A stretch of 64,000 bases of DNA from positions 3,497,283 through 3,561,282 of the forward strand of contig OZ250151.1 in the NCBI GenBank assembly GCA_965237725.1, given 5' to 3'. The notes below the pieces were generated by a model that did no database searches, was not told where the DNA came from, and saw only the letters and a program-made list of their open reading frames with translations. This stretch comes from Candidatus Spongiihabitans sp. Lineage in GTDB: Bacteria > Pseudomonadota > Gammaproteobacteria > Arenicellales > Poriferihabitantaceae. Positions within the stretch are counted from its first letter, which is position 1. Each line of letters begins with the position of its first letter. Positions 1 to 64,000 of the stretch are shown here, piece by piece. Position numbers and translations under genes: made by a program.

Positions 1-62
1 CAAGATGATCTGATGAAAAGATTAATATCATGAAAATATTTTTGTGGTGAATCGAATAATCA

Positions 63-929
63 ATGAAGTCCATGAAGCCCAAGGCATACAAACACATCCA
101 GGTCATTCCCCTTTCTGGAGCCTGCGGTGGTGAAATTCATGGGGTCGATATTGCAAAACCAATGTCAGATGCTGTTTATCAGGAAGTTCGTCGCGCATTG
201 CTTGAATCCCAGGTCATTTTTTTTCGTGATCAGAATCTCACAACCGACCAACTGAAGGCGTTCGCCGCACGATTTGGTGAGCTGGATATCCATACCATTT
301 TACAGGGTTTGGAAGGCCATCCAGAAATTCTCGAAGTGCTGACCGAGCCTGGAGACACTAACGTTTATTCCGAAGGCTGGCACGCTGATGTCACCTACCA
401 ACCCTGTCCTACCCTGGGCGCAATACTTTATGCTATTGAAGTTCCAAAAGTTGGTGGCGATACTTTATTTTCCAGTCAATACCTGGCCTATGAATCATTA
501 TCCAAAGGGTTGCAGCAAATGCTGTTGGGTATGACCGGGATCCACAGTTCTTTAAGAGTATATGGTGATCGACAGGCATCTATGGATCTCAAAGATGAGA
601 ATATGATTGTGACCAAAGAGCAAGCGCAAAGTGTGGTGTCCGAACATCCCGTAGTGCGAACCCATCCAGAAACCGGGCGTAAGTCGTTGTTTGTTAACGA
701 CCACTATACCCTGGGCTTCAAGGGAATGACCGAGCAGGAAAGTGCACCGCTGCTGCAGTTTTTGTTAAATCATGCCATCCAGCCAGAATTTACCTGTCGA
801 TTTCACTGGCAGAAAAATTCTATCGCATTTTGGGATAATCGCTGCCTGCTGCACAATCCCATTGGAGATTATCTGGGACAACGGCGTTATTTACACCGCG
901 TTGTAGTTGCTGGCGACCCGCCGTTTTGA
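63..929 (+). CDS. TauD/TfdA-family Fe(II)/2-oxoglutarate dioxygenase
   Basis: 288-aa ORF. Carries an HxD iron motif (WHADVTY), GGDTLFSS, and a C-terminal WDNRCLLH...YLHR block typical of taurine dioxygenase-like enzymes. Confidence 0.8.
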   Translation: MKSMKPKAYKHIQVIPLSGACGGEIHGVDIAKPMSDAVYQEVRRALLESQVIFFRDQNLTTDQLKAFAARFGELDIHTILQGLEGHPEILEVLTEPGDTNVYSEGWHADVTYQPCPTLGAILYAIEVPKVGGDTLFSSQYLAYESLSKGLQQMLLGMTGIHSSLRVYGDRQASMDLKDENMIVTKEQAQSVVSEHPVVRTHPETGRKSLFVNDHYTLGFKGMTEQESAPLLQFLLNHAIQPEFTCRFHWQKNSIAFWDNRCLLHNPIGDYLGQRRYLHRVVVAGDPPF

Positions 930-960
930 ATATCCGGTTTTAGATACAACAACGTTGCCC

Positions 961-1974
961 ATGAAATTACTGGTCACCGGCGGCGGCGGTTTTGTGATGT
1001 GTCATGTTGTACGGGAATTTTTGCTGGCCAATCCAGATGCCACGGCCTTAATTATGGATCAATCACCCCTCGATCCCAGCGCCCAGGGTTTTTTCGCCGA
1101 TCTGGCTGAGCGAATTGAGATTATGGTTGCTGATGCAGGTGATGCCGCGAGCTGGGGCGCTATCTCCGGGCAAACCCAGATCACCCATATGGTCCATGGT
1201 GCTGCAGTAACCAGTATTGTTTCCAGGCTGGATAGTATGCCTGAAATAGAAGACCGGCTGGGTCACATTGAAAATGCCATGGCGACCAATATTATGAGCT
1301 CGGTATATGCAATGGGATTCGCCCTCCAACAACATTCCTTAGAGAAATTTATTAATGTCAGTTCGGGTTCGATATACGGCCTTGAGGCGCCCACGGGTCC
1401 TTTACCGGAAAATGGCTATGTGGGCCCCAGCGGATTTTATGCGGTATCCAAATACAGCGCTGAATTGTTGTTGGACAGCTATAAGGAACAGTTTGGATTG
1501 CCCGGGGCTAGTGTTCGGTTATCTGGGGTTTACGGACCCATGGATCGACAAACATCTGGGCGCGATGTGCGTTGTGTGCCATATCGAATCGCCCATGGGA
1601 TTATAGAAAATAAACCACTACGCATCAATTCCCTGAATGTTATTGGCGATTTTATTCATGTTGTTGATGTGGCGAAGGCGATCAATGGCCTGTCAATTGC
1701 CGACACATTAAATCACGATGTATACAACATCGCCTATGGAAAACCAGTCAGCATAGGTCAAATGATAAGAATAGCCCAGCGACGATTTCCAGAATTAACC
1801 TATGAGATCGTGGCAGCGGATGAAGCAGAAATTTTTCTCGACCCACTGCTCGACAAGGGTCGTTATGGACCCTACAGTATTAAGCGCATTTTCACTGATA
1901 CCGGCTGGCAACCACGTAGTATCGAAGACGGCATTAGTGATTACCTGGCGTGGTTAGAGGGGCACAACTTTTAA
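961..1974 (+). CDS. NAD-dependent epimerase/dehydratase (extended SDR)
   Basis: N-terminal Rossmann motif LLVTGGGGFV and a YxxxK motif (YAVSKYSAE). I chose the ATG at 961 (MKLLVTGGGG) rather than the track's TTG at 907, which overlaps the upstream gene. Confidence 0.75.
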   Translation: MKLLVTGGGGFVMCHVVREFLLANPDATALIMDQSPLDPSAQGFFADLAERIEIMVADAGDAASWGAISGQTQITHMVHGAAVTSIVSRLDSMPEIEDRLGHIENAMATNIMSSVYAMGFALQQHSLEKFINVSSGSIYGLEAPTGPLPENGYVGPSGFYAVSKYSAELLLDSYKEQFGLPGASVRLSGVYGPMDRQTSGRDVRCVPYRIAHGIIENKPLRINSLNVIGDFIHVVDVAKAINGLSIADTLNHDVYNIAYGKPVSIGQMIRIAQRRFPELTYEIVAADEAEIFLDPLLDKGRYGPYSIKRIFTDTGWQPRSIEDGISDYLAWLEGHNF

Positions 1975-2048
1975 ATTAAAAATTACAGAAGATGCAGTAA
2001 AAATTCTAATTCTGGAAAACCTGGTTTACAATTTCCACAGCTAAAAAC

Positions 2049-2546
2049 TTGAATTGGAAATCTGATTTCAAATTCAACTACGATTGGAAAAACATGTATA
2101 AAATTATTCAAACCCCAGACATTGAAATACGCGACACTAAAACAAAAAAAGGTAGAGGCGTATACGCTTGTCGGGATTTTAAAAATAATGAAATTATCGA
2201 AATCTCTCCTTACATCGTATTAGAGGATCACTTCAGTTTAATACCTGATTGCCTACAGGAAATTGTGTATAACGGCAGCGGATTTAAGAAACTATCTCGC
2301 AAGGCTGAAAAAGAGGGCAAGCAGGTGTTAGCTATAGTATTGGGCTATGGCAGTATGTACAACCACGGAAATCCTGCCAATGTCAGCGCAAAACCAAATC
2401 CTAAAACCAGAATTATGGAATACAAATCGTTGCGGAAAATTACTAAGGGAACTGAGCTTTTGATTAACTACGATGCACTGTGGACGGGGGTTAGTAAGGG
2501 AAATAAATGGATTGCCCAACGAAAATTAAAATATATTAAGCCCTAA
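2049..2546 (+). CDS. SET-domain protein (putative protein-lysine methyltransferase)
   Basis: RGVYACRDFKNNEIIEISPYIVL matches the SET N-region. YNHGNPANV matches the NHSxxPN motif. GTELLINYD matches the ELxxDY motif. The track start is TTG at 2049; the ATG at 2094 is an alternative. The gene is visibly more A/T-rich than its neighbours. Confidence 0.7.
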   Translation: MNWKSDFKFNYDWKNMYKIIQTPDIEIRDTKTKKGRGVYACRDFKNNEIIEISPYIVLEDHFSLIPDCLQEIVYNGSGFKKLSRKAEKEGKQVLAIVLGYGSMYNHGNPANVSAKPNPKTRIMEYKSLRKITKGTELLINYDALWTGVSKGNKWIAQRKLKYIKP

Positions 2547-2647
2547 AATCTGTTGCTCATTAGCGAAATTCCGAGTTAAAATTAATCGTGTCGAAGGAAT
2601 AAACCTATTATTTAACCTTACTTTCGCTGATTCGCGAGGATGAATTA

Positions 2648-2854
2648 ATGCCCAAAATCACTAAAAACCAAATTGCACGCCGCAAAGCGCTTAAAACAAT
2701 GGCAATCGGTGGAGCCGCAGCGACTACTGCCAAGGAGCTTCCCGAACGCTGGGGAAAACCCGTAATTGATGGCGTCCTGTTACCCGCCCATGCGAAAATG
2801 AGTGGAAAAGGAAAAGGAAAAGGGAAAGGAGAACAACCAGAAGAAGGAAGTTAG
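2648..2854 (+). CDS. small exported peptide with a Tat-like leader and a (GK)n core
   Basis: 68-aa ORF with a GAGGA Shine-Dalgarno about 8 nt upstream. Contains RRKALK plus a hydrophobic stretch, then LPERWGKPVIDGVLLPAHA, then the tail KMSGKGKGKGKGEQPEEGS. The leader block is paralogous to the N-terminus of the 38278..39027 protein. Confidence 0.6.
   Translation: MPKITKNQIARRKALKTMAIGGAAATTAKELPERWGKPVIDGVLLPAHAKMSGKGKGKGKGEQPEEGS
2804..2830 (+). repeat. hexanucleotide tandem repeat (GGAAAA-like) encoding GKGKGKGKG
   Basis: The DNA reads gga aaa gga aaa gga aaa ggg aaa gga in frame with the 2648..2854 ORF. Confidence 0.9.
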
Positions 2855-2951
2855 AGGAAAGAAATTTGACCCGACTATTGGGATCATCCCTAGTCGTGCA
2901 ATCGCCAGTCATCTACGATTAGTAATCGTTTGTTAGCGTTTCGAACAATGA

Positions 2952-3527
2952 TTAGTTTCTTTTTCTGTCGAGATGAATAACAATCATTTTCTCTCCCAAT
3001 ACCTGAACGTCTTTGCTGCCTTGATCAAATTGCAATAAATGATTCCCAGGTAACACCCTGGTCTCAGGATAATTGGGCTCAATTAGTCCAGCAGAATGCT
3101 CAAGGCAAAATACAAATCCTTGATCGCAGGACATTAATCTGACTGACTGCCTGTCAACATACGTGTCCACCTGGGCATGGAAGTGGCTGGAGCGGTTCAT
3201 TAGGTTGAAGTCAGTAATCGGACCTGAAATCAGTGCCCCATGGGTTTTACTTCCACCATCAAAATTTGCTATGTCGAGAATATTTTCTAATCGGCTAGTT
3301 TTGCCAGTATCGTGAACAAGCTCTATGCCATTACCCTGAATCAAAATCAAATTCCGTTCAAAGCCGGGGAAATCTGAGAATGGGCCATCCTCAATTACAC
3401 TGGCAATGCTGATTCGCCATTGAAAACTCTCCAGGGTTCCACCTGGGTTAATGGCAAGCTCGGTGGTTTCGCCTTTGCCATTTTTCCACAGTGATTTCCT
3501 GAACTGATCAGGAGGGATGATTTTCAC
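2952..3527 (-). CDS. HutD/Ves-family protein
   Basis: N-terminal WKNGKGETTELAI and FQWRISIA motifs are characteristic of the HutD family. Confidence 0.65.
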   Translation of the reverse strand: MKIIPPDQFRKSLWKNGKGETTELAINPGGTLESFQWRISIASVIEDGPFSDFPGFERNLILIQGNGIELVHDTGKTSRLENILDIANFDGGSKTHGALISGPITDFNLMNRSSHFHAQVDTYVDRQSVRLMSCDQGFVFCLEHSAGLIEPNYPETRVLPGNHLLQFDQGSKDVQVLGEKMIVIHLDRKRN

Positions 3528-3562
3528 GGCGGCAGTCTAAAAGCCTCGTATCAAGCCAGGTC

Positions 3563-4006
3563 TCAGGCGGCGGTTGTAACATAGGTTAAAACTTCAACTA
3601 CCTGTTCTGGAGTTGTTGCCCAGGCTAGGGCGGAAGCATCAACTTCTTTTAGCGGATGAATAATATCTTCATCGTGGAGGGTAATATAAGGCGTATTCAT
3701 AGCCGCACAAAAACCGGCGTCGAAGGCTGCATTCCATTGCTTGTATTTATCACCGAATCGAATCACTGCCAGGTCACATTGCTCAATCATTGTTCTGGTG
3801 CGAATACTGTTTACTTTGGAAGACTTGTGATCGCGCCAAAATCCAGATTCCTGTTCTCCCACACAGTCCCCCGCTGCATCGCTGGCCTCGTGATTGGTTA
3901 CCGGAGACAGGAATGAAACCGGTAGTTCCAGCGCTTCTGCCGCAGTTTTAATTTGTTCACGCCAGTCGGTGTGGATTTCTCCTGATAAATAGATTTCCCA
4001 ATGCAT
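3563..4006 (-). CDS. YtoQ-family protein (nucleoside 2-deoxyribosyltransferase-like fold)
   Basis: The N-terminus IYLSGEIHTDWREQI matches my recollection of the YtoQ family signature. Confidence 0.6.
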   Translation of the reverse strand: MHWEIYLSGEIHTDWREQIKTAAEALELPVSFLSPVTNHEASDAAGDCVGEQESGFWRDHKSSKVNSIRTRTMIEQCDLAVIRFGDKYKQWNAAFDAGFCAAMNTPYITLHDEDIIHPLKEVDASALAWATTPEQVVEVLTYVTTAA

Positions 4007-4055
4007 TATACTTCTCGGTTAGTTAATTGGCTGGATTGTACAGAAATTTTCTGAC

Positions 4056-4820
4056 TTAGCTTCGCGCAGAAATATATTCTGCGGTTATTTCCTTGAGGCG
4101 ATCCGGGCCGAAGCTTTCATCATGGCCACCATGGATCACAGCAGCGGGCAGGTTTTGCAATCTTTCCATGGTAATTAAATAGTCTTCAATATTGGAATCT
4201 TCCAGGGTGTCCAGCAATGGGCCATCGTAAATGGCGTCCCCTGAAAACAAGGTTGCAGTTTTTTCTTCCCACAATCCGATGCTGCCGGGCGAATGGCCGG
4301 GCAGGTGCATGACCTGGAAATGACGATCACCCAGATCCAGAATATCGCCATCGTCTACCAGCCAGGTTGGCGTAGCAGCAGGGGTGTGGAAACTATGCAA
4401 ATCGAATCCGGGTTTGGGCAAGGCGGTTATCATGCGCTCACTCTCAAGGGCATAGCCGGAGTCCCGCAAGCTATTGATTTCTTCAATAGGCCAGTCGTTT
4501 ACATCGAGACTGACTTGAGGTGGTGCGGATAGATTATCCGCTTCACATCGATGCACAACCCGGGTGTCAAATTCATACATACTGCCCATGTGATCCAGAT
4601 GAGTATGGGTGGCGACTACAATAACCGGTTTGCCCAGTAGATCTTCGATTTCATCTTTAAGACTGCTGATGCCCATTCCGGTATCAATTAACAGGTCATT
4701 CTCCCTGCCTTTTACATGCCAGATATTGCAGCGCAACAATTCGTCGACATGGGGTTCTCGAATCAAGGTGATATCGTCACTGATGGTATTTCGTTCGAAC
4801 CATCGATCTGCCAGTTTCAT
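4056..4820 (-). CDS. MBL-fold metallo-hydrolase
   Basis: Contains the THTHLDHMG (HxHxDH) metal motif and a downstream HLPGHSPG. Confidence 0.8.
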   Translation of the reverse strand: MKLADRWFERNTISDDITLIREPHVDELLRCNIWHVKGRENDLLIDTGMGISSLKDEIEDLLGKPVIVVATHTHLDHMGSMYEFDTRVVHRCEADNLSAPPQVSLDVNDWPIEEINSLRDSGYALESERMITALPKPGFDLHSFHTPAATPTWLVDDGDILDLGDRHFQVMHLPGHSPGSIGLWEEKTATLFSGDAIYDGPLLDTLEDSNIEDYLITMERLQNLPAAVIHGGHDESFGPDRLKEITAEYISARS

Positions 4821-4868
4821 AAGTTTGATTTCTCCTATTTGTTTTTTTGTGTAACTAGGAACTATAAC

Positions 4869-5651
4869 TTATCTGTTGGCAATATATTGTGTTGGGGTCA
4901 TGCCAAGGTTCTGTCGAAACATGGCAATAAATGCAGAAGGGGATTCATAACCCATTTCCAGGGCCACTGTGGTTACCGCCACACCTTCAGCCAGCCGTTC
5001 CAGTGCGGATAATAAAATTCGACGCCGGCGCCATTCTCCGAAAGTCATGCCGGTTTCCTGCTTGAAAAGCCGCGCCAGGGTTCGGCCGCTGGCACCCACC
5101 CTTGAACCATGCTGTTCAATGGTGCGTCGGTCCGTGGGATCAGATAATAATGCATTGGTTACAGCACTCAATCGTGGGTTGGACGATAGAGGTAGATGTA
5201 GCGGGGCGGGTTTGGCGCAACGAATACGATCCAGAATTACCATCATAAGTCGGTTATCTGATCCATTCTCATCCCAGGCTCGGGGTAATTTGGCAGCTTC
5301 CAGAATTAGATTTCTAAGCAGCACATCTACGCTAAGTACGGTGCAGGAGTCCGGCATCCCCACCACTTCACTCGCTGCAATATACAGGCTTCTAAACTTG
5401 GCCGGGCCGATGGGACGGATATCGTGAGTGACACCCGGCGGTAACCATACCGCCATTGCAGGTGGCGCGGTAAAGTGGCCGTCGTCGGTGAGTACGGTGA
5501 GCACACCCTCAGCGGAATAAGTAAACTGTCCCCATTTATGTGCGTGGGGCTTAAAGGTTTCTCCGTCGGCCATGTCGAATGCTCGAACCTCAACGGGACG
5601 AATCAGCCGGGTTGGAATTTCGTTTATTCGTGTTTGTCTGTTTTCCGACAT
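4869..5651 (-). CDS. AraC-family transcriptional regulator (cupin N-domain)
   Basis: C-terminal HTH region SGRTLARLFKQETGMTFGEWRRRRIL...GYESPSAFIAMFRQNLGMTP, with a cupin-like N-terminal half. Confidence 0.85.
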   Translation of the reverse strand: MSENRQTRINEIPTRLIRPVEVRAFDMADGETFKPHAHKWGQFTYSAEGVLTVLTDDGHFTAPPAMAVWLPPGVTHDIRPIGPAKFRSLYIAASEVVGMPDSCTVLSVDVLLRNLILEAAKLPRAWDENGSDNRLMMVILDRIRCAKPAPLHLPLSSNPRLSAVTNALLSDPTDRRTIEQHGSRVGASGRTLARLFKQETGMTFGEWRRRRILLSALERLAEGVAVTTVALEMGYESPSAFIAMFRQNLGMTPTQYIANR

Positions 5652-5736
5652 AACTTGTCATTATACCGAAATTCAGACGAAGTTAAGAGCGCTATATTAG
5701 CGCCATTAATTATCGGTAAATTTTGGGAGAATCATC

Positions 5737-6996
5737 TTGAGTCGTTTTGTACCCCGTTTCCTGCAAGGCTATGAAGGCATGCTGGTATTAATGGCATGCG
5801 CCATGGCGGTGAGTTTATACGGCTGGTTCACTTTGTTGAATAATTTTGTGGTTGAGCGCGCCGCATTTACCGGCCGTGAAATTGGATTTCTTCAGTCCAT
5901 TCGAGAGATTCCTGGTTTCCTTTCATTCCTGGCAATATTTTTACTGCCGTTTATGCGTGAGCAGAATCTGGCTTATTTTTCTTTGGCCATGCTGGGGATT
6001 GGTACCGCAATCACAGGGTTTTTTCCTTCGGAATACGCCCTCTATGCAACCACATTCTGGATGTCTATGGGGTTTCATTATTATGAAACCATGAACCAGT
6101 CCTTGACCTTGCAACTGGTTGACAAAGCCCATACCCCCGTGCATTTGGCGATGCAGTTAAAAGCATCATCTATCGGTACCCTGGGAATTTTTGCCGTCAT
6201 CATCTTGTGTTTCGATGAGAAAGTTTTAATCATGGTTCAGAATATTCTCGGTATGGAATCCAGCTTCACCGGTTTTGCACTTGGGTTCACACCGTTGTAC
6301 ATGATCGCAGGTATTTTCACCTTGGCAGTAGCAATATTTTGTAAATTTTATTACCCCATTTTTGAGTCCAAAGAAGTACAGCATAAAACATTATTTTTGC
6401 GTCAGCGTTACTGGTTATATTATGCATTGACCTTTATGGGTGGTGCTCGGCGTCAGATATTTATGGTATTTGCCGGATTTCTCATGGTGGAAAAATTCGG
6501 CTATGACGTGACTTCCATTACGCTTTTATATCTGATTAACCTGATTGCCAATATCTGGATTGCCCCATATGTCGGACGGTTCATAAAAAAGCTGGGAGAA
6601 AGAAAAGCACTGATCATTGAGTATGTCGGATTGATTGCCATCTTCGCAGGTTATGCCGTTGTCGACGATCATCGCATGGCTGCCGGGCTTTATATTCTCG
6701 ACCATCTATTTTTTGCGTTTGCTATTGCCATAAAAACTTACTTCCAGAAGATTGCAGATCCCAAAGATATTGCGTCCACCGCAGGCACCAGTTTCACCAT
6801 TAACCATATCGCTGCGGTCGGTATCCCGGCGGCATTCGGACTGATCTGGATCGGCGATCCTGGTCTGGTTTTTTACATGGGATCAGCTATGGCCGTGGTG
6901 TCCTTATTGCTTGCGCTTATGATTCCAGGAGATCCACGTCCGGGGCGAGAGACAACTTTAAGTGATCCCCAGCTTGAGCTGCAGCCCACAGACTGA
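5737..6996 (+). CDS. polytopic membrane transporter (MFS-like)
   Basis: 419 aa with about 12 hydrophobic segments. The track gives a TTG start. The family assignment is tentative. Confidence 0.5.
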   Translation: MSRFVPRFLQGYEGMLVLMACAMAVSLYGWFTLLNNFVVERAAFTGREIGFLQSIREIPGFLSFLAIFLLPFMREQNLAYFSLAMLGIGTAITGFFPSEYALYATTFWMSMGFHYYETMNQSLTLQLVDKAHTPVHLAMQLKASSIGTLGIFAVIILCFDEKVLIMVQNILGMESSFTGFALGFTPLYMIAGIFTLAVAIFCKFYYPIFESKEVQHKTLFLRQRYWLYYALTFMGGARRQIFMVFAGFLMVEKFGYDVTSITLLYLINLIANIWIAPYVGRFIKKLGERKALIIEYVGLIAIFAGYAVVDDHRMAAGLYILDHLFFAFAIAIKTYFQKIADPKDIASTAGTSFTINHIAAVGIPAAFGLIWIGDPGLVFYMGSAMAVVSLLLALMIPGDPRPGRETTLSDPQLELQPTD

Positions 6997-7068
6997 ATTT
7001 AGCCTGCTCGCTGGTAAAAAATAATGTTGTTGCCCATAAAATATAGCAAAAAATTATAACTGACATAT

Positions 7069-7590
7069 ATGACTGAACAAACCGCAAATCAAGCGCAAGA
7101 GATGATGCAACTGGCTCTGGCAGAATGCCAGGCCACGGTTAGGGGCTACGACACTAAGGCTCAGATTGTTGGGGTAGGTTACATCTTTGCCCTGGAAATT
7201 ATTTTCCAATTGTCCAAGCTGCTTCCCAGTATAGGGCAGGAAGTGGATTTGCCTTTTGTTGTCGGCGCCTGGGCGGTTATGATTTTTCCCATCGCATTAT
7301 TCGGGTTTGTACTTTATCCAACGCGAAAATCTGTCAAGCATTTGAAAATCCCTTCTAAAACGGTAAAAAGATCGCTCTACCTCGAGCCCGAGCGATACGA
7401 TAATCTGGGGCAATACATTGAGGAAGTCAAACAGGCCGATATCAACGAAGAGCTTGCCCACGAGCTATTCAAAATTTCCAGTCTGCGAGAGCTTAAAAGA
7501 AATCGCTTCCTTCGCGCATTATTTTCATCGGGGTTAGCATTTGTCGTATTGTTTGCTGGCCAGGTGGCCAGAGTGTTGTGGAATAGTTAA
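7069..7590 (+). CDS. small 3-TM membrane protein (possibly DUF5706/Pycsar-effector-like)
   Basis: 173 aa. YDTKAQIVGVGYIFAL precedes TM1. A second TM follows, then a helical cytosolic stretch, then a C-terminal TM. Confidence 0.4.
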   Translation: MTEQTANQAQEMMQLALAECQATVRGYDTKAQIVGVGYIFALEIIFQLSKLLPSIGQEVDLPFVVGAWAVMIFPIALFGFVLYPTRKSVKHLKIPSKTVKRSLYLEPERYDNLGQYIEEVKQADINEELAHELFKISSLRELKRNRFLRALFSSGLAFVVLFAGQVARVLWNS

Positions 7591-7606
7591 TCAATTAGGA
7601 GAGGAT

Positions 7607-8296
7607 ATGTCGAAAATGCAATTGATTCAGGCAGAAGTCTGTCCCTACGCCCAGCGCACCCATATGTGTTTGCTGGAAAAACAGCTGGATTTTGAAGTCA
7701 TTGAAGTTGACTTGAAAAACAAACCCGCATGGTTTGAGGAAATTTCACCATATAGCAAGGTGCCGGTATTGAAGGATGAAAATATAAGGTTGTATGAATC
7801 GACCATCATCAATGAATACCTTGATGAGGTGTACCAGGATCCGCCCTTGATGCCCGAAGTTTCTGGTGATCGCGCTATGGCCCGAACCTGGATTGATTTT
7901 GATAACGTCAAATTTGTACCTGCCTTTTATCAGGTTCTGCTGGAGCAGGATCTGGATAAACGCCAGGGCATTGCCGATGACCTGGTCGAACAAATGCAGT
8001 TTATGGAAAGCCAGGGATTCTCCAAAGATGCCAATGGACCTTATTGGTTTGGTGAAAAAATCTCGCTAGTGGACCTGGCCATTTATCCCCACTTCGAGCG
8101 CATCGGCGTATTGGAAGCTTATAGAAATATTTCAATTCCCCAATCCTGTTCGAGGTTAAGGGAATGGTTGGCTGCCATGCTGGAAAGACCCAGCGCAAAA
8201 GCCACTGCTCATGACAATAATTATCACGTTGATGCATACAGCCACTATGCCGATGGAACGGCTTCTGGAACCACGGCCAAGGATATGCGTCGATAA
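7607..8296 (+). CDS. glutathione S-transferase (thioredoxin-like N-domain)
   Basis: CPYAQRTHMCL active-site region and KVPVL, ESTIINEYLDE motifs. I chose the ATG at 7607, preceded by AGGAGAGG, over the track start at 7541. Confidence 0.8.
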   Translation: MSKMQLIQAEVCPYAQRTHMCLLEKQLDFEVIEVDLKNKPAWFEEISPYSKVPVLKDENIRLYESTIINEYLDEVYQDPPLMPEVSGDRAMARTWIDFDNVKFVPAFYQVLLEQDLDKRQGIADDLVEQMQFMESQGFSKDANGPYWFGEKISLVDLAIYPHFERIGVLEAYRNISIPQSCSRLREWLAAMLERPSAKATAHDNNYHVDAYSHYADGTASGTTAKDMRR

Positions 8297-8312
8297 AATG
8301 AGGTTTTTGGGG

Positions 8313-9029
8313 TTAGTCCAGAGACAAAAGCGCTAACCCAACGACGGCCAACATGGCCAATGCCATGAAGCAGTTAACAATAAACTGCATACGAGGGTTG
8401 AGGTTGAGTTGTTCGATCAGGCTGCCAGCGCCTAGCCAAAGCAGATGGATAGGTATCCAAATTAAATTAATAATCAGAAACTTGATTAATGTTTCTTCGA
8501 TTAACGAGTCAGCATGAAAAGCAAAACCACTGAACAAAGTGGTGTTGACCACATAGGCTTTTGGGTTGATCGCCTGGAGTATTAATGCCGCACGTATCCC
8601 GGGTATTTTATCTGCGAAAATAAATGCAATCTTCGAACCCGCAAATGCAATACGTAGTGCGAGGTAAAACAAATAGAGCGTTGAAAGCACCAGTAGGGTA
8701 TTGCGTGCCCAGTGGGTCGTCAGAATTACGGTGGCGAGACCAGACACCACAGCAAGGGCAACCAGGTTTGTACCTATACATAATCCAATTACATATCGAA
8801 TCCCAGCACGAAAACCAAAAGCCGCACCAACCCCTGCAGTTGACAAGACGCCGGGTCCCGGGGTTATCAACAGCAGGAATACTGCGATACTAAATGCGAT
8901 CATGGCTTGGAATTCTACAGTAAACGATTTGTGGCTTGATTCGAGTAACTGATTAAATTTGTCGGCAATTTTTACATCATCCAGATTTACGTTGTTTTGA
9001 TTAGCGTTGATAACCATTAACAAAATCAT
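8313..9029 (-). CDS. LysE/RhtB-family amino-acid exporter
   Basis: Contains LLITPGPGV and multiple TM segments. The real start is probably the internal Met at 8903 (MIAFSIAVF...). Confidence 0.75.
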   Translation of the reverse strand: MILLMVINANQNNVNLDDVKIADKFNQLLESSHKSFTVEFQAMIAFSIAVFLLLITPGPGVLSTAGVGAAFGFRAGIRYVIGLCIGTNLVALAVVSGLATVILTTHWARNTLLVLSTLYLFYLALRIAFAGSKIAFIFADKIPGIRAALILQAINPKAYVVNTTLFSGFAFHADSLIEETLIKFLIINLIWIPIHLLWLGAGSLIEQLNLNPRMQFIVNCFMALAMLAVVGLALLSLD

Positions 9030-9200
9030 CAGTTCAGACCGGGCCGGGGGATATCAATTCGGAGGTCTTATCTCAAAACATCAGGATAAAGGGGCAGATT
9101 AAATTGTCTTGGTCAAGCGTCCCATTTGATCTGTACCCTCGTCAAATCTGTGCTGTTTTGCTATGATATACATCAGATCGATTTCAGTGGAGGGTACAAT

Positions 9201-9629
9201 ATGAGTAACGTAGGTGAAATTCTGGATGGAAGGCCCAATAATATTTGGAGTGTTCAATCTGACCAATCGGTGCTCGATGCAATTCGATTAATGGCCGAAA
9301 AGGGGATCGGTGCGTTGCTGGTAATCGACAATAACAAATTATCCGGGATTTTCAGTGAACGAGATTATGCGCGCAAGGTTGTACTAGAAGACCGATCTTC
9401 AAGTGACACATTGGTCAGTGACATCATGACCAGTAAAGTGCAGACCACCAGTCGGCAGACCAGTGTATCGGAATGCATGTCTCTTATGACAGATAATGAT
9501 TTTCGTCATCTGCCTGTGGTTGAGAACGATAAGGTACTAGGGATGATCTCAATTGGTGATCTGGTCAAAACTATAATCAAGGAACAGCAAAATACCATAG
9601 AACAGTTAGAACACTATATCTCAGGTTGA
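9201..9629 (+). CDS. CBS-domain pair protein
   Basis: Two CBS repeats (IGALLVID...GIFSERD and FRHLPVVENDKVLGMISIGD). The ATG at 9201 follows GGAGGG. Confidence 0.8.
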   Translation: MSNVGEILDGRPNNIWSVQSDQSVLDAIRLMAEKGIGALLVIDNNKLSGIFSERDYARKVVLEDRSSSDTLVSDIMTSKVQTTSRQTSVSECMSLMTDNDFRHLPVVENDKVLGMISIGDLVKTIIKEQQNTIEQLEHYISG

Positions 9630-9663
9630 TCTGATAAAAGATATGATGCCTGAAAATTTAAAT

Positions 9664-12129
9664 CTAATTTAGGTGTTCCCGACTTAAAGCATAGGCTAGT
9701 TTTTCGACCAGAATTTTCACATGGTCATTGTTAAATACCATGGGTGGTCGAATTTTTAGAACGTTATTGTGGATTCCATCAATTCCAATGAGAACCCCCT
9801 GGCGCTTCATCTGATTCGCAACCCAGGTTGCTTTTTCTGGTGCGGGTTCCTGAGTTTGGCGATCATTAACCAGTTCAACGCCAATAAATAGTCCACTGCC
9901 ACGGACATCACCAATAATCGAATGATGTTCCATAAGTGATTGGAGCCCATTGATTAAATTGCCGCCCACATCATTGGCGTTCACCATCAGGTTTTCATCT
10001 TCGATAACATCAAGCATCGCAAGTGCGGCGGCGCAGGCAACGGGATTTCCGCCGGTTGTACTGAAAAATTCATGGGTTGCTTCGAACTTTTGAGAAATTT
10101 CACGGGTGGTTACCACCAGTCCCATGGGATATCCGCCCGCAATGGGTTTACCAAAAGTAACAATATCCGGACTGATGTCACCAAACTGGAATCCCCACAT
10201 GTGTTTTCCGGTTCGGCCGAAACCCGACTGGACTTCATCAGCGATACACAGTGCGCCTGCATCTCGGGCGATTTTATAAACCGCTTCGAGATAATCCGGA
10301 GGCGACGTGAAAATGCCGCTGCTACTCATGATCATGTCCATAATAAAACTTGCAGGCTTGTGTCCATGATCACTCAATTGGGCAATGGCAGTCCTGCAAT
10401 ATTCAGCATACTTGGGTCCGCGATTCGGGTCATCGCGCTTCCAGGGCCCTCGATAGTCGTTGGGCCCAGGGAAGGCTGCAATAAATTCTTGGGATTTTTT
10501 TGAACCGTCATGACTATAGGGTGTTAGGTGATCTGTGGCTTCGGTGATGCCATGGTAGGCATTTTCAAGCACCAGTCCCCCCTGATTTCCGGTCCATGAT
10601 TTTGACAGGCGCCAGGCCAGATCATTGGCTTCGCTGCCTGAAGATACAAAATAGCAGCAGTCGAGGCCATCGGGCAAAGTAGCGGTCAGCCGCTCGGCGT
10701 ATTGGGTAATGACATCGTATAGATACCGCGTATTGGTATTGAGTGTAGCGGTTTGTCTTGCGATGGCATCTACAATTCGTGGATGGCAATGACCGGCATG
10801 AGGCACATTGTTATAGGCGTCAAGGAATGCATTACCGTTTGTATCGTAGAGCCAGACACCTTTGCTGCGGACCACATGCACAGGCTCATCGTAGGCAAAA
10901 TGGCGTGCATTACCAAGGTATTGCTGCCTGCGTCGAAACTGATCATCCAGATGATTGGAATTGTTGCCGTGGATTGCTCCGGAGACATGAACACCGCAGA
11001 CATTTCTGAATAACGTTTCAATTTGTTTCGGGCCGGTTGTCTGAATGATTTCGAGCATGGCGATGGACTTTTCATGCCAGCCAATCAGGTATTCACGATC
11101 ATCATTCCATTGGGCCTCACTGGATGACCAGGCATCAATCATGATGCCCATGGCCAGTCGAGTTGCCATTAAATCGGGTAAAAGCTTAAATTCGATGTCC
11201 TCCAATGGAGAGACGGCGTGAAAACCAGATACGATTTCAGCGCATTGGGCTAATGAGTCGATACAGCCTGCGCCGATTTCAGAAGTGGTGGTTGCCAGGT
11301 CCTGAATCAGCGGTGCATGAATCATATCTCCAAAATCAAAAATACCAGAAATAACAGTGGGATTATCTGGATCAACTACCGTATTGTGAAACGAAACATC
11401 ATTGTGAATAACCTGGGTACGACAACCGGCTAAGTTTGGTTTGACCTCGGTTTCAAAACGGGTCATCACCTCTAAAATTTGCTGCTTGACCTCATCGTCT
11501 CCAATGAATATCTCCAGTCCCTTGAGTTGATCGAAGCATTGAATGTTCCAGCCCAATGGGTGTTGAGCGGCAGGGTGGAAGAAACCTCTGAGGGCCAAAT
11601 TCATTTTGGCAAGCTTGTTGCCTAGATCTAACATTAACCTGGAATCTTCCGGAGCGTGATCAAACTGAATTCCAGGCATGAAATTGAAACCACGAACTCG
11701 CATATCTACCCCGGACTTTAATTTACAGGTTCCCCAGTTTTTACCTTCGATAGTTGTTATCAGATTTGAAACAGGCAGCGAAGGGTCTCGTGCTTGTATG
11801 TGCGCCAATGCCTGACATTGCATATCAAGCAATTGATCGGGCTCAGCGGTGTTTGCTATTTTTATTAAATAGTCGCCTTGGTCGGACTTCAGACGATAGT
11901 TGCAATCCCTTTCTCCACCAAGGATTTTTATATCGCCTGCCAGTCCAAAAATGTTTTGTGCGATTTCCTTGACCTCGCTTATGGAAACCTCAGGAGGCGG
12001 TACGCGAAGTGAGTCAAGTAGGTGGGTCAAGATTGTGGAATGCCGAAGTAATTTAGTGTTCCCTAGGTTGGCCAGGTATCGGAGATAGTATAGCCCGTTG
12101 GCAGGGGGTCGTCGTGTTCCAGAATCCAT
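9664..12129 (-). CDS. fusion protein: aminoglycoside-phosphotransferase-like kinase plus class-III PLP aminotransferase-fold domain
   Basis: The N-terminal half has the kinase catalytic loop IHNDVSFHN and FDFGD. The C-terminal half has DEVQSGFGRTG and TFGKPIAGGYP (PLP lysine). The start is uncertain because the ATG at 12129 overlaps the upstream gene by 67 nt. Confidence 0.8.
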   Translation of the reverse strand: MDSGTRRPPANGLYYLRYLANLGNTKLLRHSTILTHLLDSLRVPPPEVSISEVKEIAQNIFGLAGDIKILGGERDCNYRLKSDQGDYLIKIANTAEPDQLLDMQCQALAHIQARDPSLPVSNLITTIEGKNWGTCKLKSGVDMRVRGFNFMPGIQFDHAPEDSRLMLDLGNKLAKMNLALRGFFHPAAQHPLGWNIQCFDQLKGLEIFIGDDEVKQQILEVMTRFETEVKPNLAGCRTQVIHNDVSFHNTVVDPDNPTVISGIFDFGDMIHAPLIQDLATTTSEIGAGCIDSLAQCAEIVSGFHAVSPLEDIEFKLLPDLMATRLAMGIMIDAWSSSEAQWNDDREYLIGWHEKSIAMLEIIQTTGPKQIETLFRNVCGVHVSGAIHGNNSNHLDDQFRRRQQYLGNARHFAYDEPVHVVRSKGVWLYDTNGNAFLDAYNNVPHAGHCHPRIVDAIARQTATLNTNTRYLYDVITQYAERLTATLPDGLDCCYFVSSGSEANDLAWRLSKSWTGNQGGLVLENAYHGITEATDHLTPYSHDGSKKSQEFIAAFPGPNDYRGPWKRDDPNRGPKYAEYCRTAIAQLSDHGHKPASFIMDMIMSSSGIFTSPPDYLEAVYKIARDAGALCIADEVQSGFGRTGKHMWGFQFGDISPDIVTFGKPIAGGYPMGLVVTTREISQKFEATHEFFSTTGGNPVACAAALAMLDVIEDENLMVNANDVGGNLINGLQSLMEHHSIIGDVRGSGLFIGVELVNDRQTQEPAPEKATWVANQMKRQGVLIGIDGIHNNVLKIRPPMVFNNDHVKILVEKLAYALSREHLN

Positions 12130-13124
12130 TGTCCCACACCCATAATCCAGGACTGACCGCTTATAGCAGGTATAACAGCATCAAATGTCCCAACCTTTGT
12201 TTCAGAAATGATCCCGGTATGAAATGTAGTATCAATTATTGAATGATGAACAAAATTCTCACCCACTCCAATTTTACCCCTTACATGCATTACCGCGAGA
12301 CGCGCTGAGGTACCCGTGCCGCAGGGGCAACGATCAATTCGACCTGGGGACACAACCACTGCATTTTTTGAAACCAAACCTTCTGCAGATTTTTTCACTG
12401 GCAGAGTAAACATCGTTTGGGTGATGGGAGTGGTTTCGGCAATTTCTGGATGCTGGGCGGCAATTTGCTCGTGTGCGGCGGTTTTAATGACCTTCCCCAA
12501 ATCACATATCTGTTTTCCTTCTGAGGGTATAAGCTCGAAACCAAATTGTCTTGCGTCGGTTATCGCATAGTTCATTCCACCCCAGGCAACATCCACACTA
12601 ATCTTGCCAATATCTGGGACTTCTATGATTCTATCCAGGCAGTGGACAAATGCGGGCTGATTGATCAGCTTGACGCGACCAATTCGTCCCTCCTGACAAT
12701 CACATTCAATATCGATTAAACCCGCTGGTGACTCGAGAGTGAACCGGGTTACGGGTTCAGTAGCTGGAATCATGCCCGATTTAAGTAATACCGTTGCGAC
12801 GGAAATTGTATTACCACCTGACATCAACGGATACTCTTCGCTTTCTCCGATTAAGAAGCCATAGGCCGCCGCTGGGTTGTCCGAAGGAACAATAAAATTA
12901 ACGCAGTGAGCCATTCCGCCTCTGGGTTCGTGGAGAAAAAATTGGCGAATGTTATCGTGGTGTTGTCGGAAATAATTTAACTTTTCAATCATGGTGCCAG
13001 CGGGTAATTCTGGCAGACCATCGGTCACCACTTTTTCGATATCACCTTCGCAATGGCATTCATAAACCGTATATATCTCAGTAGCAGTGACTTTGTCACT
13101 AAGTAGATTATTTAGTGTAATCAT
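12063..13124 (-). CDS. proline racemase / hydroxyproline epimerase / 3-hydroxyproline dehydratase family protein
   Basis: The second catalytic motif DRCPCGTGTSARLA is present. The first motif reads LMSGGNT, with Ser where the family has the first catalytic Cys. Confidence 0.8.
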   Translation of the reverse strand: MITLNNLLSDKVTATEIYTVYECHCEGDIEKVVTDGLPELPAGTMIEKLNYFRQHHDNIRQFFLHEPRGGMAHCVNFIVPSDNPAAAYGFLIGESEEYPLMSGGNTISVATVLLKSGMIPATEPVTRFTLESPAGLIDIECDCQEGRIGRVKLINQPAFVHCLDRIIEVPDIGKISVDVAWGGMNYAITDARQFGFELIPSEGKQICDLGKVIKTAAHEQIAAQHPEIAETTPITQTMFTLPVKKSAEGLVSKNAVVVSPGRIDRCPCGTGTSARLAVMHVRGKIGVGENFVHHSIIDTTFHTGIISETKVGTFDAVIPAISGQSWIMGVGQWILEHDDPLPTGYTISDTWPT

Positions 13125-13136
13125 CCGTGAAAGAGC

Positions 13137-13925
13137 TTAATCCTCGAGCAATGCGTCGAGTAATTCCTGGCCGAGTTCTTTTACCTTTTCTTCCACCAGG
13201 TCGGTAATTTTGCGTGCAGCAGCCCGCTTAAGTGTTTCATTGCTCAATTCGTGCACTATTTTAATTCCTAGTTCTCGGGTTCCAATGCCTTTTTTGCCGC
13301 CAATATTTTCAAGTTTAATCTCGTCAATAGAATCCGACCACTGATCGATTCCACGTTGTGCATTCAGGTTTACGTCTCTGATCAATAGTTGATCAATTGT
13401 CAGGCGAAAATAGTCTTCCTCAACATACCGCGGCTTTTTATCCTCATCAGGCTCTTCCGTATTGTCATCATCATTTTCTGGTTTCTTTTCAGATTTTTTA
13501 GCAGGCTTTTTGCCATATTCCTTGTGTCCCTTTTCTATTTGCTTTTTACTTACATCAATTATATCCTGCAAATTGGATTTGAAATCTTGCTTGAATTCGA
13601 GGTTAACCACAGGGGACTCAAACACCAGGTTATTGATTGGCAGTGGCCGGGTGAATAATTGCGACAAATTGACGTCAAAATGAATTTCATCCATTTCGAA
13701 TGCATATTTATCGCGGTAACCATCTGGATTTTCCACGGTTAATTTGGTAATACTTCCAGTTCCGCCCAGTATGGAAATTTGCAACGAATCAATTTCAACG
13801 GCAACTCCAGTTAGATGACTAGCGGTACTTTCAAGATGTGTTTTGATTCGCGTATCCAATGTATATCCGTACCAGGAGACAACAACGATTGCGAATATCA
13901 ATATGGCGCTTAGAAATTTTTTCAT
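13137..13925 (-). CDS. membrane-anchored hypothetical protein with a K/E/D-rich central segment
   Basis: N-terminal TM or signal anchor MKKFLSAILIFAIVVVSW. The charged low-complexity middle region is KKPAKKSEKKPENDDDNTEEPDEDKK. Confidence 0.4.
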   Translation of the reverse strand: MKKFLSAILIFAIVVVSWYGYTLDTRIKTHLESTASHLTGVAVEIDSLQISILGGTGSITKLTVENPDGYRDKYAFEMDEIHFDVNLSQLFTRPLPINNLVFESPVVNLEFKQDFKSNLQDIIDVSKKQIEKGHKEYGKKPAKKSEKKPENDDDNTEEPDEDKKPRYVEEDYFRLTIDQLLIRDVNLNAQRGIDQWSDSIDEIKLENIGGKKGIGTRELGIKIVHELSNETLKRAAARKITDLVEEKVKELGQELLDALLED

Positions 13926-14247
13926 ATTTAAATGACGGGTTTTGGGTGGACTAGGTTCTGAAAAGGTAATCTTTCAAACAAAACAATTTTTGTTGATTGG
14001 AATTTGAGGATTAGAGTAACGCATATTCTACAAGTTCAGGTAAAAAATGATAGGTTGCTCGCGATCTATCCATAATCTAATTTTAACTGTTCAGTCTCTA
14101 GGAATTAAACGTACCCTGTATTTGAATCAGCCAGTGTGCAGTCTGCGCAATTATTTGTCTGCTGGATTTATTTGGCCTCTATAGTTGTTATTTCGTCAAT
14201 TGATGTCATAAACTGTGCTGTGAATAATAAACGGCCGTTTCAGCTTT

Positions 14248-14880
14248 ATGCAATTAGTCAACGAGTGGTACTACTTCACCCAGGCCCTGGACAAGGCGAC
14301 CTGTGAACGGATTATTGGCCTGGGTGCGAATGAATTCAAAGAAGCAGCAGTTGACGTTAAAGTCGGTATATCCGAAGAAGAAAGAATTTCTGGCGTAAAA
14401 CCAGTCATTGGCAAGAACAAGAAAATTAGGACCAGTGAAGTTGTATGGCTAGCTGAGCAGTGGATATACGATTTGATCTGGCCCTATATGCAAACGGCTA
14501 ATGAAAAAGCTGGCTGGAAGTTTGATATAAAAGGCGCGGAATCAATACAGCTAACCCGTTATTCCCCGGGTGGGTTTTATGCCTGGCATCGGGATGGTAA
14601 GTCAGATCATCTTTCAGTTTATGACAATCCGGAAAATAAGTTCCTGCACGGCCACGTTCGAAAACTGTCCATGACCATTTTGTTAAACGATGAATTCGAA
14701 GGGGGTAATTTTGAATTTTCAACTTATGCCAAGGAAAAACACAGCGTCTCTACACCAGATTTCAAATCCCGGGGATCGATTATTTTTTTTCCGTCTTTTA
14801 TTGAACACCGGGTTGCGCCGGTTACTACTGGGGTGCGTTATTCTCTTGTGGCCTGGCTGGTGGGGCCGCCTTTCCGGTAA
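14248..14880 (+). CDS. 2OG-Fe(II) oxygenase (prolyl 4-hydroxylase-like)
   Basis: HxD motif in WHRDG, a distal His in FIEHRV, and RYSLVAW at the C-terminus. Confidence 0.7.
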   Translation: MQLVNEWYYFTQALDKATCERIIGLGANEFKEAAVDVKVGISEEERISGVKPVIGKNKKIRTSEVVWLAEQWIYDLIWPYMQTANEKAGWKFDIKGAESIQLTRYSPGGFYAWHRDGKSDHLSVYDNPENKFLHGHVRKLSMTILLNDEFEGGNFEFSTYAKEKHSVSTPDFKSRGSIIFFPSFIEHRVAPVTTGVRYSLVAWLVGPPFR

Positions 14881-14947
14881 TCGCATCCAGGTGATTGAAG
14901 GGTTGTCCCGAGCAGATATAGATACGACATAGTTGCAAATTTAAATA

Positions 14948-15736
14948 ATGAACCATTGCAAAGATACCGCAAAATTTCTATTGGATCGTCGCCTCGATCA
15001 AACCCTGGTAGACAACATTCCGGAAAACCTCTATCCCCGGTCTGTTGTCGAGGCATATGAAACCCAGGACGAACTGGTTAGCCAACTCACAGAAAAACAT
15101 AATTCAGAAACCTGTGGCTACAAGCTGGCCTGCACCAACAAACTGGCAATGGATTTGCTCAATGTGGATGGTCCGTTTTCTGGAAAAATGATGACCCATT
15201 CCATATTTAGTAATGGCGTGGTTTTAGATTCCAAGGATTTTGTGCGACGAGTTGTTGAACTGGAATTTAATTTTGTTTTGGGCGAAGACGTAGCTGAAAC
15301 ATCCGTGCCATACACCGCTGAAACAATTAAACCCTATATAAAATCATTTCTGCCAGGGATAGAAATTGTGGATCATCGCTACACGGATTTTACTAATGTA
15401 GGTGGCAATGCCCTGATTGCAGATAATGCCATTCACGGCGCCTGTATTCATGGCGAAGCTAGTGGGGATTGGCAGGCGACAGATTTAAGCCAGCATGGTG
15501 TTCAGCTGGTTGTAAACAATGAGGTTGTATCACGGGGTAGTGGAGAAGCGGTGTTGGGTCATCCACTAAATGTTATGGCCTGGCTTCAGAACCATCTGCA
15601 ATCCAGAGGCCGGGGATTAAAGTCTGGAGAAATCGTCACTACCGGTACTGCCTGCGATGTTTATAATGCTGAAGCAGGTGACAAAATCCGTGCAGATTTT
15701 GGTAAGCTCGGCAGCGTATCACTTGAATTTAAGTAA
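14948..15736 (+). CDS. 2-keto-4-pentenoate hydratase / 4-oxalocrotonate decarboxylase-family protein
   Basis: CGYKLACTN fits the GxK[LIV][AG]xT signature of the MhpD/HpcG/XylJ family. The 262-aa length also fits. Confidence 0.55.
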   Translation: MNHCKDTAKFLLDRRLDQTLVDNIPENLYPRSVVEAYETQDELVSQLTEKHNSETCGYKLACTNKLAMDLLNVDGPFSGKMMTHSIFSNGVVLDSKDFVRRVVELEFNFVLGEDVAETSVPYTAETIKPYIKSFLPGIEIVDHRYTDFTNVGGNALIADNAIHGACIHGEASGDWQATDLSQHGVQLVVNNEVVSRGSGEAVLGHPLNVMAWLQNHLQSRGRGLKSGEIVTTGTACDVYNAEAGDKIRADFGKLGSVSLEFK

Positions 15737-15761
15737 CAACATTTAAAACCTTAGTATTTCT

Positions 15762-16676
15762 ATGACCACCCTCGCATTTTTCGAAGGGGACATCGTCCCT
15801 ATTGACCAGGCCAAAATCAGCATTACCAACCATACCTTTCATTATGGCACCGGGTGCTTCGCAGGCATTCGCGGCTACTGGAATGATTCGCAGAAACAAT
15901 TATATGTATTTAGATTGGAAGATCATTTCGAACGTTTTTTAAACAGCAATAAACTATTGCATAGTGTTATCAATTACGACAACGCGCAATTGTGCGGTTT
16001 TACTCTGGATCTGTTGAGAGCCGAAGACTGGAAGGAGAACGTATATATCCGACCCATCGCCTATAAAGACGAAGGGGTATACCGGGTGTGGTTACACGAT
16101 GCCAATGACAAGGTTGCGATTTTCAGCCAGCCCATCGGCGGATACCTGCCCAGTGATGAAGGGATCAAGGTTTGTGTGAGCAGTTGGCGTAGGGTAGACG
16201 ATACTGCCATTCCTGCCCGCGGCAAAGTCAATGGTACTTATGTGAATAGTTCGCTGGCCAAGAGTGACGCTATGCTCAGTGGTTTTCATGAAGCAATTCT
16301 GCTGAATCAGGACGGCCATGTGTCCGAAGCCACTGCAGCCAACTTCATGATGATTCGCAAAGGCGTGCTAATAACGCCGCCGATCACCGCAAATCTACTG
16401 GAAGGTGTGGTTAGAAGATCCATGGTCGAACTGGCTCGGGATAGACTCGGTATTATCGTAGAAGAACGGGAAATTGATCGGTCGGAACTTTATATGGCAG
16501 ACGAAGCCTTTTTCTGTGGCACTGGGGTACAGATGGCCGCGGTGGAAAGCATTGATCACCGAATAGTGGGTGACGGTAAAATGGGTCCGCTAACTCGGCA
16601 GCTAGGTGATCTGTTTTACAGCGTACTCATCGGCGAAGAAACCGACTACCAGCACTGGGTTACGCCCGTCTATTAA
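15762..16676 (+). CDS. branched-chain-amino-acid (class IV) aminotransferase
   Basis: FAGIRGY, NLLEGVVRRS and FFCGTG motifs are typical of IlvE-type fold-IV aminotransferases. Confidence 0.8.
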   Translation: MTTLAFFEGDIVPIDQAKISITNHTFHYGTGCFAGIRGYWNDSQKQLYVFRLEDHFERFLNSNKLLHSVINYDNAQLCGFTLDLLRAEDWKENVYIRPIAYKDEGVYRVWLHDANDKVAIFSQPIGGYLPSDEGIKVCVSSWRRVDDTAIPARGKVNGTYVNSSLAKSDAMLSGFHEAILLNQDGHVSEATAANFMMIRKGVLITPPITANLLEGVVRRSMVELARDRLGIIVEEREIDRSELYMADEAFFCGTGVQMAAVESIDHRIVGDGKMGPLTRQLGDLFYSVLIGEETDYQHWVTPVY

Positions 16677-17003
16677 TCCAGATTGATTAAAAATTCGAAA
16701 TTGGATTTTTAAATTCCACCTCCTTCAACTGATTAGTGGTTCAGTTCAGTTTGGTTTTGTTCAATTCAACACCCCATCAGGGTCGCTGATCTTGGCCTTG
16801 TTCTTGGTCTAACTATGGTTCGATATTTATGTTTGCGAGTAAACTCAGATTCCTGTAATGTGCCATCGCCTTTATAAATAACGAGATAAGTTTAAAACTT
16901 GTACGGCACTATCATAATTTATAAGAGCGAATTGGAAAGTTCTGTTTGAAACACTCTGTCCAAATTCGCAATAAAATTTAAATAATATCGGAGGAAGTTG
17001 AAA

Positions 17004-17711
17004 ATGAAAACCGTTAACAGGTTTGCTATTTGTGCGTCTATTTGTTTTTTGTTATCTAACCCCATTTATGCAGAAGAGTGGAAAGTTACTTCCCTCGACT
17101 GGCAGCCTTATTCGGGTGCTGATATATCCGATGGTGGTAATTCAGTTGTAAAACTGCGAGAAATTTTGGCCAAGGCTGGGATTGATTTAGTCATTGAGTT
17201 TTATCCGTGGGCACGAGCCCAAAAACTGGCATTAACCGAAGAATATGTGGGTTATTTTCCAGCCTGGCCAGAAGAAGTTTATGACGGATTTGTAGGTTCA
17301 GATCCTGTGGATTTTTCCCATGTTGGTGTCATGACCTATGCTGGATCAAACTTGCAATGGAAGAGTCTGGAAGACTTGTTTCAAAATTACAAAGTTGGCC
17401 ATGTGGGAACTTATGCCTACCCTGAGAAAATTGAAACACTAAAGGCCCAATATCCGGATGCCGCAGATAGTGCACCTAATGAAATTTTACTGATGCGCAA
17501 ATTATCGCGCGGACGTAATGATGTTGCGCTAACAGATCCGTCGGTTATGTCATACAACGCAAATTTGGAGGGTATCTACAATATAGAAGTGCTCAATGCA
17601 AGCATTGAAAAAAAGGCGCTATTGCTTTCGTTTCGTCAGGGTGCGGATAATGATGATCGGATTAAATTGTTAAACGAGCTACTGCAAGAGTATTCAATCG
17701 CGGATCAATAG
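17004..17711 (+). CDS. periplasmic solute-binding protein (family 3-like)
   Basis: Signal peptide MKTVNRFAICASICFLLSNPIYA. The ATG at 17004 is preceded by GGAGGA. The body resembles small ABC-type substrate-binding proteins. Confidence 0.5.
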   Translation: MKTVNRFAICASICFLLSNPIYAEEWKVTSLDWQPYSGADISDGGNSVVKLREILAKAGIDLVIEFYPWARAQKLALTEEYVGYFPAWPEEVYDGFVGSDPVDFSHVGVMTYAGSNLQWKSLEDLFQNYKVGHVGTYAYPEKIETLKAQYPDAADSAPNEILLMRKLSRGRNDVALTDPSVMSYNANLEGIYNIEVLNASIEKKALLLSFRQGADNDDRIKLLNELLQEYSIADQ

Positions 17712-17876
17712 TTGAACTGGTCAGGAACTTTATCGGGCTCCATTGATTGTAAGATATCAAAAATCTACGATGTTGGTGTTTATGCTATGTTTGGGTAGTA
17801 TGGGGTTGGCGATTTTGATCGCCCCACATTCGCAACCCATCAGTGATAAACAGGATGCCTTGAATTTTCTCTTAAC

Positions 17877-18788
17877 TCACAAACCCTCGTAAATTATATT
17901 TATCCACTGCGCGCTGCTGAGAAATCCATCACCCCATTGTGCCTCGAGATCGCTTAAAGGCGATTGGGCAGCGGCATCCTCAGCAGACATTCCAGCGGAT
18001 TTGAGCTCGCTCAGGCGTTCTCTCACCGTGTTCAGCATATCCCGATAAGCGGCTAAATCTTTAACCCCGGCCAGAGGACCGTGACCGGGTATGATTTTTG
18101 TTTGATCATTGGCCAGCTTAAGAATTTTATCTGCGGCAGCTATCACACCGGTCACAGTGCCGCCGTGCTCCACATCGATGAAAGGGTAGAAGCCATTAAA
18201 AAAGACATCACCAGTATGAATGGTCTTTGAGTTAGGAAAAAACACCACCGAATCACCATTGGTATGCGCATTGGGGGTATGAAAAATCTGTACGGCTTCG
18301 TCATTGATGTGAAAGGTTATTTCTGAAGAAAAGGTGATTGCTGGCAGCGCCGTACCGGGTGCAGGCGGGGTTTCCATGTTAAAAGCCTTAATCGTCGATC
18401 CGCTGGCCAGGAGTGCATGGACATTATCATGAGATACAATAGTCGCTCCGGCACTGCCAAAGTTTTCATTACCGCCGGTGTGATCACCGTGATAATGCGT
18501 ATTGAGCAAAAATTTGGGTTGATCACCACCGAGGGATTCGATAGCCGCTGAAATTCCCTCGCTCATCGGTGCATATTTATCATCGATCATGAAAGTCCCA
18601 TCAGCGCCGATGAATACACCAATGTTGCCGCCTTTGCCTGAAATCATATAAATCGAATCAGTGACCTGTACTGTTGTAACGTCCTGTTGGGCGAAGCCTG
18701 TCATCGGTGCAATTGTTGTAATGGTTGCGACCAGGGCAATTAAAATGTTGGATAGTGGCCGATGTCGAGAATACTTGCTATTTAACAT
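17877..18788 (-). CDS. secreted MBL-fold metallo-beta-lactamase-superfamily protein
   Basis: Contains an HYHGDHTGG motif. I chose the internal Met at 18788 (MLNSKYSRHRPLSNILIALVA...AQQ signal peptide), which is preceded by GGAGAA. Confidence 0.8.
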   Translation of the reverse strand: MLNSKYSRHRPLSNILIALVATITTIAPMTGFAQQDVTTVQVTDSIYMISGKGGNIGVFIGADGTFMIDDKYAPMSEGISAAIESLGGDQPKFLLNTHYHGDHTGGNENFGSAGATIVSHDNVHALLASGSTIKAFNMETPPAPGTALPAITFSSEITFHINDEAVQIFHTPNAHTNGDSVVFFPNSKTIHTGDVFFNGFYPFIDVEHGGTVTGVIAAADKILKLANDQTKIIPGHGPLAGVKDLAAYRDMLNTVRERLSELKSAGMSAEDAAAQSPLSDLEAQWGDGFLSSAQWINIIYEGL

Positions 18789-18942
18789 ATTGAATTCTCC
18801 AATTTGAGAATGGAAGCTTCGGAATGTACTGATAATAACAGACCCGTATTTTGACTGAAAATTCCACAAAAATTGGGTATGTCCCAATGTTATCTTGGTT
18901 ATACTCACTCGCTTTGTAAACTCTCGTCTCCGATGAATCTAT

Positions 18943-20304
18943 ATGCTCCGGTTTGAGGCCAAAAGTCTTGCCGTAATTTCATTGCCATTAATTGCCGCAT
19001 ACCTTGGGGAGTTTGCAATGTTTGTTACCACTAAATTGGTAGTCGGCCAACTTGGTTATAGGGAGCTGGCCGCGGTAGGGATTGCGGGTGATATATCCTT
19101 TGAAATTCTAATTATTGTAATGGGGCTGCTTTCCATCGTCGGCGTACTGTGCGCCCAGGCTGAAGGCGCAGGGGAAAAGAAAGAGGCGGGGCTGGCGGTA
19201 CGCCAGGGAATGATTGTGTCGGTTATTCTCGGCATTCCTTGCATGGCATTAATCTGGAACCTGGATATCATCCTAGGGTTCACCGGGCAGGATCCGGTCG
19301 TTTTATCTCTAGTCAAACCATACGCTCACTATTTTTCCAGTGCAGTTTTGCCGATTCTATTTTTTGCGGTGTTGAGAAATTTCGTTTCAGCCCTGGCTAA
19401 ACCGATGATGGTCATGGTGATTAGTGTCATCGCGGTGTTCGTGAATTATGTTTTTACGGTGTGGTTTGTATTCGGCGGCATGGGTGTTCCAGCCATGGGT
19501 ATCGCTGGTGCCGGACTGGCGACCAATTTGGTTTCGTGGTTAATGTTTTTCGGTTTGTTGCACTACGTCTACTCAACCTCATCACTGCGAGGCTATGGCG
19601 TTTTTGCAGAACGTTGGCGATTCGATCCAGTGTTGTGCGGGAAAATTGTCCGGCTGGGAATCCCCGTAGCGGGGCTGGTTTTTCTCGAAGCGGGTATGTT
19701 TGTCGCAGCCTCTATTTTGTCAGGTATTGTCAGTGCTGAAACCTTGGCTGCCTATGAAGTGGTTACCGCTTGGGTTGGTATTCCTTTTGTTATCGCAATG
19801 GGTATAGCTGAGGCTACCATGGTACGGGTGGCTCATGGAATCGGTGGCAAGAATTTTCTCGCCGCGCGCCATGCCGGAATACTCGGTATGTGCATTGGTA
19901 CTGCTATACTGGTTTTGCTGATCATCGTGCCCCTTGGCTTTGCCAGTTATATCATTGACGCTTTCATCAATCCTGAGGATCCGGGTTTTGCAATCGTATC
20001 TTTGCTCGCAGTAGAAATTTTTACTATTGTTGTAGTTTTTCAGGTTTTCGACGGCTTGCAGGCGATCGCCGCCCGGGCGCTACGGGGTATGCACGACAAT
20101 GTAATTCCATTATGGATTGCCAGTTTTGGATACTGGTTCCTGGGGATCGGCGGTGGATCTTTGCTGGCATTCAAGTTTGATCTAGGCGGTGCTGGGCTCT
20201 GGTGGGGACTGGCATTAGGTGTAACCGCCACCGGATCTTTACTGTCGGGGCGATTTATGCAGGTATCTGGGCGAATGGTTAAGAGATCATTAGAAAATGG
20301 GTAG
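18943..20304 (+). CDS. MATE-family efflux transporter
   Basis: 453 aa with 12 TM segments. The conserved pattern is that of NorM-type MATE proteins. Confidence 0.75.
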   Translation: MLRFEAKSLAVISLPLIAAYLGEFAMFVTTKLVVGQLGYRELAAVGIAGDISFEILIIVMGLLSIVGVLCAQAEGAGEKKEAGLAVRQGMIVSVILGIPCMALIWNLDIILGFTGQDPVVLSLVKPYAHYFSSAVLPILFFAVLRNFVSALAKPMMVMVISVIAVFVNYVFTVWFVFGGMGVPAMGIAGAGLATNLVSWLMFFGLLHYVYSTSSLRGYGVFAERWRFDPVLCGKIVRLGIPVAGLVFLEAGMFVAASILSGIVSAETLAAYEVVTAWVGIPFVIAMGIAEATMVRVAHGIGGKNFLAARHAGILGMCIGTAILVLLIIVPLGFASYIIDAFINPEDPGFAIVSLLAVEIFTIVVVFQVFDGLQAIAARALRGMHDNVIPLWIASFGYWFLGIGGGSLLAFKFDLGGAGLWWGLALGVTATGSLLSGRFMQVSGRMVKRSLENG

Positions 20305-21163
20305 CAACCTTCGTGGAATTGTATTCATTTTGATTTCTGGAATCTTCCTGTCATTGAACGATGCCATCTCAAAATCACTGGTCGCACATTACCCGGCGGG
20401 ACAGATACTTTTTGTCAGTGGTACAACCGTGGCAATTCTTACCTGGGCTATTTTACGATTTCATATCGGTACCGGCGTTGTAATTAATAACTGGCCATGG
20501 CATGTCAGTCGGGGGTTGTTGTTTGCTATTGCATCCTATGCCTTTGTGGTTTCTCTCAAATTTTTGCCATTGGCCGAAGTGGTTTGTATTGCCTTTGCCG
20601 GGCCGTTGATTATGACTGTGCTTGGGAAATTTTATTTAAAAGAGCAGGTTGGAATTTATCGCATGTCTGCGGTTCTACTCGGGTTTGTTGGGGTGGTCAT
20701 CATAATAGAACCCGGCAGCATTAATTTTCAGTGGATTTTGCTGTTGCCATTAGTTGTTGCGCTGGGCGATGCGGCACGGGATGTCTTAACCCGTAAAATG
20801 GCACCGACGGAATCAACTTTATCTATTGTATTTAGCACTTCATTGGTGCTTGCCCTGGTTATGTCTTTAACCCTGTTTGGTGAATGGAATGTAATTGAAT
20901 TGAAACATGGGTTTCGTTTTGGGTTAAGTGCGGTCATGACGGTGGCGTCCTATATATTTATGGTAGAAGCCTACCGCCATTCTCCAACAGTGGTGATTGC
21001 ACCATTTCGGTATTTTCAGATTATCTGGGGCATCCTCGCAGGATTATTAATTTGGGGGGAAGTGCCCAAAACCACAATCTATATCGGACTGATTTTTACC
21101 GTGGGTTCGGGCATTTTTATTGCCATTAGAGAGGCCAGGGTTAAATCTGAAGCCAGTAGTTAA
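20297..21163 (+). CDS. EamA/DMT-family transporter
   Basis: 288 aa with 10 TM segments and a duplicated EamA-type organisation. Confidence 0.75.
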   Translation: MGSNLRGIVFILISGIFLSLNDAISKSLVAHYPAGQILFVSGTTVAILTWAILRFHIGTGVVINNWPWHVSRGLLFAIASYAFVVSLKFLPLAEVVCIAFAGPLIMTVLGKFYLKEQVGIYRMSAVLLGFVGVVIIIEPGSINFQWILLLPLVVALGDAARDVLTRKMAPTESTLSIVFSTSLVLALVMSLTLFGEWNVIELKHGFRFGLSAVMTVASYIFMVEAYRHSPTVVIAPFRYFQIIWGILAGLLIWGEVPKTTIYIGLIFTVGSGIFIAIREARVKSEASS

Positions 21164-21369
21164 TCTATATCGACTTCAACTTTTCCACCCATGGCGATAT
21201 CTGCGCATCGGCTGCCCCGTTCATTACAGATGACAACTTTCAGCGGTTGATTGGCAATGAAGACGGATTCCTGGGCAATAGCATTTTCAAGTGATTGTTG
21301 TGAACCTATCCAGATCAGGCTAACTGCTATTACGGTCAGTATAAAACGGGTGTAAAGATCGATTTTCAT
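21160..21369 (-). CDS. small secreted hypothetical protein
   Basis: 69 aa with an N-terminal hydrophobic signal-like segment and two Cys. Coding status is unproven. Confidence 0.3.
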   Translation of the reverse strand: MKIDLYTRFILTVIAVSLIWIGSQQSLENAIAQESVFIANQPLKVVICNERGSRCADIAMGGKVEVDID

Positions 21370-21530
21370 TTTGGATCCCCTGTGGTGTTGTGATGAATAT
21401 AAGGGTGGAAAGTATCACATCTTGTTGAAGGACCTTACTTATTATTAAACATGGATTCCGGATATCCTTGCAGGATTCCGGAATGACGGTGGGTGGGTTC
21501 CGAAATGACGACGAGTGGTTTAGTAGTAGT

Positions 21531-21830
21531 CTAAGCTTTTAAAACCCCATCAATAATCTCACCGTAGGAATCAGTATCAAATGCCGGCAGGACCAAGGGG
21601 TCTACATACCCATCTCTTCTCGCCGTTAATACATATTCCATCATCGCCTCATTGTCAGGCATCTCAAAAATCTGGATAAAGTCATATTGTCCCATGGTGG
21701 CATAAAATGAAATCGATTTACCGCCCAACGCAACGACCCTTTTCTCGCTGAGTTTTCTGCGTGTGGCGCTGTCTTCCAGGGCATTGAGGCCCTTGGCAGT
21801 CAATTTCATTAAAGATATATAGCGTTGCAT
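21531..21830 (-). CDS. GYD-domain protein
   Basis: 99 aa. RYISLMKLTAKG at the N-terminus and the MGQYDFI (GxYD) motif are both present. Confidence 0.75.
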   Translation of the reverse strand: MQRYISLMKLTAKGLNALEDSATRRKLSEKRVVALGGKSISFYATMGQYDFIQIFEMPDNEAMMEYVLTARRDGYVDPLVLPAFDTDSYGEIIDGVLKA

Positions 21831-21845
21831 AATAGATTTTGCAAA

Positions 21846-22508
21846 TTAAATTAATTTTCTCAAGCCAGCGACAACGTTATCCGTATTCGAAACCGTTCCG
21901 AAAATACCATCTTCTATTAATACCATTTTTATTGCAGCTTCATGGGCCCATTGCTCACCACTGGCGCAGGCATCCTCAATAGTCAGGCACAGAAAGTTCC
22001 GGTCGCAAGCTTCGCGTAACGTCGTATGTACGCATACGTCGGTTGTACAGCCGGTAAATAATAAATGGGTAATGCCCTGGGATCGCAGAACATGTTCCAG
22101 TTCGGTAGCGGTAAAAGAACCATTGCAGGTTTTATCAACGACTATATCTGTAGGTTCAACATCAATTTCAGGATCGGTTTCGAATCCCGGGCTGGATCTT
22201 AAAAGTACCGTCGTGCCTTCCAGTCCCGAACGTTTTCTGCGCCACTTTTCATAAGGCGTCATGTCTGCCATATCACCACGATAGCCTTGGCGGGTATGAA
22301 TTATCAAACAACCCGCCTGACGCGCAGTTGCAATGACTTTATTGACATTGGGAATAATTGCCCGTAACGGTGATGGGTCGTAGCCCATTTTCGCGAAATA
22401 ACCGTGCTCGGATAAAAAATCAACCTGCAGGTCGATGACCAGCAATGCGGTATTTGATGGAACTAATTTTCCGTCGTAAGGATAGTCAAATGGCTGGGCT
22501 TTGATCAT
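21846..22508 (-). CDS. isochorismatase-family cysteine hydrolase
   Basis: ALLVIDLQVDF and GCTTDVCVHTTLREA (catalytic Cys). Confidence 0.85.
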   Translation of the reverse strand: MIKAQPFDYPYDGKLVPSNTALLVIDLQVDFLSEHGYFAKMGYDPSPLRAIIPNVNKVIATARQAGCLIIHTRQGYRGDMADMTPYEKWRRKRSGLEGTTVLLRSSPGFETDPEIDVEPTDIVVDKTCNGSFTATELEHVLRSQGITHLLFTGCTTDVCVHTTLREACDRNFLCLTIEDACASGEQWAHEAAIKMVLIEDGIFGTVSNTDNVVAGLRKLI

Positions 22509-22586
22509 GGTTAACTACGAAGCTCTTTGTGTGAAAAGTTATTATTTAAGTATGCAATTAGAAATTATGCTAGCACAAACATTTTA

Positions 22587-24023
22587 TCATTTCTTCGTAT
22601 CAATAAATTTTCGACGCAACCAGATTTCCAATGCCCGAGTGGCGCGAACATCATCATAGTTGTAATCCAAAATGGCAATCTTTATTTGCCCTCTTTGGGA
22701 ATCTCTCGCTTCATCCAAAAACTCATTAAACTGAACTACTGACCATAACGATCCCGATTCGCTGTCCTGCCAGTGAAAATTAACCAGATCTTTGTGCTTG
22801 CAAATGTCTTTCAGACCATATCCATCCAGGGGTAGAACCAGGTTTGCCCTGATGGGTTCAAGCAAATCGAACAGCGGACTGTTGTCTCCAAGCAAATGTT
22901 CAACAGTAGGGTGGTTTTCCATTTCATAACGCACCGCGTATTGTTTGATTGTTGTTACTTCGTGGTTTGAATAATGGGCGAGGACTAAATCTGAAAAATC
23001 TTTTCGATATTCTTCAATCAGTTCGAGGAATTTTATCCACCCCTCATAATCCTGTTCTTCAGAATCAGTCCAGATAGATTGATAATCCAGTTCGCTGTAA
23101 TCGGGATTTAGAAAGCCCCATAGATAGACGTGTTTTTCACCACTCGGAGTTAGCGGGTTGTCTTCGATATCAAAATGAATCCAGGTTCCATCTGGCAAGG
23201 TAAAATCATTCAGCTTAAAAACTTCTCCATCCAAAATGGATTTTGCCTGGTGCACTGCCCGGGTTTTCCTCTCAATACTTTTTAAATATTTTATTTCCGG
23301 CATTGCCTCGGGTTTTGTTCTGGATAGCTCGGTGATGGTATGTATGTTTGCATCTTTTTCCAGGGACTCAGCAGCACGACCTTCTACGCCATATAGCAAT
23401 GATGTGTCCTGTTTTTTCTCAAAACCTGGTCGACAATGCAGGTAATAGGGGCAGGCACGACATTTGCTATGGCTATAGCGCACTTTGGGTTCAAATTTTT
23501 CTGAAAGTATTTTTCTCATGTCGTCTACGAAGCCATCAACAATATTGTCAGCATTTTCGTCTATCAGAGCCTGGCTACGGTCGCCGCGGAAAACAATTGC
23601 AGGTAAATCATTTCCAAGCATTCGACGATAGAGTCCCAGCTGTGCCTGAATTTCCTTTTTGTTTTCATTTAGTGCCAGTTTTGCATCCGCTGCCTGATAC
23701 TTCCCAGACCCATTCCGGATCAGGAAATCCGGATTACCGATGATTTTATTTTTTGAATCGCGAAGATGTCCCTGATAAATAACGTCAACACCGGAATCCA
23801 TCAAGGCTTTGGTTTTTGATACGGATTGTCCGTTTACAACAGTGAAAGATTTTTCAAGCTCTGCCAGAATCTCTTTTTCATGGGCGAGTCCCATTTCGAT
23901 AATTAACTGCTCGAATGGATCATCGCTTTCGATCCAGACCCCGGGCTGGTTGTCCAGCCAGACCCGGCGGTGGCACAGGGCCCAGGCTTTTGCATCAGAT
24001 GGTTTTATAAATTTAGAGTTCAT
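22587..24023 (-). CDS. RecB/Cas4-like PD-(D/E)XK nuclease fused to an RNase H-fold exonuclease-like domain (TM0106-type)
   Basis: The N-terminal half has GNPDF...AADAKL (D...D-x-K) plus Cys ligands (ALCHRR early and CRACPYYLHC). The C-terminal half has FDIED, HYSNHE and YNYDD acidic motifs. Confidence 0.6.
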   Translation of the reverse strand: MNSKFIKPSDAKAWALCHRRVWLDNQPGVWIESDDPFEQLIIEMGLAHEKEILAELEKSFTVVNGQSVSKTKALMDSGVDVIYQGHLRDSKNKIIGNPDFLIRNGSGKYQAADAKLALNENKKEIQAQLGLYRRMLGNDLPAIVFRGDRSQALIDENADNIVDGFVDDMRKILSEKFEPKVRYSHSKCRACPYYLHCRPGFEKKQDTSLLYGVEGRAAESLEKDANIHTITELSRTKPEAMPEIKYLKSIERKTRAVHQAKSILDGEVFKLNDFTLPDGTWIHFDIEDNPLTPSGEKHVYLWGFLNPDYSELDYQSIWTDSEEQDYEGWIKFLELIEEYRKDFSDLVLAHYSNHEVTTIKQYAVRYEMENHPTVEHLLGDNSPLFDLLEPIRANLVLPLDGYGLKDICKHKDLVNFHWQDSESGSLWSVVQFNEFLDEARDSQRGQIKIAILDYNYDDVRATRALEIWLRRKFIDTKK

Positions 24024-24127
24024 TCCATAAAGCGTATCACAATGAATCGATCTTACTTCTTGCTGTCAACCCAATCCGGAATAATATAGTATTCAAATTT
24101 CTTAATCCTTTTAACAGAATATCAGCT

Positions 24128-24769
24128 ATGTCTTACCAATTATTCTATTCAGAAAAAAGTGCAGCCATGGGTATACGGGTGATGCTCGAAGAAATGAATC
24201 AATCATACGAGTTAATCGATACCAGTATTACTATGGACGTGCCACGGGATCCGAAGGTGCTTGCTTTAAACCCCAATGGCTGGATTCCAGTTCTCATCTG
24301 GGAGGCAGGTGCAATTTACGAATGTGGTGCGATCACTACTTTTTTATGCGATCGACACTCAGATTCAAACCTGATACCGGGTATAGATCACCCGGATCGA
24401 GGGCTATTTCTGCAATGGATTTTCTTTTTCTCAAGTTCCATACAGAATGCCTACCAGATGACCTATTATCCTTTTCGATTCTGCGACGGTGAAGAAGACG
24501 AAGCCAGCGTGAAACGCCGATCTATAACAAGATTGTCCGAATTATGGCAGGTGATAGATGATGCCATAGGTGACAATGACTGGCTGGTGGGAAATCGATT
24601 TAGCGCGGCAGATATTTACTTGTTTATGTTAACAACCTGGATCGGGACAAATCTAGGGCATCCGTCCATAAGTTCATTCTCCAATGTTTATCGGGTAGCC
24701 AATGGGGTTATGCAGCGTCCATCGGTACAACTGGTTTATAAAAACTGGATCAAGAACCCAGAGGCATAA
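24128..24769 (+). CDS. glutathione S-transferase
   Basis: LNPNGWIPVL and ECGAITTFL in the N-domain, with an alpha-helical C-domain containing FSAADIYLF. Confidence 0.75.
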   Translation: MSYQLFYSEKSAAMGIRVMLEEMNQSYELIDTSITMDVPRDPKVLALNPNGWIPVLIWEAGAIYECGAITTFLCDRHSDSNLIPGIDHPDRGLFLQWIFFFSSSIQNAYQMTYYPFRFCDGEEDEASVKRRSITRLSELWQVIDDAIGDNDWLVGNRFSAADIYLFMLTTWIGTNLGHPSISSFSNVYRVANGVMQRPSVQLVYKNWIKNPEA

Positions 24770-25027
24770 GCTGAGGGTCCAAACCAATCGATGATCGGGT
24801 TGTTTACTTCGTAAATTTAGGAAATCCCTTATATGTTCATATAAATCAATGGTATATCTATGTTATTTCGCCTTGTTTCATGATTAAAGATAGTTGTATA
24901 ACGTGAATTTGAATTGACTCCAAAACATATATAGATTACTTTATATGTTTTACAGGCCCAACAGCCTCCAATAGCCGAGTTCTCTAGTCATCACGGTTAA
25001 TTCTCTAAACCCGCCAGGAGCGTTGAA

Positions 25028-26407
25028 ATGCAATATTACAACTCAATCATTGAAACCGTCGGAAACACCCCGCTAGTCAAACTAAATTCTGTTGTAGATG
25101 GGATAAAGGGCACCGTTCTGGCAAAGGTTGAATATTTCAATCCGGGTAATTCCATGAAGGACCGCATGGCAATAAAGATGATTGAGGACGCTGAGGCTCG
25201 GGGTGATTTGAAACCCGGCGGCACAATTATCGAAGGGACTTCGGGAAATACCGGTATGGGACTGGCATTGGGGGCAATCGCAAAGGGGTATAAATGCATA
25301 TTCACCCTGGCGGATAAACAATCCCAGGAAAAGATCGATATTCTAAGAGCGGTGGGTGCTGAAGTTTTTGTTTGTCCTACCAGCGTCGCTCCGGAAGATC
25401 CACGATCCTATTATTCCGTAGCCCAAAGGAAAAACGAAGAAATCGAAAATTCCTATTATCCAAACCAGTATGACAATCTTTCAAATACCGAGGCACATTA
25501 TGAAACCACGGGTCCGGAGATATGGCAACAAACCGAGGGTAAGGTCACCCATTATGCAGCGGGGGTTGGAACCGGTGGTTCGATGTGCGGCGTGTCCCGA
25601 TATCTGAAGGAACAAAACCCGGATATCGTAACTGTGGGTATTGATACCTATGGTTCAGTTTTTAAGAAATACAAAGAAACAGGCCAGTTCGATGAGAATG
25701 AAATTTACCCTTACTTGACCGAAGGCATTGGTGAAGACATTTTGCCGGCCAACGTTGATTTTTCCCTGATCGACCATTTTATTAAGTGTACCGATAAGGA
25801 TGCTGCGGTAATGACCCGTCGACTCTCCAGAGAAGAGGGATTATTTGTGGGCTGGTCCTGTGGCTCAGCAGTTTGGGGCGCGCTCGAATGGGCCAGGGAT
25901 AAATTAAAAGATGATGATGTTATGGTTATTATATTGCCAGACCACGGTACTCGATATCTGGGCAAGGTATACAACGATAACTGGATGAAAGACCACGGCT
26001 TTCTGGAAGAGCGGGACTATGCTTCTGCAACCAGTATTATCGCCAAGCAAAGTGGAGCAGATGCGTTGACAACCATTGACAGAAAAGCCACAGTATCTGA
26101 TGCGATTAAACTCATGTCGGAGCTTAGTATTTCTCAGCTGCCTGTAGTTGATGATAAAAATGAATTTGTCGGCCGTCTTTCTGATTCGAAATTACTTTCT
26201 CAGTTAATCGAAGATCCATCAACCAATAACAAGGCAGTCGAAGAAGTTATGGAAAGTCCATTTCAGTTTGTACCAGCGAACAGCACACTGGACGTATTGT
26301 CTTCGATGATTACTCGAGACAATCCGGCGGTAATGGTGCGCGACGCTGATAATAATCCACGTATTATTACTCAGCAGGATTTACTCGAATCAATCGCTGT
26401 TCGGTAG
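25028..26407 (+). CDS. cystathionine beta-synthase (PLP fold-II domain plus C-terminal CBS pair)
   Basis: PLP-lysine motif NSMKDR, GTSGNTG, and GVGTGGS. The C-terminal region has two CBS repeats. Confidence 0.85.
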   Translation: MQYYNSIIETVGNTPLVKLNSVVDGIKGTVLAKVEYFNPGNSMKDRMAIKMIEDAEARGDLKPGGTIIEGTSGNTGMGLALGAIAKGYKCIFTLADKQSQEKIDILRAVGAEVFVCPTSVAPEDPRSYYSVAQRKNEEIENSYYPNQYDNLSNTEAHYETTGPEIWQQTEGKVTHYAAGVGTGGSMCGVSRYLKEQNPDIVTVGIDTYGSVFKKYKETGQFDENEIYPYLTEGIGEDILPANVDFSLIDHFIKCTDKDAAVMTRRLSREEGLFVGWSCGSAVWGALEWARDKLKDDDVMVIILPDHGTRYLGKVYNDNWMKDHGFLEERDYASATSIIAKQSGADALTTIDRKATVSDAIKLMSELSISQLPVVDDKNEFVGRLSDSKLLSQLIEDPSTNNKAVEEVMESPFQFVPANSTLDVLSSMITRDNPAVMVRDADNNPRIITQQDLLESIAVR

Positions 26408-26451
26408 GGTTGCCAAAATTTATCCTTTCAGTTTCATTGATCGTCGTCGAT

Positions 26452-26790
26452 TTATTTGCTGTAGTGTTTATTAATAGTTTCTATAAAAGGTATGAGCAAC
26501 GGTTGTTCGTTATATAAAGAACAGTAAGATTCATAATCCTTTACCGCTTCATTTTTATTGACGTAATAGTTTGTTGCCAGTCGGTATCGTAAATCTGTCA
26601 ATGACAATTTTCGGCCTTCACTCCACAACTCATTGTGTAATTCTGTTGCCTTTTGACCGCTGACCAATGGTGTAAGCCCATGCCCCATGGTATAGCAGGC
26701 CGCCTTGAGCGCAAGCCTGGTGAAATACCAGTTATTTTTGAAATGCTGCCAATAGGTTTGGCCATGACTTGCCAGATGTTTTTTAATCAT
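26452..26790 (-). CDS. hypothetical protein
   Basis: 112-aa ORF. I do not recognise the family with confidence. Confidence 0.4.
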   Translation of the reverse strand: MIKKHLASHGQTYWQHFKNNWYFTRLALKAACYTMGHGLTPLVSGQKATELHNELWSEGRKLSLTDLRYRLATNYYVNKNEAVKDYESYCSLYNEQPLLIPFIETINKHYSK

Positions 26791-26842
26791 TTGTTATCTC
26801 AATCGATTACAACAGTTAATCTTGTGACCTTTGTCAGAACGG

Positions 26843-27142
26843 CTAAATTTGTTTTTGACCATCCATAAATACGCGGGTCCATTCGAAAATCTCTATCGAT
26901 TTTCTTAATCCCGTAGGCCAGAAGGGGTCTTCTTCAACCAATTGTTGAATCTGAGACGAATCCTCAGCTTCTACAAACCATATTCCTCCTGCAGGTTCAT
27001 CAGTTTTTGTGTTCTTTATTGGACCTGCCATATGGATCGAATTTGCATTTTTAGTCAGGAATTCCAGATGATTTGCCATAAATTTTACTCTTTGCGCACT
27101 ACAGGCTTCGTTATCTTCAAATCGAACGATATAAAATGACAT
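26843..27142 (-). CDS. YciI-family protein
   Basis: About 99 aa starting MSFYIVRFED, with a DPFW-type C-terminal motif (EEDPFWPTGL). Confidence 0.6.
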   Translation of the reverse strand: MSFYIVRFEDNEACSAQRVKFMANHLEFLTKNANSIHMAGPIKNTKTDEPAGGIWFVEAEDSSQIQQLVEEDPFWPTGLRKSIEIFEWTRVFMDGQKQI

Positions 27143-27234
27143 CAGTATCTCCAAGAAATTATTTTAATGGTAATTATTCTAAACCTGCATTAATCTAAGT
27201 AACATACAAAAAAGTGCAAAGTAACGTGGCAAAA

Positions 27235-28089
27235 ATGCAGGAATTGAATTGGAGTAGCCTCAAATATGTATTGGCAGTGGCGAGGTCAAAATCACTCGCT
27301 GAAGCAGCGCGCAAACTGACTGTCAATGAGACCACCGTCTCTCGCCGAATTGCTCAAATTGAAAAGCAACTCAACGCCAGGGTATTTGAACGTCTCCGTG
27401 GGGTTCTGGTCCCAACCGTCACCGGCGAAGCTGTTATCCAAAGTGCAGAACGAATTGAGAATGAAACCCAACATCTGCTCAACACGGTTTCAGGCGCGGA
27501 TCAACTGGTTGCTGGAAAGGTACGATTAACTGCCGTTCCCATTATGTTGAACCACGTACTTGTTCCACGATTACCTATGTTAGTAGACCATCACCCGGAA
27601 TTGCAGGTAGAAATGGTTGCAGATTCGCGTGATCTGAGCTTGATCAACCGACAGGCGGACATTGCGGTTAGGTTGGCCAGGCCGACAAAGGAAAACCGAG
27701 CCCTTGCCAGAAGAGTGGGCCAATTTGACTACGCGCCATACGTTCGGTCGGATCAACTAGAGCATAGATCGAACTGGATTACCTTTGAAGATAGTATGAA
27801 TTATTTGCCTCAGTCACAATGGATCACGAACCACACAAAACGCAGCGATCAAAATTCGGCTCTGATTAGAGTAAACGATGGTGAAACCATTCTCGCCTGC
27901 GTGAAGGCAGGCCTTGGGAAATCTCTTTTACCTACGGTGATTGGTGACGCGGATTCCGAGCTTGAGCGTTTGGGCGTCGGTATAGCTTTATCTCGGGAAG
28001 TTTGGCTTATGTCACATCCTGATTTACGACAGTTGGCACGAATAAAGCAAGTCATCAATTGGGTGGAAACCGTAATTAACGAGATGTAA
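27235..28089 (+). CDS. LysR-family transcriptional regulator
   Basis: N-terminal wHTH LKYVLAVARSKSLAEAARKLTVNETTVSRRIAQIE. It is divergent from the YciI-like gene. Confidence 0.85.
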   Translation: MQELNWSSLKYVLAVARSKSLAEAARKLTVNETTVSRRIAQIEKQLNARVFERLRGVLVPTVTGEAVIQSAERIENETQHLLNTVSGADQLVAGKVRLTAVPIMLNHVLVPRLPMLVDHHPELQVEMVADSRDLSLINRQADIAVRLARPTKENRALARRVGQFDYAPYVRSDQLEHRSNWITFEDSMNYLPQSQWITNHTKRSDQNSALIRVNDGETILACVKAGLGKSLLPTVIGDADSELERLGVGIALSREVWLMSHPDLRQLARIKQVINWVETVINEM

Positions 28090-28167
28090 GCTCTGGGTTA
28101 TTGCTGTGGCTCGATTGCGCTACTTGTTTTTAAATTAATTTGATCGTTTGATATTTTGAGTATTGTT

Positions 28168-28734
28168 ATGTCTGCAAATACCGTGGAAGAGAACAAAAAA
28201 CGGCATGTATTCTCGGAAAGTGAACAAATCTGGTTGTTCGGATATGGGTCATTGATATTCAAGGCAGATTTCCAATATCTTGAAAGACGCCCTGCAACAC
28301 TTCAAGGATGGGAGCGTCGATTCTGGCAAGGTTCCCACGATCATCGTGGTACCGAGGAATTTCCGGGAAGAGTGGTTACGCTTATAGCAAGAGATGATTC
28401 AGTTTGCCACGGCATGGCCTATCGGATTACCAAAGATAATCTGGAACATCTGGATTATCGTGAAAAGAATGGGTACTTACGATTCTTCACAAATCTTTGT
28501 TTCGATGATCAATCCACCGTTGACGGGCTGGCTTATATCGCCAGGGAAAATAATAGCGCATTTCTGGGACCGCTTCCAGAAGCGGATATTGCGCGCCAAA
28601 TTTATTCTGCAAAAGGACCTAGTGGCACCAATGGTGATTATCTGCTGAAACTGGCGGATGCATTAAGAAATTTAAATGCCAGTGATGAACATGTATTTAG
28701 CGTAGAGCAGCATTATCATAATCTCATCGGTTAA
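28168..28734 (+). CDS. chaC: ChaC-family gamma-glutamylcyclotransferase (glutathione-specific)
   Basis: FGYGSLIF and RRFWQGSHDHRGTEEFPGRVVTL motifs. Confidence 0.8.
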   Translation: MSANTVEENKKRHVFSESEQIWLFGYGSLIFKADFQYLERRPATLQGWERRFWQGSHDHRGTEEFPGRVVTLIARDDSVCHGMAYRITKDNLEHLDYREKNGYLRFFTNLCFDDQSTVDGLAYIARENNSAFLGPLPEADIARQIYSAKGPSGTNGDYLLKLADALRNLNASDEHVFSVEQHYHNLIG

Positions 28735-28851
28735 TCATTATTACAGAAAATGGTTTCTGCTGATAAATATTGTGCTCGGGTATGATCTATACTCAGCGAA
28801 ATTATTCTTACGAGAAATATTCTTTAAATTGGTTCCAATTTAATATCGATA

Positions 28852-29778
28852 ATGTCTACACTGATAAAAATTAAAAATCTGAGTAAAACATATAGTGACG
28901 GTTTTACCGCTCTGGATTCAATTAATCTGGACATTGAGGAGGGTGAAATCATTGCCCTCCTGGGCCCCAATGGCGCAGGGAAAACCACATTAATCAGCAT
29001 CATTTGTGGAATTGTGAATCCCGGTTCGGGTAGCATTAGCGTAGATGGAAATGACATTGTTAGAGATTATCGAGAAACTCGAAAACGCATTGGTCTGGTT
29101 CCCCAGGAATTGACCACTGAAGCCTTTGAAAGCGTATTTGATACCGTGTCATATAGTCGAGGACTGTTCGGCCGTGGGCCAAACCCTCAGCGCATAGAAA
29201 AAATTCTAAAAGATCTGTCTTTGTGGGATAAAAAAGATACCCGAATCATGGCACTCTCTGGGGGCATGAAGCGTAGAGTAATGATCGCAAAAGCACTTTC
29301 CCACGAACCGCGAATATTATTTCTGGATGAGCCCACCGCCGGGGTGGATGTGACTTTGAGAAAAGATATGTGGGCATTGATTCGACAGTTACGAGACAGC
29401 GGCGTAACCATTATTCTGACAACCCATTACATCGAAGAAGCGGAGGATATGGCCGACCGTATTGGCGTGATCAGCAAGGGCAGGTTAATTTTGGTTGAAC
29501 AGAAAGCAGAGTTGATGCGCAAATTGGGTAAGAAACGTCTAATCCTTGATTTGCACAATTGTTTGTCTGAATTGCCTGGCAGTCTCGATCAATACGATCT
29601 GAAAATCTCGACCGATGGGAGTCAGCTGATTTATACCTACGACACCCAGAAAGAACGTAAAGGGATTACTTCTCTGTTACACGACTTGAGCCAGTCTGGA
29701 ATAAAGTTCAAAGATCTCAATACCGAACAGAGTTCCCTGGAAGATATTTTTGTCAATCTGGTGGAGCAATCTCAATGA
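28852..29778 (+). CDS. ABC transporter ATP-binding protein (ABC-2 type)
   Basis: Walker [10 protein letters not shown], signature LSGGMKRR and Walker B ILFLDEPT. Confidence 0.9.
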
Positions 29779-30536
29779 ACATCCACGGTATGAAGGCGAT
29801 ATATATGTTCGAAATGACCCGGGCATGGCGTACGGTATTCCAGTCCTTGGTTTCGCCGGTCATTTCAACTTCACTGTATTTTGTTGTGTTCGGCTCAGCT
29901 ATCGGTTCGCGCATTACAGATGTGGATGGAATTTCCTACGGTTCTTTTATTGTGCCCGGCCTGATTATGTTGGCGCTCATGACCCAAAGTGTTGCCAATG
30001 CTTCATTTGCCATTTTTTTTCCAAAATTCACCGGTACGGTGTATGAGCTTTTATCCGCACCGATTTCCTATTTTGAAATTGTTCTCGCGTACGTTGGTGC
30101 GGCTGCAACCAAGTCTCTGATAATCGGCGTGGTGATTCTGGCCACCGCGGGAATATTTGTGCCCATCGAGATTGCCCACCCGGGATGGATGATTCTGTTT
30201 TTGGTACTAACTGCTTTTACATTTAGCTTGTTTGGTTTCTTAATTGGAATCTGGGCGGATAGTTTTGAGAAATTACAAATTATTCCGTTGCTGGTTGTGA
30301 CCCCACTGGTATTTCTCGGCGGCAGTTTTTATTCGGTAAATATGCTGCCTGAGTTATGGCAAAAAATTACATTGCTCAACCCTGTATTGTATCTGGTGAG
30401 CGGATTCCGCTGGAGTTTCTATGAAATTTCCGATGTCAGTGTCATTACAAGCTTGTTGATGGTGATATTTTTTCTGATTGTCTGTATTGCTCTTGTGTGG
30501 TGGATTTTTAAAACGGGTTACCGGTTAAAACAATAA
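29775..30536 (+). CDS. ABC-2 transporter permease
   Basis: 253 aa with 6 TM segments. Its start overlaps the ATPase stop by 4 nt (translational coupling). Confidence 0.8.
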
Positions 30537-30592
30537 CCACGCAGAATAACAAAATCCGCTGACCGACAATTATTTCTGGATGACTATTTCCA

Positions 30593-31486
30593 ATGAATAA
30601 GCTGTTTAAGAATGATACCCAGTTGGGTATTGCCATGGTTATGTTCGGGCTGGGTGTTGCTGCCTTTACCGGTTCGATGATGAAATTCCTTGCTAATGAT
30701 TTGAATGCATTTCAAATAACCTGGTTTCGATTTCTTGGGTATGCGCTGATTTTATTACCCATTGTCGCTATTCGTGTTGGACGATCGGCGATTAAACCCG
30801 GGCGAATAGGGATGCAAATTTTTCGCGGTGTGACTCTGGCTACAGCAACTACTGCATTTGTGGTTGGCGTAAAAACTATCGATTTTGCAGATGCCATCGC
30901 AATCCTCTATGCCTATCCGTTTTTGATTACCATTCTGGCAGTGTTTTTTCTGGATGAACGTGTGCCCTGGATCGGCTGGATTGGGGTTATTGGCGGGTTC
31001 GTTGGCGTGTTGCTGGTTATGCGCCCTGAATTCGATAACTTTAATGTTGGTTCATTATATGTATTTTTGTGTGCCGTGATTATCAGCATACAGATGATAC
31101 TGAATCGGAAACTCGGCTATCGGTCCCATCCCCTGGCGACTTCAATCTGGGGTGCGGTTGTTGCAACAATTTTGCTTTCTTTCATCGTACCGTTTTACTG
31201 GCAGCCTATAAATCTGAATCAATTCTGGTTGCTCTGTCTGATGACTTTTACCGGAGCGGTTAACCAGACCTGTCTGGTATATGGATTTTCAAAAGCCAAG
31301 GCCTCCACACTTGCGCCCTTTACCTATTTTGAAATTGTAGCTTCGGTATTTATTGGCTTTTTCATGTTTGGTACGTTGCCCGATTGGGTTTCCTGGATAG
31401 GAATCGGACTGATAATTGCCAGCGGATTACTGGTTGCACATTCCCTTGCAGGTGGGCACACTCCCCGTCGCATTCCGAAATACTAG
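30593..31486 (+). CDS. EamA/DMT-family transporter
   Basis: 297 aa with 10 TM segments. Confidence 0.75.
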   Translation: MNKLFKNDTQLGIAMVMFGLGVAAFTGSMMKFLANDLNAFQITWFRFLGYALILLPIVAIRVGRSAIKPGRIGMQIFRGVTLATATTAFVVGVKTIDFADAIAILYAYPFLITILAVFFLDERVPWIGWIGVIGGFVGVLLVMRPEFDNFNVGSLYVFLCAVIISIQMILNRKLGYRSHPLATSIWGAVVATILLSFIVPFYWQPINLNQFWLLCLMTFTGAVNQTCLVYGFSKAKASTLAPFTYFEIVASVFIGFFMFGTLPDWVSWIGIGLIIASGLLVAHSLAGGHTPRRIPKY

Positions 31487-31545
31487 GGAAACCCTGACCA
31501 AACTAGGGTCTACCTGGCCGACCTTCCCGTTAATAGTGCCCGCAT

Positions 31546-32457
31546 ATGAAAAACAAAGAAGCTACCTCGGCCATGGCGATGATGATAGTGGCAATGTTAA
31601 TGCTGCCCGGGCTGGATGCCATTGCAAAATGGCTATCGGGTTCAATTTCTTCCGGGCAAGTGACCTGGAGTCGTTTCGCATTTCAGATTCTTTTAATGAC
31701 ACCGTTGTTACTACGAACTCAAGGTCCCTGGTTCAATCGGACCCTGTATCTACATGCCGTCCGGGGCGCATTAATTGCCGGGGCGACGCTGTTATTTTTT
31801 AGTGGTTTGGCATATTTACCAATTGCAGATGCCATCTCCATATTTTTTATCGAACCGCTTCTGGTCACATTATTGTCTGCGGTATTCCTCGGCGAGACTG
31901 TTGGTTGGCGTCGACTCTCGGCCATTGCTGTGGGGTTTATTGGTGCATTGATAATTATTCGACCAACATTCGCAGATGTCGGCTGGCCGGTGATGTATCC
32001 CGTGGGGGCAGCAACCTGTTTTACCTTTTACATTTTACTCACCAGAAAACTGGTTGCAAAAGAAGATCCCATTCGGCTGCAGTTTTTTGCGGGCATTTTT
32101 GGATTTCTGGTTATGAGCGTGGCTTTGTATTTTGGCACGATTAATGATGTCGGAATTCTAAGCGCGGTATGGCCGACTCGTTTTCAATGGTTTTTGCTCG
32201 GGGGCTTGGGACTAATCGCCACCATCGGCCACATGCTGGTGGTACTTGCATACCGGCGCGCGCCGGTGAGTGTGCTGGCGCCATTTCAGTATGTGGAAAT
32301 TATTGGTGCAACTGTTTTAGGGTATATTATATTTGATGATTTTCCCGATCTGGTTACCTGGCTGGGAATTACTATTATTGTCGGTTCCGGAATTTATATT
32401 TTTCATCGCGAATCCCAACTACCAGGAATAGATTCAAATCTGGATCTTCCAGGTTAA
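31546..32457 (+). CDS. EamA/DMT-family transporter
   Basis: 303 aa with 10 TM segments. It lies in tandem with the previous EamA gene. Confidence 0.75.
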   Translation: MKNKEATSAMAMMIVAMLMLPGLDAIAKWLSGSISSGQVTWSRFAFQILLMTPLLLRTQGPWFNRTLYLHAVRGALIAGATLLFFSGLAYLPIADAISIFFIEPLLVTLLSAVFLGETVGWRRLSAIAVGFIGALIIIRPTFADVGWPVMYPVGAATCFTFYILLTRKLVAKEDPIRLQFFAGIFGFLVMSVALYFGTINDVGILSAVWPTRFQWFLLGGLGLIATIGHMLVVLAYRRAPVSVLAPFQYVEIIGATVLGYIIFDDFPDLVTWLGITIIVGSGIYIFHRESQLPGIDSNLDLPG

Positions 32458-32781
32458 TTCGCATTCATAACCAACGACGTAAAATTCTCCCGAGTCCCGT
32501 TTGGTCATCTGGGTATCAGGGCGGCCGACTATTTTTGCAATGTCCAAAATAGCGTTACACTGAGGACAGCGCTGGCGCGCGTTTCTGGAAAACCGATCGC
32601 CGCACTGACAATCAGACATGTAATCCTCTATTAGCAGGTCGGAGTCATAATTCGGGGGGATGCTGGATTTGTGTTTGACAACGGAGCGCGCACATTTATT
32701 GCAACGGTAAACGTCAATCCCAACGTGACCGGGTGAATACTCTTTTAATTCAAATTCTGCACTGCACTCCGGGCAAGCCAT
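32434..32781 (-). CDS. zinc-ribbon hypothetical protein
   Basis: 115 aa with CPEC, CNKC, CQC and CPQC pairs. Its 3' end overlaps the convergent EamA gene by 24 nt. Confidence 0.45.
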   Translation of the reverse strand: MACPECSAEFELKEYSPGHVGIDVYRCNKCARSVVKHKSSIPPNYDSDLLIEDYMSDCQCGDRFSRNARQRCPQCNAILDIAKIVGRPDTQMTKRDSGEFYVVGYECELTWKIQI

Positions 32782-32817
32782 TCTGAAATCCCTCGAACCA
32801 GTTAAAACTGAAAAACG

Positions 32818-33792
32818 TTATGACAACAACACTGTGGACCCTGTGGTAGCGCGGGATTCCAAATCACTATGGGCTTTAGCAGTTTCTGACAAAGCATAGG
32901 TCTGGTTAACCGAAATTTTTATGGTCCCAGAACTAACCGCATCAAACAGCCGGTTTGCGCCTTCTTCCAGTAATTCGCGGGTTGCAGTATGGGTCGCCAG
33001 AGTAGGGCGGGTCACATATAACGAACCTTTTGGTGCAAGGATGCCGGGACTGAATGGTTCAACGGGACCCGAAGCATTTCCGTAGGTTACCAACGTACCG
33101 AATGGTGCCAGTGAATCCAGGGAGGCTTCGAACGTTGACTGGCCAATGGAATCATAAGAAACCGCTACGCCGTTGCCGTCAGTAATTTCTTTTACTCGTT
33201 GGGCGATATCTTCCTGTTTGTAATTTATAGTATGGTCCGCACCATTAGCCCTTGCCAGTTGAGATTTTTCTCCGGAACCAACGCAGCCGATTACCGTAGC
33301 GCCAAGGTGTTTTGCCCATTGACAGAGAATCAAACCCACACCTCCCGCTGCCGCCATCACCAGGATGGTATCCCCGGGCTTAACTGCATAGGTCCGAAAT
33401 AACAGGTAGTGGGCAGTGAGACCTTTGAGCATCATCGCAGCGGCTGTTTGGTCGTCTATACCGTCGGGTAATTTTAATAACTTTTCAGCAGCAACGTTAC
33501 GCAATTCCACATAAGCGCCTGGCACCATACAATAGGCAACCCGGTCTCCAATGGACAAACTGCTAACGCCATCACCTACAGCCTCAACTACCCCTGCGGC
33601 TTCCATTCCCAGCACTGCAGGCATATTCGCCATGGGATATAAACCAGTACGCATATAGACATCGATAAAATTCAGTCCGATGGCGGTTTGTTTAATTTGT
33701 GCTTCGCCAGGGGCTGGATCGCCAACGCTGATTTCGTCCCAACTCAATTTATCTGCGCCACCAACTTCGTGGATACGTATGGCGTGTGTCAT
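32818..33792 (-). CDS. qor: NADPH:quinone oxidoreductase (zeta-crystallin/MDR family)
   Basis: GLNFIDVY, the AAGGVG nucleotide motif and overall MDR architecture. Confidence 0.8.
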   Translation of the reverse strand: MTHAIRIHEVGGADKLSWDEISVGDPAPGEAQIKQTAIGLNFIDVYMRTGLYPMANMPAVLGMEAAGVVEAVGDGVSSLSIGDRVAYCMVPGAYVELRNVAAEKLLKLPDGIDDQTAAAMMLKGLTAHYLLFRTYAVKPGDTILVMAAAGGVGLILCQWAKHLGATVIGCVGSGEKSQLARANGADHTINYKQEDIAQRVKEITDGNGVAVSYDSIGQSTFEASLDSLAPFGTLVTYGNASGPVEPFSPGILAPKGSLYVTRPTLATHTATRELLEEGANRLFDAVSSGTIKISVNQTYALSETAKAHSDLESRATTGSTVLLS

Positions 33793-33891
33793 TGTTGTTC
33801 TCCTGTACTATTGCTAGCTGTTTTGAAGCGGTAGAGTATAAACAAAAATTAGAGAAAAGTAGTGCGTGAGGTTGAGACAAACCGAGTCAGG

Positions 33892-34347
33892 TTATTCGGG
33901 TTCATCTCCGAGCAAATATCGGGGCCCGGAGCCAAGATTGGCGGCCTGATCGTCGGCGTTGTATAAGGCACAACGCTTTAACGACAAACAACCGCAACCA
34001 ATACAACCCGCCAGTTTTTCTCGCATAATCTGCAATTGACTGATGCGATCATCGAGTTGAACTTGCCAGTTCCTTGAAAGTTTTTCCCAGTCTTTTTTGG
34101 TGGGTGTGCGCCGGTCTGGCAGGGTGTCGAGGGCAGCACCAATCTCTTTCAAACTCAGACCGAGGGATTGCGCAATTCGGATTAACGAAATCCGTCTTAA
34201 CATGGCGCGATGATATTGCCTCTGATTGCCACTACCGCGCCTGGATTTTATCAAATCCCGGGTTTCATAAAATCGCAGTGTGGACGTGGCGACACCACTA
34301 CGCCAGGCAGTATCGCCAATACTCAGATATTCATTGGGTTTTGTCAT
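33892..34347 (-). CDS. soxR: redox-sensitive transcriptional activator SoxR (MerR family)
   Basis: MerR HTH (LSIGDTAWRSGVATSTLRFYE) plus the diagnostic 2Fe-2S cluster motif CIGCGCLSLKRC. Confidence 0.9.
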   Translation of the reverse strand: MTKPNEYLSIGDTAWRSGVATSTLRFYETRDLIKSRRGSGNQRQYHRAMLRRISLIRIAQSLGLSLKEIGAALDTLPDRRTPTKKDWEKLSRNWQVQLDDRISQLQIMREKLAGCIGCGCLSLKRCALYNADDQAANLGSGPRYLLGDEPE

Positions 34348-34381
34348 AATATTTGTACCGAAATTAGATAGTATTTTTTAC

Positions 34382-34412
34382 TTGACTTAAAGTTAACTTT
34401 AACTTTTATAAT
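34382..34412 (+). promoter_or_regulatory. SoxR-box promoter: TTGACT, 19-bp spacer containing the perfect palindrome TTAAAGTTAACTTTAA, then TATAAT
   Basis: Read directly from the 98-bp soxR/Rieske divergent intergenic region. The overlong 19-bp spacer with a central palindrome is the hallmark of MerR/SoxR-activated promoters. Confidence 0.75.
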
Positions 34413-34445
34413 CCCAATATTCAACCTGGTCCTGGAAATCTAAAA

Positions 34446-36068
34446 ATGAACACAATTGCCACAACAGCAGAAAAAATAGAACCAACCAAAATTACATCGG
34501 AAAATGAAATCTGGTGTATGACAACGACAATCGCGGAACTTGAAAGCGAAGGGATGTTAATGGTGCGGATTGAGGGCAAACAAATCGCTCTGTTTAAAAC
34601 AAAGGAAGGTGTTCGAGCCTGTGATAATCGATGTCCCCACGAGGGCTTTCCACTTTCTCAGGGAAGTCTTTCAGATAGCTGTACGTTGACCTGTAACTGG
34701 CACAACTGGAAATTTAATCTCGACACTGGGGATAATCTTTATGGCGGTGACCGGTTGCGCACCTATCCAGTCGAATTGCGTGGAAATGAAATCTGGGTAG
34801 ATATCAGCGATCCGCCTTATGATGAGCGTTATAAATCCATCGTCAATAGTTTGCGTGATGCATTCGAAGATCATGCCTATGATCGCATCGGCCGGGAAAT
34901 TGCACGATTGTTCAAAATTGGTGCGGATCCTCTGGATTCTCTGCGGCTCGCTATTGACTGGTCCTGGCAGCGCATGGAGTTTGGCTGGACCCATGCTTAT
35001 GCGGGAATGATGGACTGGTTAACCCTGTACGACGAGACCGACGACAAAGAGCTTAAGTTAGTCTGTTTAATGGAAAGCGTTGGCCACACGTCTTTTGACG
35101 TACTTCGAGAACCCGAATTTCCCTATACCAAGCGGACCGAGAGTTACGACCAGTCTGGATTTCTTGCGGCAATCGAAGCAGAAGACGAGGACAGCGCGGT
35201 TGCGATGATCCGCGGCGGATTAAAAGATGGTTTGGGTTTTAATGAGTTTGAATTTGGTTTCAGCCATGGGGCTCTAGCTCACTATAATGGTTTTGGTCAT
35301 TCGCTGATTTACGTTTCCAAGGCGGGTGGTTTGATTGAACGTCTCGGAAGTCAGGTTGCAGCGCCATTGTTACTGTCATTGGTGCGGGAACTGATTTATT
35401 CGCCCAGAGAAAATAAAATCCCCGAGTTCAGGCATTATGATACGGCGTTGCAGAAATGGGGTAATCATGACGGCACTGAACCAGATAAAGCGCTCTGGTT
35501 TAAGTTGGGTATAAATAAGGCCCTGGACGCTACGGTAAGTTGCAGTGGAGCGCCTCCAGAGTCAATTTACAGCGAACTGCTGCTGGCAAATGCAGTGAAT
35601 ATGCTCAGATTCGATCTTTCCCAACAGCAGAAAGTACATGTCAGCATTTCGGGTAATGTAGGCTGGCTGGACTTTACCCATGGCCTGACTTTTGCCAATG
35701 CAGTTAGAAAGCAATGCACGCGTTTTCCTGAACTATGGCCCAATGGACTATTACAAATGGCCTGTTTCAGTGGCCGCAATGCTGCATTTACAACAGCTAA
35801 AAACGATTTGGATCAATGGAAAATAGACCATACAAATGGAGAATTCGATAAATTAATTCAGGGCTTGTTCGATCACGGACAGGATGAATATATCGTTTCG
35901 GTACATTTGCTGAAAACTGCATTGGCGGTGCGGGAAGAAATTCAGGCATTGGATTTCGATGATGAAATTCTTGGCGCTACACTCAACCGATTTTTTAACT
36001 CTCCGTTAAAACGCAAACAGGCGCAGCGGACGGCCTATCAGTCTTTACAATTTGTTTCCAAAGAATAA
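34446..36068 (+). CDS. Rieske [2Fe-2S] domain protein with a ~400-aa uncharacterised C-terminal region
   Basis: Rieske ligand motifs CPHEGFPL (CxH) and CNWHNWKF (CxxH) lie near the N-terminus. I do not recognise the remainder. Confidence 0.75.
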   Translation: MNTIATTAEKIEPTKITSENEIWCMTTTIAELESEGMLMVRIEGKQIALFKTKEGVRACDNRCPHEGFPLSQGSLSDSCTLTCNWHNWKFNLDTGDNLYGGDRLRTYPVELRGNEIWVDISDPPYDERYKSIVNSLRDAFEDHAYDRIGREIARLFKIGADPLDSLRLAIDWSWQRMEFGWTHAYAGMMDWLTLYDETDDKELKLVCLMESVGHTSFDVLREPEFPYTKRTESYDQSGFLAAIEAEDEDSAVAMIRGGLKDGLGFNEFEFGFSHGALAHYNGFGHSLIYVSKAGGLIERLGSQVAAPLLLSLVRELIYSPRENKIPEFRHYDTALQKWGNHDGTEPDKALWFKLGINKALDATVSCSGAPPESIYSELLLANAVNMLRFDLSQQQKVHVSISGNVGWLDFTHGLTFANAVRKQCTRFPELWPNGLLQMACFSGRNAAFTTAKNDLDQWKIDHTNGEFDKLIQGLFDHGQDEYIVSVHLLKTALAVREEIQALDFDDEILGATLNRFFNSPLKRKQAQRTAYQSLQFVSKE

Positions 36069-36088
36069 AATTTATACCCGAATATCCC

Positions 36089-37117
36089 TCAAACGATATC
36101 CGTGTTCAATAAACTGGCATCCCAGTTGTCTGGGTCGGTTAAATCAACGCCATTGATATTTTGAAAACTTAATCTTTGGGTATTGAAATTAGTTAGCAAA
36201 TAGGGGCGCTGGGCTGTTTCTATTTCGATGGATACTGCAAATTGGTTTTCCGTCAAAAGTTCAAGTAGGGATGCTGGGATTGCAACCGAGGATATTGCGA
36301 TTGGATTGTGTCTTATAGCTTTAACAATATATTCAACCACTGCGGCGTAAGTTTCATCTGTATCTGCGCTCAGTTGCAGAATACATATCGTATTGGAAGT
36401 TCGATTTCTTCCCAGAATAGCGTAACCACATAATTCCGAATTATCAGCATAAATTACCCGATACTCGCAGCCCGGATTCAATAGACGCCACTTAAAAAAT
36501 TCAGCAGTTTTATATGTGGTTGCAGGGTAAGGGTCGGATTGAACTTGACAATAATGAGCTAACTCATTTTCGCGTAATGGGCCGCTGGATAGTCTAATCC
36601 CCAAAGCTTTAGAAGCTGCACTGGGCAATTGATCCAGATCACTAAAAGGTAAGCCTTGTTTCATCGCACCTCCAGACCCAGATTTGTAATATATATCCCA
36701 CGGTCCAACGGTGAGCCAGTTACGCCGTTGGGATAATCCTGCGACAACAGGCCCAGGGCTGAGATTTATTCCAAAGTCGAATTTTTGCTCCAAAGCCAAT
36801 TCGAACAAGGCATCTGTCATTTTACTCACCAGGCCTCTGCCTTCGTAAGATTCCCGTACCACGGTGCCACCAAAACAGGCCAGCTTTTTTGGTTCTAAAG
36901 ACGCGCCAATTTTCCACTCCAGACCATAGGCATTACGAGTACCCACTACCTCTCCACTGTCTATGGCAACAACAACGAGGGGTTGATCAGAAACCGGATT
37001 TGCAATGTGCTTCCATTTAAATATCTGAGCAAGGCGCTGGGGCGTGGCGCTGGATAGGCGTTGGTATAAGATCAGAAGATCTTCCAGGTAACGAATATGA
37101 AATGGAACAATTTCCAT
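36089..37117 (-). CDS. GNAT-fold acyltransferase-like protein (two-lobed)
   Basis: VVRESYEGRGLVSKM fits the GNAT acyl-CoA-binding R/Q-x-x-G-x-G/A motif. It is the last gene of the 39027->36089 minus-strand cluster. Confidence 0.55.
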   Translation of the reverse strand: MEIVPFHIRYLEDLLILYQRLSSATPQRLAQIFKWKHIANPVSDQPLVVVAIDSGEVVGTRNAYGLEWKIGASLEPKKLACFGGTVVRESYEGRGLVSKMTDALFELALEQKFDFGINLSPGPVVAGLSQRRNWLTVGPWDIYYKSGSGGAMKQGLPFSDLDQLPSAASKALGIRLSSGPLRENELAHYCQVQSDPYPATTYKTAEFFKWRLLNPGCEYRVIYADNSELCGYAILGRNRTSNTICILQLSADTDETYAAVVEYIVKAIRHNPIAISSVAIPASLLELLTENQFAVSIEIETAQRPYLLTNFNTQRLSFQNINGVDLTDPDNWDASLLNTDIV

Positions 37118-37154
37118 AATGTCAGAAATTAACGTTTACGCTATGGTTTAGCAG

Positions 37155-38207
37155 CTATATTTTTAGTCGTTGGAAACCACCCCAATTTTCCAGTGGTTCA
37201 TAATTTTCTGATTCCAGTTGCAGGTCTTTTATAATCAGGCCAATCATGTCTTCGATAAGTTGGTATTTTAGGTTGCCCGAATATTCTGGCGTCATCGCCG
37301 GGCCACGATTACATTCGATAAGCCAGGGCTGCATGTTGCTATCGATCATCATATCCAGACCAATCAATTCGAAGCACATACGTGGGTCACCTAATAACTT
37401 ATTTGTTGTTGCCTGTAATGGTTCAGTGATGGAATTGAGGGTATCTATAAGGATTTTCTCAATTTGCGCCCATGTATTGGATCCGGCGGTTGTTTTTGAC
37501 GCATAGGATTGCCAATATTCAATGGTGCGACAATGAATCTCGGCGTCATAGTCCGGGTGGGTGGATTGGACCCCTGAATTGGTGTTGTACATGTAGTCAC
37601 TGACCAAAGGATCGTGTCCCGGTTCATAGGGAATGACACACAAGTCGGTACAACCTTCATTATATAAATAGGCGGTTAATGGATTGGTATTGACGATCAG
37701 AAGATACAGCCGAAGATTGTATTTACAGCCGTCAATCAAATGAACGTCATCGAGATATTCCTGTACCAGCCATTCCCCCGAGATCGGCATTTCTGACACA
37801 TCATTAACCCGTCTGATATATCTTCCCCAGGATCCACCTCTTGGTTTTATTAGCCATTGACCGCAGTCAAATATTTTCGAGATATCATCCTTTTGATCGG
37901 GCCAAAGATAGCTTTTTGGGAAATATCGCGGAAAATTGTCTTTATCGTGATTATTAGAATAGGCGTTGGAGAGATTTTGAAACAGCGACCACTTGTTGGT
38001 CAGTACAGATATGCCAGGAATATGGTTAATTCTCCGACCGGTAGGGATATGTTTGTAAAAATCCCGGGGTGGTTCTTTGTCGTTGTACCAGAGAATATCC
38101 CAATCGGGTGTTTCAACCTGAATTACGCCGGCGTTTTTGAAACCCTGGATGACAACCTGTGCGGATGGGTCGGATACAGGGCCGACAAATCCAAACTTTG
38201 TTGCCAT
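37155..38207 (-). CDS. tubulin-tyrosine-ligase (TTL/TTLL)-family ATP-grasp enzyme
   Basis: Four serial TTL-family blocks are present: RINHIPGISVLTNKWSLFQNL, WLIKPRGGSWGRYI, VQEYLDDVHLIDGCKYNLRLYLLIV and CFELIGLDMMIDSNMQPWLIECNRGPAM. Confidence 0.8.
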   Translation of the reverse strand: MATKFGFVGPVSDPSAQVVIQGFKNAGVIQVETPDWDILWYNDKEPPRDFYKHIPTGRRINHIPGISVLTNKWSLFQNLSNAYSNNHDKDNFPRYFPKSYLWPDQKDDISKIFDCGQWLIKPRGGSWGRYIRRVNDVSEMPISGEWLVQEYLDDVHLIDGCKYNLRLYLLIVNTNPLTAYLYNEGCTDLCVIPYEPGHDPLVSDYMYNTNSGVQSTHPDYDAEIHCRTIEYWQSYASKTTAGSNTWAQIEKILIDTLNSITEPLQATTNKLLGDPRMCFELIGLDMMIDSNMQPWLIECNRGPAMTPEYSGNLKYQLIEDMIGLIIKDLQLESENYEPLENWGGFQRLKI

Positions 38208-38277
38208 GAAGTTTGTTAGTTAGAAACAAATTCGCATGTTTTGGGTTGTACCAAAAGTAGATCAAATTGTGATCGGG

Positions 38278-39027
38278 CTAGGGGGTCACTTTTACTATAA
38301 TTTTTGAGCCCATAGAATCGCCGCAGCCGGGAACACAGATAAATTGATCTGTCGGCACAAGGTTGGCGGTAAACTTTATACTTTTGCAAGATTTATTTCC
38401 GTTGTCCTCATTAAAAATATCGAATGCTCCCGTTACGGTCATTGCATCAGGGTCATACTCCATACTGAATAGGTCCACCCTCTCCTGATCATCTTCAATG
38501 TCAATACTCTCATCAATTCTCAAAATCGATGTGTCCACGAGTTTATTGTCTGGCAGGAGGGTAGAGCTTGTCTGGCCAGTGCATTCCTGAAACCCACCGG
38601 TAGTACTAAAACAGATATCGACGTCACCATTTTGGAGGATTCGAAATATGACAATAATGTTTATTTTATTATCCTGGCAGGCAGACTCACCCACATCATT
38701 GTGATAGCTGTCCAGTGCTGAGGCGGTTGGGATGACACTTTCCAGTGTAGCTGGTATAAGCCCTTCCAGCAGGGTATTGCCTTCCCACCATTTGGAATTA
38801 TCAGCCATATCGATAGCTTCAGTTGTAAATATGCCTAGAGGTGACATCATGGCATGAGCAGGCAGAAATACCGTATCAACAACAGGTTTTCGCCAGGTTT
38901 CTGGCAAAGCCTGGCTGCCCGCCACTAATCCGCCAGAAGCAACCAGCGACTTAAGCGCTGTACGTCGGTGGATATTTGGTGTGGTATTGGATTTCCCGAA
39001 TATTTTGTCTTTATCGATATTTCTCAT
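38278..39027 (-). CDS. exported hypothetical protein with the Tat-like leader shared with the 2648..2854 peptide
   Basis: HRRTALKSLVASGGLVAGSQALPETWRKPVVDTVFLPAHAMMS aligns ungapped with the small peptide's leader. The mature part is about 190 aa with 6 Cys and no family I recognise. Confidence 0.65.
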   Translation of the reverse strand: MRNIDKDKIFGKSNTTPNIHRRTALKSLVASGGLVAGSQALPETWRKPVVDTVFLPAHAMMSPLGIFTTEAIDMADNSKWWEGNTLLEGLIPATLESVIPTASALDSYHNDVGESACQDNKINIIVIFRILQNGDVDICFSTTGGFQECTGQTSSTLLPDNKLVDTSILRIDESIDIEDDQERVDLFSMEYDPDAMTVTGAFDIFNEDNGNKSCKSIKFTANLVPTDQFICVPGCGDSMGSKIIVKVTP

Positions 39028-39256
39028 AATTCTGCCTCAAATTCTGTTAACCCATTAGGTAGCGTTAAATTGTGCGGCAATTGGTTGATGCTGTCAAAAG
39101 ATTATTGGGAAATATTGGGTAAAAACCGATTAATACGGATGTTGAAATCCTATTTGCACAATTTTGATGTCCATATGCTGGTTAATCTTTTGCAAAAAAT
39201 AGTGTATCGTTGAAAAAATACAATTTATCTAATCGAAACGTAAAGAGAATCTCGAA

Positions 39257-39433
39257 ATGAAGCTTAAGAACGTGTTAAATATTGGAATTGCGACTGTCAT
39301 TGCCTTAATGTTTACAGGCTGCGCACCGGAGGTCGGTAGTGATAAATGGTGCGCCAACATGAAAAACAAATCCAAAACTGACTGGTCGGTAAACGAAGCC
39401 ACGGACTTTGCCAAGCACTGCCTTTTAAATTAG
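39257..39433 (+). CDS. small lipoprotein (DUF3012-like)
   Basis: 58-aa ORF below the track cutoff: MKLKNVLNIGIATVIALMFTGCAPEVGSDKWCANMKNKSKTDWSVNEATDFAKHCLLN. It has the lipobox LMFTGC, and the body matches my recollection of DUF3012. Confidence 0.6.
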   Translation: MKLKNVLNIGIATVIALMFTGCAPEVGSDKWCANMKNKSKTDWSVNEATDFAKHCLLN

Positions 39434-39499
39434 TCGTCGAGACTACTGTTCCAGATTCGTATTCAGGGATTGAGCCTGGGAAATTTAGTACGTAGTTGA

Positions 39500-40372
39500 T
39501 TAATTAAGAACGCTGGTGAGTAGTCGTCTGTATTTCGAAGCCAGCTCGCCTTTACCGCCGAGTAATTCAAACACCTTGATCAGGGTAAGTCTTGCGATGT
39601 CGTCCTGGAACTGCCGATCCTGTTTAATAATTTCCAATAACTGATCCATGCCTTCGGCGTATTTTTGTTCAGCGATGTAGCGCTGTGCCAACTCCAATCT
39701 GGCCTGCAAATTTGATGAATCCTCATTGATGGCATTGAGTAATTCAGACTCTGCTGGCAGGTCGTTAACCACCTGATCAAATTCGATTTTGGCCAAATAG
39801 GCCTGAAATTCCGGCGTTGATTTTCCTTCATCGGAAATTGCTTCAGCCACCTTGGCGGCATCAGTCATATTATCTTCCGCGCACAGCCACCCCAGTAGAA
39901 CAAGCTTCGGTTGATCGTTATCCGGCTGGGAATGCATCATCTGCACCATCAAGGCTTTGGCGCCATCGGTATTACCATTTTCGTATTCCGCCTGGGCAAT
40001 TTCAACTTCACCAGGGCCTGGCGCACCAACGTGTTTGTCGATAATTTCCCGAATTGCGGATTCCGGTTGGGCGCCCATAAATTGATCCACTGGCTGCCCA
40101 TCTTTAAAAAAGAATACCGTTGGCAAACTGCGGATTCCAAATTGCCCTGCCAGTTCCTGTTCCTGCTCGGTATCTACCTTGACTAATTTGATTGCGCCCT
40201 GGTATTGAACCACCAGATTGTCAAGAATTGGTGCCAGGGATTTACAGGGTGCGCACCAGTCAGCCCAGAAATCAACAAGTACCAGGGCTTCATTGGATGC
40301 TTCGATAACGTCCGCAGCAAAGGTTTGCATGCCTGAATTGACATGGTTTTCAGTGGTTGTGTTCATATACAA
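39500..40372 (-). CDS. thioredoxin-domain/TPR co-chaperone (YbbN/CnoX-like)
   Basis: N-terminal thioredoxin fold with WADWCAPCK, followed by a TPR-like helical C-terminal half. Confidence 0.8.
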   Translation of the reverse strand: MYMNTTTENHVNSGMQTFAADVIEASNEALVLVDFWADWCAPCKSLAPILDNLVVQYQGAIKLVKVDTEQEQELAGQFGIRSLPTVFFFKDGQPVDQFMGAQPESAIREIIDKHVGAPGPGEVEIAQAEYENGNTDGAKALMVQMMHSQPDNDQPKLVLLGWLCAEDNMTDAAKVAEAISDEGKSTPEFQAYLAKIEFDQVVNDLPAESELLNAINEDSSNLQARLELAQRYIAEQKYAEGMDQLLEIIKQDRQFQDDIARLTLIKVFELLGGKGELASKYRRLLTSVLN

Positions 40373-40433
40373 ATATTGTGGTTTGACAGGTTGGTATCTA
40401 TGGCCGGATAAGTCCGGAAAATTTCGTAGACGA

Positions 40434-40565
40434 TTAAATATTATAAATCAAATACGCTGATAAAAGTTTCCCCCCAATAAGAATTATCATTCCAAACAGG
40501 AATGTGGAAACAAAGATTCCTGCGGATGAGCGAATGCCCATTAGTACGCTTTGGCGAGTGTCCAT
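40434..40565 (-). CDS. candidate 43-aa single-TM membrane peptide
   Basis: Hand-translated as MDTRQSVLMGIRSSAGIFVSTFLFGMIILIGGKLLSAYLIYNI. An AGGAAG Shine-Dalgarno lies about 8 nt upstream. It falls between same-strand genes and is below the track cutoff. Confidence 0.35.
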   Translation of the reverse strand: MDTRQSVLMGIRSSAGIFVSTFLFGMIILIGGKLLSAYLIYNI

Positions 40566-40589
40566 CGAATTTGCTTCCTATTTGTTTTT

Positions 40590-40895
40590 TTAGTGAATTT
40601 CTTGTACCAGAACCCAGGGCGCGGTAACTACAGCCCAGAAGGTACTCTGATTTTCATGCCACAACCGGGCATCGTCCTGTTGCGCTTTTCGTACGCTCGA
40701 ATCATTTAACAGCGCCTCAATTTTTGTTTTGTCGTCGTCAACAAAATTCGCGGCGATGTCAACCAGATCCAACTTCGGATCGACAATCAGAATTAACCCC
40801 TGGGCGTAAAATTTCTGCAACTCTGACCAATGGATTTTCGCGGTTTCAAGATTTAATTTTTGCGCGGAGGTGAGAATTGGATCGTGGTTGGGCAT
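40590..40895 (-). CDS. DUF2288-like protein
   Basis: 101 aa. ETAKIHWSELQKFYAQGLILIVDPKLDLVDIA matches my recollection of DUF2288. Confidence 0.55.
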   Translation of the reverse strand: MPNHDPILTSAQKLNLETAKIHWSELQKFYAQGLILIVDPKLDLVDIAANFVDDDKTKIEALLNDSSVRKAQQDDARLWHENQSTFWAVVTAPWVLVQEIH

Positions 40896-40952
40896 TTGTG
40901 ACCTTGAAATTACTTTAGAGGATTATGGTAGGGTAGGATTTTATTATAGTTC

Positions 40953-41495
40953 TTGCATTCACTATACAACGATTTCCAAAATCCAATGACCATAAGTTTT
41001 CGATCGGCAAACCCTGAGGACATTGATGCCATGGTGACGTTTTTGTTTAAGCACGGCCAGAACCAGTGGAACTACTTACCCGAGGAAGGTATTGCCGCAG
41101 AATTTCAATGTTTAAATTCCGGGGAGGCCATTGCCTTTATCGCCGAGGACACCAATATGGTCGGATTTGCCATTTCCCTTTTGAGTCAGGCATGTCCGGA
41201 ATATCTGTGGAAATATACCCCGTTGTCTAAAATTATGTTTATAGCGGATGTGGTTGTCGGTGCAGACCACGCAGGGAAAGGCATTGGCAGTGAATTGTTA
41301 AAATTATCTATTGCACAATCCGTAACCCTGAGATGTGAATCAGTCTTTATCGAACGCCACGAAGAGAATTTGGCTTCCGCAGCGATGATGAACAGAGCGG
41401 GTTTTACGCTGGTAGAAACTTTTTACGATCCAGGTAAGCGGCATTCGGGGTCGCAAAATTCTTCAATTTTAAAAATTGAACATAACAAATCCTGA
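40953..41495 (+). CDS. GNAT-family N-acetyltransferase
   Basis: VVGADHAGKGIGSELL acetyl-CoA motif. The likely real start is the ATG at 40986 (MTISFRSANPEDID). Confidence 0.8.
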   Translation: MHSLYNDFQNPMTISFRSANPEDIDAMVTFLFKHGQNQWNYLPEEGIAAEFQCLNSGEAIAFIAEDTNMVGFAISLLSQACPEYLWKYTPLSKIMFIADVVVGADHAGKGIGSELLKLSIAQSVTLRCESVFIERHEENLASAAMMNRAGFTLVETFYDPGKRHSGSQNSSILKIEHNKS

Positions 41496-41529
41496 ATCAG
41501 TCCAGTTTTGTATCGCTGTACAAATTTTT

Positions 41530-42609
41530 TTATCGCTGTTGAAATGGAATTTCGCAATAGGGGTCGAGTTCGATAATTTCACTAATCGGTAAATTGCCAT
41601 GAGGGGCATAGGCCCAGCTCGGCAGAACCATGGAATAGGTTCCCATGCCGCCGGCGACAACCAGCATGATTTGATCAACATGTTGTAGTGCGCGAAAACC
41701 TGATTCGGGTTCCTCTGATTCAATGGCCAGGTCACCATAGATCGATTTCCCATAGTCAGAGGACATCACAGCAAATTCCATCATTTGTGCCCGTGCGCTC
41801 TCACGCGTGTAGCCCGCTTTGAAAAGAATCGTCGCATGTTCCGGACAAATCACCACAACCAGCCCACCGTTACCTCCGCGATAGATGTTGTTACTGCCGG
41901 GATTAGCGATCACGCCACCAATTATTTTCAACAAACGCAATGCATCCGAGTCGATGTCCTCGGTAGGTTCCATGATCAGGGAATGGGGCGCTTCCACAGC
42001 AATGACCGTAGCCACACTTTGATCAGCTTTGAATCCTTTGGTCACATGATAGGGCTCAAACGGCGATTCATGCTCGGCTTCGGCGAAACAGGCGGAGAAT
42101 TTTCCCGGTGTGCTGAATATGGCCATATCGCTGGAACCCGGCTTACGTCCGCCGATATTGATAATGGCCAGGGAAAGGGCCCTGCCAATGGCCGCGCTGG
42201 CTCGGTTGCCAGGGCCAAGGATGCCTGCACCCGATGCGATGGGGCCGCATAAATCCCGCGCCGGACCGTTTACGATGATTAATGGTGCAAGGCAGTGGGT
42301 GGTTTGATTGACCTCGGTCAAATCAAATTCCGGTCGGCAAACTGCTTTTACAGCGGCCACCACCACTGGAAAATATCCGGGCATACAACCCGCCATCACC
42401 GCAGATGCCGCAACCAGCTCTACCCTGGCCGCGCCCTGTTTAGGACCCATTTCACCCAACACCAAATCCGGGTCAAGGTCGGTGCTCGACATCATGGCTT
42501 CGATTCTTGTTTGCGTGGGAATGACCACGGGCAGACCATCGGTACAGCCCTGGGCGTGCAGAAGCTCGAGGGCGGCTTCTTCATCAGCAGCTTCAAGCTG
42601 CCTGGGCAT
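41530..42609 (-). CDS. conserved hypothetical protein (partner of the UGSC-family gene)
   Basis: 359 aa with GCTDGLPVVIPT near the N-terminus. Its start overlaps the upstream gene's end by 17 nt. Confidence 0.5.
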   Translation of the reverse strand: MPRQLEAADEEAALELLHAQGCTDGLPVVIPTQTRIEAMMSSTDLDPDLVLGEMGPKQGAARVELVAASAVMAGCMPGYFPVVVAAVKAVCRPEFDLTEVNQTTHCLAPLIIVNGPARDLCGPIASGAGILGPGNRASAAIGRALSLAIINIGGRKPGSSDMAIFSTPGKFSACFAEAEHESPFEPYHVTKGFKADQSVATVIAVEAPHSLIMEPTEDIDSDALRLLKIIGGVIANPGSNNIYRGGNGGLVVVICPEHATILFKAGYTRESARAQMMEFAVMSSDYGKSIYGDLAIESEEPESGFRALQHVDQIMLVVAGGMGTYSMVLPSWAYAPHGNLPISEIIELDPYCEIPFQQR

Positions 42610-43132
42610 TACTATTTTCCAGAGCCTCGAGGATATTTATGATTACATCATCTGCCACTGCGCGCATGGAAATTTCGTCCGTCCCCCAAATTGGATAGGG
42701 CAGTTGCACCCGCGGTGCGTCGGGCCAGCCCAGGGACCGGGACAGGGTTGTGGCCTGCTCCCAGAATATTTCAGTGACCAGAGAAACCGCAGGGCAGTTT
42801 CGGCTGACCAGCGCGATGCCATCTTTTACCGTTCCCGCGGTACACGAGCCACAATGACCAATTGCGCATATCGCGGCATCACATTCCTCAGCAACACGAC
42901 ACATGAGAGCATCATCAGCATAGGTAATTTTTCCGGTTTCGTAGTACTTGATTGTGGTGCCAGGTCGTGCCTGAAGCAGGGTGTCACCAACAATCTTCAT
43001 GAAAACATCACAATGCACAATTTTATTAATCACCAGGCCCACAGTTGCCGGTTTGCCAAGATCAATAGCAAGATTATAGACCTGTGCGGGAACCAGGCAT
43101 TGTGCTTCCGGGTTGATAAAAGTGACTGGCAT
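42593..43132 (-). CDS. UGSC-family protein (Cys form)
   Basis: 179 aa with IGHCGSCTAGT, i.e. CGSC where the selenoprotein members have UGSC. The family name is from memory of RefSeq naming. Confidence 0.55.
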   Translation of the reverse strand: MPVTFINPEAQCLVPAQVYNLAIDLGKPATVGLVINKIVHCDVFMKIVGDTLLQARPGTTIKYYETGKITYADDALMCRVAEECDAAICAIGHCGSCTAGTVKDGIALVSRNCPAVSLVTEIFWEQATTLSRSLGWPDAPRVQLPYPIWGTDEISMRAVADDVIINILEALENSNAQAA

Positions 43133-43276
43133 GATTATTTCAATATTGTATAGTCTGGATTATGTAGTTTGGCAATTTATTAATCGTGGTTAAATAACGT
43201 TAAGTGCTTGTATCGGCAATGGGCCATGCTACAAATTTTATAACAAATATTCAAACTAAATATACCGGATATCATC

Positions 43277-44113
43277 ATGAAACCAGAAAGATGGTCAAAT
43301 CCTGACCTAAAACTTTTTCCATATCAAGTCGGATTCACCGCGCCACCCATGGATTTTGATGCTGCACCCACGGATTTTTTGCGCATAGCGCCGGAGACAG
43401 TGGGTGTGCATGGGCGATTGTTACATCTTCCGGGATATGCCCACGAATTAAAACAACGGGCAAATAATTTTCATCTGCTCGAAGAAGTGGTGCATTGCAT
43501 GTCCAATTCAGGCGCCGATGCGGTAGGCCAGGTCGGAACCAACTGGGTGCATTGCAATGGCACCAGTGCAGACGATATTCGAAAATTTTGCCAGGAGATG
43601 GTGGATAAATATGAAACCCCATTTCGCATGGCAGGAATGTGTCTTGTCGAAGCTTGTGAATCATTAAATATTTCGAAGGTTGCGTTAAATTCGGTGTACT
43701 TCTGGCCGGACTGGCGGGATGGGGTTGTCCGATTTTTGAAAAGTGCCGGGTTGGAAGTGTTGTGGCATGGCAATTTTGTCGATCAGGGATTTTATGCTGA
43801 CCAGCAGGAAGTGAATGATGCGACCTGGATATTCCCAGGAGATCTGGCATTAAAATCGACTTTGAAAACCGCGGAAATGGCACCCGACGCTGAAGCTATT
43901 CTGATTAATGGTATGCCCAACTGGCGCCGGGCAGATGGTCTGCCCCAACGAACTTTAAGTCGTGTCAATGAACTGGAAGCGGCGGTCGGTAAACCGGTGA
44001 TTTCTTCAGATTTTGCATTGTACTGGGGGGTATTCCAGAGTCTTGGGGTTGCACCCTCCGGCAATCATGGGCACTTACTAACTTCGCTGCAAAAAGAGCT
44101 GGGCAACAAATAA
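43277..44113 (+). CDS. Asp/Glu/hydantoin-racemase-superfamily protein (maleate isomerase / arylmalonate decarboxylase-like)
   Basis: The length and overall pattern fit. However, the positions where maleate isomerases carry catalytic Cys appear to read VGTNW and INGMPNW. Confidence 0.45.
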   Translation: MKPERWSNPDLKLFPYQVGFTAPPMDFDAAPTDFLRIAPETVGVHGRLLHLPGYAHELKQRANNFHLLEEVVHCMSNSGADAVGQVGTNWVHCNGTSADDIRKFCQEMVDKYETPFRMAGMCLVEACESLNISKVALNSVYFWPDWRDGVVRFLKSAGLEVLWHGNFVDQGFYADQQEVNDATWIFPGDLALKSTLKTAEMAPDAEAILINGMPNWRRADGLPQRTLSRVNELEAAVGKPVISSDFALYWGVFQSLGVAPSGNHGHLLTSLQKELGNK

Positions 44114-44131
44114 TTCGAGGGTCTGGATTTA

Positions 44132-44788
44132 ATGAGTATTGATATTTACTGGATTAGCGGTAGCTCGCCCGCCTGGCGCGTGCTGCTCATGCTCGACTGC
44201 AAGAACATCCCCTATACGTCCCATATTCTGGAGAATTCCAAAAACCAGCAAAAGGAACCCTGGTTTTTGGCGTTAAGTCCGCGAGGTCAAATTCCACTGC
44301 TCAAGGATGGCGATCTTGTAATCAGCGAGTCCCTGGCGATTATGCATTATCTTGAGAAGCGCTATGTTGAATCACCCATGTTTGGATCAAGTGCAATGGA
44401 TACCGCGAAAATTGAACAATGCATGCACGAAATTTTATCTTATGTGGATAAGCCAGTCGGCGATTTTGTACAACCGGTGTTTAGAAACAAGGTCGAGGAA
44501 CATCGGCATACGCTGCCAGATACTGCTGAAAATATCGTAAAAGAATTGACCGCGCTGGAAACCAGACTGTCGGTGAGCAACTGGTTAGTAGGTGATTTTT
44601 CAGCTGCAGATATTATTCTTACTCCGACTTTCCAAAGGTTGCTGCGGGCAATAAACAAGGCGCCGGAACTTGCAGATGAAATAGGATTGAATGCACTGGA
44701 TACTCAATTTCCCAATCTGGATCGGTGGAATAACAATTCAGAAAACCTGCCAGCGTTTCAGAAAACTTTTCCGCCACACTGGAGATAA
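44132..44788 (+). CDS. glutathione S-transferase
   Basis: LSPRGQIPLL and ISESLAIMHYLE in the N-domain. The C-domain contains FSAADIILT. Confidence 0.75.
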   Translation: MSIDIYWISGSSPAWRVLLMLDCKNIPYTSHILENSKNQQKEPWFLALSPRGQIPLLKDGDLVISESLAIMHYLEKRYVESPMFGSSAMDTAKIEQCMHEILSYVDKPVGDFVQPVFRNKVEEHRHTLPDTAENIVKELTALETRLSVSNWLVGDFSAADIILTPTFQRLLRAINKAPELADEIGLNALDTQFPNLDRWNNNSENLPAFQKTFPPHWR

Positions 44789-44806
44789 ATACAGTAACGG
44801 GATAAC

Positions 44807-45673
44807 TCAGATCGGCTCGGTCAGGGTAGGGCCGCTGCCGCGAACTCGGGTCTGATGCATACGCCTGCGGTATCGATCCGCATCGTATCCACATCCTCGG
44901 TGTAACACGCATCGATTATCCCAGATCGTCAGGTCACCCGCATTCCATTGGTGACGGTAGATGGATTCAGGCCGGGTTGCCTCCTTCAACAGCCTATCCA
45001 GTAGCTTGCGGGATTTCTGATTGGGCCAGTCAACAATATCCCGCACGTGGGAGCCTATGTAAATATTTTTTTCACCTGTCCGGGGGTTTTTCCGCACCAG
45101 GCGTTGGCGGACGGGGCGCATAAAAGTGCGTTGCCCTTCGCTTACCGCATCTTCGCTCACCTTGGTCCGTGAATAGATGTAGTCGTGGATACCGATCAGC
45201 GGGGCTATTAAATCCTGGGTTTTTTCATCCAGTCGATTGTATGCCGCACGGCTACTGACAAACTCGGTATCACCCCCGCTTTCGGGTACCTCGTAGGCAT
45301 AGAGAATAGAATACAAACTGGGGTTTTCTCTAAACGAGCTGTCTGAATGCCACATCTCGTTTCCGGTTTGGGCATTTACCCGTCGATTTTTGTTTTTTTG
45401 TTGTTTCCCCGAATCATCAACATTGCCTACATGTCCGATGTAACCCACCTGCCCAAAACTGTAAAAAGACACATGCTCTTCTTCGAGTGGACCAAACATT
45501 TGGGTAAAGTTTAAATGACGCTCATCATCCAGATTCTGGTCTGAGAAAATTAAAATCGAATACTGGTTAATTGCATTATCGATGAATTCGAATTCAGCTT
45601 CGGATAATATGGCGGATAAGTTAATTCCTGATACCTTCGCGCCAAATTCCGGATGAATAGATTTAATTTTCAT
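44807..45673 (-). CDS. TauD/TfdA-family Fe(II)/2-oxoglutarate dioxygenase
   Basis: WHSDSSF (HxD), GGDTEFVS and WDNRCVLHR motifs. I chose the Met at 45673 (MKIKSIHPEFGA). Confidence 0.8.
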   Translation of the reverse strand: MKIKSIHPEFGAKVSGINLSAILSEAEFEFIDNAINQYSILIFSDQNLDDERHLNFTQMFGPLEEEHVSFYSFGQVGYIGHVGNVDDSGKQQKNKNRRVNAQTGNEMWHSDSSFRENPSLYSILYAYEVPESGGDTEFVSSRAAYNRLDEKTQDLIAPLIGIHDYIYSRTKVSEDAVSEGQRTFMRPVRQRLVRKNPRTGEKNIYIGSHVRDIVDWPNQKSRKLLDRLLKEATRPESIYRHQWNAGDLTIWDNRCVLHRGCGYDADRYRRRMHQTRVRGSGPTLTEPI

Positions 45674-45690
45674 AACGGTTAATTTATAAA

Positions 45691-46689
45691 TCAGTTCCAG
45701 ATCATATCCCAATATTGCATGGCATCATTCGCTTCATCGCTGTGTTCGTGGAAATAGGCAGCATGCTGATCGGCGCTGATGTTTTGTTGTATTTCTATCA
45801 TCCAGAATGCATCGATCCTGTTGGGAATCATCGAGTATCGAATATCGATTATACGGTTAGGATTCTCGGGATGGATAGCGAGAAAATCATCGGAAAACCA
45901 GCGAAAGCGCTCAACATCCCTGGCCTGTTGGGAGCTGGGGTCGAGCCACGGAAAATCTTCTTCAATTTCCAGTTTCTTGATTGCGTCCCCTGGATAGTGT
46001 TTCGAATTGATACCCAGTTTAAATCCATCCACATAAAACTGGTTATCAACCTCATAAACGATTTTCCACATTAAATTACTACCAAAACCTGGCTTGGCCT
46101 CCAGTCGAACCGGCTCGTGACCTCGTGACGCTGCCACTTCCCAGCCTGCGATTTCAGCTCGTTCCCGTTGAATAATGCCCAGACTCATATAAATTAAAAC
46201 CCATGCTGCCGCGATTTTGGCGTAATGAGATTTGCGTTTCATCGCTGCGGTGATGATTAAAACCAGCAGGGGAATAGTAAAAAATGGATCAATAATCGAA
46301 ATGGTATTCCATGAGACACGCACATCGCTAAAGGGCCAGAATAATTGGGTGCCATAAGAGGTACAGGCGTCGAGCAAAGCATGGGTTGCATAACCTGCGG
46401 TGCAGTACAGGTAGGTTGTCTTGAATCGAAGTTGCCAGCGTTTGGCCAAAAGCCATTGGAATACCAGGCTGCAGATCAAACCGCCGATTGGAATAAATAT
46501 CAGGGAATGGGTAAATTGCCGATGGTATTCAAGGAACATCATAGGATCAGTTTCCGAGCGGATAAATACATCGAGATCTGCGGCCATTCCGGACAAAATA
46601 CCGAGAAAAGTGGCAATAATAATATTACGCTTAGTTGCGCTATTTTGAGAGGCGACAGCCCCCAGCACACCCTGGGTTACGGGATCCAT
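45691..46689 (-). CDS. membrane-bound metal-dependent hydrolase (YdjM/DUF457-like)
   Basis: N-terminus MDPVTQGVLGA, with FTHSL and HALLD His motifs and several TM segments. Confidence 0.65.
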   Translation of the reverse strand: MDPVTQGVLGAVASQNSATKRNIIIATFLGILSGMAADLDVFIRSETDPMMFLEYHRQFTHSLIFIPIGGLICSLVFQWLLAKRWQLRFKTTYLYCTAGYATHALLDACTSYGTQLFWPFSDVRVSWNTISIIDPFFTIPLLVLIITAAMKRKSHYAKIAAAWVLIYMSLGIIQRERAEIAGWEVAASRGHEPVRLEAKPGFGSNLMWKIVYEVDNQFYVDGFKLGINSKHYPGDAIKKLEIEEDFPWLDPSSQQARDVERFRWFSDDFLAIHPENPNRIIDIRYSMIPNRIDAFWMIEIQQNISADQHAAYFHEHSDEANDAMQYWDMIWN

Positions 46690-46931
46690 ATGAATAATTT
46701 CAGGTAATTTCTATTGGTTTAAGGCTGCTGAATTCTACGGGATTCCAGAGAAGAAAAACGGGTGACTCGTTTTGAGTTGTGCACCCTTGTATTAGGGTAA
46801 TCATAATCTCTTTTTAACTTCACTAGTTGGCTATGATGTTGAGGTTCAGTTCAGTATCGGTTCGGACACCGCGATTTTTGTGGCTATGCTAGACTTATCA
46901 ATTTCCTGTTTTAAAACAAGGCTATCAACAC

Positions 46932-47642
46932 ATGTTCAGTCCAGCGGTAATTGAAAAACTGGAACACTATGTTTATTTTCTTCAGGATCCAAGAAGCGAT
47001 GAAGTATTTTACGTCGGTAAGGGCATTGGTAATCGCGTATTCCACCACGCCCAGGATGCACTGGAACCTTTTGAAAAATCCGCCAAGCTCGATCAGATTC
47101 GACAGATTTATGCCAGCGGACATGAGGTCAGGCATTTCATATTAAGGCACGGATTGACCGAAGTCGTTGCGTTTGAAATCGAGGCTGCGTTTATTGATTA
47201 TATTGGCATGGAAGATTTGTCCAATGTTATGGGTGGGCACTATTCCAGTGACTTCGGGCTCAAGAGCCCAGGTGAAATAATCGCCATGTACCATGGCGAA
47301 GAATTAGATGCGGACTTGCCCATAATGCTGATCAATATCAATAAACACTATGGTCGGGAAATGAGCCAACGCGAGCTCTACAATATCACCCGAAAGGCCT
47401 GGCGAGTCGGTACTCGCCGGGAAAAGGTAAAATATGCAGTTGCGGTCTATGGCGGTTTAACACGTGAAGTGTATCGGGTTAAAAAATGGTTCCCGGTTAA
47501 GGTTAAAGGGAAAATCCGCTGGGGGTTTAAAGCAAAAGGGGGTGCGATCAATTTGGAGGTTCTGGAGAAGCTGCGATATAAATCAGTTCGCTCATATTTT
47601 AAGCCTGGCGCCACTAATCCGATCAAATATTTAAATTGTTAA
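46932..47642 (+). CDS. GIY-YIG-domain nuclease-family protein
   Basis: YVYFLQDPRSDEVFYVGKGIGNRVFHH matches the GIY...YVG...R motif series. I do not recognise the C-terminal ~130 aa. Confidence 0.55.
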   Translation: MFSPAVIEKLEHYVYFLQDPRSDEVFYVGKGIGNRVFHHAQDALEPFEKSAKLDQIRQIYASGHEVRHFILRHGLTEVVAFEIEAAFIDYIGMEDLSNVMGGHYSSDFGLKSPGEIIAMYHGEELDADLPIMLININKHYGREMSQRELYNITRKAWRVGTRREKVKYAVAVYGGLTREVYRVKKWFPVKVKGKIRWGFKAKGGAINLEVLEKLRYKSVRSYFKPGATNPIKYLNC

Positions 47643-47785
47643 TCGGTGCCGAAATTTTCTGAAATTCTCAACATACGCATTCGCTTTATATCAAGGCTTT
47701 ATGTCAAAATAGCGTTAGTACGTAAAATCAGATATCGTAACCGCCATTGGAATTGCAGTACAATTAATCCAGGGCTACGGAAAAT

Positions 47786-48514
47786 ATGCAAATAAAATAT
47801 CGAAACTTAACACCCTGGATGGTCCTTGGATTGTCAATTGCCATGGCATTGTGGGTGGTATTTGAAATGACAAACCGGCTTAGGGAGTTGTCGGTGGAAG
47901 ATCAGGTATTGCACTTTGGCGAAGATTCTGCAGATCCCCAATTACCCCAATCGCTGACACTGGATTCGGTTATAAACGCCCATCTGTTTGGTCTGCCGCC
48001 AACCGAAAAAAAGGTTGTTGTGCCAAAGGTAGTTAATGCCCCCATCACCGAGCTAAATCTTATCCTTAGCGGCCTGGTTATCGGACCAACCCTGGATAGT
48101 GGTTATGCATTGATTGAGGTCGCCCGTGGTGAAACCAGTATTGTTAATATCGGCCAGAAAATTGGAAAAACTGGGGCGGTTCTACATGGCATTGAAGCCG
48201 ATCATATTTTGATTGAGCGCGGTGGAAAAATTGAGAAACTTGAGATGGATCGAGAAGTTCTCGGTAGTGCAAACCAGGAATCAATTTCCATGAACACAAT
48301 AAAACCGCTTAATCTTAGCGAAGCGGAATTGTCGGCCCTTACTGAAATAGGCGAGGCTCAAACAGGCGAGGCTCAATACAGTGAAGTCCAGCAAGAATTT
48401 CAATCCGGGGAAATCCTTGAGAGTGATGACGATTTCCTGGATTCAGACGAAGACCTTGAGCCAGGCCTTGATGAAAATCTGGACCAAAACTCCGAGGTAG
48501 ATGACGGTCAATAA
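47786..48514 (+). CDS. GspC-like (T2SS protein C N-terminal/HR-domain-like) membrane protein with an acidic tail
   Basis: N-terminal TM, then LILSGLVIG...YALIEVARGETSIVNIGQKIGKTGAVLHGIEADHILIERGGKIEKLEM resembling the GspC HR domain. The C-terminus is D/E-rich. Confidence 0.4.
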   Translation: MQIKYRNLTPWMVLGLSIAMALWVVFEMTNRLRELSVEDQVLHFGEDSADPQLPQSLTLDSVINAHLFGLPPTEKKVVVPKVVNAPITELNLILSGLVIGPTLDSGYALIEVARGETSIVNIGQKIGKTGAVLHGIEADHILIERGGKIEKLEMDREVLGSANQESISMNTIKPLNLSEAELSALTEIGEAQTGEAQYSEVQQEFQSGEILESDDDFLDSDEDLEPGLDENLDQNSEVDDGQ

Positions 48515-48518
48515 TCAG

Positions 48519-49457
48519 TTATAGTTTAATATCAGCATCAAAATTTTCCCGGTATCGGGCTTCGATATCGCTTTTGCTGGGGGAGTGATTTTGGGTGCCA
48601 TGCTGTTCAATTTTTATGCCACCCATTAGCGATGCCAGTTGGCCGGCCGACTGCCAGTCCCATTTATTTTGCACCCCATACAACAGCCCAGAACGGAAGG
48701 CGTCACCACAACCCGTTGGGTCCTTGATCTCGGAAATTTTAATGGGCGGAATTTTAATTTGTTGAATCCCAGTGTAAATTTCAGAACCTTCACCACCGCG
48801 AGTAACGATCAATGCTTCAACCTCACTCGTAATTTGTTCCAGTGACTTTCCGGTTTTATCGATCATCATTTCCGATTCATAATCATTTAAAACAACATAG
48901 GTTGCCTGTTCGATAAATCGATTAAGTTCGTCGCCATCAAACATCGGCAATCCCTGGCCGGGGTCGAAGAAAAATGGAATGTTTGCATCCACGAACTGGG
49001 TGCAGTGTTCAATCATGGCATCCCGTCCATCCGGGGCGACAATACCGAGACTGATATCTTTTGCATCGCCCACTTTGTTTTCATTAGCATTATTCATGGC
49101 GCCGGGATGGAAGGCGATAATCTGGTTATTATCCGTGTCGGTGGTGAGAAAGGCCTGGGCGGTATAGGTGTCTGCAATTTCTTTTACGTGGCTGTCATCG
49201 AGACCGATTTTTTTCAACCACTTTCGATAGGGTGCAAAGTCTTCTCCTACTGTGCCCATGGGTACCGGGTTTCCACCGAGCAAATGCAGGTTATATGAAA
49301 TATTGCCGGAACACCCACCAAACTCTTTGCGCATCTCTGGTACAAAAAAGCACACATTCAGAATATGAACCTGATCGGGCAAGATATGATTTTTGAACTG
49401 GTCCTGGAATACCATAATGGTATCGAAGGCAAACGAGCCGGTAACTAATGTGCGCAC
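48519..49457 (-). CDS. PfkB-family carbohydrate/nucleoside kinase (adenosine kinase-like)
   Basis: DPTGCGDAFRSG catalytic motif and the N-terminal GSFAFD pattern. Confidence 0.8.
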   Translation of the reverse strand: MRTLVTGSFAFDTIMVFQDQFKNHILPDQVHILNVCFFVPEMRKEFGGCSGNISYNLHLLGGNPVPMGTVGEDFAPYRKWLKKIGLDDSHVKEIADTYTAQAFLTTDTDNNQIIAFHPGAMNNANENKVGDAKDISLGIVAPDGRDAMIEHCTQFVDANIPFFFDPGQGLPMFDGDELNRFIEQATYVVLNDYESEMMIDKTGKSLEQITSEVEALIVTRGGEGSEIYTGIQQIKIPPIKISEIKDPTGCGDAFRSGLLYGVQNKWDWQSAGQLASLMGGIKIEQHGTQNHSPSKSDIEARYRENFDADIKL

Positions 49458-49514
49458 GAAATTACTCCTGATAAATAGGTTATGAGAAAAAGATTGAATA
49501 TCTTGTTGTTAAAT

Positions 49515-49931
49515 CTAATTGTCGGCTTCGCAGCGCTTGCAGATTCCATAGAGTGTAAGGGAATGATCCTGAATCGAAAAGCCATGCTCTTCAGCAACTT
49601 TTTCCTGAAGTGCTTCGATCCTTTTGTCTAAAAATTCGGTTACGCTGCCACATTTTGCGCAAATCATATGATCGTGGTGATCCTCATCATTTAATTCGAA
49701 TACCGATCTCTCACCTTCAAAATTATGGCGAATCACCAGCTCAGCGCTTTCAAACTGGGTCAACACTCGGTAAACCGTGGCCAGGCCAATGGGGTCGTCT
49801 TCGTCAAGTAGTTCTTTATACACGTCTTCCGCCGAAAGGTGGCGGATCTTGCTGTTTTCCAGAATAGACAGCACCCGCAATCGGGGCAGTGTGGTTTTCA
49901 ATCCCGCCTGCTTTAAGTCTGTGCTATCCAA
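49515..49931 (-). CDS. fur: ferric uptake regulator Fur
   Basis: LKTTLPRLRVLSILE wHTH, HHDHMIC and CxxC pairs (CAKCGSV, CKRC). The track gives a TTG start. Confidence 0.9.
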   Translation of the reverse strand: MDSTDLKQAGLKTTLPRLRVLSILENSKIRHLSAEDVYKELLDEDDPIGLATVYRVLTQFESAELVIRHNFEGERSVFELNDEDHHDHMICAKCGSVTEFLDKRIEALQEKVAEEHGFSIQDHSLTLYGICKRCEADN

Positions 49932-49983
49932 GTTATCTGCTTTTCGTTAAAAATCTGGGTGGGGATTATACAGTACGGCCTTG

Positions 49984-50054
49984 CCTATATGTATTGGCCT
50001 ATATGCCTGGCCCTATATGCAAGGGCGTTTCACAGGACTTTGCTACCCTATATA
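49984..50054. repeat. CCTATATG motif repeated three times at exact 14-bp spacing, plus one degenerate copy, upstream of fur
   Basis: Copies start at about 49984, 49998 and 50012 (gcCTATATGt, gcCTATATGc, ccCTATATGc). A degenerate CCTATATA lies at about 50047. All sit in the ubiI-fur intergenic region. Confidence 0.8.
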
Positions 50055-50062
50055 AAGTGCAA

Positions 50063-51292
50063 TTATTGCTTGCAGATTTCCGGAATGTCGCCGGACAGTC
50101 CCATGGCATATCGGGCAAACTGATTTTTCAGAGGCAGTATCTGGTCGGTTACTTTAAGACCAGCCTGTCGTGCTGTTTTTGCCGGGCCGGTAGTCTGACC
50201 AAATAGGATTTTAAATCCTTTCATCATATTCAACACCAATCCATTATCGCCTTTACGCCATCGCTCATAACGGCGTAAAACCGAATGCTTTGAAATATTC
50301 TGGTTTTTACCCATTGCGTCCTGTACCACTTCAGCCAGTGCTGCGGCATCCATAAATCCGATATTCGCGCCCAGTCCCGCCAGGGGATGAGTGACATGGG
50401 CGGCATCGCCAACCAGGGCGGTAAAGCGCGAGATATACTGAACCGCATGGTATTGTTCCAGAGGGAAACGAAATCGTGTTGTGCAGGTATTTATCTCGCC
50501 CAGATGGGTGCCGAAATATCCGGTCAGTTCGCTACAGAACTGTTGATCAGATAATGACATTAACCGGTCGGCATGGCTCCGATCACAGGACCAGACAATG
50601 GAACAACTGCCGTCTGTCAGGGGCAACAAGGCCACTGGGCCGGAGGGCAAGAACGTCTGCCAGGCGGTATGGCAATGGCTTTTATCAGAGGATATGCAGG
50701 TGACAATGGCGTCTTGCTCATAGTCAAAATAGGCGGCATCTATGTCGCAAATCTCACGAACCTTGGAACGCGCACCATCTGCCCCCACCAGCAATTTACA
50801 AGCGATGCTTTTATTATCATCGGTGGTGATGATTAAGCGATCGTGTTCGATTTGTCGCCCCACCAGGGTTGTATTTTCCAGGATTTTAACGTTGTAGTTC
50901 TGGCGAAGTTTGTCAGCTAGAGATGAGATGATGGCGCTGTTCTCAATGATGTAACCCAGTTGCGCCTGACCTATAGATTGGCGATCAAACGAAATCGATG
51001 CATTGCTTTGGTGTTCCCATACCTCCATGGCATGATAAGGGCTTGGGCGTTTTGCCTCAATATCATCCCAGATATCAAGCTGACGAAATAGATTCATCGA
51101 TGCGATATTAATCGCGCTGACCCGTCCGTAATCCTGGTCTTCGTGCCATTGCTGCAAAGTGCTGGAATCAATTAAGCCTACCTTTAACCCCTGTTTTGCA
51201 AATAAACAGGCCGTAGCACCACCAATCATCCCGGCGCCAGAAACCAGCACATCGAATTCCGAAGTGGTTTTTGAATTTCGACTAGTTGGCAT
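50063..51292 (-). CDS. ubiI: UbiH/UbiF/UbiI(VisC)/COQ6-family FAD-dependent ubiquinone hydroxylase
   Basis: FAD motif VLVSGAGMIGGA. The family DAAH/GLGAN motifs are present. Its position after ubiH matches E. coli pepP-ubiH-visC. Confidence 0.7.
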   Translation of the reverse strand: MPTSRNSKTTSEFDVLVSGAGMIGGATACLFAKQGLKVGLIDSSTLQQWHEDQDYGRVSAINIASMNLFRQLDIWDDIEAKRPSPYHAMEVWEHQSNASISFDRQSIGQAQLGYIIENSAIISSLADKLRQNYNVKILENTTLVGRQIEHDRLIITTDDNKSIACKLLVGADGARSKVREICDIDAAYFDYEQDAIVTCISSDKSHCHTAWQTFLPSGPVALLPLTDGSCSIVWSCDRSHADRLMSLSDQQFCSELTGYFGTHLGEINTCTTRFRFPLEQYHAVQYISRFTALVGDAAHVTHPLAGLGANIGFMDAAALAEVVQDAMGKNQNISKHSVLRRYERWRKGDNGLVLNMMKGFKILFGQTTGPAKTARQAGLKVTDQILPLKNQFARYAMGLSGDIPEICKQ

Positions 51293-51308
51293 TTTTCATC
51301 AACAGGAT

Positions 51309-52628
51309 TTACTCGTTTAACGGGATACCCAGTGCCATGCGGGATTGCCTGCCGGACGCGCCCACAGACAGGCCCATAGTACGATTCAATAAAAATCGTT
51401 TGGCTATAGGCAAGTGTTCAATGGTATTTAATCCTAGATTTCGAACAAATGATATGGGTTTGGACTGGCTGGTAAATACCTCAATAAGGCCATGGGTAAA
51501 CGCACTGACCATTGCGGTATCCCGTTTTCGAGATCCCAGGTACTGATCAATCATGGATTGACTGCCGGGATCTTCATTGCAGTAGATCAGTTCAGCCAGA
51601 GCGGCGACATCTCTCAGGCCCAGATTAAATCCTTGTCCTGCCACGGGGTGGACGGTATGAGCGGCATTACCAATGACAATCACTCTGCTGGCGGCAGGAT
51701 GACTTAAGCTGGAACGTTTTAGGGGGTACGCCATTCTTTTTGATGGTGCACTGAAACTTCCGGCCCGATGACCAAAGGCAGCTTGCAGGGCAGCGGCAAA
51801 ATCAGTATCAGACAATCCCAGGCGTGATTCCAGGTTTTTATCCTGCGTACTCCAAACCACGGCATATCGGTGCTGGCCATTGATTTTGCTATGGGGCAGC
51901 AGGGCCAGGGGACCTTCATCGGTAAACCGTTCATAAGCCCGGCCGTTGTGCTCTCGATCCACGCTAACAATGCTGAGCACTGCAGATTGGTTATATGAAC
52001 TGGACTGATAGTGATTTGATGATCCATCATCGGTATTATCCTGAATTTGGTTTGCGAGGTGTTTCGCCAATGGCGATCGGCCACCATCTGCCAAAACCAC
52101 CAGTTGCGCATTTACACTATGGGTGGTGTTGTCCTGTTCAATAGTTACCGTAGTGCCATCATCCTGAAATTCGATGTCCTCGGCGGTGGCCGGGCAGACC
52201 ACAGTCGTGTTTTCATGCTCGCTCATTTTATCCCATAGCACTTGCCCAATTGTTCGCGTGGGAACAACATAACCCAGGGCATCGGTACCGGCGTGTTTGT
52301 GGGATAAATGGGTTTGTCCAAAATGCCCACGATTGGAAATATGAATATCCAGTATGGGTTCAACCCCTAAATTCAGAATTTCGTCCCAGATACCCATAGC
52401 GCTGAAAATTAGTTTCGCACTATGGGTCAGGGCGACGGTGCGCTCATCGTAACTGGGCTGACTATGGGACTGGTGGGGAACGGATTCCACCACCAGCACT
52501 TTTTTATTCGTCGGGACCAGGGCAACTGCCAGACTGGCACCAACCAGGCCACCGCCAATAATTACAATATCGTATGACGACACGCAATCTTCGAGTTTAT
52601 TACTACTGATCCTGGGTGTTGCGGGCAT
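51309..52628 (-). CDS. ubiH: 2-octaprenyl-6-methoxyphenol hydroxylase
   Basis: FAD motif IVIIGGGLVGAS and GNAAHTVHPVAGQGFNLG. It lies immediately downstream of pepP. Confidence 0.75.
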   Translation of the reverse strand: MPATPRISSNKLEDCVSSYDIVIIGGGLVGASLAVALVPTNKKVLVVESVPHQSHSQPSYDERTVALTHSAKLIFSAMGIWDEILNLGVEPILDIHISNRGHFGQTHLSHKHAGTDALGYVVPTRTIGQVLWDKMSEHENTTVVCPATAEDIEFQDDGTTVTIEQDNTTHSVNAQLVVLADGGRSPLAKHLANQIQDNTDDGSSNHYQSSSYNQSAVLSIVSVDREHNGRAYERFTDEGPLALLPHSKINGQHRYAVVWSTQDKNLESRLGLSDTDFAAALQAAFGHRAGSFSAPSKRMAYPLKRSSLSHPAASRVIVIGNAAHTVHPVAGQGFNLGLRDVAALAELIYCNEDPGSQSMIDQYLGSRKRDTAMVSAFTHGLIEVFTSQSKPISFVRNLGLNTIEHLPIAKRFLLNRTMGLSVGASGRQSRMALGIPLNE

Positions 52629-53929
52629 CAGCTTGCCATCAGTGCTTCGACATCATCCATTTCACTGGGAACATCTTTGGTTAACACTTCATTTCCTTTG
52701 CTGGTGACATGGACATCGTCCTCAATGCGAATGCCGATGTCATGCCATTTGGTGTCGATATCATCTTCGGCAGAAATATACAATCCGGGTTCAACGGTCA
52801 GCACCATGCCAGGTTCCAGAATCCGCCAGTCTTCATCGATTTTATAGTCGCCAACGTCGTGGACATCCATGCCCAACCAATGGCCGGTTCGATGCATATA
52901 AAATCGGTGATAGGCGTTGGTTTCAATCAGCTCATTGACCTCGCCACTTAACAGGCCAATATCAATCAGACCCTCTGTAATAACCCGCACCGCGGTTTCG
53001 TGATATTGAAATACACTGGTGTTGGGCTTAACCTCGGCGATGGCTGCTTTTTGCGAGGCCAGCACAATTTCATATAGCGCCCTTTGTGGACCACTGTATT
53101 TACCATTGACAGGAAAGGTTCGGGTTATATCTGAGGCATAACAATCTACCTCCGCACCGGCATCGATTAGCAATAAATCACCATCGTTTAACTCGGCATT
53201 ATTTTCCACGTAGTGAAGAATGCAGGCATTTTTTCCGCCTGCGACGATGGATGGATATGCCGGAAACTGGCTGCCACCCAGTGAAAATACACATTCCATT
53301 TCCGCCTGGACCTGATATTCATATTTTCCGGGAGCGGTGGACTGCATGGCACGAATGTGCCCTGCAGCGGCCAGTTTTCCTGCGGCGCGCATAATTTTTA
53401 TTTCGTCTTTTTTCTTAATTAAACGCATCTCGTGTAGGATGTGACGCAGATCGACATATTCACCAGGGGCATGGGCGCCAGAGCGGCGATTACTGCGCAC
53501 GGCATTGATGTTGTTCAATAGTTCGCTGTCAAATTCGGGATAACGCCCCATCATGGTAAATACCTTGTCGCGGTTATCCAAAAGCGCGGGGAGATGTTGA
53601 TCTAGCTGTTCGATAGGAAAGGCCTGGTCCGCGCCATAATCTTTGACTGCACCTTCGAGTCCAGCGCGCAGTCCATCCCATTGTTCTTTTGCGGGGTCCT
53701 TCTGGCGACAAAACAACATAAATTCACCCTCGACCCGATTGGGAATAAATACTGCAACGGCTTCGGGTTCGGGGAAATTTGTCAGATAGAAAAAATCGCT
53801 ATCCGGTCTGAACTGAAACAGCACATCGCCATTACGTAATTGATGGTGGGCGGTGGTCAAAATGGCGATACCATCACCAAGCATACTCATCAAATCCTGG
53901 CGTCTACGTTTGTGAATGTCTTGGGACAT
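52628..53929 (-). CDS. pepP: Xaa-Pro aminopeptidase
   Basis: M24B metal-ligand motifs LLIDAGAE..YASDITRT, HRTGHWLGMDVHD and TVEPGLY. Confidence 0.9.
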   Translation of the reverse strand: MSQDIHKRRRQDLMSMLGDGIAILTTAHHQLRNGDVLFQFRPDSDFFYLTNFPEPEAVAVFIPNRVEGEFMLFCRQKDPAKEQWDGLRAGLEGAVKDYGADQAFPIEQLDQHLPALLDNRDKVFTMMGRYPEFDSELLNNINAVRSNRRSGAHAPGEYVDLRHILHEMRLIKKKDEIKIMRAAGKLAAAGHIRAMQSTAPGKYEYQVQAEMECVFSLGGSQFPAYPSIVAGGKNACILHYVENNAELNDGDLLLIDAGAEVDCYASDITRTFPVNGKYSGPQRALYEIVLASQKAAIAEVKPNTSVFQYHETAVRVITEGLIDIGLLSGEVNELIETNAYHRFYMHRTGHWLGMDVHDVGDYKIDEDWRILEPGMVLTVEPGLYISAEDDIDTKWHDIGIRIEDDVHVTSKGNEVLTKDVPSEMDDVEALMAS

Positions 53930-53967
53930 AAAATTAGATTTTTAATTTAGTGTGGATGTTGCAATTC

Positions 53968-54570
53968 TCAATGAATTTCTGCGCTGGGGACGGCGGTTGG
54001 TAACGATGAATTATTGACCAATTCGTCATAAATCAGCTGAACGCCGACGCGCAGGAACTCTTCAATTTCGATAATGGATTTTTCATCTTCATGATCTTTA
54101 TTCTTGATCGAATCGACTTCCATGCTGCTGATATTTAAAACGTCATTGACCATTTCCTGGACTGTTGCGCTACTCTGCGCAATTGCAGATTCACCATCGT
54201 GACAAAAACCGAGCACAAAGCCTTCGCACCAATTGACTATTTCAGTAGCCGTTTCATTGTTGCTGGCGTCTTCACCGGGTAATAACAGATTAAAGCTGAA
54301 TTCGGTGGATTCCAGGTCTCGCAACACCAGATCAAACAGCCCGCTCAGAGCGGCAAATTCTTCCGTGTCGGAAATTTGAAACAAAACCATTTTATTCTGA
54401 ATTTGTTCCGAATTGATGCCCCGACAAGCCAGACCGGTCAGTGCACCATGGGCTTCAGATGCGCCGCTGTTCCAGGCGGTGGACTTCAGTTTTTCGTCCA
54501 GGGTCTGGTATATTTTTTGCTGAAACGCCCTGGGGCTAGCCTGGGGGTTATCCGGATTTGATTCGTTCAT
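53968..54570 (-). CDS. ygfB: UPF0149-family protein YgfB
   Basis: The size, the acidic helical character and the conserved position directly upstream of pepP all fit. Confidence 0.65.
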   Translation of the reverse strand: MNESNPDNPQASPRAFQQKIYQTLDEKLKSTAWNSGASEAHGALTGLACRGINSEQIQNKMVLFQISDTEEFAALSGLFDLVLRDLESTEFSFNLLLPGEDASNNETATEIVNWCEGFVLGFCHDGESAIAQSSATVQEMVNDVLNISSMEVDSIKNKDHEDEKSIIEIEEFLRVGVQLIYDELVNNSSLPTAVPSAEIH

Positions 54571-54601
54571 ATCGCGTCATCTGGACCATTTTTAGGGTTT
54601 T

Positions 54602-55261
54602 TTACCAAGGAAGCTCGCTGCCGTCTGCATGATAAAACGAGCCTGAATTTTCCATGTCGAGCCGATCAACGCGTTCGATTAAGCCCTGGGCTGCCTGTTC
54701 CGGTGGTATGCCATTTTTATCGGTCATTTCCGTTGCAACCATCCCAGGATGGAGCAGAATGACGGCAATGCCCCGTGGTTCCAGATCTCGAGCCAGGTTG
54801 ACTCCCGCCATATTAACAGCGGCTTTGGATATTCTATAGCCATAATAGCCTCCCGAGCTGTTATCGTCTATGGAGCCCATACGACTACTGACAATTCCAA
54901 TTTTTGAGCCGTTTACTAAGTTTTGCTGTAACCCATGAATAACTCGCAGTGGACCCAGGGTATTGACCCGAAACTGGGTTTCTATATGGTCAAAATCCAG
55001 GGTATCCAGGGAATCCCTAAGTAGTATCCCGGCGTTGTGGATCAACATATCCAGCTTGGTATTGCCCAGGGCCTTTTGTAAAACCGGAATGTCATGGGCC
55101 CTGGACACATCGATATCTTGAATGACCTGAACGTTCAGCATATTCAGTTCTGGGGTCGATTTGCGACAGGTAGCGATGACATCGTCACCACGGGCGCTAA
55201 GTTGCCGGCATATTTCCAGGCCAATTCCTCGATTTCCGCCAGTTACTAAAACTTTTGACAT
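54602..55261 (-). CDS. short-chain dehydrogenase/reductase
   Basis: VLVTGGNRGIG cofactor motif and the YRISKAAVN catalytic YxxxK. Confidence 0.85.
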   Translation of the reverse strand: MSKVLVTGGNRGIGLEICRQLSARGDDVIATCRKSTPELNMLNVQVIQDIDVSRAHDIPVLQKALGNTKLDMLIHNAGILLRDSLDTLDFDHIETQFRVNTLGPLRVIHGLQQNLVNGSKIGIVSSRMGSIDDNSSGGYYGYRISKAAVNMAGVNLARDLEPRGIAVILLHPGMVATEMTDKNGIPPEQAAQGLIERVDRLDMENSGSFYHADGSELPW

Positions 55262-55538
55262 GGGATATTGATATTTGGTGGGTTAAATTATTGGGTGTAT
55301 TGTAAACTACCGCTATCAATTTTCTCGAATATAAAATTTTATAATCATAAAATTTTCAAATCTCCAATAAAAATTGATATAGTTACTGAATGTTGATTAA
55401 CAACAACTGACTGTGACCTTTTAACGACTACGATTTTAATATTAATTTTAATTTTGATTAATCCATAATCCAACGACGTCTTGGACTATTAAGAATTCGC
55501 GGACTATCAAAATAGCAAGTTTAAGAATATCGAAAAAT

Positions 55539-55739
55539 ATGGTAGACACAATTGAGAAACTAGAACAACGAATTGCGGACATGATTCAACTGGTAGAGGA
55601 CATGGGGCGGGATAATGAAACTCTGAGGACTGATCAACAAATGCTTCGGCAGGAATTTAGGTCGCTCCAGGAAAAAAACAAGATTGCCAGGGGTAGGGTT
55701 GAGCAAATAGTTGCGCGACTGAAATCCCTCGAACCATAA
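55539..55739 (+). CDS. small coiled-coil protein upstream of zapA (TIGR02449/ZapB-like)
   Basis: 66 aa with heptad-rich sequence. It sits immediately 5' of zapA, as in other Gammaproteobacteria. Confidence 0.55.
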   Translation: MVDTIEKLEQRIADMIQLVEDMGRDNETLRTDQQMLRQEFRSLQEKNKIARGRVEQIVARLKSLEP

Positions 55740-55779
55740 CCATAAACCTAAACCAATAACATTATTGGAGCGCTAATCC

Positions 55780-56103
55780 GTGGCGGATTCAGATAAATCA
55801 AAAAAACAAAGCGTCAAAGTCAGCATAATGCAACGGGAATATACCGTTGCCTGCAGCGATGAAGAAATGGATGGACTGGTGGAGGCAGCGGCTTATCTGG
55901 ACAAACAAATGAGCACTATTTCCAAAGGTAGTCAGGTGCTCGCCATCGATCGCTGTGCAATCATGGCGGGTTTAAATATCAGCCACCTTTATCTGGAATT
56001 GCAGAAAAAGGCTGGCAGTCACGAATCTGTGGATGATCGATTGCAAAAACTCCACGACCAGGTTGATCAGGTTGTATCCAGTATTCAGGAAGTAGAAAAC
56101 TAA
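55780..56103 (+). CDS. zapA: cell division protein ZapA
   Basis: VKVSIMQREYTVACSDEEMDGLVEAAAYLDKQM...AIMAGLNISH matches the ZapA pattern. GTG start. Confidence 0.85.
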   Translation: MADSDKSKKQSVKVSIMQREYTVACSDEEMDGLVEAAAYLDKQMSTISKGSQVLAIDRCAIMAGLNISHLYLELQKKAGSHESVDDRLQKLHDQVDQVVSSIQEVEN

Positions 56104-56129
56104 TTCGTTTTTCTCTAATCCTCTTCGTC

Positions 56130-56168
56130 GGCCCTCTCCATCGGCCCGCTCCATCAGCCCTCTCCATC
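56130..56168. repeat. 13-bp tandem repeat x3 (GGCCCTCTCCATC-like) between zapA and 6S RNA
   Basis: Three contiguous units: ggccctctccatc / ggcccgctccatc / agccctctccatc. Confidence 0.85.
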
Positions 56169-56194
56169 ACCCCTTCGGCTTTTTAGTTTTCTCT

Positions 56195-56405
56195 GGTACA
56201 CTTCACTTTGGTATTACCTGCGGTGTTCGAGTTGTTCTCCGAATCCCTTAGAACCTAATATTTATACTCGGGTGCTGTTATGAATGACCGGCGTGTATGA
56301 CCCCAGCCTGGCTGGTGCGAATCCCAAAGTTATTCTTTGTACCCACTTGGACCTCCTTGGTTCAAGGTAAAGTGAGCATACGGCACTCGCGGGTAATGCT
56401 TTTTA
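56195..56405 (+). ncRNA. ssrS: 6S RNA (SsrS)
   Basis: A non-coding gap lies in the conserved zapA-ssrS-ygfA position. The 3' part, ccttggttcaagg...cggcactcgcgggtaatgc, resembles E. coli 6S (CCUUGAACCAAGGGUUCAAGG...GCCUGCGGCGGCAUC). The 5' gtattacctgcg can pair with the 3' cgcgggtaatgc. An internal hairpin CCAGCC/GGCTGG is present. A T-run follows the closing helix. The ends are approximate. Confidence 0.7.
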
Positions 56406-56418
56406 TCTCTCCGTTTAG

Positions 56419-57033
56419 TTGACATCATTTGTGATAAACACCACCAACAAAACCGATTTGCGTAAACTGATACGCGATAAACGAAAATCCCTTTCTGATA
56501 TTCAGCAGGCTAAGGCTGCTCAGGGGTTGTTAAGCCAATTATTGGTCATTCCCGAATTTCTTAGCGCCGAAAAAATTGCCCTATATTTGTGTAATGATGG
56601 CGAAATAGATCCTGTTGAAGTAATGCAATGGTGCTGGAAAAATTCCAGGCAGGCCTATGTACCTAGGGTGGTGCAAAATCATAAGAATTCACTTTTGTTT
56701 GCGCAAGTGACAGAAAACACGGAATTTACCGAAAATCGCTATGGCATCAGCGAACCGGTGGTTGCGCAAGAACAACTGTTATCCGCGCAAGATCTGGATT
56801 TGGTTTTAATGCCCCTGGTAGCTTTTGATGATAACGGTAATAGGCTGGGAATGGGTGGTGGTTTCTATGACACGACTTTCGAATTCATTAAAAAAGGTAA
56901 TGTGGTGAAACCGCATTTGATTGGCATTGCTCATGAGATTCAAAAAGTAGAAAACATCGAAGCCGAAAGCTGGGATATTCCGCTGTCAACGGTGGTCAGC
57001 GATAGTCGGGTTTATAATTTGACGATTGAGTGA
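56419..57033 (+). CDS. ygfA: 5-formyltetrahydrofolate cyclo-ligase
   Basis: MPLVAFDDNGNRLGMGGGFYD motif. It sits downstream of ssrS. Confidence 0.85.
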   Translation: MTSFVINTTNKTDLRKLIRDKRKSLSDIQQAKAAQGLLSQLLVIPEFLSAEKIALYLCNDGEIDPVEVMQWCWKNSRQAYVPRVVQNHKNSLLFAQVTENTEFTENRYGISEPVVAQEQLLSAQDLDLVLMPLVAFDDNGNRLGMGGGFYDTTFEFIKKGNVVKPHLIGIAHEIQKVENIEAESWDIPLSTVVSDSRVYNLTIE

Positions 57034-57225
57034 TAAATTACTGAAACCTCTGCGATAGTCATGTCGGACCAAATTGAGTCCAAACTTTCCAATATTTTCG
57101 TTGGACAACTTCGTAATTGATCGACTATTGCGTGGGTTCCCCGTCTTAATCTAGAAAAGTTTTTCTATCAACTTGATTCGCCCAGATATAGGCTTTCTCA
57201 ATTGCTAGCATAGAATCTTTCTAAA

Positions 57226-57258
57226 ATGATATGACTAAAGTCACATCATTTTTTATTA
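57226..57258 (+). terminator. candidate Rho-independent terminator
   Basis: The stem ATGATATGAC / GTCACATCAT (9 of 10 pairs) has a TAAA loop and is followed by TTTTTTATT. The stem is A/T-rich, so this call is weak. Confidence 0.4.
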
Positions 57259-57622
57259 CAATTTGGTAGAAAAGGGCTAACAAGGGATATTGATGATAGT
57301 TTCATTTTAGGTTTACTCTCGATTTTATCTAAACCTTAAAGGTACAGCTTATCTGTAAAAAGCGACACTTCGTTTGAAATATTCGTATTCGCATAAAATT
57401 TAAGTTAGTTTCAAAGTGCTCCGTGGGGTTGAATTAGTTACACCCCACAAACTGTCTTTGAGATTAGTTTGAGAGACGTTTGGTAATAGTCAGACTTTGG
57501 TAGGTACGTAAATTAGTACTCCAATAGTCAGTCTCGGAAAAAATGGAAGCGCACTAGTAAATCTTGGCCATTTAAAACTAAATGGCGTATTTGGATTGAA
57601 CGAGAAATGAAAAGGGAAATTA

Positions 57623-59092
57623 ATGGATTTTTCACTGCTCAAAATCTACGGTATTACATTTCATGGCGGTGGAATTATATCTACTGTGGGCTTTACTTTT
57701 CGATCTCAGTGGCTATTAGGACTTTTTCGTCGCCTTTGCTTCGTCACAGTCTTAGTCTATTCGTCTTTCCCAACTTTTCTCCATGCCCAAACCCAAGACT
57801 ACATCGAATATCAATACGATGGTGCGGGGAATATTATCGGCATCATTACTAAGAATAATGGAGGACAACCTGATGTAACTAGCCTGGTCCCCGACCATGT
57901 TAATCGGGATAAAACAATTACGATTAGCGCGGCAGGCGTGAATCTTTATAAAGCACAAGTTGCCACGGATCACGACGGCATCACTATATTAAATACTGAG
58001 ACGATTTCATCGGAATTGGTTAAATTTACAATTTCATCAAAATTTGATGCGGAAATTGGCTTTGCGAATTTCACCTTTACCACAAGATTAGGGAGGGATA
58101 TCGAATCAATTTTTGTCGCAATAAGACTTCCGGTCATTTCAACAGACCCAAATCCGATTGCACTTGTGGCAAGTGGACCAAGCCGTCCTGTATCGCTCAC
58201 ATTTGATTTGCCATATCCAACAGATCAGGAGTTTAACCTGGCGGCCTCAAATACATCATTAGCAAAAACCAATGTTGGCAGTGTGACATTAGAGGCAGGC
58301 TCAACAGAAGCTTCATTTTTCATGGCGGGGTTAGAAAAGGGAGTTACAACCCTCGAAGTATCCCAGCCTGCGGCATTCTCTGGCGTATCCATCCCGGTTT
58401 TTGTCTCTGATCCTTTTGATTTGCCAAATGGAAATACCGAATTTACCAGTAAATCTGTGGGAGTTACGGTTAGCCGTTTTGATCTTTCAACAGGGGAATC
58501 TGAATTTGTTTTATCCACAGTGGGTGTTCTAAGAAATGCCAATGAATTGATCGTTGGGGATAAATTTGTTCATTCAAATTCAGTGGGTATTTCGATGCCC
58601 GCCCCAATTAACGAGCTACCTAGCGGAAACGCATACCTAAATACCGAACCTTTGGGTGTGTTAAAAAATTCAGAAAACATGTTACCTGAGGGTGAAAGTT
58701 ATTCTTACAGCGATTTGCTTGGCATAAATATTAATACAGAATTTCTCCTTCCCAATGGGGACGCATCATTGTTGTCTGATGCATTGGGCGTGACCAATCC
58801 TCCCTACATCAATAATCGATCTCATGGAAATTTTAGTCAAGGTTCCTCCCTAATATTAATATTAACGGGTGTAGGTCTCGATGTTTCGAGGACAGTAATA
58901 TTTGAACCAACAACAGGAATAACACAATCGTCGGTATTTGTCGTCAATCCAGCTGGTACTCAAATTGAAGTGTTCCTGGACATCAGCCCAACGGCGTCTT
59001 TAGGCCCGCGACAAATAAAAATAAACACCTTAACTGGAGCAGTTCCATTTATCCAATCTACTAACGAAATTTTTCAAACAATTAGTAATTAA
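57623..59092 (+). CDS. secreted repeat protein (single YD motif, Ig/IPT-like domains, 6x ~22-aa repeat)
   Basis: Signal-like LLGLFRRLCFVTVLVYSSFPTFLHA followed by YIEYQYDGAGNIIGI (YD-repeat motif). The start codon is uncertain; an internal GTG is possible. Confidence 0.6.
   Translation: MDFSLLKIYGITFHGGGIISTVGFTFRSQWLLGLFRRLCFVTVLVYSSFPTFLHAQTQDYIEYQYDGAGNIIGIITKNNGGQPDVTSLVPDHVNRDKTITISAAGVNLYKAQVATDHDGITILNTETISSELVKFTISSKFDAEIGFANFTFTTRLGRDIESIFVAIRLPVISTDPNPIALVASGPSRPVSLTFDLPYPTDQEFNLAASNTSLAKTNVGSVTLEAGSTEASFFMAGLEKGVTTLEVSQPAAFSGVSIPVFVSDPFDLPNGNTEFTSKSVGVTVSRFDLSTGESEFVLSTVGVLRNANELIVGDKFVHSNSVGISMPAPINELPSGNAYLNTEPLGVLKNSENMLPEGESYSYSDLLGININTEFLLPNGDASLLSDALGVTNPPYINNRSHGNFSQGSSLILILTGVGLDVSRTVIFEPTTGITQSSVFVVNPAGTQIEVFLDISPTASLGPRQIKINTLTGAVPFIQSTNEIFQTISN
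58418..58798 (+). repeat. six degenerate tandem ~21-23-aa protein repeats (L-P/S-x-G ... S..(L/V)G(V/I))
   Basis: Repeat starts fall at aa 267, 288, 309, 332, 354 and 376 of the 489-aa protein: LPNGNTEF..VGV, LSTGESEF..VGV, LIVGDKF..VGI, LPSGNAY..LGV, LPEGESY..LGI and LPNGDAS..LGV. Confidence 0.6.
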
Positions 59093-59141
59093 ACATATGA
59101 AACCGAATTCAATATTACCCAAACCGAACAGGAGTACCGTC

Positions 59142-60596
59142 ATGAAACACTTGTATATCTATTCAACGTCACTAATTTTATTGATACTAACATTTACAAA
59201 CTCTCTTGCTTTCGAAAGCGGTAGTAATGGGTCCGATGGCGTTCTAAATGTGACTGTTGATACTGTCTTACAACTTCCGGCGAGCGGCGTATTTAATTTT
59301 ACGGATGTGACAGTGGCCGAAGGTGCGACGTTGAGATTTAGAAAAAATTCATCTAATACGCCGGTTTATCTTTTAGCTAGTGGCAATATTACAATCGAAG
59401 GTACGATCCAGGTTAATGGAGAAACCTCAGTCAACACTGATGACGACGACCGGGTCGGTGACGGACAACCAGGTTCAGGTGGCGCGGGTGGATTTGACGG
59501 GGGACGAGGCGGATACATTGGTATTGATGCTGATAACGATGGTGCTCCGGGTCAGGGGCCAGGAGGAGGGAACCCTGGAACACTCGCAAAATCTTGTGCA
59601 TTTGAATTTTCCGGAACAGGTGGTGGTGGTGGTGGGTATTTTGCCGCCGGTTTGAAAGGCGACTCTGGGGGAGCTGGCGGACAAGCTTATGGGGTTAGTT
59701 ACTTAATCCCGTTGATTGGCGGATCAGGAGGTGGGGGCGCTTCTGGTCCTGGAAATAGCGGTCGCAGTAACACCTTTGGTTCTGGAGGCGGTGGAGGCGG
59801 TGGCGCAATGTTAATTGCGTCATCAGGATTAATCTCAATTACAGGGACAATCACGGCAAATGGTGGTGGTTCTGGGTCAGTTGTAAAACCTTCGGGTGGA
59901 AGTTGCGCGACTGGAGGTAGCGGTGGTGGTGGCAGTGGTGGTGCAATTCGAATTATTGCCAGCAAGCTTACGGGTACTGGAACATTGAGGGCAATTGGCG
60001 GTGTCGCAGCGAGAGATGCACGTGAGAAAGGTGGACGCGGATCACATGGTCGAATTCGACTTGAAGCCGATGAGTTTCAATGGTGGGTAGCAACAACTCC
60101 TTCATTTAGTTCATCCGCACCAAACCCGGTATTTGTAGCGGATCTCCCTGGAATCGTAATCAGCTCTGTTGGCGGCATTAATGCGCCCGGTTCACCAACT
60201 GGCTTTAACGATATTATTCTACCTGACAATACACCTAACCCAGTTACAGTGGAATTCACAACAACAGATATACCCACAGGAGGTGTAATCGAATTAACTG
60301 CGACTCCCGTTACAGGATCTAGCGTTACAGTCAATAGTTCCGCAATTGGTGGTTCAGAAGCAAGCGGGTCGGCATCAGCCTTAATCGATTTACCCAACGG
60401 CCCCAGTACGTTGATTGCCACAACGACATTTCTGGTTATCGCCGATCTTGGAAAAGATTATTCAAAATATGTCATGGGAGAAGAAGTGAAAGAAGTGAAG
60501 ATTGCTTCTGTTGCAGGTCAGGGCTCGGTTACGACTTTTATTACAACCCAGGGTAATGAATACCCTTGGCATACGGGGCAGCTTTCAAATAACTAA
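59142..60596 (+). CDS. secreted glycine-rich, probable beta-solenoid protein
   Basis: Signal peptide MKHLYIYSTSLILLILTFTNSLA, with AGGAG upstream of the ATG at 59142. Poly-Gly runs alternate with I-x-I-x-G-x-I strands (ISITGTITANGGGSG, AIRIIASKLTGTGTLRAIGG, GRIRLEAD). Confidence 0.6.
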   Translation: MKHLYIYSTSLILLILTFTNSLAFESGSNGSDGVLNVTVDTVLQLPASGVFNFTDVTVAEGATLRFRKNSSNTPVYLLASGNITIEGTIQVNGETSVNTDDDDRVGDGQPGSGGAGGFDGGRGGYIGIDADNDGAPGQGPGGGNPGTLAKSCAFEFSGTGGGGGGYFAAGLKGDSGGAGGQAYGVSYLIPLIGGSGGGGASGPGNSGRSNTFGSGGGGGGGAMLIASSGLISITGTITANGGGSGSVVKPSGGSCATGGSGGGGSGGAIRIIASKLTGTGTLRAIGGVAARDAREKGGRGSHGRIRLEADEFQWWVATTPSFSSSAPNPVFVADLPGIVISSVGGINAPGSPTGFNDIILPDNTPNPVTVEFTTTDIPTGGVIELTATPVTGSSVTVNSSAIGGSEASGSASALIDLPNGPSTLIATTTFLVIADLGKDYSKYVMGEEVKEVKIASVAGQGSVTTFITTQGNEYPWHTGQLSNN

Positions 60597-60649
60597 GCAA
60601 TGAGCCAGTTGAGTTTGAACAACGATGCAAATTGCATAGTGGAATTAGC

Positions 60650-63600
60650 ATGAAACCAAATTGGAAGTATTGCCGAATATGGGTGGCTTCAGTTTTTCGA
60701 GTATCTTCTCGAAGAAAAAATTCGAATGGTCGACTCTCCCATCCAATTGAACAAGTAGGAAAAACGACCTTAGGTGGGGCAATCTTCTTAGTTTTCATGG
60801 GAATGGGAGCATTAATCTGGCAGTCCCACGTTACTGGGCAAGTTTCCCAACCCATTAATTCCGCGCCCTGGGTTGGTGAAATAACGGGAATTTTTAAACT
60901 AGACACTGATGGCCAACTAGTCAATCATTTCAAGCTTGGTGAAGAAATTGAAGACAGAGACATAGATTGTTCACCGCTGGAAGAATGGCAAGAGAAAGTG
61001 AAGTATCGGAAAGGGGATTTTGTACAACATAATGGCAATGCCTGGCGGGCCAATAAAAAAACCAAGAAGGAACCAAAGGCGGGCGGAAAGGGGTCAAAAG
61101 GTCCCAAGGGATCGAAAGGATCCAGGGGATCGAAAGGTTCCAAAGGTTCCAAGGGTTCCAAGGGTTCTAAAGGTTCCAAAGGTTCCAAAGGTTCCAAGGG
61201 TTCTAAAGGTTCGAAAGGTAATGGCTCGAAAGGCAAAGGTTCGAACTGGGCGTTACTAGGCCCTTGTGCATCCGACTCAAACGATAAGTCAACTGGTGTG
61301 ATTGGGCTAATTGACGACGAATCCATATTGTGGGCCTACCTTCACGATCACCGTTTATATCAAATTAATACCGATAGCGAACAAATTACCGAAATTATCT
61401 TCCCCGATCCACCCCAGGACGGTAATTTCGATTGTGCTGATTTAAATCTCTGGGATGCTTCAGAAAAATATAAGAAAAACGATTTTATCGAATTCATCGG
61501 ACATGCCTGGGAAGCCAAAAAATCAACCTCTAAAGAACCCGATTTGTCATCGGATAAATATTGGAAAGATTTAGGAGAGTGCATAGCGGATGTTAACTAT
61601 GCGGGACACCTCATAACCGATGGACAAGTGCTGTGGCTAGCACGAGGGAGGCAAATTATTCGCTATGAGAATGCAATAGCGGAATCGTTTGAAACGATAA
61701 ACCCAGTCAATGCCATCACCTGGGATGAAATCAGTCAGCAATTGTGGGTTGCATCCGGTACAACTTTCGAGCGCAGAATTGCGAATGGAACTATTGTCGA
61801 TGTAGATTCCTTGACTAACGGCCCAGTAACCGCCATGGGTGTGGATCTTCGCAATGGTTATTTATGGCTTAGCACAAATTCAGGAGTGTTATCACAATAC
61901 GATGCGAATAGTACTTTCATTGGTAATCTGATTTTGCCAATGGGTGTGGTCGAGCATATTATTTCTGATAATCAGGGTGGGTTGTGGGTAGCGGACGCGA
62001 GCAAGGTTATCAACCTGGACGAATTCGGAAACATTGTGCAAATTCTCGAACCCGTACTGGGCGGTAGTGCCATTAGAGATATTACAGTCGCAGCAGACGG
62101 TAGTTTGTGGATAGCCACTGCAGATCAACTTTGGCGCTACGATGACGTCCAAGGTCTAACCCAAGAATGGGTAGCCCCGAGTGCAAACCCGATTATCGTA
62201 AATGTTCTTTCACAACAAGTTAGCCATAACAATCCGCCAGAAATTACTTCGGACCCTATTACCGACGCAATCCTTAACGACAATTACAGCTACGATGTTA
62301 TAGCGACAGATGCAGATGGAGATGATCTGGAGTTTCAATTAACCGCCGCACCTGTTGGAATGACCATCGATGAATTCACAGGTTCAATCTTATGGCTTGC
62401 GGACAGCATAGGCGACTTTGATGTAACTGTTGAAGTATTCGATACCCGAGGTGGGGTTGATAGTCAAAGTTTTACGGTTAGCGTCATCGATCCAGATACC
62501 ACGCCGCCAGTCATTACCCTGACCAGCCCCCAGAACGGACTCCTGACCAATAATTCAGTACTCTCCATCGTGGGATTCATAGACGAGATCGCCACGTTAT
62601 CGCTAAATGGTTCGCCCCTTTCCCAAAATCCAGATTTGTCGTTTGGCGCTACCGTTAGTTTGGTTGAAGGGATCAATAATTTTGTGCTCAATGGGGTAGA
62701 CCCTTCTGGAAATTCCAGTGATGTTTTATTCAGCGTTACATTAGACAGCATCGCGCCACAAATTGTGGTCAGCTCACCCAGCGATGGCGATTTAACTAAT
62801 GAGGAAAATCAATCCGTTGAAGGTAGCTTATCGGAATCCGCTGTACTCACCATCAATGATCAGTCGGTTACAGTTCATCCATCATTAGATTTTACAAGCG
62901 CCCTTACCCTAATCGAAGGCAACAACACCATAACCCTTGTTGCTACTGATCCCGTTGGCAATCAATCCACCACAAACCTATCCGTTACCTTAGATAGCAT
63001 TGCACCAGAAATCACTAACTTAGTCCCAATATCGGGTTCGTTTACCAATATTCCAAACCAAACTATTTCTGGTCAACTAAGCGAACCCGGCAGCGTAACC
63101 GTTAATGGTAATGCAGCGACGGTAAACAAAGATGACTCATTTGTGTTTACCCCTTTTGCGTTAACCGAAGGGGCCAATCTGATCGATATCACAGCAACGG
63201 ACTCAGCGGGAAATTTTACTGATGCTCAGATTAACATTACCCTAGATACAGTAGCGCCGGTTATACAACTCGATGCGCCAAACAACAACGTTCAATTTAA
63301 TAATCCAGATGTTCTGTTTGAAGGCACTGTTAGCGAGCTTGTCAATCTAACTATTAATGGTGATGCCATAGCCTTAGAAAATGATAATTCATTTAGCGCA
63401 ACCCTGACCCTGTTAGAAGGGGATAACAGTGGGGACATTGTGGCCACCGATTTCGCGGGAAACCCAACGACGATTACCCGTCAAATCAATATCGATTCGA
63501 TCCCCCCAGCAGCCATTGATCAGGGCTTGGTCAATCGGGGTAATCCCACTAATGAAATTGTTATGGTCAGTGGTTTGCCCGGGGCCGCAGAACCCGGAAG

Positions 63601-64000
63601 TCTGGTGCATATCATCAACATCATTACCAGCTTCGAAGTATTTACCCTTGCTCAAAATGATGGCAGTTTTTCAGCGGATATAGCCGCATTCGATAACGAA
63701 CCGTTTACCTTGTTTAGCGTTGATGCTGCAGGTAACCAGGGACCGTCATTTGTACTGGTCCCACCAAACCCGCCGTCTTTAATTCAGGATCCAGTCGGAA
63801 ATCGTATTGCACCTTTAGGCAAAACAACGAGCTTTACGATCACAGCAAATGATAGCGATGGCGATCCCATAACCCTGGGCGTGACCCCGTTGCCCCTGCT
63901 AGATGGCATGACCTATAACATCGTCACTGGTGAAGTCAAATTTACTCCATCAGAAGATCAAGTGGGTGATCATGAATTAATCTTTAGCGCCCAGACCGAT
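60650..64000 (+). CDS. giant surface/adhesin-like protein, 5' partial (>1117 aa, continues past the window end)
   Basis: I hand-translated this frame from the ATG at 60650 to base 64000 with no stop. It is absent from the ORF track, presumably because it is open-ended. It contains an N-terminal TM (GGAIFLVFMGMGALIW), two CBM5/12-like Trp motifs, a (GSK)n array, LW-rich propeller-like repeats, PPEITS...DADGDDLEF cadherin/He_PIG-like domains and five Ig-like modules. Confidence 0.85.
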   Translation, partial: MKPNWKYCRIWVASVFRVSSRRKNSNGRLSHPIEQVGKTTLGGAIFLVFMGMGALIWQSHVTGQVSQPINSAPWVGEITGIFKLDTDGQLVNHFKLGEEIEDRDIDCSPLEEWQEKVKYRKGDFVQHNGNAWRANKKTKKEPKAGGKGSKGPKGSKGSRGSKGSKGSKGSKGSKGSKGSKGSKGSKGSKGNGSKGKGSNWALLGPCASDSNDKSTGVIGLIDDESILWAYLHDHRLYQINTDSEQITEIIFPDPPQDGNFDCADLNLWDASEKYKKNDFIEFIGHAWEAKKSTSKEPDLSSDKYWKDLGECIADVNYAGHLITDGQVLWLARGRQIIRYENAIAESFETINPVNAITWDEISQQLWVASGTTFERRIANGTIVDVDSLTNGPVTAMGVDLRNGYLWLSTNSGVLSQYDANSTFIGNLILPMGVVEHIISDNQGGLWVADASKVINLDEFGNIVQILEPVLGGSAIRDITVAADGSLWIATADQLWRYDDVQGLTQEWVAPSANPIIVNVLSQQVSHNNPPEITSDPITDAILNDNYSYDVIATDADGDDLEFQLTAAPVGMTIDEFTGSILWLADSIGDFDVTVEVFDTRGGVDSQSFTVSVIDPDTTPPVITLTSPQNGLLTNNSVLSIVGFIDEIATLSLNGSPLSQNPDLSFGATVSLVEGINNFVLNGVDPSGNSSDVLFSVTLDSIAPQIVVSSPSDGDLTNEENQSVEGSLSESAVLTINDQSVTVHPSLDFTSALTLIEGNNTITLVATDPVGNQSTTNLSVTLDSIAPEITNLVPISGSFTNIPNQTISGQLSEPGSVTVNGNAATVNKDDSFVFTPFALTEGANLIDITATDSAGNFTDAQINITLDTVAPVIQLDAPNNNVQFNNPDVLFEGTVSELVNLTINGDAIALENDNSFSATLTLLEGDNSGDIVATDFAGNPTTITRQINIDSIPPAAIDQGLVNRGNPTNEIVMVSGLPGAAEPGSLVHIINIITSFEVFTLAQNDGSFSADIAAFDNEPFTLFSVDAAGNQGPSFVLVPPNPPSLIQDPVGNRIAPLGKTTSFTITANDSDGDPITLGVTPLPLLDGMTYNIVTGEVKFTPSEDQVGDHELIFSAQTD
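61082..61243 (+). repeat. 9-bp tandem DNA repeat (GGTTCCAAA-like) encoding a Gly-X-Lys collagen-like triplet array
   Basis: In frame it reads GGK GSK GPK GSK GSR followed by 10 x GSK, giving 15 uninterrupted G-X-Y triplets. It then degenerates to GNGSKGKGS. Confidence 0.9.
62495..63760 (+). repeat. five tandem ~84-aa Ig-like modules within the giant ORF
   Basis: The recurring frame is D(S/T)(I/V)(A/P)P.I...P..G..TN....(V/I).G...E...(L/V)T(I/V)NG......D.SF.....L.EG.N.I...A.D..GN, repeated five times. Confidence 0.75.

Follow-up and report, generated by a model that had tools for sequence, protein, structure and literature searches.

A stand-alone bacterial SET-domain gene and its leader-bearing mini-protein neighbour: a candidate lysine-methylation cassette

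Minimal SET-domain proteins, such as chlorella-virus (PBCV-1) vSET, S. pombe Set7, Plasmodium PFL0690c, Methanosarcina Go1-SET and those of Bacillus and Priestia, are about 120-170 amino acids (aa) long, have the motifs GxG, YNH..PxN and ELxxNY, and lack the pre-SET and post-SET zinc clusters. The SET protein analysed here, encoded near the start of a 64,000-nucleotide (nt) stretch of DNA (hereafter, the window), agrees with them in size, fold, motifs and absence of these clusters, its best counterparts in the PDB being 5h6z, 3kma/1n3j and 4rz0. In histone H3, the residue following Lys37 is Pro38. S. pombe Set7, the closest relative with a solved structure, is given as an H3K37 methyltransferase by Shen et al. 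2019, as cited in PMC9145779. SET genes of free-living bacteria and archaea are already on record, and in the case of Methanosarcina Go1-SET the endogenous substrate is MC1-alpha, while H4K5 (in SGRGK) is methylated in vitro (review PMC3980110). By analogy, Set7 and Go1-SET represent a precedent for minimal SETs acting on lysines in a Gly-Lys or Lys-Pro context. Hardly any of the small SETs of prokaryotes, which number in the thousands, has a known endogenous substrate, and no dedicated small peptide partner is known for the minimal SETs listed above; the sub-clade described below has a candidate for one, and its two-gene cassette offers a testable candidate substrate.

SET effectors, namely Legionella RomA/LegAS4, Chlamydia NUE/cpnSET and BtSET, have the catalytic SET domain in common with the window protein. 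However, these proteins are bigger, comprise several domains, leave the cell through T3SS or T4SS and are directed at host histones, whereas the window SET is minimal, is located in a free-living-type gene context and has an endogenous candidate substrate.

The SET gene and its relatives

The open reading frame (ORF) at 2049-2546 (+) contains YNHGNPANV and ELLINYD, and the sequence-only reading of this DNA had rightly identified it as a stand-alone SET protein with intact core motifs. That reading gave the product as 165 aa; the ORF of this length is present, starting from an alternative TTG at 2049, but the true start is probably ATG 2094, since the database entry P0001 has 150 aa and the alignments of homologues begin at this position. 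The SET-domain lysine methyltransferase gene is hence placed at 2094..2546 (+). Scoring with Pfam SET (PF00856), proposed earlier as a check, gave 36.1 bits (E 9.4e-9) at a gathering cut-off of 22.4 bits, with the match extending over profile positions 1-104 of 105 and residues 35-141 of the 165-aa ORF 2049-2546. The motifs are GRG (residues 20-22), YNHGNPAN (89-96) and ELLINY (121-126), and the protein keeps every one of the eight columns found invariant when 91 homologues were aligned (G22, G84, G86, Y89, N90, E121, N125 and Y126).

The AF2 model calculated with the same 91-homologue alignment had a pLDDT of 90.7 and a pTM of 0.81. Foldseek comparison of the model with the PDB returned Set7 5h6z, vSET 3kma and PFL0690c 4rz0 as best matches, with a probability of 1.00 to both Set7 (TM 0.61/0.73) and vSET (TM 0.60/0.84); 260 PDB chains were found at E<=1e-3, and the best 50 of the 260 were all SET or PR domains. 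The sequence-profile search of the PDB produced the same order, headed by S. pombe Set7 (E 2e-18), at 22-32% identity of the window protein to its solved relatives. The protein consists of the SET domain alone, in 150 aa, with extra targeting or secretion modules absent, and has no signal peptide of its own as read from the sequence. The assignment of the gene 2094-2546 to the SET domain is secure at the level of sequence and model, and its product is probably a minimal cytoplasmic lysine N-methyltransferase, predicted to be active.

To judge from sequence matches, a stand-alone SET of about 140 aa is no rarity among prokaryotes. When 1.84 billion cluster representatives (50% identity) were searched exhaustively with HMMER, this yielded 4,178 SETs at E<=1e-3 and 1,153 at E<=1e-10, and the word-indexed search detected more than 5,291 90%-identity SET clusters at E<=1e-8, mostly single-domain and 140-150 aa long. 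The clusters with a named source were labelled 'SET domain-containing protein' and derived from Burkholderiales, Sorangium and other Pseudomonadota; small SETs that are distant kin are also carried by plasmids of Priestia and Bacillus. These 4,178 SETs and >5,291 clusters indicate that the rarity implied by the description of SET proteins as sporadic in bacteria was overstated, and the framing of them as mostly effectors does not fit the thousands of environmental members or the review PMC3980110. It should be added that within the wider family one SET adjoins a kinase-like/TPR/PhyH protein and a divergent Peptidase_C39 ABC exporter, and another (P0012) is fused to a long C-terminal extension.

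The gene had also been described as more A/T-rich than its surroundings, which holds for the window: its GC of 0.38, against a mean of 0.462, is the lowest of 55 window genes (z=-3.0), and only 1.7% of 498-nt segments have a GC as low. Its GC3 is 0.391 (z=-1.6), with five other window genes having equal or lower values, and that of the orthologous SET on contig L001 (see below) is 0.71, the same as in its flanks. The protein is rich in Lys, Asn and Ile, with 20 Lys among 150 residues. Since the low GC stems mostly from amino-acid composition and the deviation in GC3 is mild, it constitutes weak evidence for recent transfer; the hint of horizontal acquisition drawn earlier from composition was for this reason (GC3 z=-1.6, and L001 GC3 matching the flanks) set aside.

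The same low GC, together with a weak match of LegAS4 to the SET family profile (E 0.004, against 2e-18 for Set7), would be what speaks for a recently acquired, eukaryote-derived SET effector of the RomA/LegAS4 or NUE type that targets a host. We consider such an origin extremely improbable, as the protein has only 150 aa without ankyrin, NLS or secretion-signal extensions, its nearest relatives are the thousands of environmental prokaryotic SETs, and its GC3 is only 1.6 SD low. Furthermore, the genes near it (TauD, HutD, YtoQ, AraC-type and MFS), as annotated from sequence, fit a metabolically versatile, free-living bacterium.

The mini-protein gene paired with the SET gene

The window SET belongs to a sub-clade that, in a total of about 15 billion proteins, comprises only three: P0001 itself, P0002 (contig L001, ENA) with 56% and P0005 (contig L072) with 47% identity to it. 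Beyond the three sub-clade SETs the profile score drops, in the sequence 229, 203 and <=183 bits, and only 4 representatives reach E<=1e-30 in the HMMER search of cluster representatives. In all three cases, a mini-ORF with the same kind of leader follows on the same strand, at a distance of 101 nt in the window, 64 nt in L001 and 120 nt in L072. The L001 mini-ORF encodes 63 aa, MAKNGKTLKSRRKTLKAMAIGSAGVTAATAKSLPERWGKPVVDSVVLPGHAKMTKKMAVKKTT, and that of L072 reads ...GRRKAIKKMAIGGSAAAAAGNLPDRWGKPFVDTVL until the contig end cuts it before the tail. The host GC at these paired loci is 45, 59 and 61%, and the flanks differ between the window (epimerase, HutD) and L001 (an ORF to which the analysis assigned no family, and a convergent downstream ORF), the two loci that the comparison covers, L072 being too short to show flanks. 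The mini-ORF was absent beside more distant SETs, both in a scan of a genome collection (25-35% identity) and at further loci. Small ORFs found beside such distant SETs, for example one of 58 aa in L078, were unrelated to it.

Between the paired loci, pN/pS was 0.23-0.25 for the leader (pS 0.58-0.79) and 0.31-0.54 for the SET gene, with synonymous sites between the three loci near saturation (pS 0.58-0.91). Given near-saturated pS combined with low pN/pS, both the SET gene and the mini-ORF are real genes under constraint. The possibility of the mini-ORF being a truncated pseudogene was rejected, given the two complete copies of 63 and 68 aa and the purifying selection on the leader. The SET gene and the mini-ORF thus form a rare, conserved two-gene cassette at 2094-2854. 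The sequence-only reading had regarded the adjacent peptide as a possible methylation substrate and had named the co-occurrence of the two genes in other genomes as a test; with homologous mini-ORFs beside P0002 (L001) and P0005 (L072), the idea survives it. Counts of promoters and terminators in the window scans equalled the shuffled expectation.

The mini-protein gene of the window (2648..2854 (+), 68 aa and stop; P0004 in the public annotation) is preceded by a ribosome-binding site, GAGGA (2636..2640 (+)), located 7 nt 5' of its ATG. Residues 1-49 (2648..2794 (+)) form the leader, delineated by the leader HMM, an alignment of 39 sequences and a near-threshold match to TAT_signal_seq. It includes, all on the plus strand, the twin-arginine motif RRKALK (2678-2695), the conserved block LPERWGKPVID (2738-2770) and LPAHA (2783-2794), which contains a putative signal-peptidase site of AxA type; ARRKALK is followed by the Ala/Gly-rich h-region TMAIGGAAATTA and later by LPAHA. 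The remaining residues 50-68 (2795..2851 (+)) are a variable Lys-rich tail, KMSGKGKGKGKGEQPEEGS, a candidate methylation substrate or mature peptide by its composition, and the protein ends in SGKGKGKGKGEQPEEGS.

In the word-indexed search, the 68-aa peptide matched only itself. Identity between the two complete leaders of SET-linked peptides amounts to 67%, and their tails are unrelated in sequence; the window tail has 5 Lys in 19 residues and the L001 tail, KMTKKMAVKKTT, 5 Lys in 12 without a GK repeat, so that both complete tails are, by composition, Lys-rich though unrelated. The co-directional (GK)n-peptide neighbour noted earlier is accordingly a real ORF of 68 aa, but one that is mainly a conserved Tat-like leader: the conserved part is the N-terminal section of about 49 aa, and the (GK)4 run lies in the variable part.

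With Tat signals and small Tat-signal-only proteins (TIGR01409, TIGR02811) the leader shares the RRxxLK motif, a weakly hydrophobic Ala/Gly-rich h-region and the AxA site. It differs from ordinary Tat signals in a conserved block of 20 residues, LPExWxKPVVDxVxLP, between the h-region and the cleavage site. Against NCBIfam TAT_signal_seq (TIGR01409), the window peptide scored 16.0 bits and six relatives of its leader 12.9-16.1 bits, every score being below the cut-off of 16.7; since the leader falls below this value, Tat dependence of its export is putative. Matches of leader proteins to TIGR02811 were weak (12-18 bits) and below the curated cut-off, and the distance of about 37 residues from RR to AHA is long for a signal peptide. 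In its sequence, the leader thus resembles twin-arginine signals, AxA site included, and export is putative.

Both partners have changes that are particular to the paired loci. The SET-I region, residues 59-79 (2268..2330 (+)), has in the trio an insertion of 8 residues and a change of Trp61 to Gly relative to 88 other small SETs: the segment between residues 58 and 79 is 21 aa long in the three paired SETs, whereas in the others its median length is 13 (range 8-17), and position 61, occupied by W in 87/88 others, is G in the trio. Position 99 is A or V in the trio and Y in 85 of the 88. In comparison with the minimal SETs, the sub-clade has an 8-aa insertion in SET-I and lacks the near-invariant Trp61 and Tyr99; Cys53 is conserved across the three paired SETs. 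SET-I lines the peptide groove of SET enzymes. On the side of the peptides, RWGKP is common to all three SET-linked members, while the other leaders in the 39-sequence alignment have S, T, V, R, H, A or I at the position of the Gly. Likewise, AHA is directly followed by K-M-S/T in both SET-linked peptides that reach this point and by Q, A, E, L, R or M in other leaders.

A possible methyl-lysine peptide and rival readings

From the gene context, we propose a two-gene modification cassette in which the SET protein methylates its partner pre-peptide before export, and assign to it a probability of about 0.45, somewhat short of even odds. In the cytoplasm, the SET protein with SAM would methylate one or more lysines of the pre-peptide, the candidates being the lysines of the tail, K50 as the first residue behind AHA, or K37 within RWGKP, the motif specific to the trio. 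The modified pre-peptide would then be exported, probably by Tat, and removal of the leader at AHA|K would release a cationic methyl-lysine peptide of 12-19 residues. That the two are enzyme and substrate is inferred, as are the lysines targeted, the route of export and the cleavage. As the SET protein, similarly to the TTL-type enzyme considered below, lacks a signal peptide and depends on a cofactor of the cytoplasm, any modification would have to precede export; Tat accepts pre-modified cargo. If the proposal is true, lysine N-methylation by SET joins the chemistry of ribosomal peptide natural products.

Among the points against a substrate role of the mini-protein are the following. The tails are not conserved, so that the tail may be unconstrained junk behind a functional leader. 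In the window and in L001, moreover, the SET protein is basic too (pI 9.5-9.7), and a polycationic substrate would not obviously suit it.

The main rival retains the conserved pairing without an enzyme-substrate relation: the SET protein would act on another cellular protein, for example a nucleoid-associated or ribosomal one, as has been suggested for other SETs of prokaryotes, and the mini-protein would be an independent secreted cationic peptide that shares with it a transcription unit or ancestry. Consistent with this, thousands of small SETs do without such a partner, leader proteins in general have no SET neighbours, the tail sequences are not conserved, and those endogenous substrates that are known for SETs of prokaryotes bind DNA (PMC3980110). 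We nevertheless find it unlikely. The pairing is present in 3/3 sub-clade members, from hosts of 45-61% GC and with differing flanks at the two loci where these are visible; there are sub-clade-specific changes in both partners; and the substrate-binding SET-I region is remodelled in the paired SETs only. It should be added that paired instances number three, including L072, which is without tail or flanks.

A further explanation would make the mini-protein a carrier or regulator of the enzyme, its tail occupying the SET groove as a pseudo-substrate, so that the Tat leader would carry the folded SET across the membrane by hitch-hiking or the tail would hold the enzyme inactive. The mini-protein is indeed almost solely a signal peptide, similarly to the small 'formate dehydrogenase region TAT target' proteins (TIGR02811), the SET protein lacks a signal of its own, and Tat hitch-hiking of signal-less partners, being established for hydrogenases and DMSO reductase, counts in favour of this role. 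It is nonetheless improbable: SAM is confined to the cytoplasm, export of a SET by hitch-hiking has no known precedent, and the other leader proteins, with their large mature domains, look like cargo themselves.

The earlier reading had named a second candidate substrate, a surface protein with 15 consecutive Gly-X-Lys/Arg triplets at 61082-61243. This repeat is real and belongs to an adhesin-like ORF which exceeds 1,100 aa and continues past the end of the window. Methylation by SET of the Gly-Ser-Lys repeat of this large protein (about 60.6-64 kb) could be imagined on the model of rickettsial OmpB, which is methylated on lysines, with both the 15 consecutive G-X-K/R triplets and a Gly-Lys context resembling the (GK)4 tail in its favour. 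However, 58 kb separate the two genes, which do not share an operon, nothing links the surface protein to the SET gene, and L001 and L072 are too short to tell whether the two co-occur. To our knowledge, the rickettsial methyltransferases are not SET enzymes, which further counts against the surface protein; we regard it as a highly improbable substrate and prefer the adjacent mini-protein.

The leader beyond the SET cassette

The leader extends beyond the SET-linked peptides. A profile built from the first ~48 residues of two sequences matched a 249-aa protein of the same window (38278..39027 (-)) with E 3.8e-12, and the 39-sequence profile did so with E 2.8e-22 (hmmsearch). For the mature part of this second leader-bearing protein, neither Pfam nor NCBIfam returned a family. 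Directly 3' of its gene, co-directional and with gaps of 70 and 37 nt, are a gene for an ATP-grasp enzyme of the tubulin-tyrosine-ligase (TTL) family (37155-38207 (-); Pfam TTL, 148.7 bits) and a GNAT-like gene (36089-37117 (-); Acetyltransf_1, 28.5 bits).

Running a degenerate DNA pattern for PExWxKPV[VI]D on the JGI metagenomes recovered 59 stretches, 31 of which encode true leaders in about 38 ORFs (E 1e-20 to 2e-8); narrower automatic patterns from a 3-sequence leader alignment returned nothing from the metagenomes. The consensus of 39 sequences is RRKLLKxxAAGxGAxxAGKxLPExWxKPVVDSVxLPAHAQT, with RR in 35 of the 36 leaders that reach this position and RC in L029. Viral contigs had neither the leader nor the SET-linked pattern, and the leader was absent from plasmids. 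None of the about 38 metagenomic leader proteins had a SET neighbour, from which it follows that the leader does not need SET.

The mature regions following the leader are unrelated, of 80-250 aa, and variously Cys-rich, Gly-rich or Pro/Thr/Ser-rich; among ten leader proteins scanned, no Pfam family was found except a C-terminal Peptidase_S74 in the protein of L030. Only in the SET-linked peptides does the mature part amount to almost nothing (19 and 12 residues). No model of Pfam or NCBIfam covers the leader as such and its motif strings are absent from the searchable literature, and we consider the family undescribed so far. Literature matches to 'RWGKPV' were papers on alpha-MSH and are due to chance.

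Several traits are reminiscent of RiPP precursors with NHLP or Nif11 leaders, i.e. a conserved N-terminal leader (here of about 45-49 aa), unrelated C-terminal parts and an adjacent enzyme of tailoring type; RiPP-typical PqqD, HPrK-like and NTP_transf_5 genes occur at some loci of the leader family, and the Peptidase_C39 ABC exporter next to a SET of the wider family is a further such trait. In place of a GG-type leader, however, this family has a Tat-like signal with an AxA site, and most of its 'cores' are proteins of 100-250 aa, unlike RiPP peptides. Near the window SET cassette, no recognition element, leader protease or dedicated exporter was found, the neighbours there being an epimerase, TauD, HutD and YtoQ, and PqqD being present at other leader loci only. 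Literature searches combining SET with RiPP or with Tat returned nothing relevant. We know of no SET-dependent RiPP.

Leader genes often adjoin genes of cytoplasmic protein-modifying enzymes, a tendency that is suggestive. Besides the downstream TTL-family ATP-grasp and GNAT-like genes at the window locus of the 249-aa protein, the neighbours are Glyco_transf_7C (L020, L026, L033), Sulfotransfer_2 (L037, L042), HPrK-like and NTP_transf_5 (L063), PqqD (L020) and JmjC_2 (L056). In L067, a mucin-like Pro/Thr/Ser-rich leader protein has a GlcNAc-transferase (GlcNAc-T) gene upstream and an O-FucT/HPAT gene downstream, all co-directional. Altogether, about 20 leader loci had flanks that were informative, and about 12 of these (3 SET loci counted) adjoin a protein-modifying enzyme, while among 48 neighbours of chance pattern matches taken through the same scan the 25 most frequent families include none of these enzymes; as the tally is small and includes related contigs, the enrichment is suggestive.

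In this view, the SET cassette is one member of a larger leader family, in which unrelated proteins are often accompanied by neighbouring modifying enzymes. In its full form, the RRxxLK...LPExWxKPVVDxVxLPAHA leader would define a new class of ribosomal peptides and proteins that are modified in the cytoplasm by neighbour enzymes, for the most part eukaryote-like, and exported by Tat, with the block after the h-region serving for docking or hold-back; the modifiers would comprise SET, the TTL-type ligase, beta4GalT-like, GlcNAc, O-Fuc and HPAT glycosyltransferases, sulfotransferases and a JmjC hydroxylase. We advance this class tentatively and consider it on balance doubtful. If true, it would make the SET cassette the first SET-dependent, RiPP-like methyl-lysine peptide system, would tie Tat-type export to cytoplasmic eukaryote-like glycosylation, sulfation, ligation and hydroxylation, and would be relevant to how eukaryotic modification systems originated from bacteria. 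For genome mining, the conserved leader provides a practical handle, and the contigs bearing it span 40-66% GC.

Leader proteins and their neighbouring enzymes

The Tat-like leader that heads the mini-protein was also found at the N-terminus of a 249-aa protein in the same window, where it is the first gene of an apparent operon (36089-39027, minus strand), followed by a TTL-family ATP-grasp gene and a 342-aa GNAT-like protein. This arrangement may represent a second module of a leader protein and a modifying enzyme within one 64-kb stretch. Adjoining it is a 540-aa Rieske-domain protein (34446-36068, plus strand), whose sub-threshold match to the Pfam family Frankia_peptide (18.9 bits against a cut-off of 48) is probably noise.

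Leader proteins of metagenome loci also had enzymes as neighbours. On metagenome contig L067 (1-5551, minus strand, all genes co-directional), the leader protein has a mucin-like mature region rich in Pro, Thr and Ser, and is flanked by a GlcNAc-transferase (PF11397) on one side and an O-FucT and hydroxyproline-arabinosyltransferase-like protein on the other. The flanking enzymes are of the eukaryotic O-glycosylation type, and the leader protein between them is an obvious candidate for their substrate. Glyco_transf_7C glycosyltransferases adjoin leader proteins at L020 (10230-13628, together with a PqqD-containing protein), L026 (1155-2631) and L033 (155-2369), while the neighbours are a sulfotransferase at L037 (1717-3503), HPrK-like and NTP_transf_5 genes at L063 (5450-8068) and a JmjC_2 protein at L056 (740-3758). 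Several contigs encode a tandem pair of leader proteins.

It should be added that the hexapeptide RWGKPV of the leader (2747-2764, plus strand) recurs unchanged as the C-terminal core of alpha-MSH/ACTH, almost certainly by chance; literature searches with this string were swamped by alpha-MSH papers.

Gene context of other small SET proteins

In the wider family, outside the peptide-paired sub-clade, the small SET of L082 (1-5216) precedes a 737-aa kinase-like/TPR/PhyH protein; opposite this SET, in divergent orientation, lie an HlyD-like gene and a Peptidase_C39 ABC exporter. In P0012 (888 aa) a long extension has been fused to the C-terminal side of the SET domain. Both cases hint that some small SETs are part of peptide-modification and export clusters. 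By eye, the P0012 extension resembles the 737-aa protein of L082. In a Woesearchaeota MAG (L011, 4001-4677, plus strand), the gene after a distant small SET encodes a zinc-ribbon protein of 73 aa with a Lys-rich C-terminal tail, KKGVSKRAAKKKKT; the two may be a further pair of a SET and a basic mini-protein, without sequence relation.

Surface proteins and 6S RNA

The lowest GC3 of the window (0.34) was that of two Gly-rich proteins, 489 and 499 aa long and encoded side by side (57623-60596, plus strand), which may constitute a surface-protein island of distinct composition. They lie directly upstream of an adhesin-like ORF (about 60650 to beyond 64000, plus strand, open at the window end), the product of which exceeds 1,100 aa, contains many Ig-like or cadherin-like repeats and carries, close to its N-terminus, a collagen-like stretch, (Gly-Ser-Lys)n, in which 15 G-X-K/R triplets follow one another (61082-61243, plus strand). 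A 6S/SsrS RNA gene was located at 56212-56399, plus strand (Rfam RF00013, 65.9 bits against a cut-off of 46.4).

Follow-up and report, generated by a model that had tools for sequence, protein, structure and literature searches.

In typical Tat signals the A-x-A site lies roughly 20–30 residues after the twin arginine, and the pathway carries folded complexes, hitchhiking being known for hydrogenase and DmsAB. In serine-rich-repeat glycoproteins, an extended signal peptide of the KxYKxGKxW type is combined with accessory Sec export. In bacteria, SET proteins often act as exported effectors, as exemplified by Legionella RomA and Chlamydia NUE; however, we know of no SET enzyme that tailors a ribosomal peptide bound for export, and none was found in the literature. 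RiPP precursors with leaders of the NHLP and Nif11 types form families which were reportedly described by Haft et al. in 2010.

By analogy with these systems, the product of one small gene of the window (the whole stretch of DNA that was analysed, 64,000 nucleotides in length) appears to work most like a precursor of a RiPP-type or secreted modified peptide, its leader doubling as a Tat signal. The gene lies on the + strand at positions 2648–2854 and encodes 68 aa followed by a stop codon (MPKITKNQIARRKALKTMAIGGAAATTAKELPERWGKPVIDGVLLPAHAKMSGKGKGKGKGEQPEEGS); it was recognised in the ORF listing, by its leader homologues and by an orthologue on the metagenomic contig L119. A Shine-Dalgarno sequence, GAGG, was found by inspection at 2636–2639 (+), with the ATG 8 nt downstream, and GGAGGG is equivalently spaced in the L119 orthologue. 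A twin-arginine motif, A-R-R-K-A-L-K (residues 10–16; 2675–2695, +), was recognised by a match to TIGR01409 and in alignment A1; it stands at the start of the leader and is missing from the description of the peptide in the initial annotation. Next comes an h-region, TMAIGGAAATTA, with K-E in addition (2696–2737, +); it is rich in Gly, Ala and Thr and by Kyte-Doolittle analysis weakly hydrophobic. The conserved block that defines the family, LPERWGKPVIDGVLLPAHA, occupies residues 31–49 (2738–2794, +) and ends in A-H-A (residues 47–49), the putative cleavage site. A cut at this site would leave a predicted mature tail of 19 aa with five lysines, KMSGKGKGKGKGEQPEEGS (2795–2851, +), whose Ser at +3 still belongs to the conserved module.

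Both the reading frame and the 19-residue remainder had been proposed in the initial annotation, and both were confirmed. The hexanucleotide tandem repeat to which it attributed the lysine run is also present: TRF reported (GGAAAA) at 2804–2830 (+), with period 6, 4.5 copies and 90% matches, at a score of 47 that falls below the default threshold of 50. The run itself had been read as (GK)5, and this detail has to be corrected, as the 4.5 units code for GKGKGKGKG, that is (GK)4G.

The window holds many spurious ORFs of approximately this size, as judged from the ORF listing. The 68-aa ORF is more than a chance frame, because over its first ~54 residues it has 1,286 homologues and because there is an orthologue whose leader dN/dS is about 0.18. 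Conservation of the frame in relatives had been proposed as a check, and it came out positive: the L119 orthologue keeps the frame and has a Shine-Dalgarno sequence of its own. By these comparisons, the ORF is a genuine gene under purifying selection. Its stop codon is followed by an intergenic space of only about 97 nt and by a convergent HutD/Ves-like gene. Simple scans revealed no promoter or terminator on the + strand around the peptide gene, no Rfam family was matched in the region searched at the locus, and RNA structure 3' of the gene is not significant (z = −0.12). AF2 predicted a helix over residues 6–28 and a disordered tail, all at low confidence, and no fold; low confidence is to be expected of a leader joined to a disordered tail. 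The proteins checked from the source genome are singletons at 90% identity, with no close relative in databases.

Residues 1–52 of the peptide make up a canonical copy of an uncurated N-terminal module of extended Tat type, with the consensus SRRxLLK-GGGA-LPExWxKPVVDSVxLPAHA/QTS (the slash marks the predicted cut). A word-indexed homology search with the peptide returned only the peptide itself. An exhaustive phmmer search of 1.84 billion representatives (clusters at 50% identity) yielded the 1,286 matches at E ≤ 1e-3; these proteins are 51 to 345 aa long and match the peptide only over about residues 3–64. A profile search gave 886 proteins, all of them named 'hypothetical' or 'Tat signal domain-containing', in which no Pfam domain was found, and Pfam and NCBIfam contain no model for the module apart from the generic Tat signal. 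Neither the LPAHA motif nor RiPPs with a Tat leader, whether combined with PqqD or with glycosyltransferases, were found to be described in the literature. To judge from these matches, the 68-aa peptide is one of a large and uncurated family, the defining feature of which is an extended leader of Tat type.

At least 118 loci in reference genomes match a DNA pattern obtained by back-translating the invariant block into IUPAC code. The hosts among the loci listed are mostly Arenicellales or uncultured Gammaproteobacteria, or else Desulfobulbaceae (Desulforhopalus, Electrothrix, Electronema, Desulfocapsa); it is common for a genome to contain several copies, some of them arranged in tandem, 3 to 4 in a row. 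Positions R11, R12, P32, W35, P38, V43, P46 and H48 are invariant in alignment A1, and the peptide has them all. RR was found upstream in 120 of the 127 genome-derived motif ORFs listed, and RR-x-h-h in 93 of 120 family members. The spacing between RR and PAHA, whose mode in the family is 39, is also 39 in the peptide. Just after PAHA, Gln occupies +1 in 74% of sequences, Thr occupies +2 in 77%, and Ser or Thr occupies +3 in 98% (118 of 120 members). Across the family the leader invariably ends in A-H-A, and the sequence beyond the leader is hypervariable, with 3 to ~340 residues family-wide; the length after PAHA in the 127 listed motif ORFs is 7 to 342 aa (median 137), and tails as short as 3 to 22 aa are found repeatedly. 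For the most part, the family consists of secreted proteins or mucin-like peptides, not of small RiPPs. With the leader HMM, the window was found to contain exactly one further member, a 249-aa protein encoded at 38278–39027 (−), which scored 66.7 bits as compared with 71.2 bits for the peptide; the next match in the window reached 10 bits.

The leader shares with Tat signals (TIGR01409/PF10518) a motif resembling S/T-R-R-x-F-L-K, an h-region that is short, weakly hydrophobic and rich in Gly and Ala, basic residues behind the h-region and an A-x-A site, and NCBI names some members 'Tat signal domain-containing'. ARRKALK of the peptide conforms to the consensus S/T-R-R-x-F-L-K. Against TIGR01409 the peptide scored 16.0 bits over residues 11–28, below the cutoff of 16.7, which is passed by its relative P0019 with 18.8; against PF10518 it scored 11.3 bits, below the cutoff of 22.7. 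The best 10-aa Kyte-Doolittle window of its h-region has a value of 1.14, compared with a family median of 1.80. Unlike Tat signals, the leaders of the family have a 19-residue block, LPExWxKPVVDSVxLPAHA, after the h-region; the c-region between the h-region and A-H-A comprises 19 to 21 residues and is highly conserved, which is atypical for a Tat signal, and A-x-A is located ~39 residues after RR. Conservation extends to +3 (QTS), and the cargo is hypervariable, being as small as 3 to 19 residues.

The NHLP and Nif11 families resemble the present one in being large and paralogous, in having a long conserved leader, hypervariable cores and multiple or tandem copies per genome, and in the use of one leader with different tailoring enzymes at different loci. 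Their sequences are unrelated, however, and the present leader ends in A-H-A rather than in Gly-Gly and brings a Tat-type export signal with it, where the other families rely on a C39-peptidase ABC exporter; moreover, many members have cargos of 100 to 340 aa, a size beyond that of classical RiPPs. Serine-rich-repeat glycoproteins likewise have a specialised extended signal peptide with additional conserved motifs, and they are Ser/Thr-rich and glycosylated in the cytoplasm before export, which fits the Thr/Pro-rich members linked to glycosyltransferases. They differ in being a Gram-positive system with huge adhesin substrates, exported by accessory SecA2/Y2 and not by Tat, and in having no SET, TTL or PqqD partners. 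With the PqqD/RRE pathways of RiPPs and with glycocins, the family has in common the PqqD-like genes beside members P0007 and P0003 and at no fewer than eight genomic loci; the locus of the 68-aa peptide differs, as no PqqD/RRE, glycosyltransferase, protease or exporter gene was found there. The layout seen in the initial annotation, a long conserved leader with a tiny core as in RiPP or secreted-peptide precursors, was borne out across the family, whereas a classical private RiPP leader was not, since the extended Tat-type signal is common to proteins of up to ~345 aa.

About 16% of the longer members have a second motif, '[ILV]xDxhhxPAHA', ~44 residues after the first one (14 of 87 longer members, as against 0.8 expected from shuffles). 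It was seen at loci L002, L017, L033, L039, L061, L063 and others, and in P0003, P0008 and P0009. This motif could mark a further site for processing or docking that bounds a pro-segment, and it hints at a dedicated recognition event.

The SET-domain gene that had been placed 101 nt upstream on the strand of the peptide is indeed there. It lies at 2094–2546 (+; an alternative TTG start is at 2049) and encodes, from ATG, 150 aa without a signal peptide; the match to PF00856 has 36.1 bits (cutoff 22.4, E 9e-9), and a 101-nt spacer separates its stop codon from the ATG of the peptide. The solved structure closest to the protein is S. pombe Set7 (5h6z, E 4e-11), further nearest solved relatives being a Plasmodium SET protein and vSET. 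Its catalytic motifs are intact, as YNHGNPAN (NH) and ELLINY (ELxxNY) align to Set7. The fold signature, NH together with ELxxNY, and the 150-aa format are shared with minimal SET methyltransferases (Set7 5h6z, PBCV-1 vSET 1n3j and bacterial effectors); the difference lies in the proposed substrate, since the known SET enzymes act on histones, on chromatin proteins or on proteins of a host.

An indexed search of 5.8 billion proteins found two members of this SET clade, the protein of the window and that of L119, and both are encoded directly upstream of a leader peptide. The peptide on L119, P0004 (63 aa), is the closest relative of the 68-aa peptide. The two SET proteins are 56% identical, with saturated dS, GC content is 45% in the window vs 59% in L119, and the outer flanks are unrelated (SDR and HutD in the window; a FrhB-like protein and an M20 peptidase in L119). 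The leaders of the two peptides are 65% identical, with dN/dS of 0.18, and a Shine-Dalgarno sequence precedes both. Their tails are not alignable and are both rich in lysine (KMSGKGKGKGKGEQPEEGS vs KMTKKMAVKKTT). The GGAAAA repeat is absent from P0004, and so is the acidic EQPEEGS end, the tail KMTKKMAVKKTT being devoid of acidic residues.

Lysine accounts for 1.0% of the mature parts of the family, where it is the second-rarest residue. In the 340 members whose tails are 12 aa or longer, the first 19 tail residues contain no lysine in 317 cases, one in 19, two in 2 and five in 2, and the two tails with five lysines are precisely those of the two SET-linked peptides. No SET gene was found at the 118 generic family loci listed, and no leader peptide downstream of 14 broader small-SET loci retrieved with a SET-motif DNA pattern. 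A metagenome scan with the SET alignment gave no match, and tblastn against plasmids and a scan of viral contigs revealed no further instance of the clade. The link between the SET gene and the peptide, which the initial annotation had suggested from adjacency, is supported by the recurrence of the pair in the divergent L119 with unrelated flanks, on two instances only. Two features used to recognise RiPPs are found at this locus: the 68-aa peptide is a short precursor in which the leader is conserved and the core varies, and a candidate tailoring enzyme stands beside it in a pairing conserved on the same two instances.

Other members of the family have other enzymes as neighbours. Clustering of the flanking ORFs of the listed loci, performed without bias, revealed no universal partner gene. 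At least 30 of the 118 listed loci have a glycosyltransferase, NTP_transf_5, PqqD or TTL gene within 4 kb; this number is a minimum, since the family gene does not stand in the middle of the 8-kb loci. Among the family loci listed, GT2 occurs at 14, a ~220-aa glycosyltransferase at nine or more, PF11397 GlcNAc-transferase at 7, GT7C/GT2_2 at 6, NTP_transf_5 at 5 and TTL at 3 (L017, L086, L118). PqqD-like genes are often accompanied by glycosyltransferases of GT2 type and by NTP_transf_5; the gene of P0007 (55 aa) directly follows a PqqD gene and is surrounded by glycosyltransferase genes, and a PqqD-domain gene lies 2 kb from P0003. The sequences of modifying enzymes which were inspected have no N-terminal signal peptide. 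Comparison of neighbourhoods showed that the predicted tail chemistry tracks the neighbouring enzyme, with Thr/Pro beside glycosyltransferases, acidic residues beside TTL and lysine beside SET.

Short tails rich in Thr, Pro and Ser are found amid genes for GlcNAc-transferases, O-FucT-like proteins, GT2 and PqqD. Mucin-like short members of this kind were seen at L073, L025, L070, L104, L057 and L134, with neighbours that include an O-fucosyltransferase-like protein (HxRRGD) and NTP_transf_5; on this evidence they are candidates for Tat-exported peptides glycosylated in the cytoplasm. A different group, observed at L008, L092, L099 and L109 (Arenicella and relatives), has the same leader and a conserved mature peptide of 61–65 aa with six cysteines, in the pattern …CVTDTTVGGPL.G…C.AACEAEA…LC…C.CDLDLP. 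The six-Cys peptide always adjoins a very large (1,200–1,700 aa), repetitive protein of surface type (neighbour cluster 6).

The second family member of the window is followed by an enzyme gene of its own. The 249-aa protein has the leader RRTALK...LPETWRKPVVDTVFLPAHAMMSP, as established by motif search and the ORF listing, and an acidic mature part of 190 aa. Immediately 3' of its gene, at 37155–38207 (−), lies a gene for a TTL-family ATP-grasp protein (PF03133, E 2.7e-43), which is polyglutamylase-like and whose closest PDB entries are TTLL7 and TTLL6, with E of about 1e-27. Together with a 342-aa GNAT-like protein downstream, the two form a three-gene cluster at 36089–39027 (−). A TTL gene stands immediately beside an acidic family member of 150–190 aa in four genomes (the window, L017, L086 and L118). 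The window thereby appears to offer a case of a bacterial TTL whose candidate substrate is linked to it genetically; no precedent for a bacterial TTL modifying a RiPP was found in the literature. The cluster is adjoined by a gene for a 540-aa Rieske-domain protein (34446–36068, +), which scored 18.9 bits against PF14407 (Frankia ribosomal peptide), where the cutoff is 48; this is probably noise.

On the sequence evidence, the 68-aa gene probably gives rise to a small peptide which is first modified and then secreted. How this might be achieved can be proposed tentatively, with somewhat less than an even chance that the full scheme is right: the precursor would consist of an extended Tat-type leader and a 19-residue Lys-rich tail, which is methylated by the SET enzyme, exported by Tat and released by cleavage at A-H-A. 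The precursor peptide would be synthesised in the cytoplasm, where the SET enzyme, having no signal peptide, would methylate lysines of the tail; since Tat export is post-translational, there would be time for this reaction. The twin-arginine leader would then carry the modified peptide over the inner membrane and be cut at the invariant LPAHA/x-x-[ST], the enzyme being signal peptidase I or else a protease dedicated to this step, so that a short cationic and possibly methylated peptide would be released into the periplasm or secreted. We infer Tat export, the position of the cleavage, methylation by SET and any function of the product from sequence. A cut at A-H-A would fall 21 residues past the h-region, an unusually large distance for signal peptidase I, and this makes both the cleavage there and the identity of the protease uncertain.

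Because only two SET–peptide pairs are known, shared ancestry is not fully separable from selection, and this lends some weight to the explanation that the peptide is an ordinary one, exported unmodified by Tat or Sec, while the SET protein has another substrate and the two genes are neighbours through co-regulation or retained ancestry. Such an explanation would agree with the lack of a similar neighbour beside other bacterial small SETs and of a modifying enzyme within 4 kb at about three quarters of the listed family loci, as well as with the tiny-tailed members P0026 and P0115, which have no visible enzyme nearby (both are on short contigs). We consider it unlikely all the same, as both members of the rare SET clade keep the peptide although their flanks are unrelated and synonymous divergence is saturated, lysine enrichment is unique to the two SET-linked tails in a family whose mature parts contain 1% Lys, and elsewhere in the family the chemistry of the tail fits the adjacent enzyme. 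The conserved pairing could also mean that the peptide is a partner of the SET protein: either a Tat hitchhiking escort, which would bring SET out with it by way of a Lys-rich tail docked in the SET substrate channel, or a pseudo-substrate regulator. It would then be natural that SET has no signal peptide and the peptide has a Tat-type one, the more so as Tat is able to move folded complexes and bacterial SETs are often exported effectors. This role seems quite improbable to us, however: the family-wide pattern is one of leader-bearing substrates beside modifying enzymes, and a tail conserved neither in length nor in sequence speaks against a specific docking interface.

It is very improbable that the gene is a decayed remnant, in which a longer member was truncated, its cargo was lost and hexamer slippage produced a tail without function. 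The low-complexity, repeat-encoded tail, the family median mature length of 137 aa and the lack of a fold predicted by AF2 would suit such a history; against them stand the low dN/dS of the leader (0.18), the Shine-Dalgarno sequence kept in both lineages, the short form kept beside SET in two divergent genomes and the recurrence of tails of 3 to 22 aa in the family, and the ~97 nt that follow the stop codon leave no room for residual cargo. The initial annotation had also remarked that the Glu-rich end resembles tails on which TTL enzymes act. Glutamylation or tyrosination of EQPEEGS by the TTL ligase of the window has hardly any probability left: although this ligase is polyglutamylase-like and TTL is associated with the leader family in four genomes, each TTL directly adjoins its own acidic member, the one in the window is 34 kb away from the 68-aa peptide, and the orthologous peptide has no acidic end. 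The link between TTL and this peptide is therefore unsupported.

Methylation by SET followed by Tat export, the reading preferred here, may be extended to the whole family, a step about which we are distinctly more doubtful. The LPAHA-type leader would then mark a widespread Gram-negative route, in which modification in the cytoplasm precedes Tat export and the tailoring enzymes are interchangeable; the SET enzyme of the present locus would be the first of its kind known to methylate lysines of a ribosomal peptide bound for secretion. Glycosyltransferases, TTL-type ligases, PqqD-assisted enzymes and the SET-domain enzyme would, on the same doubtful footing, constitute the interchangeable set. 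If this is true, a defined and genetically linked peptide substrate would become available for bacterial SET proteins, of which few native substrates are known, and over 1,000 'hypothetical' proteins would turn out to have in common a leader specialised in export and processing. The leader would link Tat transport to cytoplasmic glycosylation, TTL-type ligation and methylation, and its motif would provide a genome-mining handle for modified secreted peptides in Arenicellales, uncultured Gammaproteobacteria and Desulfobulbaceae, cable bacteria included. If it is wrong, a real small secreted peptide of Tat type would still be left, together with a new N-terminal motif family that is worth curating.

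Several features were observed in the distal part of the window. A 9-nt tandem repeat, AAAGGTTCC, is present in 13.7 copies at 61088–61245, nested in a 36-nt period, and codes for a low-complexity protein, (EPL/PFEPL)n, within an ORF at 60925–61326 (−). The genes pepP-ubiH-visC are found at 50–54 kb of the window and, taken with the 6S RNA gene downstream, identify the source as a gammaproteobacterium. A gene for 6S RNA (RF00013, 65.9 bits) lies at 56212–56399 (+), in the usual zapA-ssrS-ygfA arrangement, and is preceded by a 13-nt tandem repeat at 56120–56174.

Follow-up and report, generated by a model that had tools for sequence, protein, structure and literature searches.

A conserved promoter of SoxR type between soxR and the gene for a Rieske protein with an orphan helical domain

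To our knowledge, SoxR occurs widely outside the enterics, but the genes that it controls directly are known from a handful of cultured genera only. The 64,000-nucleotide stretch of the Candidatus Spongiihabitans sp. contig OZ250151.1 analyzed here (the window) carries a soxR gene back to back with a gene for a 540-amino acid Rieske protein, which raises the questions of whether SoxR controls this gene directly and what its product does. Our best reading, to which we give a probability of roughly 0.7, is that SoxR directly activates the gene for a redox enzyme that is fed by its Rieske domain and would act on redox-cycling compounds; within this reading the regulation is well supported and the enzymology is what we infer. 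The regulatory system is a further case of a known kind, with an orphan domain in the target protein.

Promoter and operator between soxR and the Rieske gene

The 2 genes diverge across a shared control region of 98 bp (positions 34348-34445), as the first-pass annotation of this DNA had described. The soxR gene (151 amino acids) occupies positions 33892-34347 of the minus strand, and the Rieske fusion open reading frame (540 amino acids, 61 kDa, pI 5.1) positions 34446-36068 of the plus strand. By profile and alignment, the regulator is a SoxR orthologue: it scores 195.2 bits against the SoxR equivalog model TIGR01950 (curated cut-off 116.9; the next MerR-family model gives 55 bits), its MerR-type helix-turn-helix and dimerization helix exceed the cut-offs of PF13411, PF00376, and PF09278, and it shares 49% identity with E. 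coli SoxR over the helix-turn-helix and the Cys cluster. The [2Fe-2S] motif of this redox-sensing MerR-family activator, CIGCGCLSLKRC, aligns with CIGCGCLSRSDC of the E. coli protein, and the CX2CXCX5C cluster motif is kept in all 64 SoxR orthologues that adjoin the box described below.

In the 98-bp gap, a promoter facing the Rieske gene lies on the plus strand with every element where it had been placed: a TTGACT -35 hexamer (34382-34387), a 19-bp spacer (34388-34406), and a TATAAT -10 hexamer (34407-34412), from which transcription is predicted to start near 34418-34420. Across 35 aligned orthologous promoters the -35 hexamer hardly varies (1.7-2.0 bits per position), and the family consensus of the -10 hexamer is TATACT, as in soxS. 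A perfect 16-bp palindrome, TTAAAGTTAACTTTAA, is present at 34387-34402 and forms the exact core of the predicted SoxR operator CTTAAAGTTAACTTTAAC (34386-34403). This palindrome had been reported as contained in the spacer; it is exact over its 16 bp, but it is not wholly inside the spacer because its first base is the last base of the -35 hexamer.

SoxR-activated promoters hold their operator between -35 and -10 elements that are separated by a 19-bp spacer (PMC4411124). The E. coli soxR-soxS locus shares with the window the divergent soxR, the single palindromic operator between the -35 and -10 elements, and the 19-bp spacer, and the E. coli soxS promoter (TTTACC-N19-TATACT, in full TTTACC-TCAAGTTAACTTGAGGAAT-TATACT) is identical in register to the window promoter (TTGACT-N19-TATAAT). 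The central AAGTTAACTT is common to both, whereas the outer operator arms differ (CTTAAAG versus CCTCAAG). The 2 systems also differ in what is controlled: the E. coli target is the AraC-type relay SoxS, while that of the window would be an effector protein under one-step control. Compared by hand count with the SoxR box consensus CCTCAAGTTAACTTGAGG quoted in PMC4411124, the window operator has 13 of 18 identities, with the central 10 bp identical; one proven site in that study scores 14/18.

The palindrome alone is not rare, because the window contains 2 perfect 16-bp palindromes and mononucleotide shuffles of it average 1.1. What puts the promoter beyond chance is the soxS register, the adjacent bona fide soxR, and the conservation across species. 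When up to 10 mismatches were allowed, the 31-mer had a single match within the 64 kb, at 34382. A generic sigma-70 scan with 16-18-bp spacers did not flag the promoter at 34382, as expected for a spacer of 19 bp. Two candidates for further SoxR boxes were rejected, a 3-mismatch match at 7701 that lies inside a GST-like coding sequence and a match at 55436 that is AT-rich noise.

Conservation of the promoter with soxR and the Rieske gene

Among 80 genome loci with a Rieske orthologue, the box was found upstream of this gene in 34, with soxR adjacent in 30 of the 34, and a 35th, soxR-adjacent locus (L024) has a box split by an insertion. Each of these loci has a single copy of the box, which in every case closely precedes the Rieske gene and points toward it. 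In 35 aligned sequences, the 31-bp box reached 1.65 bits per position versus 0.23 in either flank, the flanks having fully diverged across the 35 box-bearing loci, and the 19-bp spacing was fixed in 35/35 aligned promoters. An independent pattern scan of metagenomes returned 45 contigs with the box, and the gene visible downstream in those that also carried soxR belonged to the Rieske family in 34/34 cases. In loci that are otherwise syntenic, the interval from a class II aldolase gene to the Rieske gene either contains both soxR and the box or lacks both, so that syntenic loci missing soxR miss the box too. Judged from these comparisons, soxR and the box behave as one module. The MerR/SoxR architecture proposed by the first-pass annotation is real, with an operator between the -35 and -10 elements, a 19-bp spacer, a promoter that faces the Rieske gene, and phylogenetic conservation together with soxR and the Rieske family.

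An intact box is absent from 44 of the 80 orthologues, and one whole major clade (28 loci) is entirely without it, which indicates that the function of the Rieske protein does not depend on SoxR. Apart from soxR, no neighbor conserved across the Rieske family was found; the GNAT and TTL-like genes located downstream in the window were not found beside homologues, and the surroundings encode no reductase that would be a dedicated partner. The idea of a conserved reductase or operon partner was rejected since soxR alone recurs as a neighbor across the family. Altogether, the comparative evidence gives strong support to the regulatory link between SoxR, the promoter, and the Rieske gene, and control of this gene by SoxR is predicted. 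The wiring itself is ordinary, the pairing being conserved in many marine bacteria.

The Rieske domain and the orphan helical domain

Residues 23-120 of the protein (positions 34512-34805, plus strand) form a Rieske [2Fe-2S] domain that scores 57.5 bits against PF00355 (cut-off 20.3). Its ligands C63, H65, C83, and H86 (CPH-X17-CNWH) are invariant in an alignment of sequences at 27-48% identity. The best sequence and fold matches to these residues are Rieske-type ferredoxins (T4moC, BphA3/BphF, and the naphthalene dioxygenase ferredoxin) and NirD, and Foldseek superposed the domain on the Rieske ferredoxins 5bok and 2qpz with a target-normalized TM of 0.88 and an rmsd of 1.8-1.9 Å. These proteins share the CXH-X17-CXXH ligands with the window protein; however, they are stand-alone proteins of approximately 105-115 amino acids that dock on separate oxygenases, whereas the window domain is fused to 420 amino acids. 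Both the length of 540 amino acids and the NirD and ferredoxin equivalog scores, which are all below cut-off (NirD, 54.9 versus 74.65; HcaC, 50.6 versus 150), place the protein outside the NirD and stand-alone ferredoxin classes.

The fusion is characteristic of a family of more than 3,400 homologues. In the best 150 of 562 clusters at 50% identity, members are mostly 500-600 amino acids long with the match beginning near residue 110-130, and the shorter entries among these 150 clusters are fragment-like. The N-terminal Rieske domain recurs in full-length members of the family, and the fusion of Rieske and helical domains is essentially obligate. The full-length AlphaFold2 model of the 540-amino acid protein has a pLDDT of 88.5 and a pTM of 0.85. 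A membrane protein was rejected, as no hydrophobic segment was found in the 540 residues (maximum Kyte-Doolittle value 1.25) and Foldseek matches to MFS transporters had a probability of at most 0.07; the fusion protein is soluble.

The first-pass annotation had left some 400 residues after the Rieske domain unassigned and had pointed to HMM searches and structure prediction on residues ~120-540. These now give a confident, all-helical model and no known family. The C-domain (residues 122-540, approximately 420 amino acids; positions 34809-36065, plus strand) was modeled by AlphaFold2 with a pLDDT of 90 and a pTM of 0.91 as an all-alpha domain of 22 helices. No Pfam family was matched at E <=10 in residues 122-540 of 59 sequences (58 homologues plus the window C-domain), and no NCBIfam family at E <=10 in the C-domain of 19 members. 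Phmmer against 1.84 billion representatives returned the same fused family alone; a second profile search, of a 5.8-billion-protein set, gave family members alone among the matches listed, without extending to remote relatives. No relative was found when PDB sequences were searched with profiles of the C-domain, and Foldseek of the C-domain-only model against the PDB gave no match (best E 0.63, query-normalized TM <=0.20). As modeled, the C-domain has a fold unseen among solved structures. A weak match to PF14407 (LigA-like/Frankia_peptide three-helix motif) recurred at residues 131-173 in 28 of the 59 sequences scanned, below the gathering cut-off (19-20 bits versus 48); PF14407 is related to LigA (PMC12353581). 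Internal duplication was rejected because hhalign of the 2 halves of the C-domain gave a probability of 0.7%.

The C-domain is rich in conserved residues. R150, G180, H183, H279, G284, H285, I288, P326, L408, H412, T415, A419, F441, R444, H487, and K490 are invariant, and the near-invariant residues include E210, R321, E322, and D323. The invariance of the 5 histidines (H183, H279, H285, H412, and H487) holds at 27-48% identity, and in the AlphaFold2 models each of them sits close to the start of a helix, among its first few residues, or at a helix end. No canonical metal motif was detected in the C-domain, that is, no EXXH pairs, no HD motif, and no 2-His-1-carboxylate catalytic domain.

Alpha subunits of Rieske non-heme iron oxygenases resemble the window protein in that one polypeptide combines a Rieske domain at the N terminus with a larger domain after it, and a logic in which the cluster feeds a catalytic metal site is plausibly common to both. 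The window C-domain is nevertheless all-alpha, whereas theirs is an alpha/beta SRPBCC domain with 2-His-1-carboxylate iron; no match to Ring_hydroxyl_A (PF00848) or a related model was obtained at E <=10 in any of the 59 sequences scanned, and the oxygenase matches in the PDB cover the Rieske part alone. In related loci, a genuine alpha subunit (Rieske plus PF00848) is encoded a few genes away.

Proposed function and alternative readings

We propose that soxR and the Rieske gene constitute a two-gene redox-stress module. SoxR, a [2Fe-2S] MerR-type sensor, would bind the palindrome between the -35 and -10 elements of a promoter with a 19-bp spacer, which exceeds the length suited to RNA polymerase. 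Once its cluster is oxidized by redox-cycling compounds (quinones, phenazines, or viologens), SoxR would untwist the spacer and switch on the single downstream gene, and it would probably repress the divergent soxR transcription from the same site. In the product, the Rieske cluster may feed single electrons to a histidine-rich site of the C-domain, probably a non-heme iron center made of H183, H279, H285, H412, and H487 with conserved E/D residues, and the enzyme may then oxidize or otherwise transform those redox-active aromatic compounds to which SoxR had responded. We infer that SoxR binds the operator and induces the gene, that it represses its own transcription, and that the C-domain binds a metal, and we infer the class of substrates as well.

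The reading as an enzyme draws on the parallel with the monooxygenases and oxidoreductases of small SoxR regulons in Pseudomonas and Streptomyces. Small non-enteric SoxR regulons comprise transporters and antibiotic-tailoring-like enzymes, the S. coelicolor example being a quinone oxidoreductase (PMC4146615). The known non-enteric targets (S. maltophilia mfsA, the small P. aeruginosa regulon, and the six-gene S. coelicolor regulon) resemble the window in the head-to-head placement of soxR and target at a promoter with a 19-bp spacer and, as predicted for the window, in autorepression from this one site (PMC4411124); the regulons are small and consist of transporters and of oxidoreductase- or monooxygenase-like enzymes (PMC4146615). 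They differ from the window in that no Rieske protein is among the targets described in the literature searched, where a paper connecting SoxR with a Rieske protein was likewise not found, and in that the window-type target is one gene family conserved across many marine Gammaproteobacteria.

This family would be a conserved, often the sole adjacent, candidate SoxR target across many uncultured Gammaproteobacteria associated with marine sediments and sponges, offering a concrete starting point for asking what SoxR guards against in these habitats. It would also provide a physiological context, redox-cycler stress, for a protein family with thousands of members, some 420 residues of which have neither a family assignment nor a solved structural relative. 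We tentatively suggest, as a conjecture that may well fail, that the helical domain provides Rieske-dependent chemistry with a catalytic scaffold of a new type. The 5 histidines would form a non-heme metal center in an all-alpha fold unrelated to the SRPBCC domain that all known Rieske oxygenases have, and in one large marine clade this domain would serve, under SoxR control, to break down or alter redox-cycling metabolites, for example quinones and phenazines. Were the helical domain catalytic, Rieske-dependent enzymology would extend beyond the one known catalytic fold; were it not, the locus would be a neat but unremarkable case of control by SoxR.

Other readings of the promoter are hard to reconcile with its conservation. 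That the arrangement is a chance palindrome, or is bound by another MerR-family regulator, is scarcely credible. Perfect 16-bp palindromes do arise about once per 64 kb by chance, and the identical operator stands beside non-SoxR MerR regulators in a few low-GC contigs (L103, L119, and L126); the box alone consequently does not identify SoxR, and the word canonical in the first-pass annotation has to be qualified accordingly. The pairing of box and soxR does identify it, and a full 31-bp element conserved between randomized flanks, its strict coupling to a SoxR equivalog that retains the cluster motif, and its single match in the window all speak against chance or another regulator. It is also very improbable that the box is mainly an operator for autoregulation of soxR, perhaps serving the quinone oxidoreductase gene too, with the Rieske gene constitutive or otherwise regulated and syntenic without being controlled. 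SoxR represses its own gene from the same single site in E. coli and in S. maltophilia, where soxR and mfsA are head-to-head at a promoter with a 19-bp spacer (PMC4411124), and in the window soxR and the quinone oxidoreductase gene share a strand, no terminator being predicted in the gap that separates them. Yet the operator is bracketed on the plus strand by conserved -35 and -10 hexamers that are aimed at the Rieske gene, 4 loci (L025, L042, L043, and L073) have the box before the Rieske gene without soxR within 4 kb, syntenic loci missing soxR lose the box as well, and the quinone oxidoreductase gene follows soxR in this window alone, the orthologues in the 5 of 80 loci with a tblastn match lying beside the Rieske gene where soxR is missing.

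A more serious alternative, though still an unlikely one, keeps the regulation of our best reading and makes the protein an electron-transfer or repair factor instead of a small-molecule enzyme. Rsx/RseC of E. coli re-reduces SoxR and acts as its off-switch. The Rieske protein might likewise re-reduce oxidized SoxR as a feedback off-switch, or its role might be to repair damaged Fe-S proteins or supply them with metal again, the helical domain then acting as a docking or iron-binding module. The Rieske domain is indeed closest to carrier ferredoxins (T4moC, BphA3, and the NDO ferredoxin) and NirD and less close to oxygenase alpha subunits, the oxygenase catalytic domain is absent, and the tight pairing of one regulator with one gene would suit a dedicated feedback partner. 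However, more than half of the sampled family members, including the whole major clade, are without an adjacent soxR or box, which argues against a partner dedicated to SoxR, and 5 invariant histidines together with conserved R, E, D, and K residues in 420 amino acids are more what one expects of an active site than of a docking surface.

The quinone oxidoreductase gene that the annotation had noted just downstream of soxR was confirmed as an NADPH:quinone oxidoreductase of the MDR family (32818-33792, minus strand; NF008024, 391 bits versus a cut-off of 348). It lies 99 bp downstream of soxR on the same strand, and no terminator-like site was predicted between the 2 genes. It is possibly co-transcribed with soxR or a co-functional neighbor, a putative member of the same unit. 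With the window's quinone oxidoreductase as query, tblastn gave matches in 5 of the 80 loci. An orthologue directly adjoins the Rieske gene in L001, L002, L005, L006, and L045, and ORF clustering places quinone oxidoreductase orthologues beside the Rieske gene in soxR-less loci.

A SoxR-type control region

The soxR gene (33892-34347, minus strand) and the Rieske gene, an ORF of 540 codons (34446-36068, plus strand), are separated by 98 bp. As the first-pass annotation had claimed, a promoter can be read in this divergent gap on the plus strand, with the -35 hexamer TTGACT at 34382-34387 and the -10 hexamer TATAAT at 34407-34412, separated by a 19-bp spacer. The exact palindrome that had been assigned to the spacer is also present (TTAAAGTTAACTTTAA, 34387-34402), except that its first base is the last of the -35 hexamer. 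Perfect 16-bp palindromes occur twice in the window against a shuffle mean of 1.1; such a palindrome is thus not improbable by itself, and its significance rests on its sequence, position and conservation. As expected, a generic sigma-70 scan limited to 16-18-bp spacers did not report the promoter. Compared with the E. coli K-12 soxS promoter (TTTACC-TCAAGTTAACTTGAGGAAT-TATACT), the window promoter has the same register of -35, 19-bp spacer and -10, and the central AAGTTAACTT is identical. The operator agrees with the published SoxR box consensus CCTCAAGTTAACTTGAGG at 13 of 18 positions (hand count), and an experimentally proven SoxR site in S. maltophilia at 14 of 18 (PMC4411124). Judged by its sequence, the control region is a typical example of the SoxR/MerR class of activated promoters. 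A weak soxR promoter is predicted on the minus strand (TTAACT-17 bp-TACTAT), where it overlaps the operator; its sequence is not conserved. In the SoxR paradigm, the regulator binds its operator in either redox state and represses the divergent soxR promoter from the same site, and, once redox-cycling compounds have oxidised its [2Fe-2S] cluster, the over-long spacer is remodelled to allow initiation by RNA polymerase (PMC4411124, PMC4146615). Elsewhere in the window, the sequence TTGAAGTTGACTTGAA (7701-7716) has 3 mismatches to the SoxR box; it lies inside a glutathione-S-transferase-like CDS and was judged a chance match.

The 151-aa regulator matched the SoxR equivalog TIGR01950 with 195 bits (cut-off 116.9), the next MerR-family model scoring 55 bits. 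It is 49% identical to E. coli SoxR across the HTH, the dimerisation helix and the cluster motif, which reads CIGCGCLSLKRC in the window protein and CIGCGCLSRSDC in E. coli, and it passed every sequence-level test of SoxR membership. Among the SoxR orthologues whose sequence extends over the cluster region, all 64 keep the CX2CXCX5C pattern. The 3 residues ahead of the last cluster Cys vary widely among the target-linked SoxR proteins (LKR, LTH, MKN, LKN, MQN and others, in orthologues from loci L003-L125); in other species, these positions have been linked to the tuning of SoxR sensitivity. Because the divergent partner of soxR is not of the AraC/SoxS type, any control of it would be direct.

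Conservation of the box, soxR and the Rieske gene

Scanning one genome per species yielded 80 loci with homologues at 51-69% identity, almost all in marine Gammaproteobacteria MAGs (Arenicellales, 'Poriferihabitaceae', Woeseiaceae and others) together with some Alphaproteobacteria; the closest relatives of the window Rieske protein are found in Arenicellales and 'Poriferihabitaceae' MAGs. The intact 31-bp element from -35 to -10 (the box, consensus TTGACTTAAAGTTAACTTTAACTTTTATACT) lies directly upstream of the Rieske gene and faces it in 34 of the 80 loci, and was found at no other place within these 34 loci (4-10 kb each). Divergently adjacent to it is soxR in 30 of the 34 (28 complete and 2 cut at contig ends), and in the other 4 (L025, L042, L043 and L073) no soxR lies inside 4 kb. 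The information content of 35 aligned promoters was 1.65 bits per position for the box and 0.23 for the 25-bp flanks on both sides, a pattern that reads as classic phylogenetic footprinting. The claim of a MerR/SoxR-type promoter facing the Rieske gene is thus upheld by the soxS-like register, the adjacent soxR equivalog and the retention of the box across loci. All regulatory claims made here are comparative.

An independent exact-pattern scan of metagenomes returned 45 contigs, some of which may duplicate genome loci: in 34 the pattern is flanked by soxR and the Rieske family, in 5 by soxR and the contig end, and in 6 by something else. The Rieske family is therefore present in every one of the 34 contigs that have soxR and in which the downstream gene can be read, which points to this family as the target. 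The operator is not unique to SoxR, because in low-GC metagenome contigs (L103 and L119/L126) the same 29-bp box pattern adjoins MerR-family genes of 124-150 aa without the Cys cluster, so that the half-sites CTTAAAG/CTTTAAG are common to more than SoxR. The divergent partners there are an aldo/keto reductase or a 583-aa ORF that is transketolase- or DXS-like by eye.

A neighbour-joining tree divides the protein family into two major clades. Only one of these has the box, in 36 of its 53 members (window and L024 counted); none of the 28 members of the other, among them the alphaproteobacterial ones, has it. In the box-bearing clade, soxR and the box behave as one unit: in genome loci L004, L009, L012, L016, L019, L021 and L024 they have a class II aldolase gene on one side and the Rieske gene on the other, and both are absent from L008, L015, L029, L041, L050 and L076, where the aldolase gene ends 19-39 bp ahead of the Rieske gene. 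Directly upstream, many of the aldolase-syntenic loci encode a canonical Rieske oxygenase alpha subunit together with a luciferase-like monooxygenase.

Locus L024 (CALJQI010000317.1, approximately 1871-2148) is a further soxR-adjacent locus in which an insertion of approximately 190 bp interrupts the box precisely at its central GTTAAC. With its terminal inverted repeats (GGAAGCTCTGCATAACT...AGTTATGCAGAGATTCC) and a TTAA on either side, the inserted DNA resembles a MITE that has duplicated a TTAA target; as the box is split, the locus would represent a natural knockout of the operator.

The Rieske protein and its C-terminal domain

Residues 23-120 of the target form a Rieske domain (PF00355, 57.5 bits) with the ligands C63, H65, C83 and H86 (CPH-X17-CNWH). 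Stand-alone Rieske ferredoxins (T4moC, BphA3 and the naphthalene/nitrotoluene dioxygenase ferredoxins) and NirD are closest by sequence and fold; the curated equivalog scores for this part were all under their cut-offs, and the target is neither a stand-alone Rieske ferredoxin nor NirD. Because it failed the test for the catalytic domain, the protein also falls outside the Rieske oxygenase alpha-subunit family. In the literature that could be searched, no SoxR regulon was reported to contain a Rieske protein.

The first-pass annotation could not assign the C-terminal 400 or so residues, and HMM searches, structure prediction and Foldseek on residues ~122-540 bore this out. Dozens of members had no Pfam or NCBIfam match in this region even at E up to 10, other than recurrent sub-threshold matches to PF14407 (Frankia_peptide) at residues 131-173 (34836-34964) in 28 of 59 sequences scanned; this family is related to a LigA-like three-helix motif in a recent ECOD curation paper (PMC12353581). 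A phmmer search of 1.84 billion representatives with the C-domain retrieved 562 clusters. The best 150 are mostly proteins of 500-600 aa, with a match beginning around residue 110-130; the shorter entries are fragment-like, and the fusion therefore appears obligate. AlphaFold2 gave confident models of the full-length protein (pLDDT 88.5, pTM 0.85) and of the C-domain (pLDDT 90, pTM 0.91), the latter with 22 helices and no strands. Against the PDB, Foldseek retrieved only Rieske ferredoxins with the full-length model and nothing with the C-domain (best E 0.63, query-normalised TM ≤0.20). No internal duplication was detectable in the C-domain. The fusion protein is acidic and has no transmembrane segment, and no obvious signal peptide was seen in its N-terminal sequence. 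Invariant positions across 54 aligned members (27-48% identity) include the 4 Rieske ligands and R150, G180, H183, H279, G284, H285, I288, P326, L408, H412, T415, A419, F441, R444, H487 and K490, and those kept in at least 90% of sequences include E210, R321, E322, D323, Q437, R528 and Q532. In the model, all 5 invariant His sit either at the start of a helix, within its first few residues, or at a helix end.

We propose that oxidised SoxR would activate transcription starting at approximately 34418-34420 into a monocistronic Rieske gene; the gene that follows (36089-37117) is convergent with it. A covalently tethered one-electron carrier beside a large conserved domain with many invariant His, Glu, Asp, Arg and Lys residues would most simply be read as an enzyme whose active site is reduced by the Rieske cluster, and the SoxR context suggests redox-active aromatic compounds as its substrates. 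Tentatively, with a probability of roughly 0.3, the C-domain could be an all-alpha scaffold of a new type that catalyses Rieske-dependent chemistry. The main rival, in which the protein serves as an electron-transfer or repair factor, for example by re-reducing SoxR, seems to us unlikely because the soxR link is lacking in most family members outside the box-bearing clade. What makes the finding of interest is the target's orphan domain and how widely the soxR-Rieske pairing is conserved in uncultured marine bacteria.

Neighbouring genes

The quinone oxidoreductase gene that had been placed downstream of soxR is indeed there, 99 bp beyond it, and no terminator is predicted between the two in the window. 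In 5 soxR-less loci (L001, L002, L005, L006 and L045), all from the lineage closest to the window, an orthologue lies immediately downstream of the Rieske gene, and in the two that were mapped (L001 and L005) it is convergent with it. Two arrangements are thus seen, one beyond soxR (window, 32818-33792) and one adjoining the Rieske gene (soxR-less sister lineage). This neighbourhood gives a second, weak hint of a shared quinone-related role; an MDR-family NADPH enzyme is not an obvious reductase for the Rieske cluster.

On the other side of the Rieske gene, the minus strand (36089-38207) encodes a GNAT-like protein of 342 aa and, adjacent to it, a tubulin-tyrosine-ligase (TTL)-family ATP-grasp protein of 350 aa (PF03133, 149 bits), then a 249-aa protein without family. 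TTL-family ligases are unusual in bacteria, and the GNAT-like/TTL pair is not kept beside the Rieske gene elsewhere. Beyond the quinone oxidoreductase and a small zinc-ribbon ORF lie two tandem EamA/DMT transporter genes (30593-32457, plus strand); in one metagenome contig (L095, 582-1451), the same box precedes a frameshifted small ORF and then an EamA transporter. The window also contains a 6S RNA (SsrS) gene at 56212-56399 on the plus strand (Rfam RF00013, 65.9 bits).

Follow-up and report, generated by a model that had tools for sequence, protein, structure and literature searches.

To our knowledge, TTL/TTLL enzymes are known almost solely as eukaryotic tubulin modifiers. A bacterial origin of the TTL family has been argued from comparative genomics (PMC3495828), and the scattered bacterial homologs have been interpreted, in the accounts at hand, as eukaryote-like, host-directed effectors. 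Two such genes, Llo2200 of L. longbeachae and the TTL of Ca. Endoriftia persephone, come from Gammaproteobacteria, like the gene studied here, and Endoriftia also has SET proteins; the accessible parts of their descriptions read both as host-tubulin effectors and report no bacterial partner gene, and it is by these descriptions only that we set them beside our TTL clade. RimK is described as a bacterial ATP-grasp ligase that adds Glu to the ribosomal protein S6 (RpsF) (PMC4431377; PMC11957791); it belongs to another ATP-grasp family, and its substrate is cytoplasmic, ribosomal and devoid of an export leader. R2K.3, also of another ATP-grasp clade, is a peptide-bond-forming enzyme found in bacterial operons with GNAT genes (Burroughs, Zhang & Aravind 2015, PMC4431377), whereas the TTL-GNAT association reported below occurs in one genome only. 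In bufferins, as outlined in the available text, the precursor carries an export signal peptide where a classical RiPP leader would stand, is modified and exported, and often contains Cys (PMC11626156, PMC12452194). These features recall our locus, but in bufferins the signals are of Sec type, the enzymes are MNIO (DUF692) and the modified peptides are small and DUF2282-type, in contrast to the Tat-like leader with a long c-region, the ATP-grasp enzyme and the folded 190-aa cargo found here. Tat/REMP signals are likewise described as conserved in sequence past the RR through a second, pre-export function (PMC3712460, PMC3316669); here, by contrast, no REMP-like gene is linked, and LPExWxKPVVDSVxLPAHA is common to thousands of unrelated cargos and not restricted to a single enzyme family.

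The window, by which we mean the whole 64,000-nucleotide stretch of DNA that was analysed, carries the following features:

38278..39027, minus strand: cargo gene encoding a 249-aa pre-protein (ORF; leader residues 1-59 and a 190-aa mature part)
38851..38967, minus strand: leader core within the 249-aa protein (motif scan; leader HMM, 74.8 bits)
38308..38670, minus strand: beta-rich cargo domain, residues ~120-240 (AF2 model)
37155..38207, minus strand: gene for a TTL/TTLL-family ATP-grasp ligase of 350 aa (ORF; Pfam TTL)
36089..37117, minus strand: GNAT-family gene, 342 aa (ORF; Acetyltransf_1)
39069..39097, minus strand: promoter-like -35/-10 pair, TTGACA-17-CACAAT (consensus match only)
2049..2546, plus strand: SET-domain gene, 165 aa (Pfam SET)
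2648..2854, plus strand: gene for a 68-aa (GK)5 pre-peptide (ORF; leader HMM, 75.7 bits)
2678-2794, plus strand: leader motif copy in the 68-aa (GK)5 peptide (six-frame motif scan)

The first-pass annotation had described three co-directional genes lying 70 and 37 nt apart, and the ORF coordinates match this exactly. The promoter-like pair lies 42 nt upstream of the start codon of the cargo gene, a Shine-Dalgarno motif (GAGG) stands 7 nt ahead of its ATG, and no terminator-like site was found on the minus strand between the cargo, TTL and GNAT genes. The GNAT gene is probably co-transcribed with the other two. No tRNA genes were found in the window.

The assignment of the 350-aa protein to the TTL/TTLL family, first made from its signature blocks, was upheld by the HMM check. 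The protein matched Pfam TTL (PF03133) at 148.7 bits (E = 2.7e-43, profile positions 9-281 of 292, gathering cut-off 20.1 bits). The next ATP-grasp model, ATPgrasp_YheCD, reached 36 bits, followed by ATPgrasp_ST (21 bits) and LysX (E = 0.013), and no RimK or GSH-synthetase model of Pfam or NCBIfam matched at E <= 1. No other ATP-grasp family, RimK and glutathione synthetase included, thus scored better than TTL, and a RimK, LysX or YheCD identity was ruled out by comparison with the Pfam TTL score. Against the PDB, the profile of the TTL clade matched the eukaryotic TTLL6 at 195.7 bits and TTLL7 at 189 bits (PDB 6vzt, 4ylr; also PF03133), then TTLL11 (115 bits), TTLL3 (111 bits) and TTL (~80 bits). 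All matches were protein-modifying TTL/TTLL enzymes or the TTL-like PBY1. Judged by profile score, the ligase is closest to the glutamylases TTLL6/7, and not to TTLL3, a glycylase, or to TTL, which ligates tyrosine.

The conserved blocks of the ligase are INHIPG, IKP (K121), VQEY, KYNLR and CFELIGLD(285)...PWLIE(298)CN(300). Residues K121, D285, E298 and N300 are invariant in a 10-sequence clade alignment and align with the ATP-grasp Lys and Mg-binding equivalents of TTLL6/7; the ligase has its ATP-grasp core blocks and Mg/ATP residues in common with these enzymes. The nearly invariant R301 aligns with TTLL6 H362 and is basic like it; H362 forms a salt bridge with the free carboxylate of the acceptor, and the TTLL6 acceptor groove is positively charged (bioRxiv 10.1101/2020.06.07.139295). 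At the position of TTLL6 Q180, Gln marks an elongase and Arg an initiase, and all TTLLs have Q or R (bioRxiv 10.1101/2020.06.07.139295), whereas the window ligase has W127 and the MAG clade consensus N. The KFDLR block of TTLL6/7 likewise reads KYNLR or KYILQ here: the bacterial clade has N, I, T or A where the D would be, and paralog group A has Q for the R. With W or N at the discriminator between initiases and elongases, TTLL chemistry is not safely transferable to this enzyme. The part that aligns with TTLL6 (constructs of 453-822 aa) and with TTLL7 is the catalytic core; the 350-aa ligase is therefore a core domain only, lacking a microtubule-binding extension. No signal peptide, hydrophobic N-terminus or recognisable secretion signal was seen on it, and it is consequently predicted to be cytoplasmic. 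Unlike TTLL6/7, it is encoded by a bacterium, and the substrate presumed for it is not tubulin but a protein that a bacterium exports. The clade is rare: a search of 5.8 billion proteins yielded 11 members, and 185,579 species genomes a single locus. A scan of metagenome contigs with the TTL alignment returned one locus, already in the locus set, and the TTL search of viral contigs and plasmids gave no match.

TTL and cargo form a conserved two-gene module. The earlier suggestion that a leader protein might co-occur with bacterial TTL homologues was borne out, since a leader-bearing cargo gene adjoins TTL in all seven loci, the window included (the six others, on independent contigs, being L001/L005, L002, L003, L004, L006 and L008), a count that covers the contigs whose TTL is a close homolog (38-44% identity) and whose sequence is long enough. 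The order is cargo-TTL in the window and L003, TTL-cargo in L001, L004 and L006, and TTL-cargo-TTL in L008, where the two TTLs are of different paralog types. TTL and cargo identities correlate (r = 0.98, 5 loci). Given the rarity of the TTL clade, a chance explanation of this recurrent adjacency is implausible. The adjacency is a functional linkage of TTL and cargo and not in itself an enzyme-substrate relation. Further synteny (a 354-aa membrane protein and genes of 125 and 175 aa) is confined to one MAG lineage and does not extend to the window, and no transporter or extra biosynthetic gene co-conserved with the pair was found. We found no description of a TTL-exported protein pairing in the literature.

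The GNAT gene does not share this conservation. No homolog of the 342-aa protein was detected by tblastn in any of the six other TTL loci, a search that took in 8 kb upstream of TTL in L004 and, in L001, the 5.4 kb that lie downstream of the cargo. The related loci accordingly do not conserve the three genes together (TTL and cargo 7/7, GNAT 0/6), and a three-gene cassette is ruled out; the cassette consists of two genes, and the GNAT gene is a local neighbour. Of the substrate-plus-modifier cassette first proposed, the linkage of TTL and cargo stands and the membership of the GNAT does not. The two-lobed GNAT architecture claimed for the 342-aa protein held for the N-terminal lobe (residues 42-112; Acetyltransf_1, 28.5 bits against a cut-off of 20.7), while the second lobe stayed below threshold (Acetyltransf_18, 14.5 bits where 22.7 are required, E = 0.029). 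Similarity between the two halves was not detectable, the protein had no sequence match in the PDB, and its single-sequence AF2 model was unusable (pLDDT 39.5).

The cargo had been called an unrecognisable Cys-containing secreted protein, and this description is apt: it has six Cys and a Tat-like leader, and the Pfam and NCBIfam scan gave no match. All six Cys are invariant in six aligned homologs and suggest periplasmic disulfides, which would be a poorer fit with folded export via Tat. The mature part is acidic (D+E 31 vs K+R 11), as it is across the loci (D+E 17-31 vs K+R 5-11). An AF2 model from a 25-sequence alignment reached pLDDT ~85-96 over residues ~120-240. In a Foldseek search of the PDB this beta-rich domain came closest to nitrobindin 3wjf (E = 0.017) and to avidins and lipocalins, with no match at E <= 0.001, so that the modelled domain may weakly resemble 8-stranded calycin-type barrels. 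The homolog alignment revealed no conserved acceptor tail; C-termini vary, and the tail of the window cargo, GDSMGSKIIVKVTP, contains no Glu. The only invariant Glu of the mature cargo is E182, which in TTL-linked proteins stands at the end of a loop, MDxSID...QEV, that is acidic; E182 as acceptor site would be speculation. Two members of the body family, P0021 and P0026, have no adjacent TTL. P0026 is 36% identical to the window cargo, equal to TTL-linked members, on a short contig of 2 kb. Any modification would thus be dispensable for the body family at large.

The leader core of the 249-aa protein consists of RR-T-ALK, a Gly/Ala-rich h-region and LPETWRKPVVDTVFLPAHA, with an AxA-type signal-peptidase site at the end. 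When the window is translated in six frames, it shows two copies of the motif RRxALK...LPExWxKPVxDxVxLPAHA and no third. A leader HMM made from 149 other proteins gave both window leaders ~75 bits (E ~1e-22) and the runner-up among the window ORFs 10 bits, which corroborates the leader paralogy proposed between the 249-aa protein and the (GK)n peptide 35 kb away. The family consensus is sRRklLKs.aaGgGav.agk.LPe.W.kPVvdsV.LPAHAqts. Its SRRKLLK resembles the Tat motif, given as SRRxFLK (PMC3712460), and on this motif resemblance the leader may be a Tat-type signal, with a conserved 19-residue c-region between the h-region and the cleavage site that is atypical for a Tat signal peptide.

The first-pass annotation had further supposed that substrates of eukaryote-type PTM enzymes are marked by one common leader. 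As a general rule this was not sustained. An HMMER search (E <= 1e-3) found the leader at the head of at least 4,214 protein cluster representatives, the cargos fell into at least 70 unrelated groups among the matches listed and were mostly Cys-rich, and their median length was 142 aa, with only 14 of 149 shorter than 40 aa. Neighbourhoods were mixed: leader genes in L013-L016 lie beside LysR, MerC, MBOAT, oxidoreductase and ferredoxin genes, and no TTL, SET or recurrent modifier was found near them. Taken together, the HMMER search and the neighbourhood sampling rule out the leader as a PTM tag as a general rule; it would instead be a general export/maturation signal of a very large undescribed secreted-protein family, not a recognition tag for PTM enzymes. 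No known curated family for the leader or its cargos was found. Family members scored 12-19.2 bits against TIGR01409 (cut-off 16.7), which the 249-aa protein did not match, and Pfam/NCBIfam scans of at least 35 members gave only sub-threshold or borderline Tat-signal matches plus stray DUF matches. Leader searches of viral contigs and plasmids gave no match, and the string 'LPAHA' had zero occurrences in the literature.

The reading that we put forward, with the chances for and against it about evenly balanced, is that a cytoplasmic TTLL-type ligase modifies its acidic neighbour before export, with the GNAT as a bystander and the leader as a general export signal; it draws on gene linkage and homology, not on chemistry. 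The ligase would use ATP to join one or more amino acids, by homology most probably glutamate, to the neighbouring pre-protein in the cytoplasm. The acceptor would be a carboxylate, either the C-terminus or an acidic side chain, and modification would be followed by export and by removal of the leader at LPAHA. The GNAT gene would be a lineage-specific downstream neighbour outside the conserved TTL-cargo module. The acidic mature cargos fit the positively charged acceptor groove of TTLL6, which makes them plausible substrates, and an ATP-dependent ligase without a hydrophobic N-terminus, together with a twin-arginine leader, fits modification and folding ahead of export.

The two genes could also be linked without being enzyme and substrate, the ligase making a small conjugate or modifying another protein and the exported barrel binding, carrying or sensing the product outside the cytoplasm. 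Such a role is suggested by the weak resemblance of the sole confident cargo domain to ligand-binding calycin barrels, by ligase discriminator positions (W127; D to N in KYNLR) unlike those of all protein-modifying TTLLs, and by the lack of an evident conserved acceptor tail. We consider it rather unlikely, as the fold matches of the cargo are not significant (best E = 0.017), every PDB match of the ligase is a protein-modifying TTL/TTLL or PBY1, and the pair has no co-conserved transporter or biosynthetic gene. That the ligase is instead a host-directed effector acting on eukaryotic tubulin or another host protein, with the exported neighbour accessory or co-inherited, is distinctly unlikely. 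A core-only ligase of 350 aa lacks both a microtubule-binding extension and a recognisable secretion signal, and strict adjacency to one exported protein, in both orders and with duplicated ligases, would be unexpected of an effector, even though the characterised enzymes nearest to the ligase are tubulin polyglutamylases, a SET gene is likewise present in the window, and TTL and SET have been called eukaryote-like in the available descriptions of L. longbeachae and Ca. Endoriftia persephone.

A single RiPP-like pathway, in which the shared leader delivers diverse precursors to TTL, SET and GNAT enzymes of eukaryote type, appears very unlikely. Both leader genes of the window do adjoin enzymes that few bacteria have (TTL in one case, SET alongside a Lys-rich core in the other), and two other short leader peptides lie among candidate modifiers: at L009 these are glycosyltransferases, at L010 a protease and an ATP-grasp-like protein. 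Against this, the leader family is huge (4,214 representatives) and most of its cargos are folded domains of ~140 aa, the L013-L016 neighbourhoods lack a recurrent modifier, TTL or SET, the GNAT is not conserved at TTL loci, and neither a RiPP recognition element nor a protein that binds the leader was seen. The 249-aa protein itself falls outside the RiPP precursor format, having a folded 190-aa cargo in a family whose sampled neighbourhoods mostly lack modifiers.

With modification of the cargo by the ligase as the preferred reading, the TTL-linked cargo is a concrete, cloneable candidate substrate for a bacterial TTLL-type ligase, and the pair makes testable both the role of bacterial TTLs and the function of the TTL family before tubulin. 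The leader, which heads more than 4,000 unannotated secreted clusters and has neither a curated model nor a literature, is a sizeable annotation gap in marine bacterial secretomes and may reflect a step of export, proofreading or processing that has so far gone unrecognised. A bolder proposal, which we hold to be unlikely, is that the extended twin-arginine leader SRRKLLKS...LPESWxKPVVDSVxLPAHA defines an undescribed export/maturation route of uncultured marine Gammaproteobacteria, in which eukaryote-type enzymes modify some cargos before Tat export and the TTL-cargo pair represents a pre-tubulin TTL function. The long c-region would hold or dock precursors in the cytoplasm for modification by TTLL-like ligases, SET methyltransferases and glycosyltransferases. 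If this were true, secreted bacterial proteins would bear polyglutamyl-type or methyl-lysine marks, and the bacterial pair would reflect the ancestral function of the TTL family.

At the other leader locus of the window, the same leader had been placed at 2049-2854 beside a SET gene, and the SET identity was confirmed above the PF00856 cut-off (36.1 bits vs 22.4, profile positions 1-104 of 105). No homolog of this 165-aa protein was found in any other TTL or leader locus examined, nor in viral contigs. The SET gene precedes the gene for the (GK)5 pre-peptide on the same strand, at a distance of 101 nt. The 68-aa pre-peptide, found in the protein collection as P0016, would as a single case fit the RiPP format beside the SET gene, and its predicted mature product is KMSGKGKGKGKGEQPEEGS.

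Three minus-strand open reading frames, separated by gaps of 70 and 37 nt, lie where the first-pass annotation had placed them:

38278-39027, minus strand, gene for the cargo, a 249-aa pre-protein that bears the leader (a Tat-like N-terminal region ending in LPAHA)
37155-38207, minus strand, gene for TTL, a 350-aa ATP-grasp ligase
36089-37117, minus strand, gene for GNAT342, a 342-aa protein
39097-39069, minus strand, promoter-like TTGACA-17-CACAAT, within the 472-nt gap upstream of the cargo gene

Co-transcription of the trio is plausible, given the promoter-like pair, a GAGG motif ahead of the ATG of the cargo gene, and the absence of minus-strand terminator-like hairpins from both intergenic gaps; the sole minus-strand terminator-like match (38960-38944) is inside the cargo coding sequence. 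The flanking genes are ordinary and encode a MerR/SoxR-like regulator, a Rieske-domain protein (convergent with GNAT342), a thioredoxin-TPR protein, a DUF2288 protein and a small GNAT. A 359-aa ORF near the operon (41530-42609, minus strand) has no Pfam match at E <= 0.001. Every window protein that was looked up is a singleton at 90% identity, which places the genome in a sparsely sampled lineage.

The 350-aa protein is a TTL, as had been proposed, rather than a RimK or a glutathione synthetase. It matched Pfam TTL with 148.7 bits (E = 2.7e-43), the alignment spanning almost the full model, against 36 bits for YheC/D, the next ATP-grasp family. LysX alone was matched in NCBIfam (E = 0.013), and the RimK and glutathione-synthetase models of Pfam and NCBIfam gave no match. 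When the PDB was searched with a profile of TTL and its nine closest relatives, the scores were 195.7 bits for TTLL6, 189 for TTLL7, 115 for TTLL11, 111 for the glycylase TTLL3 and about 80 for tubulin tyrosine ligase. TTL contains the signature blocks INH(I)PG, IKP, VQEY, KYNLR and CFELIGLD...PWLIECN, and the catalytic residues are intact, with K121, D285, E298 and N300 invariant within the clade. The position of TTLL6 Q180, which across all TTLLs is Q in elongases and R in initiases (Mahalingan et al., bioRxiv 10.1101/2020.06.07.139295), is W127 in TTL and N in its relatives. The acceptor Glu has its free carboxylate salt-bridged by H362 in TTLL6 (same study); the equivalent residue of TTL is R301, which is nearly invariant. 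By these sequence comparisons TTL is a genuine TTLL-type ligase, nearest to the glutamylases; homology does not reveal its regiochemistry or donor amino acid.

The TTL clade is very rare: a collection of 5.8 billion proteins contains 11 members, and 185,579 species-representative genomes yield a single locus. The obtainable contigs with TTL homologs were searched by tblastn, and all six independent contigs with a close TTL homolog (38-44% identity) have as immediate neighbour a cargo homolog that shares its leader and Cys pattern with the window cargo. The gene order varies:

cargo then TTL: window and contig L003
TTL then cargo: contigs L001, L002, L004 and L006
TTL-cargo-TTL: contig L008, 205-3229, two paralog types around the cargo gene

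The linkage is therefore strict and tolerant of rearrangement. Further synteny common to L001, L004 and L006 is missing from the window, so that only the TTL-cargo pair is retained there. The two proteins co-diverge, their identities co-varying with r = 0.98 (five loci, the pairs being non-independent). The L008 ligases fall into two paralog groups, A (with KYILQ) and B (with KYTLR), at 54-61% mutual identity; B keeps Arg where the eukaryotic KFDLR block has it. By analogy, the pair is reminiscent of the division of labour between initiases and elongases among eukaryotic TTLLs. Two ligases from the protein collection, P0004 (B) and P0010 (A), come from a 3,260-nt contig and probably repeat the L008 arrangement. 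The cargo homolog P0026 (contig L014) matches the window cargo at 36% identity over 230 aa, level with the TTL-linked homologs, but its short contig (2 kb) shows no TTL beside it; around P0021 (contig L013) none lies within 3.5 kb. The implication is thus one-way: every member of the TTL clade has a cargo gene, whereas most cargo-family and leader-family genes are without TTL.

GNAT342 does not share in this linkage. Its N-terminal third matched Pfam Acetyltransf_1 (28.5 bits, cut-off 20.7), and the second lobe was merely hinted at by Acetyltransf_18 (E = 0.029). The two halves show no similarity to each other, no PDB sequence match was found, and the single-sequence AF2 model has a pLDDT of 39.5. 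No homolog was detected by tblastn at any other TTL locus, including the 8 kb upstream of TTL in L004 and the 5.4 kb downstream of the cargo gene in L001. The conserved unit is therefore of two genes, and the co-conserved three-gene cassette of the first-pass annotation does not hold up. The linkage of substrate and modifier that it proposed survives for TTL and cargo, adjacent in 6/6 other contigs, but not for GNAT342, present in none.

The window contains exactly two copies of the leader motif, in line with the paralogy claimed for it. A word-indexed search with a leader-only alignment returned just two further small peptides. A HMMER search run exhaustively over 1.84 billion cluster representatives, with a leader-centred profile that kept some cargo columns, gave 4,214 proteins at E <= 1e-3, of which 1,066 reach E <= 1e-10, an unexpectedly large and unannotated family. 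Among the 150 matches listed, mean pairwise leader identity is 56%, the consensus is sRRklLKs.aaGgGav.agk.LPe.W.kPVvdsV.LPAHAqts, and BLAST splits the 140 cargos that are 30 aa or longer into 70 unlinked groups. Cargo length among the matches listed ranges from 7 to 259 aa (median 142), with 14/149 below 40 aa and four or six Cys in most; examples are a Gly-rich protein and a Big_9 plus Hint-like protein. In the latter, P0058, the leader is joined to an Ig domain (Big_9-like) and a Hint-like module of the intein/hedgehog type, neither of which reaches the Pfam threshold; the cargos appear to include autoprocessing-type domains. Pfam and NCBIfam gave nothing beyond borderline Tat-signal matches for the family members, and 'LPAHA' did not occur in the literature searched. 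The few existing source names read 'hypothetical protein', with one MAG label, 'marine bacterium B5-7'.

In its first part the leader fits the twin-arginine consensus, and its LPAHA has the form of a canonical AxA site; unusually, the two are separated by a conserved stretch of 19 residues. The end of this stretch recurs as a partial second copy, LL..LIxPxAHA, about 40 residues past LPAHA in the TTL-linked cargos:

38710-38730 region, minus strand, window cargo, degenerate (LIPATLESVIPTASAL)
L001, 3738-3770

The LIxPxAHA copy is found in 19/149 listed proteins, including the unrelated cargos P0155, P0088 and P0044. It points to a second processing site or recognition motif; in the former case it could bound a pro-segment. 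The C-terminal residue is Asp in 23/149 and Glu in 10/149 of the top family members, and acidic C-termini seem commoner than typical amino-acid composition implies (an informal expectation).

The neighbourhoods of leader genes are varied:

L013: LysR, YjiS
L014: MerC; two tandem leader genes, 950-2068
L015: MBOAT, GMC-oxidoreductase; three leader genes within about 6 kb, 4001-10636
L016: small GNATs, ferredoxin
Window, 2049-2854, plus strand: SET-domain gene, then a leader peptide 101 nt later
L009, 7033-7272: 79-aa leader peptide P0017, between GT2/GT7C, GT8 and pyruvyl-transferase genes
L010, 5614-9487: 71-aa leader peptide P0018, after genes for a DcsG_N-type ATP-grasp-like protein, a trypsin-like protease and an FHA-domain membrane protein

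The clustered genes of L015 and L014 point to local paralog expansion. No recurrent modifier, TTL, SET or GNAT342 homolog lies beside the leader genes of L013-L016. Some short-peptide members do adjoin candidate modifiers (window, L009, L010), as single cases, and no second SET-leader pairing was retrieved. The predicted mature product of the window (GK)5 peptide, KMSGKGKGKGKGEQPEEGS, is a Lys-rich candidate methylation substrate. P0017 shares a C-terminal N(L)DY[DE]IV motif with P0033, from a different sample. A 127-aa Cys-containing ORF lies downstream of P0018, and the peptide-plus-FHA arrangement recurs in L011 and L012.

The idea that a common leader marks substrates for modification thus fails as a general rule on the L013-L016 neighbourhoods, and the unified leader-directed system built on it has very little probability. 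We give about an even chance to the best-supported reading, in which the TTLL-type ligase, which is core-only and has no signal peptide, would act in the cytoplasm on the adjacent acidic pre-protein (D+E 31 against K+R 11 in the mature cargo). It would add an amino acid, most likely glutamate, to a carboxylate on the cargo, with the C-terminus or the acidic loop MDxSID...QE(182)V as candidate sites, and the modified pre-protein would then be exported by the Tat route. This reading is opposed by the non-canonical discriminator residues, by the variable cargo C-termini (the window tail lacks Glu) and by the six Cys of the mature cargo, invariant among close homologs, which suggest periplasmic disulfides.

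The cargo has no match in Pfam or NCBIfam. An AF2 model from a 25-sequence alignment shows a beta-rich domain (residues ~120-240, pLDDT ~85-96), the leader and residues 60-120 being of low confidence. Foldseek against the PDB gave no match at E <= 0.001 and a weak likeness to small up-and-down barrels (nitrobindin, E = 0.017; avidins; lipocalins). An unlikely alternative to modification of the cargo itself is that the barrel, once exported, binds a small product made by the ligase. A host-directed role as tubulin effector has been proposed for Legionella Llo2200 and a Riftia symbiont TTL. The TTL described here lacks a microtubule-binding region and has a non-canonical discriminator residue, and so belongs to the TTL family outside the tubulin-binding TTLL subgroups; we regard such a role for it as improbable.

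If the ligase modifies its neighbour, the nearest bacterial functional analogue is RimK-S6, which differs in its ATP-grasp family and its cytoplasmic substrate. For the modification of a signal-peptide-bearing precursor before export it is the bufferin system, which differs in using Sec signals and MNIO enzymes. ATP-grasp enzymes of the R2K.3 clade are associated with GNAT genes (PMC4431377), but such an association is not conserved in the TTL loci. Comparative genomics has been used to argue that TTLs originated in bacteria (PMC3495828). No description of the TTL-cargo pairing or of the leader family was found in the literature, where earlier mention of bacterial TTL contexts is possible.

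A more distant TTL (28% identity) is found at 7135-8211 of contig L007, in an unrelated context. Sulfatase and MFS/spermine-synthase genes lie on the same contig, which is GC-rich. A 38-aa Lys-rich ORF (7009-7125, MKTKKKSVAQGLIEQLKKRLSFKIKSKVRAGSESSRGG) ends 10 nt ahead of this TTL, and the two may form another ligase-plus-small-substrate pair, of a different kind.
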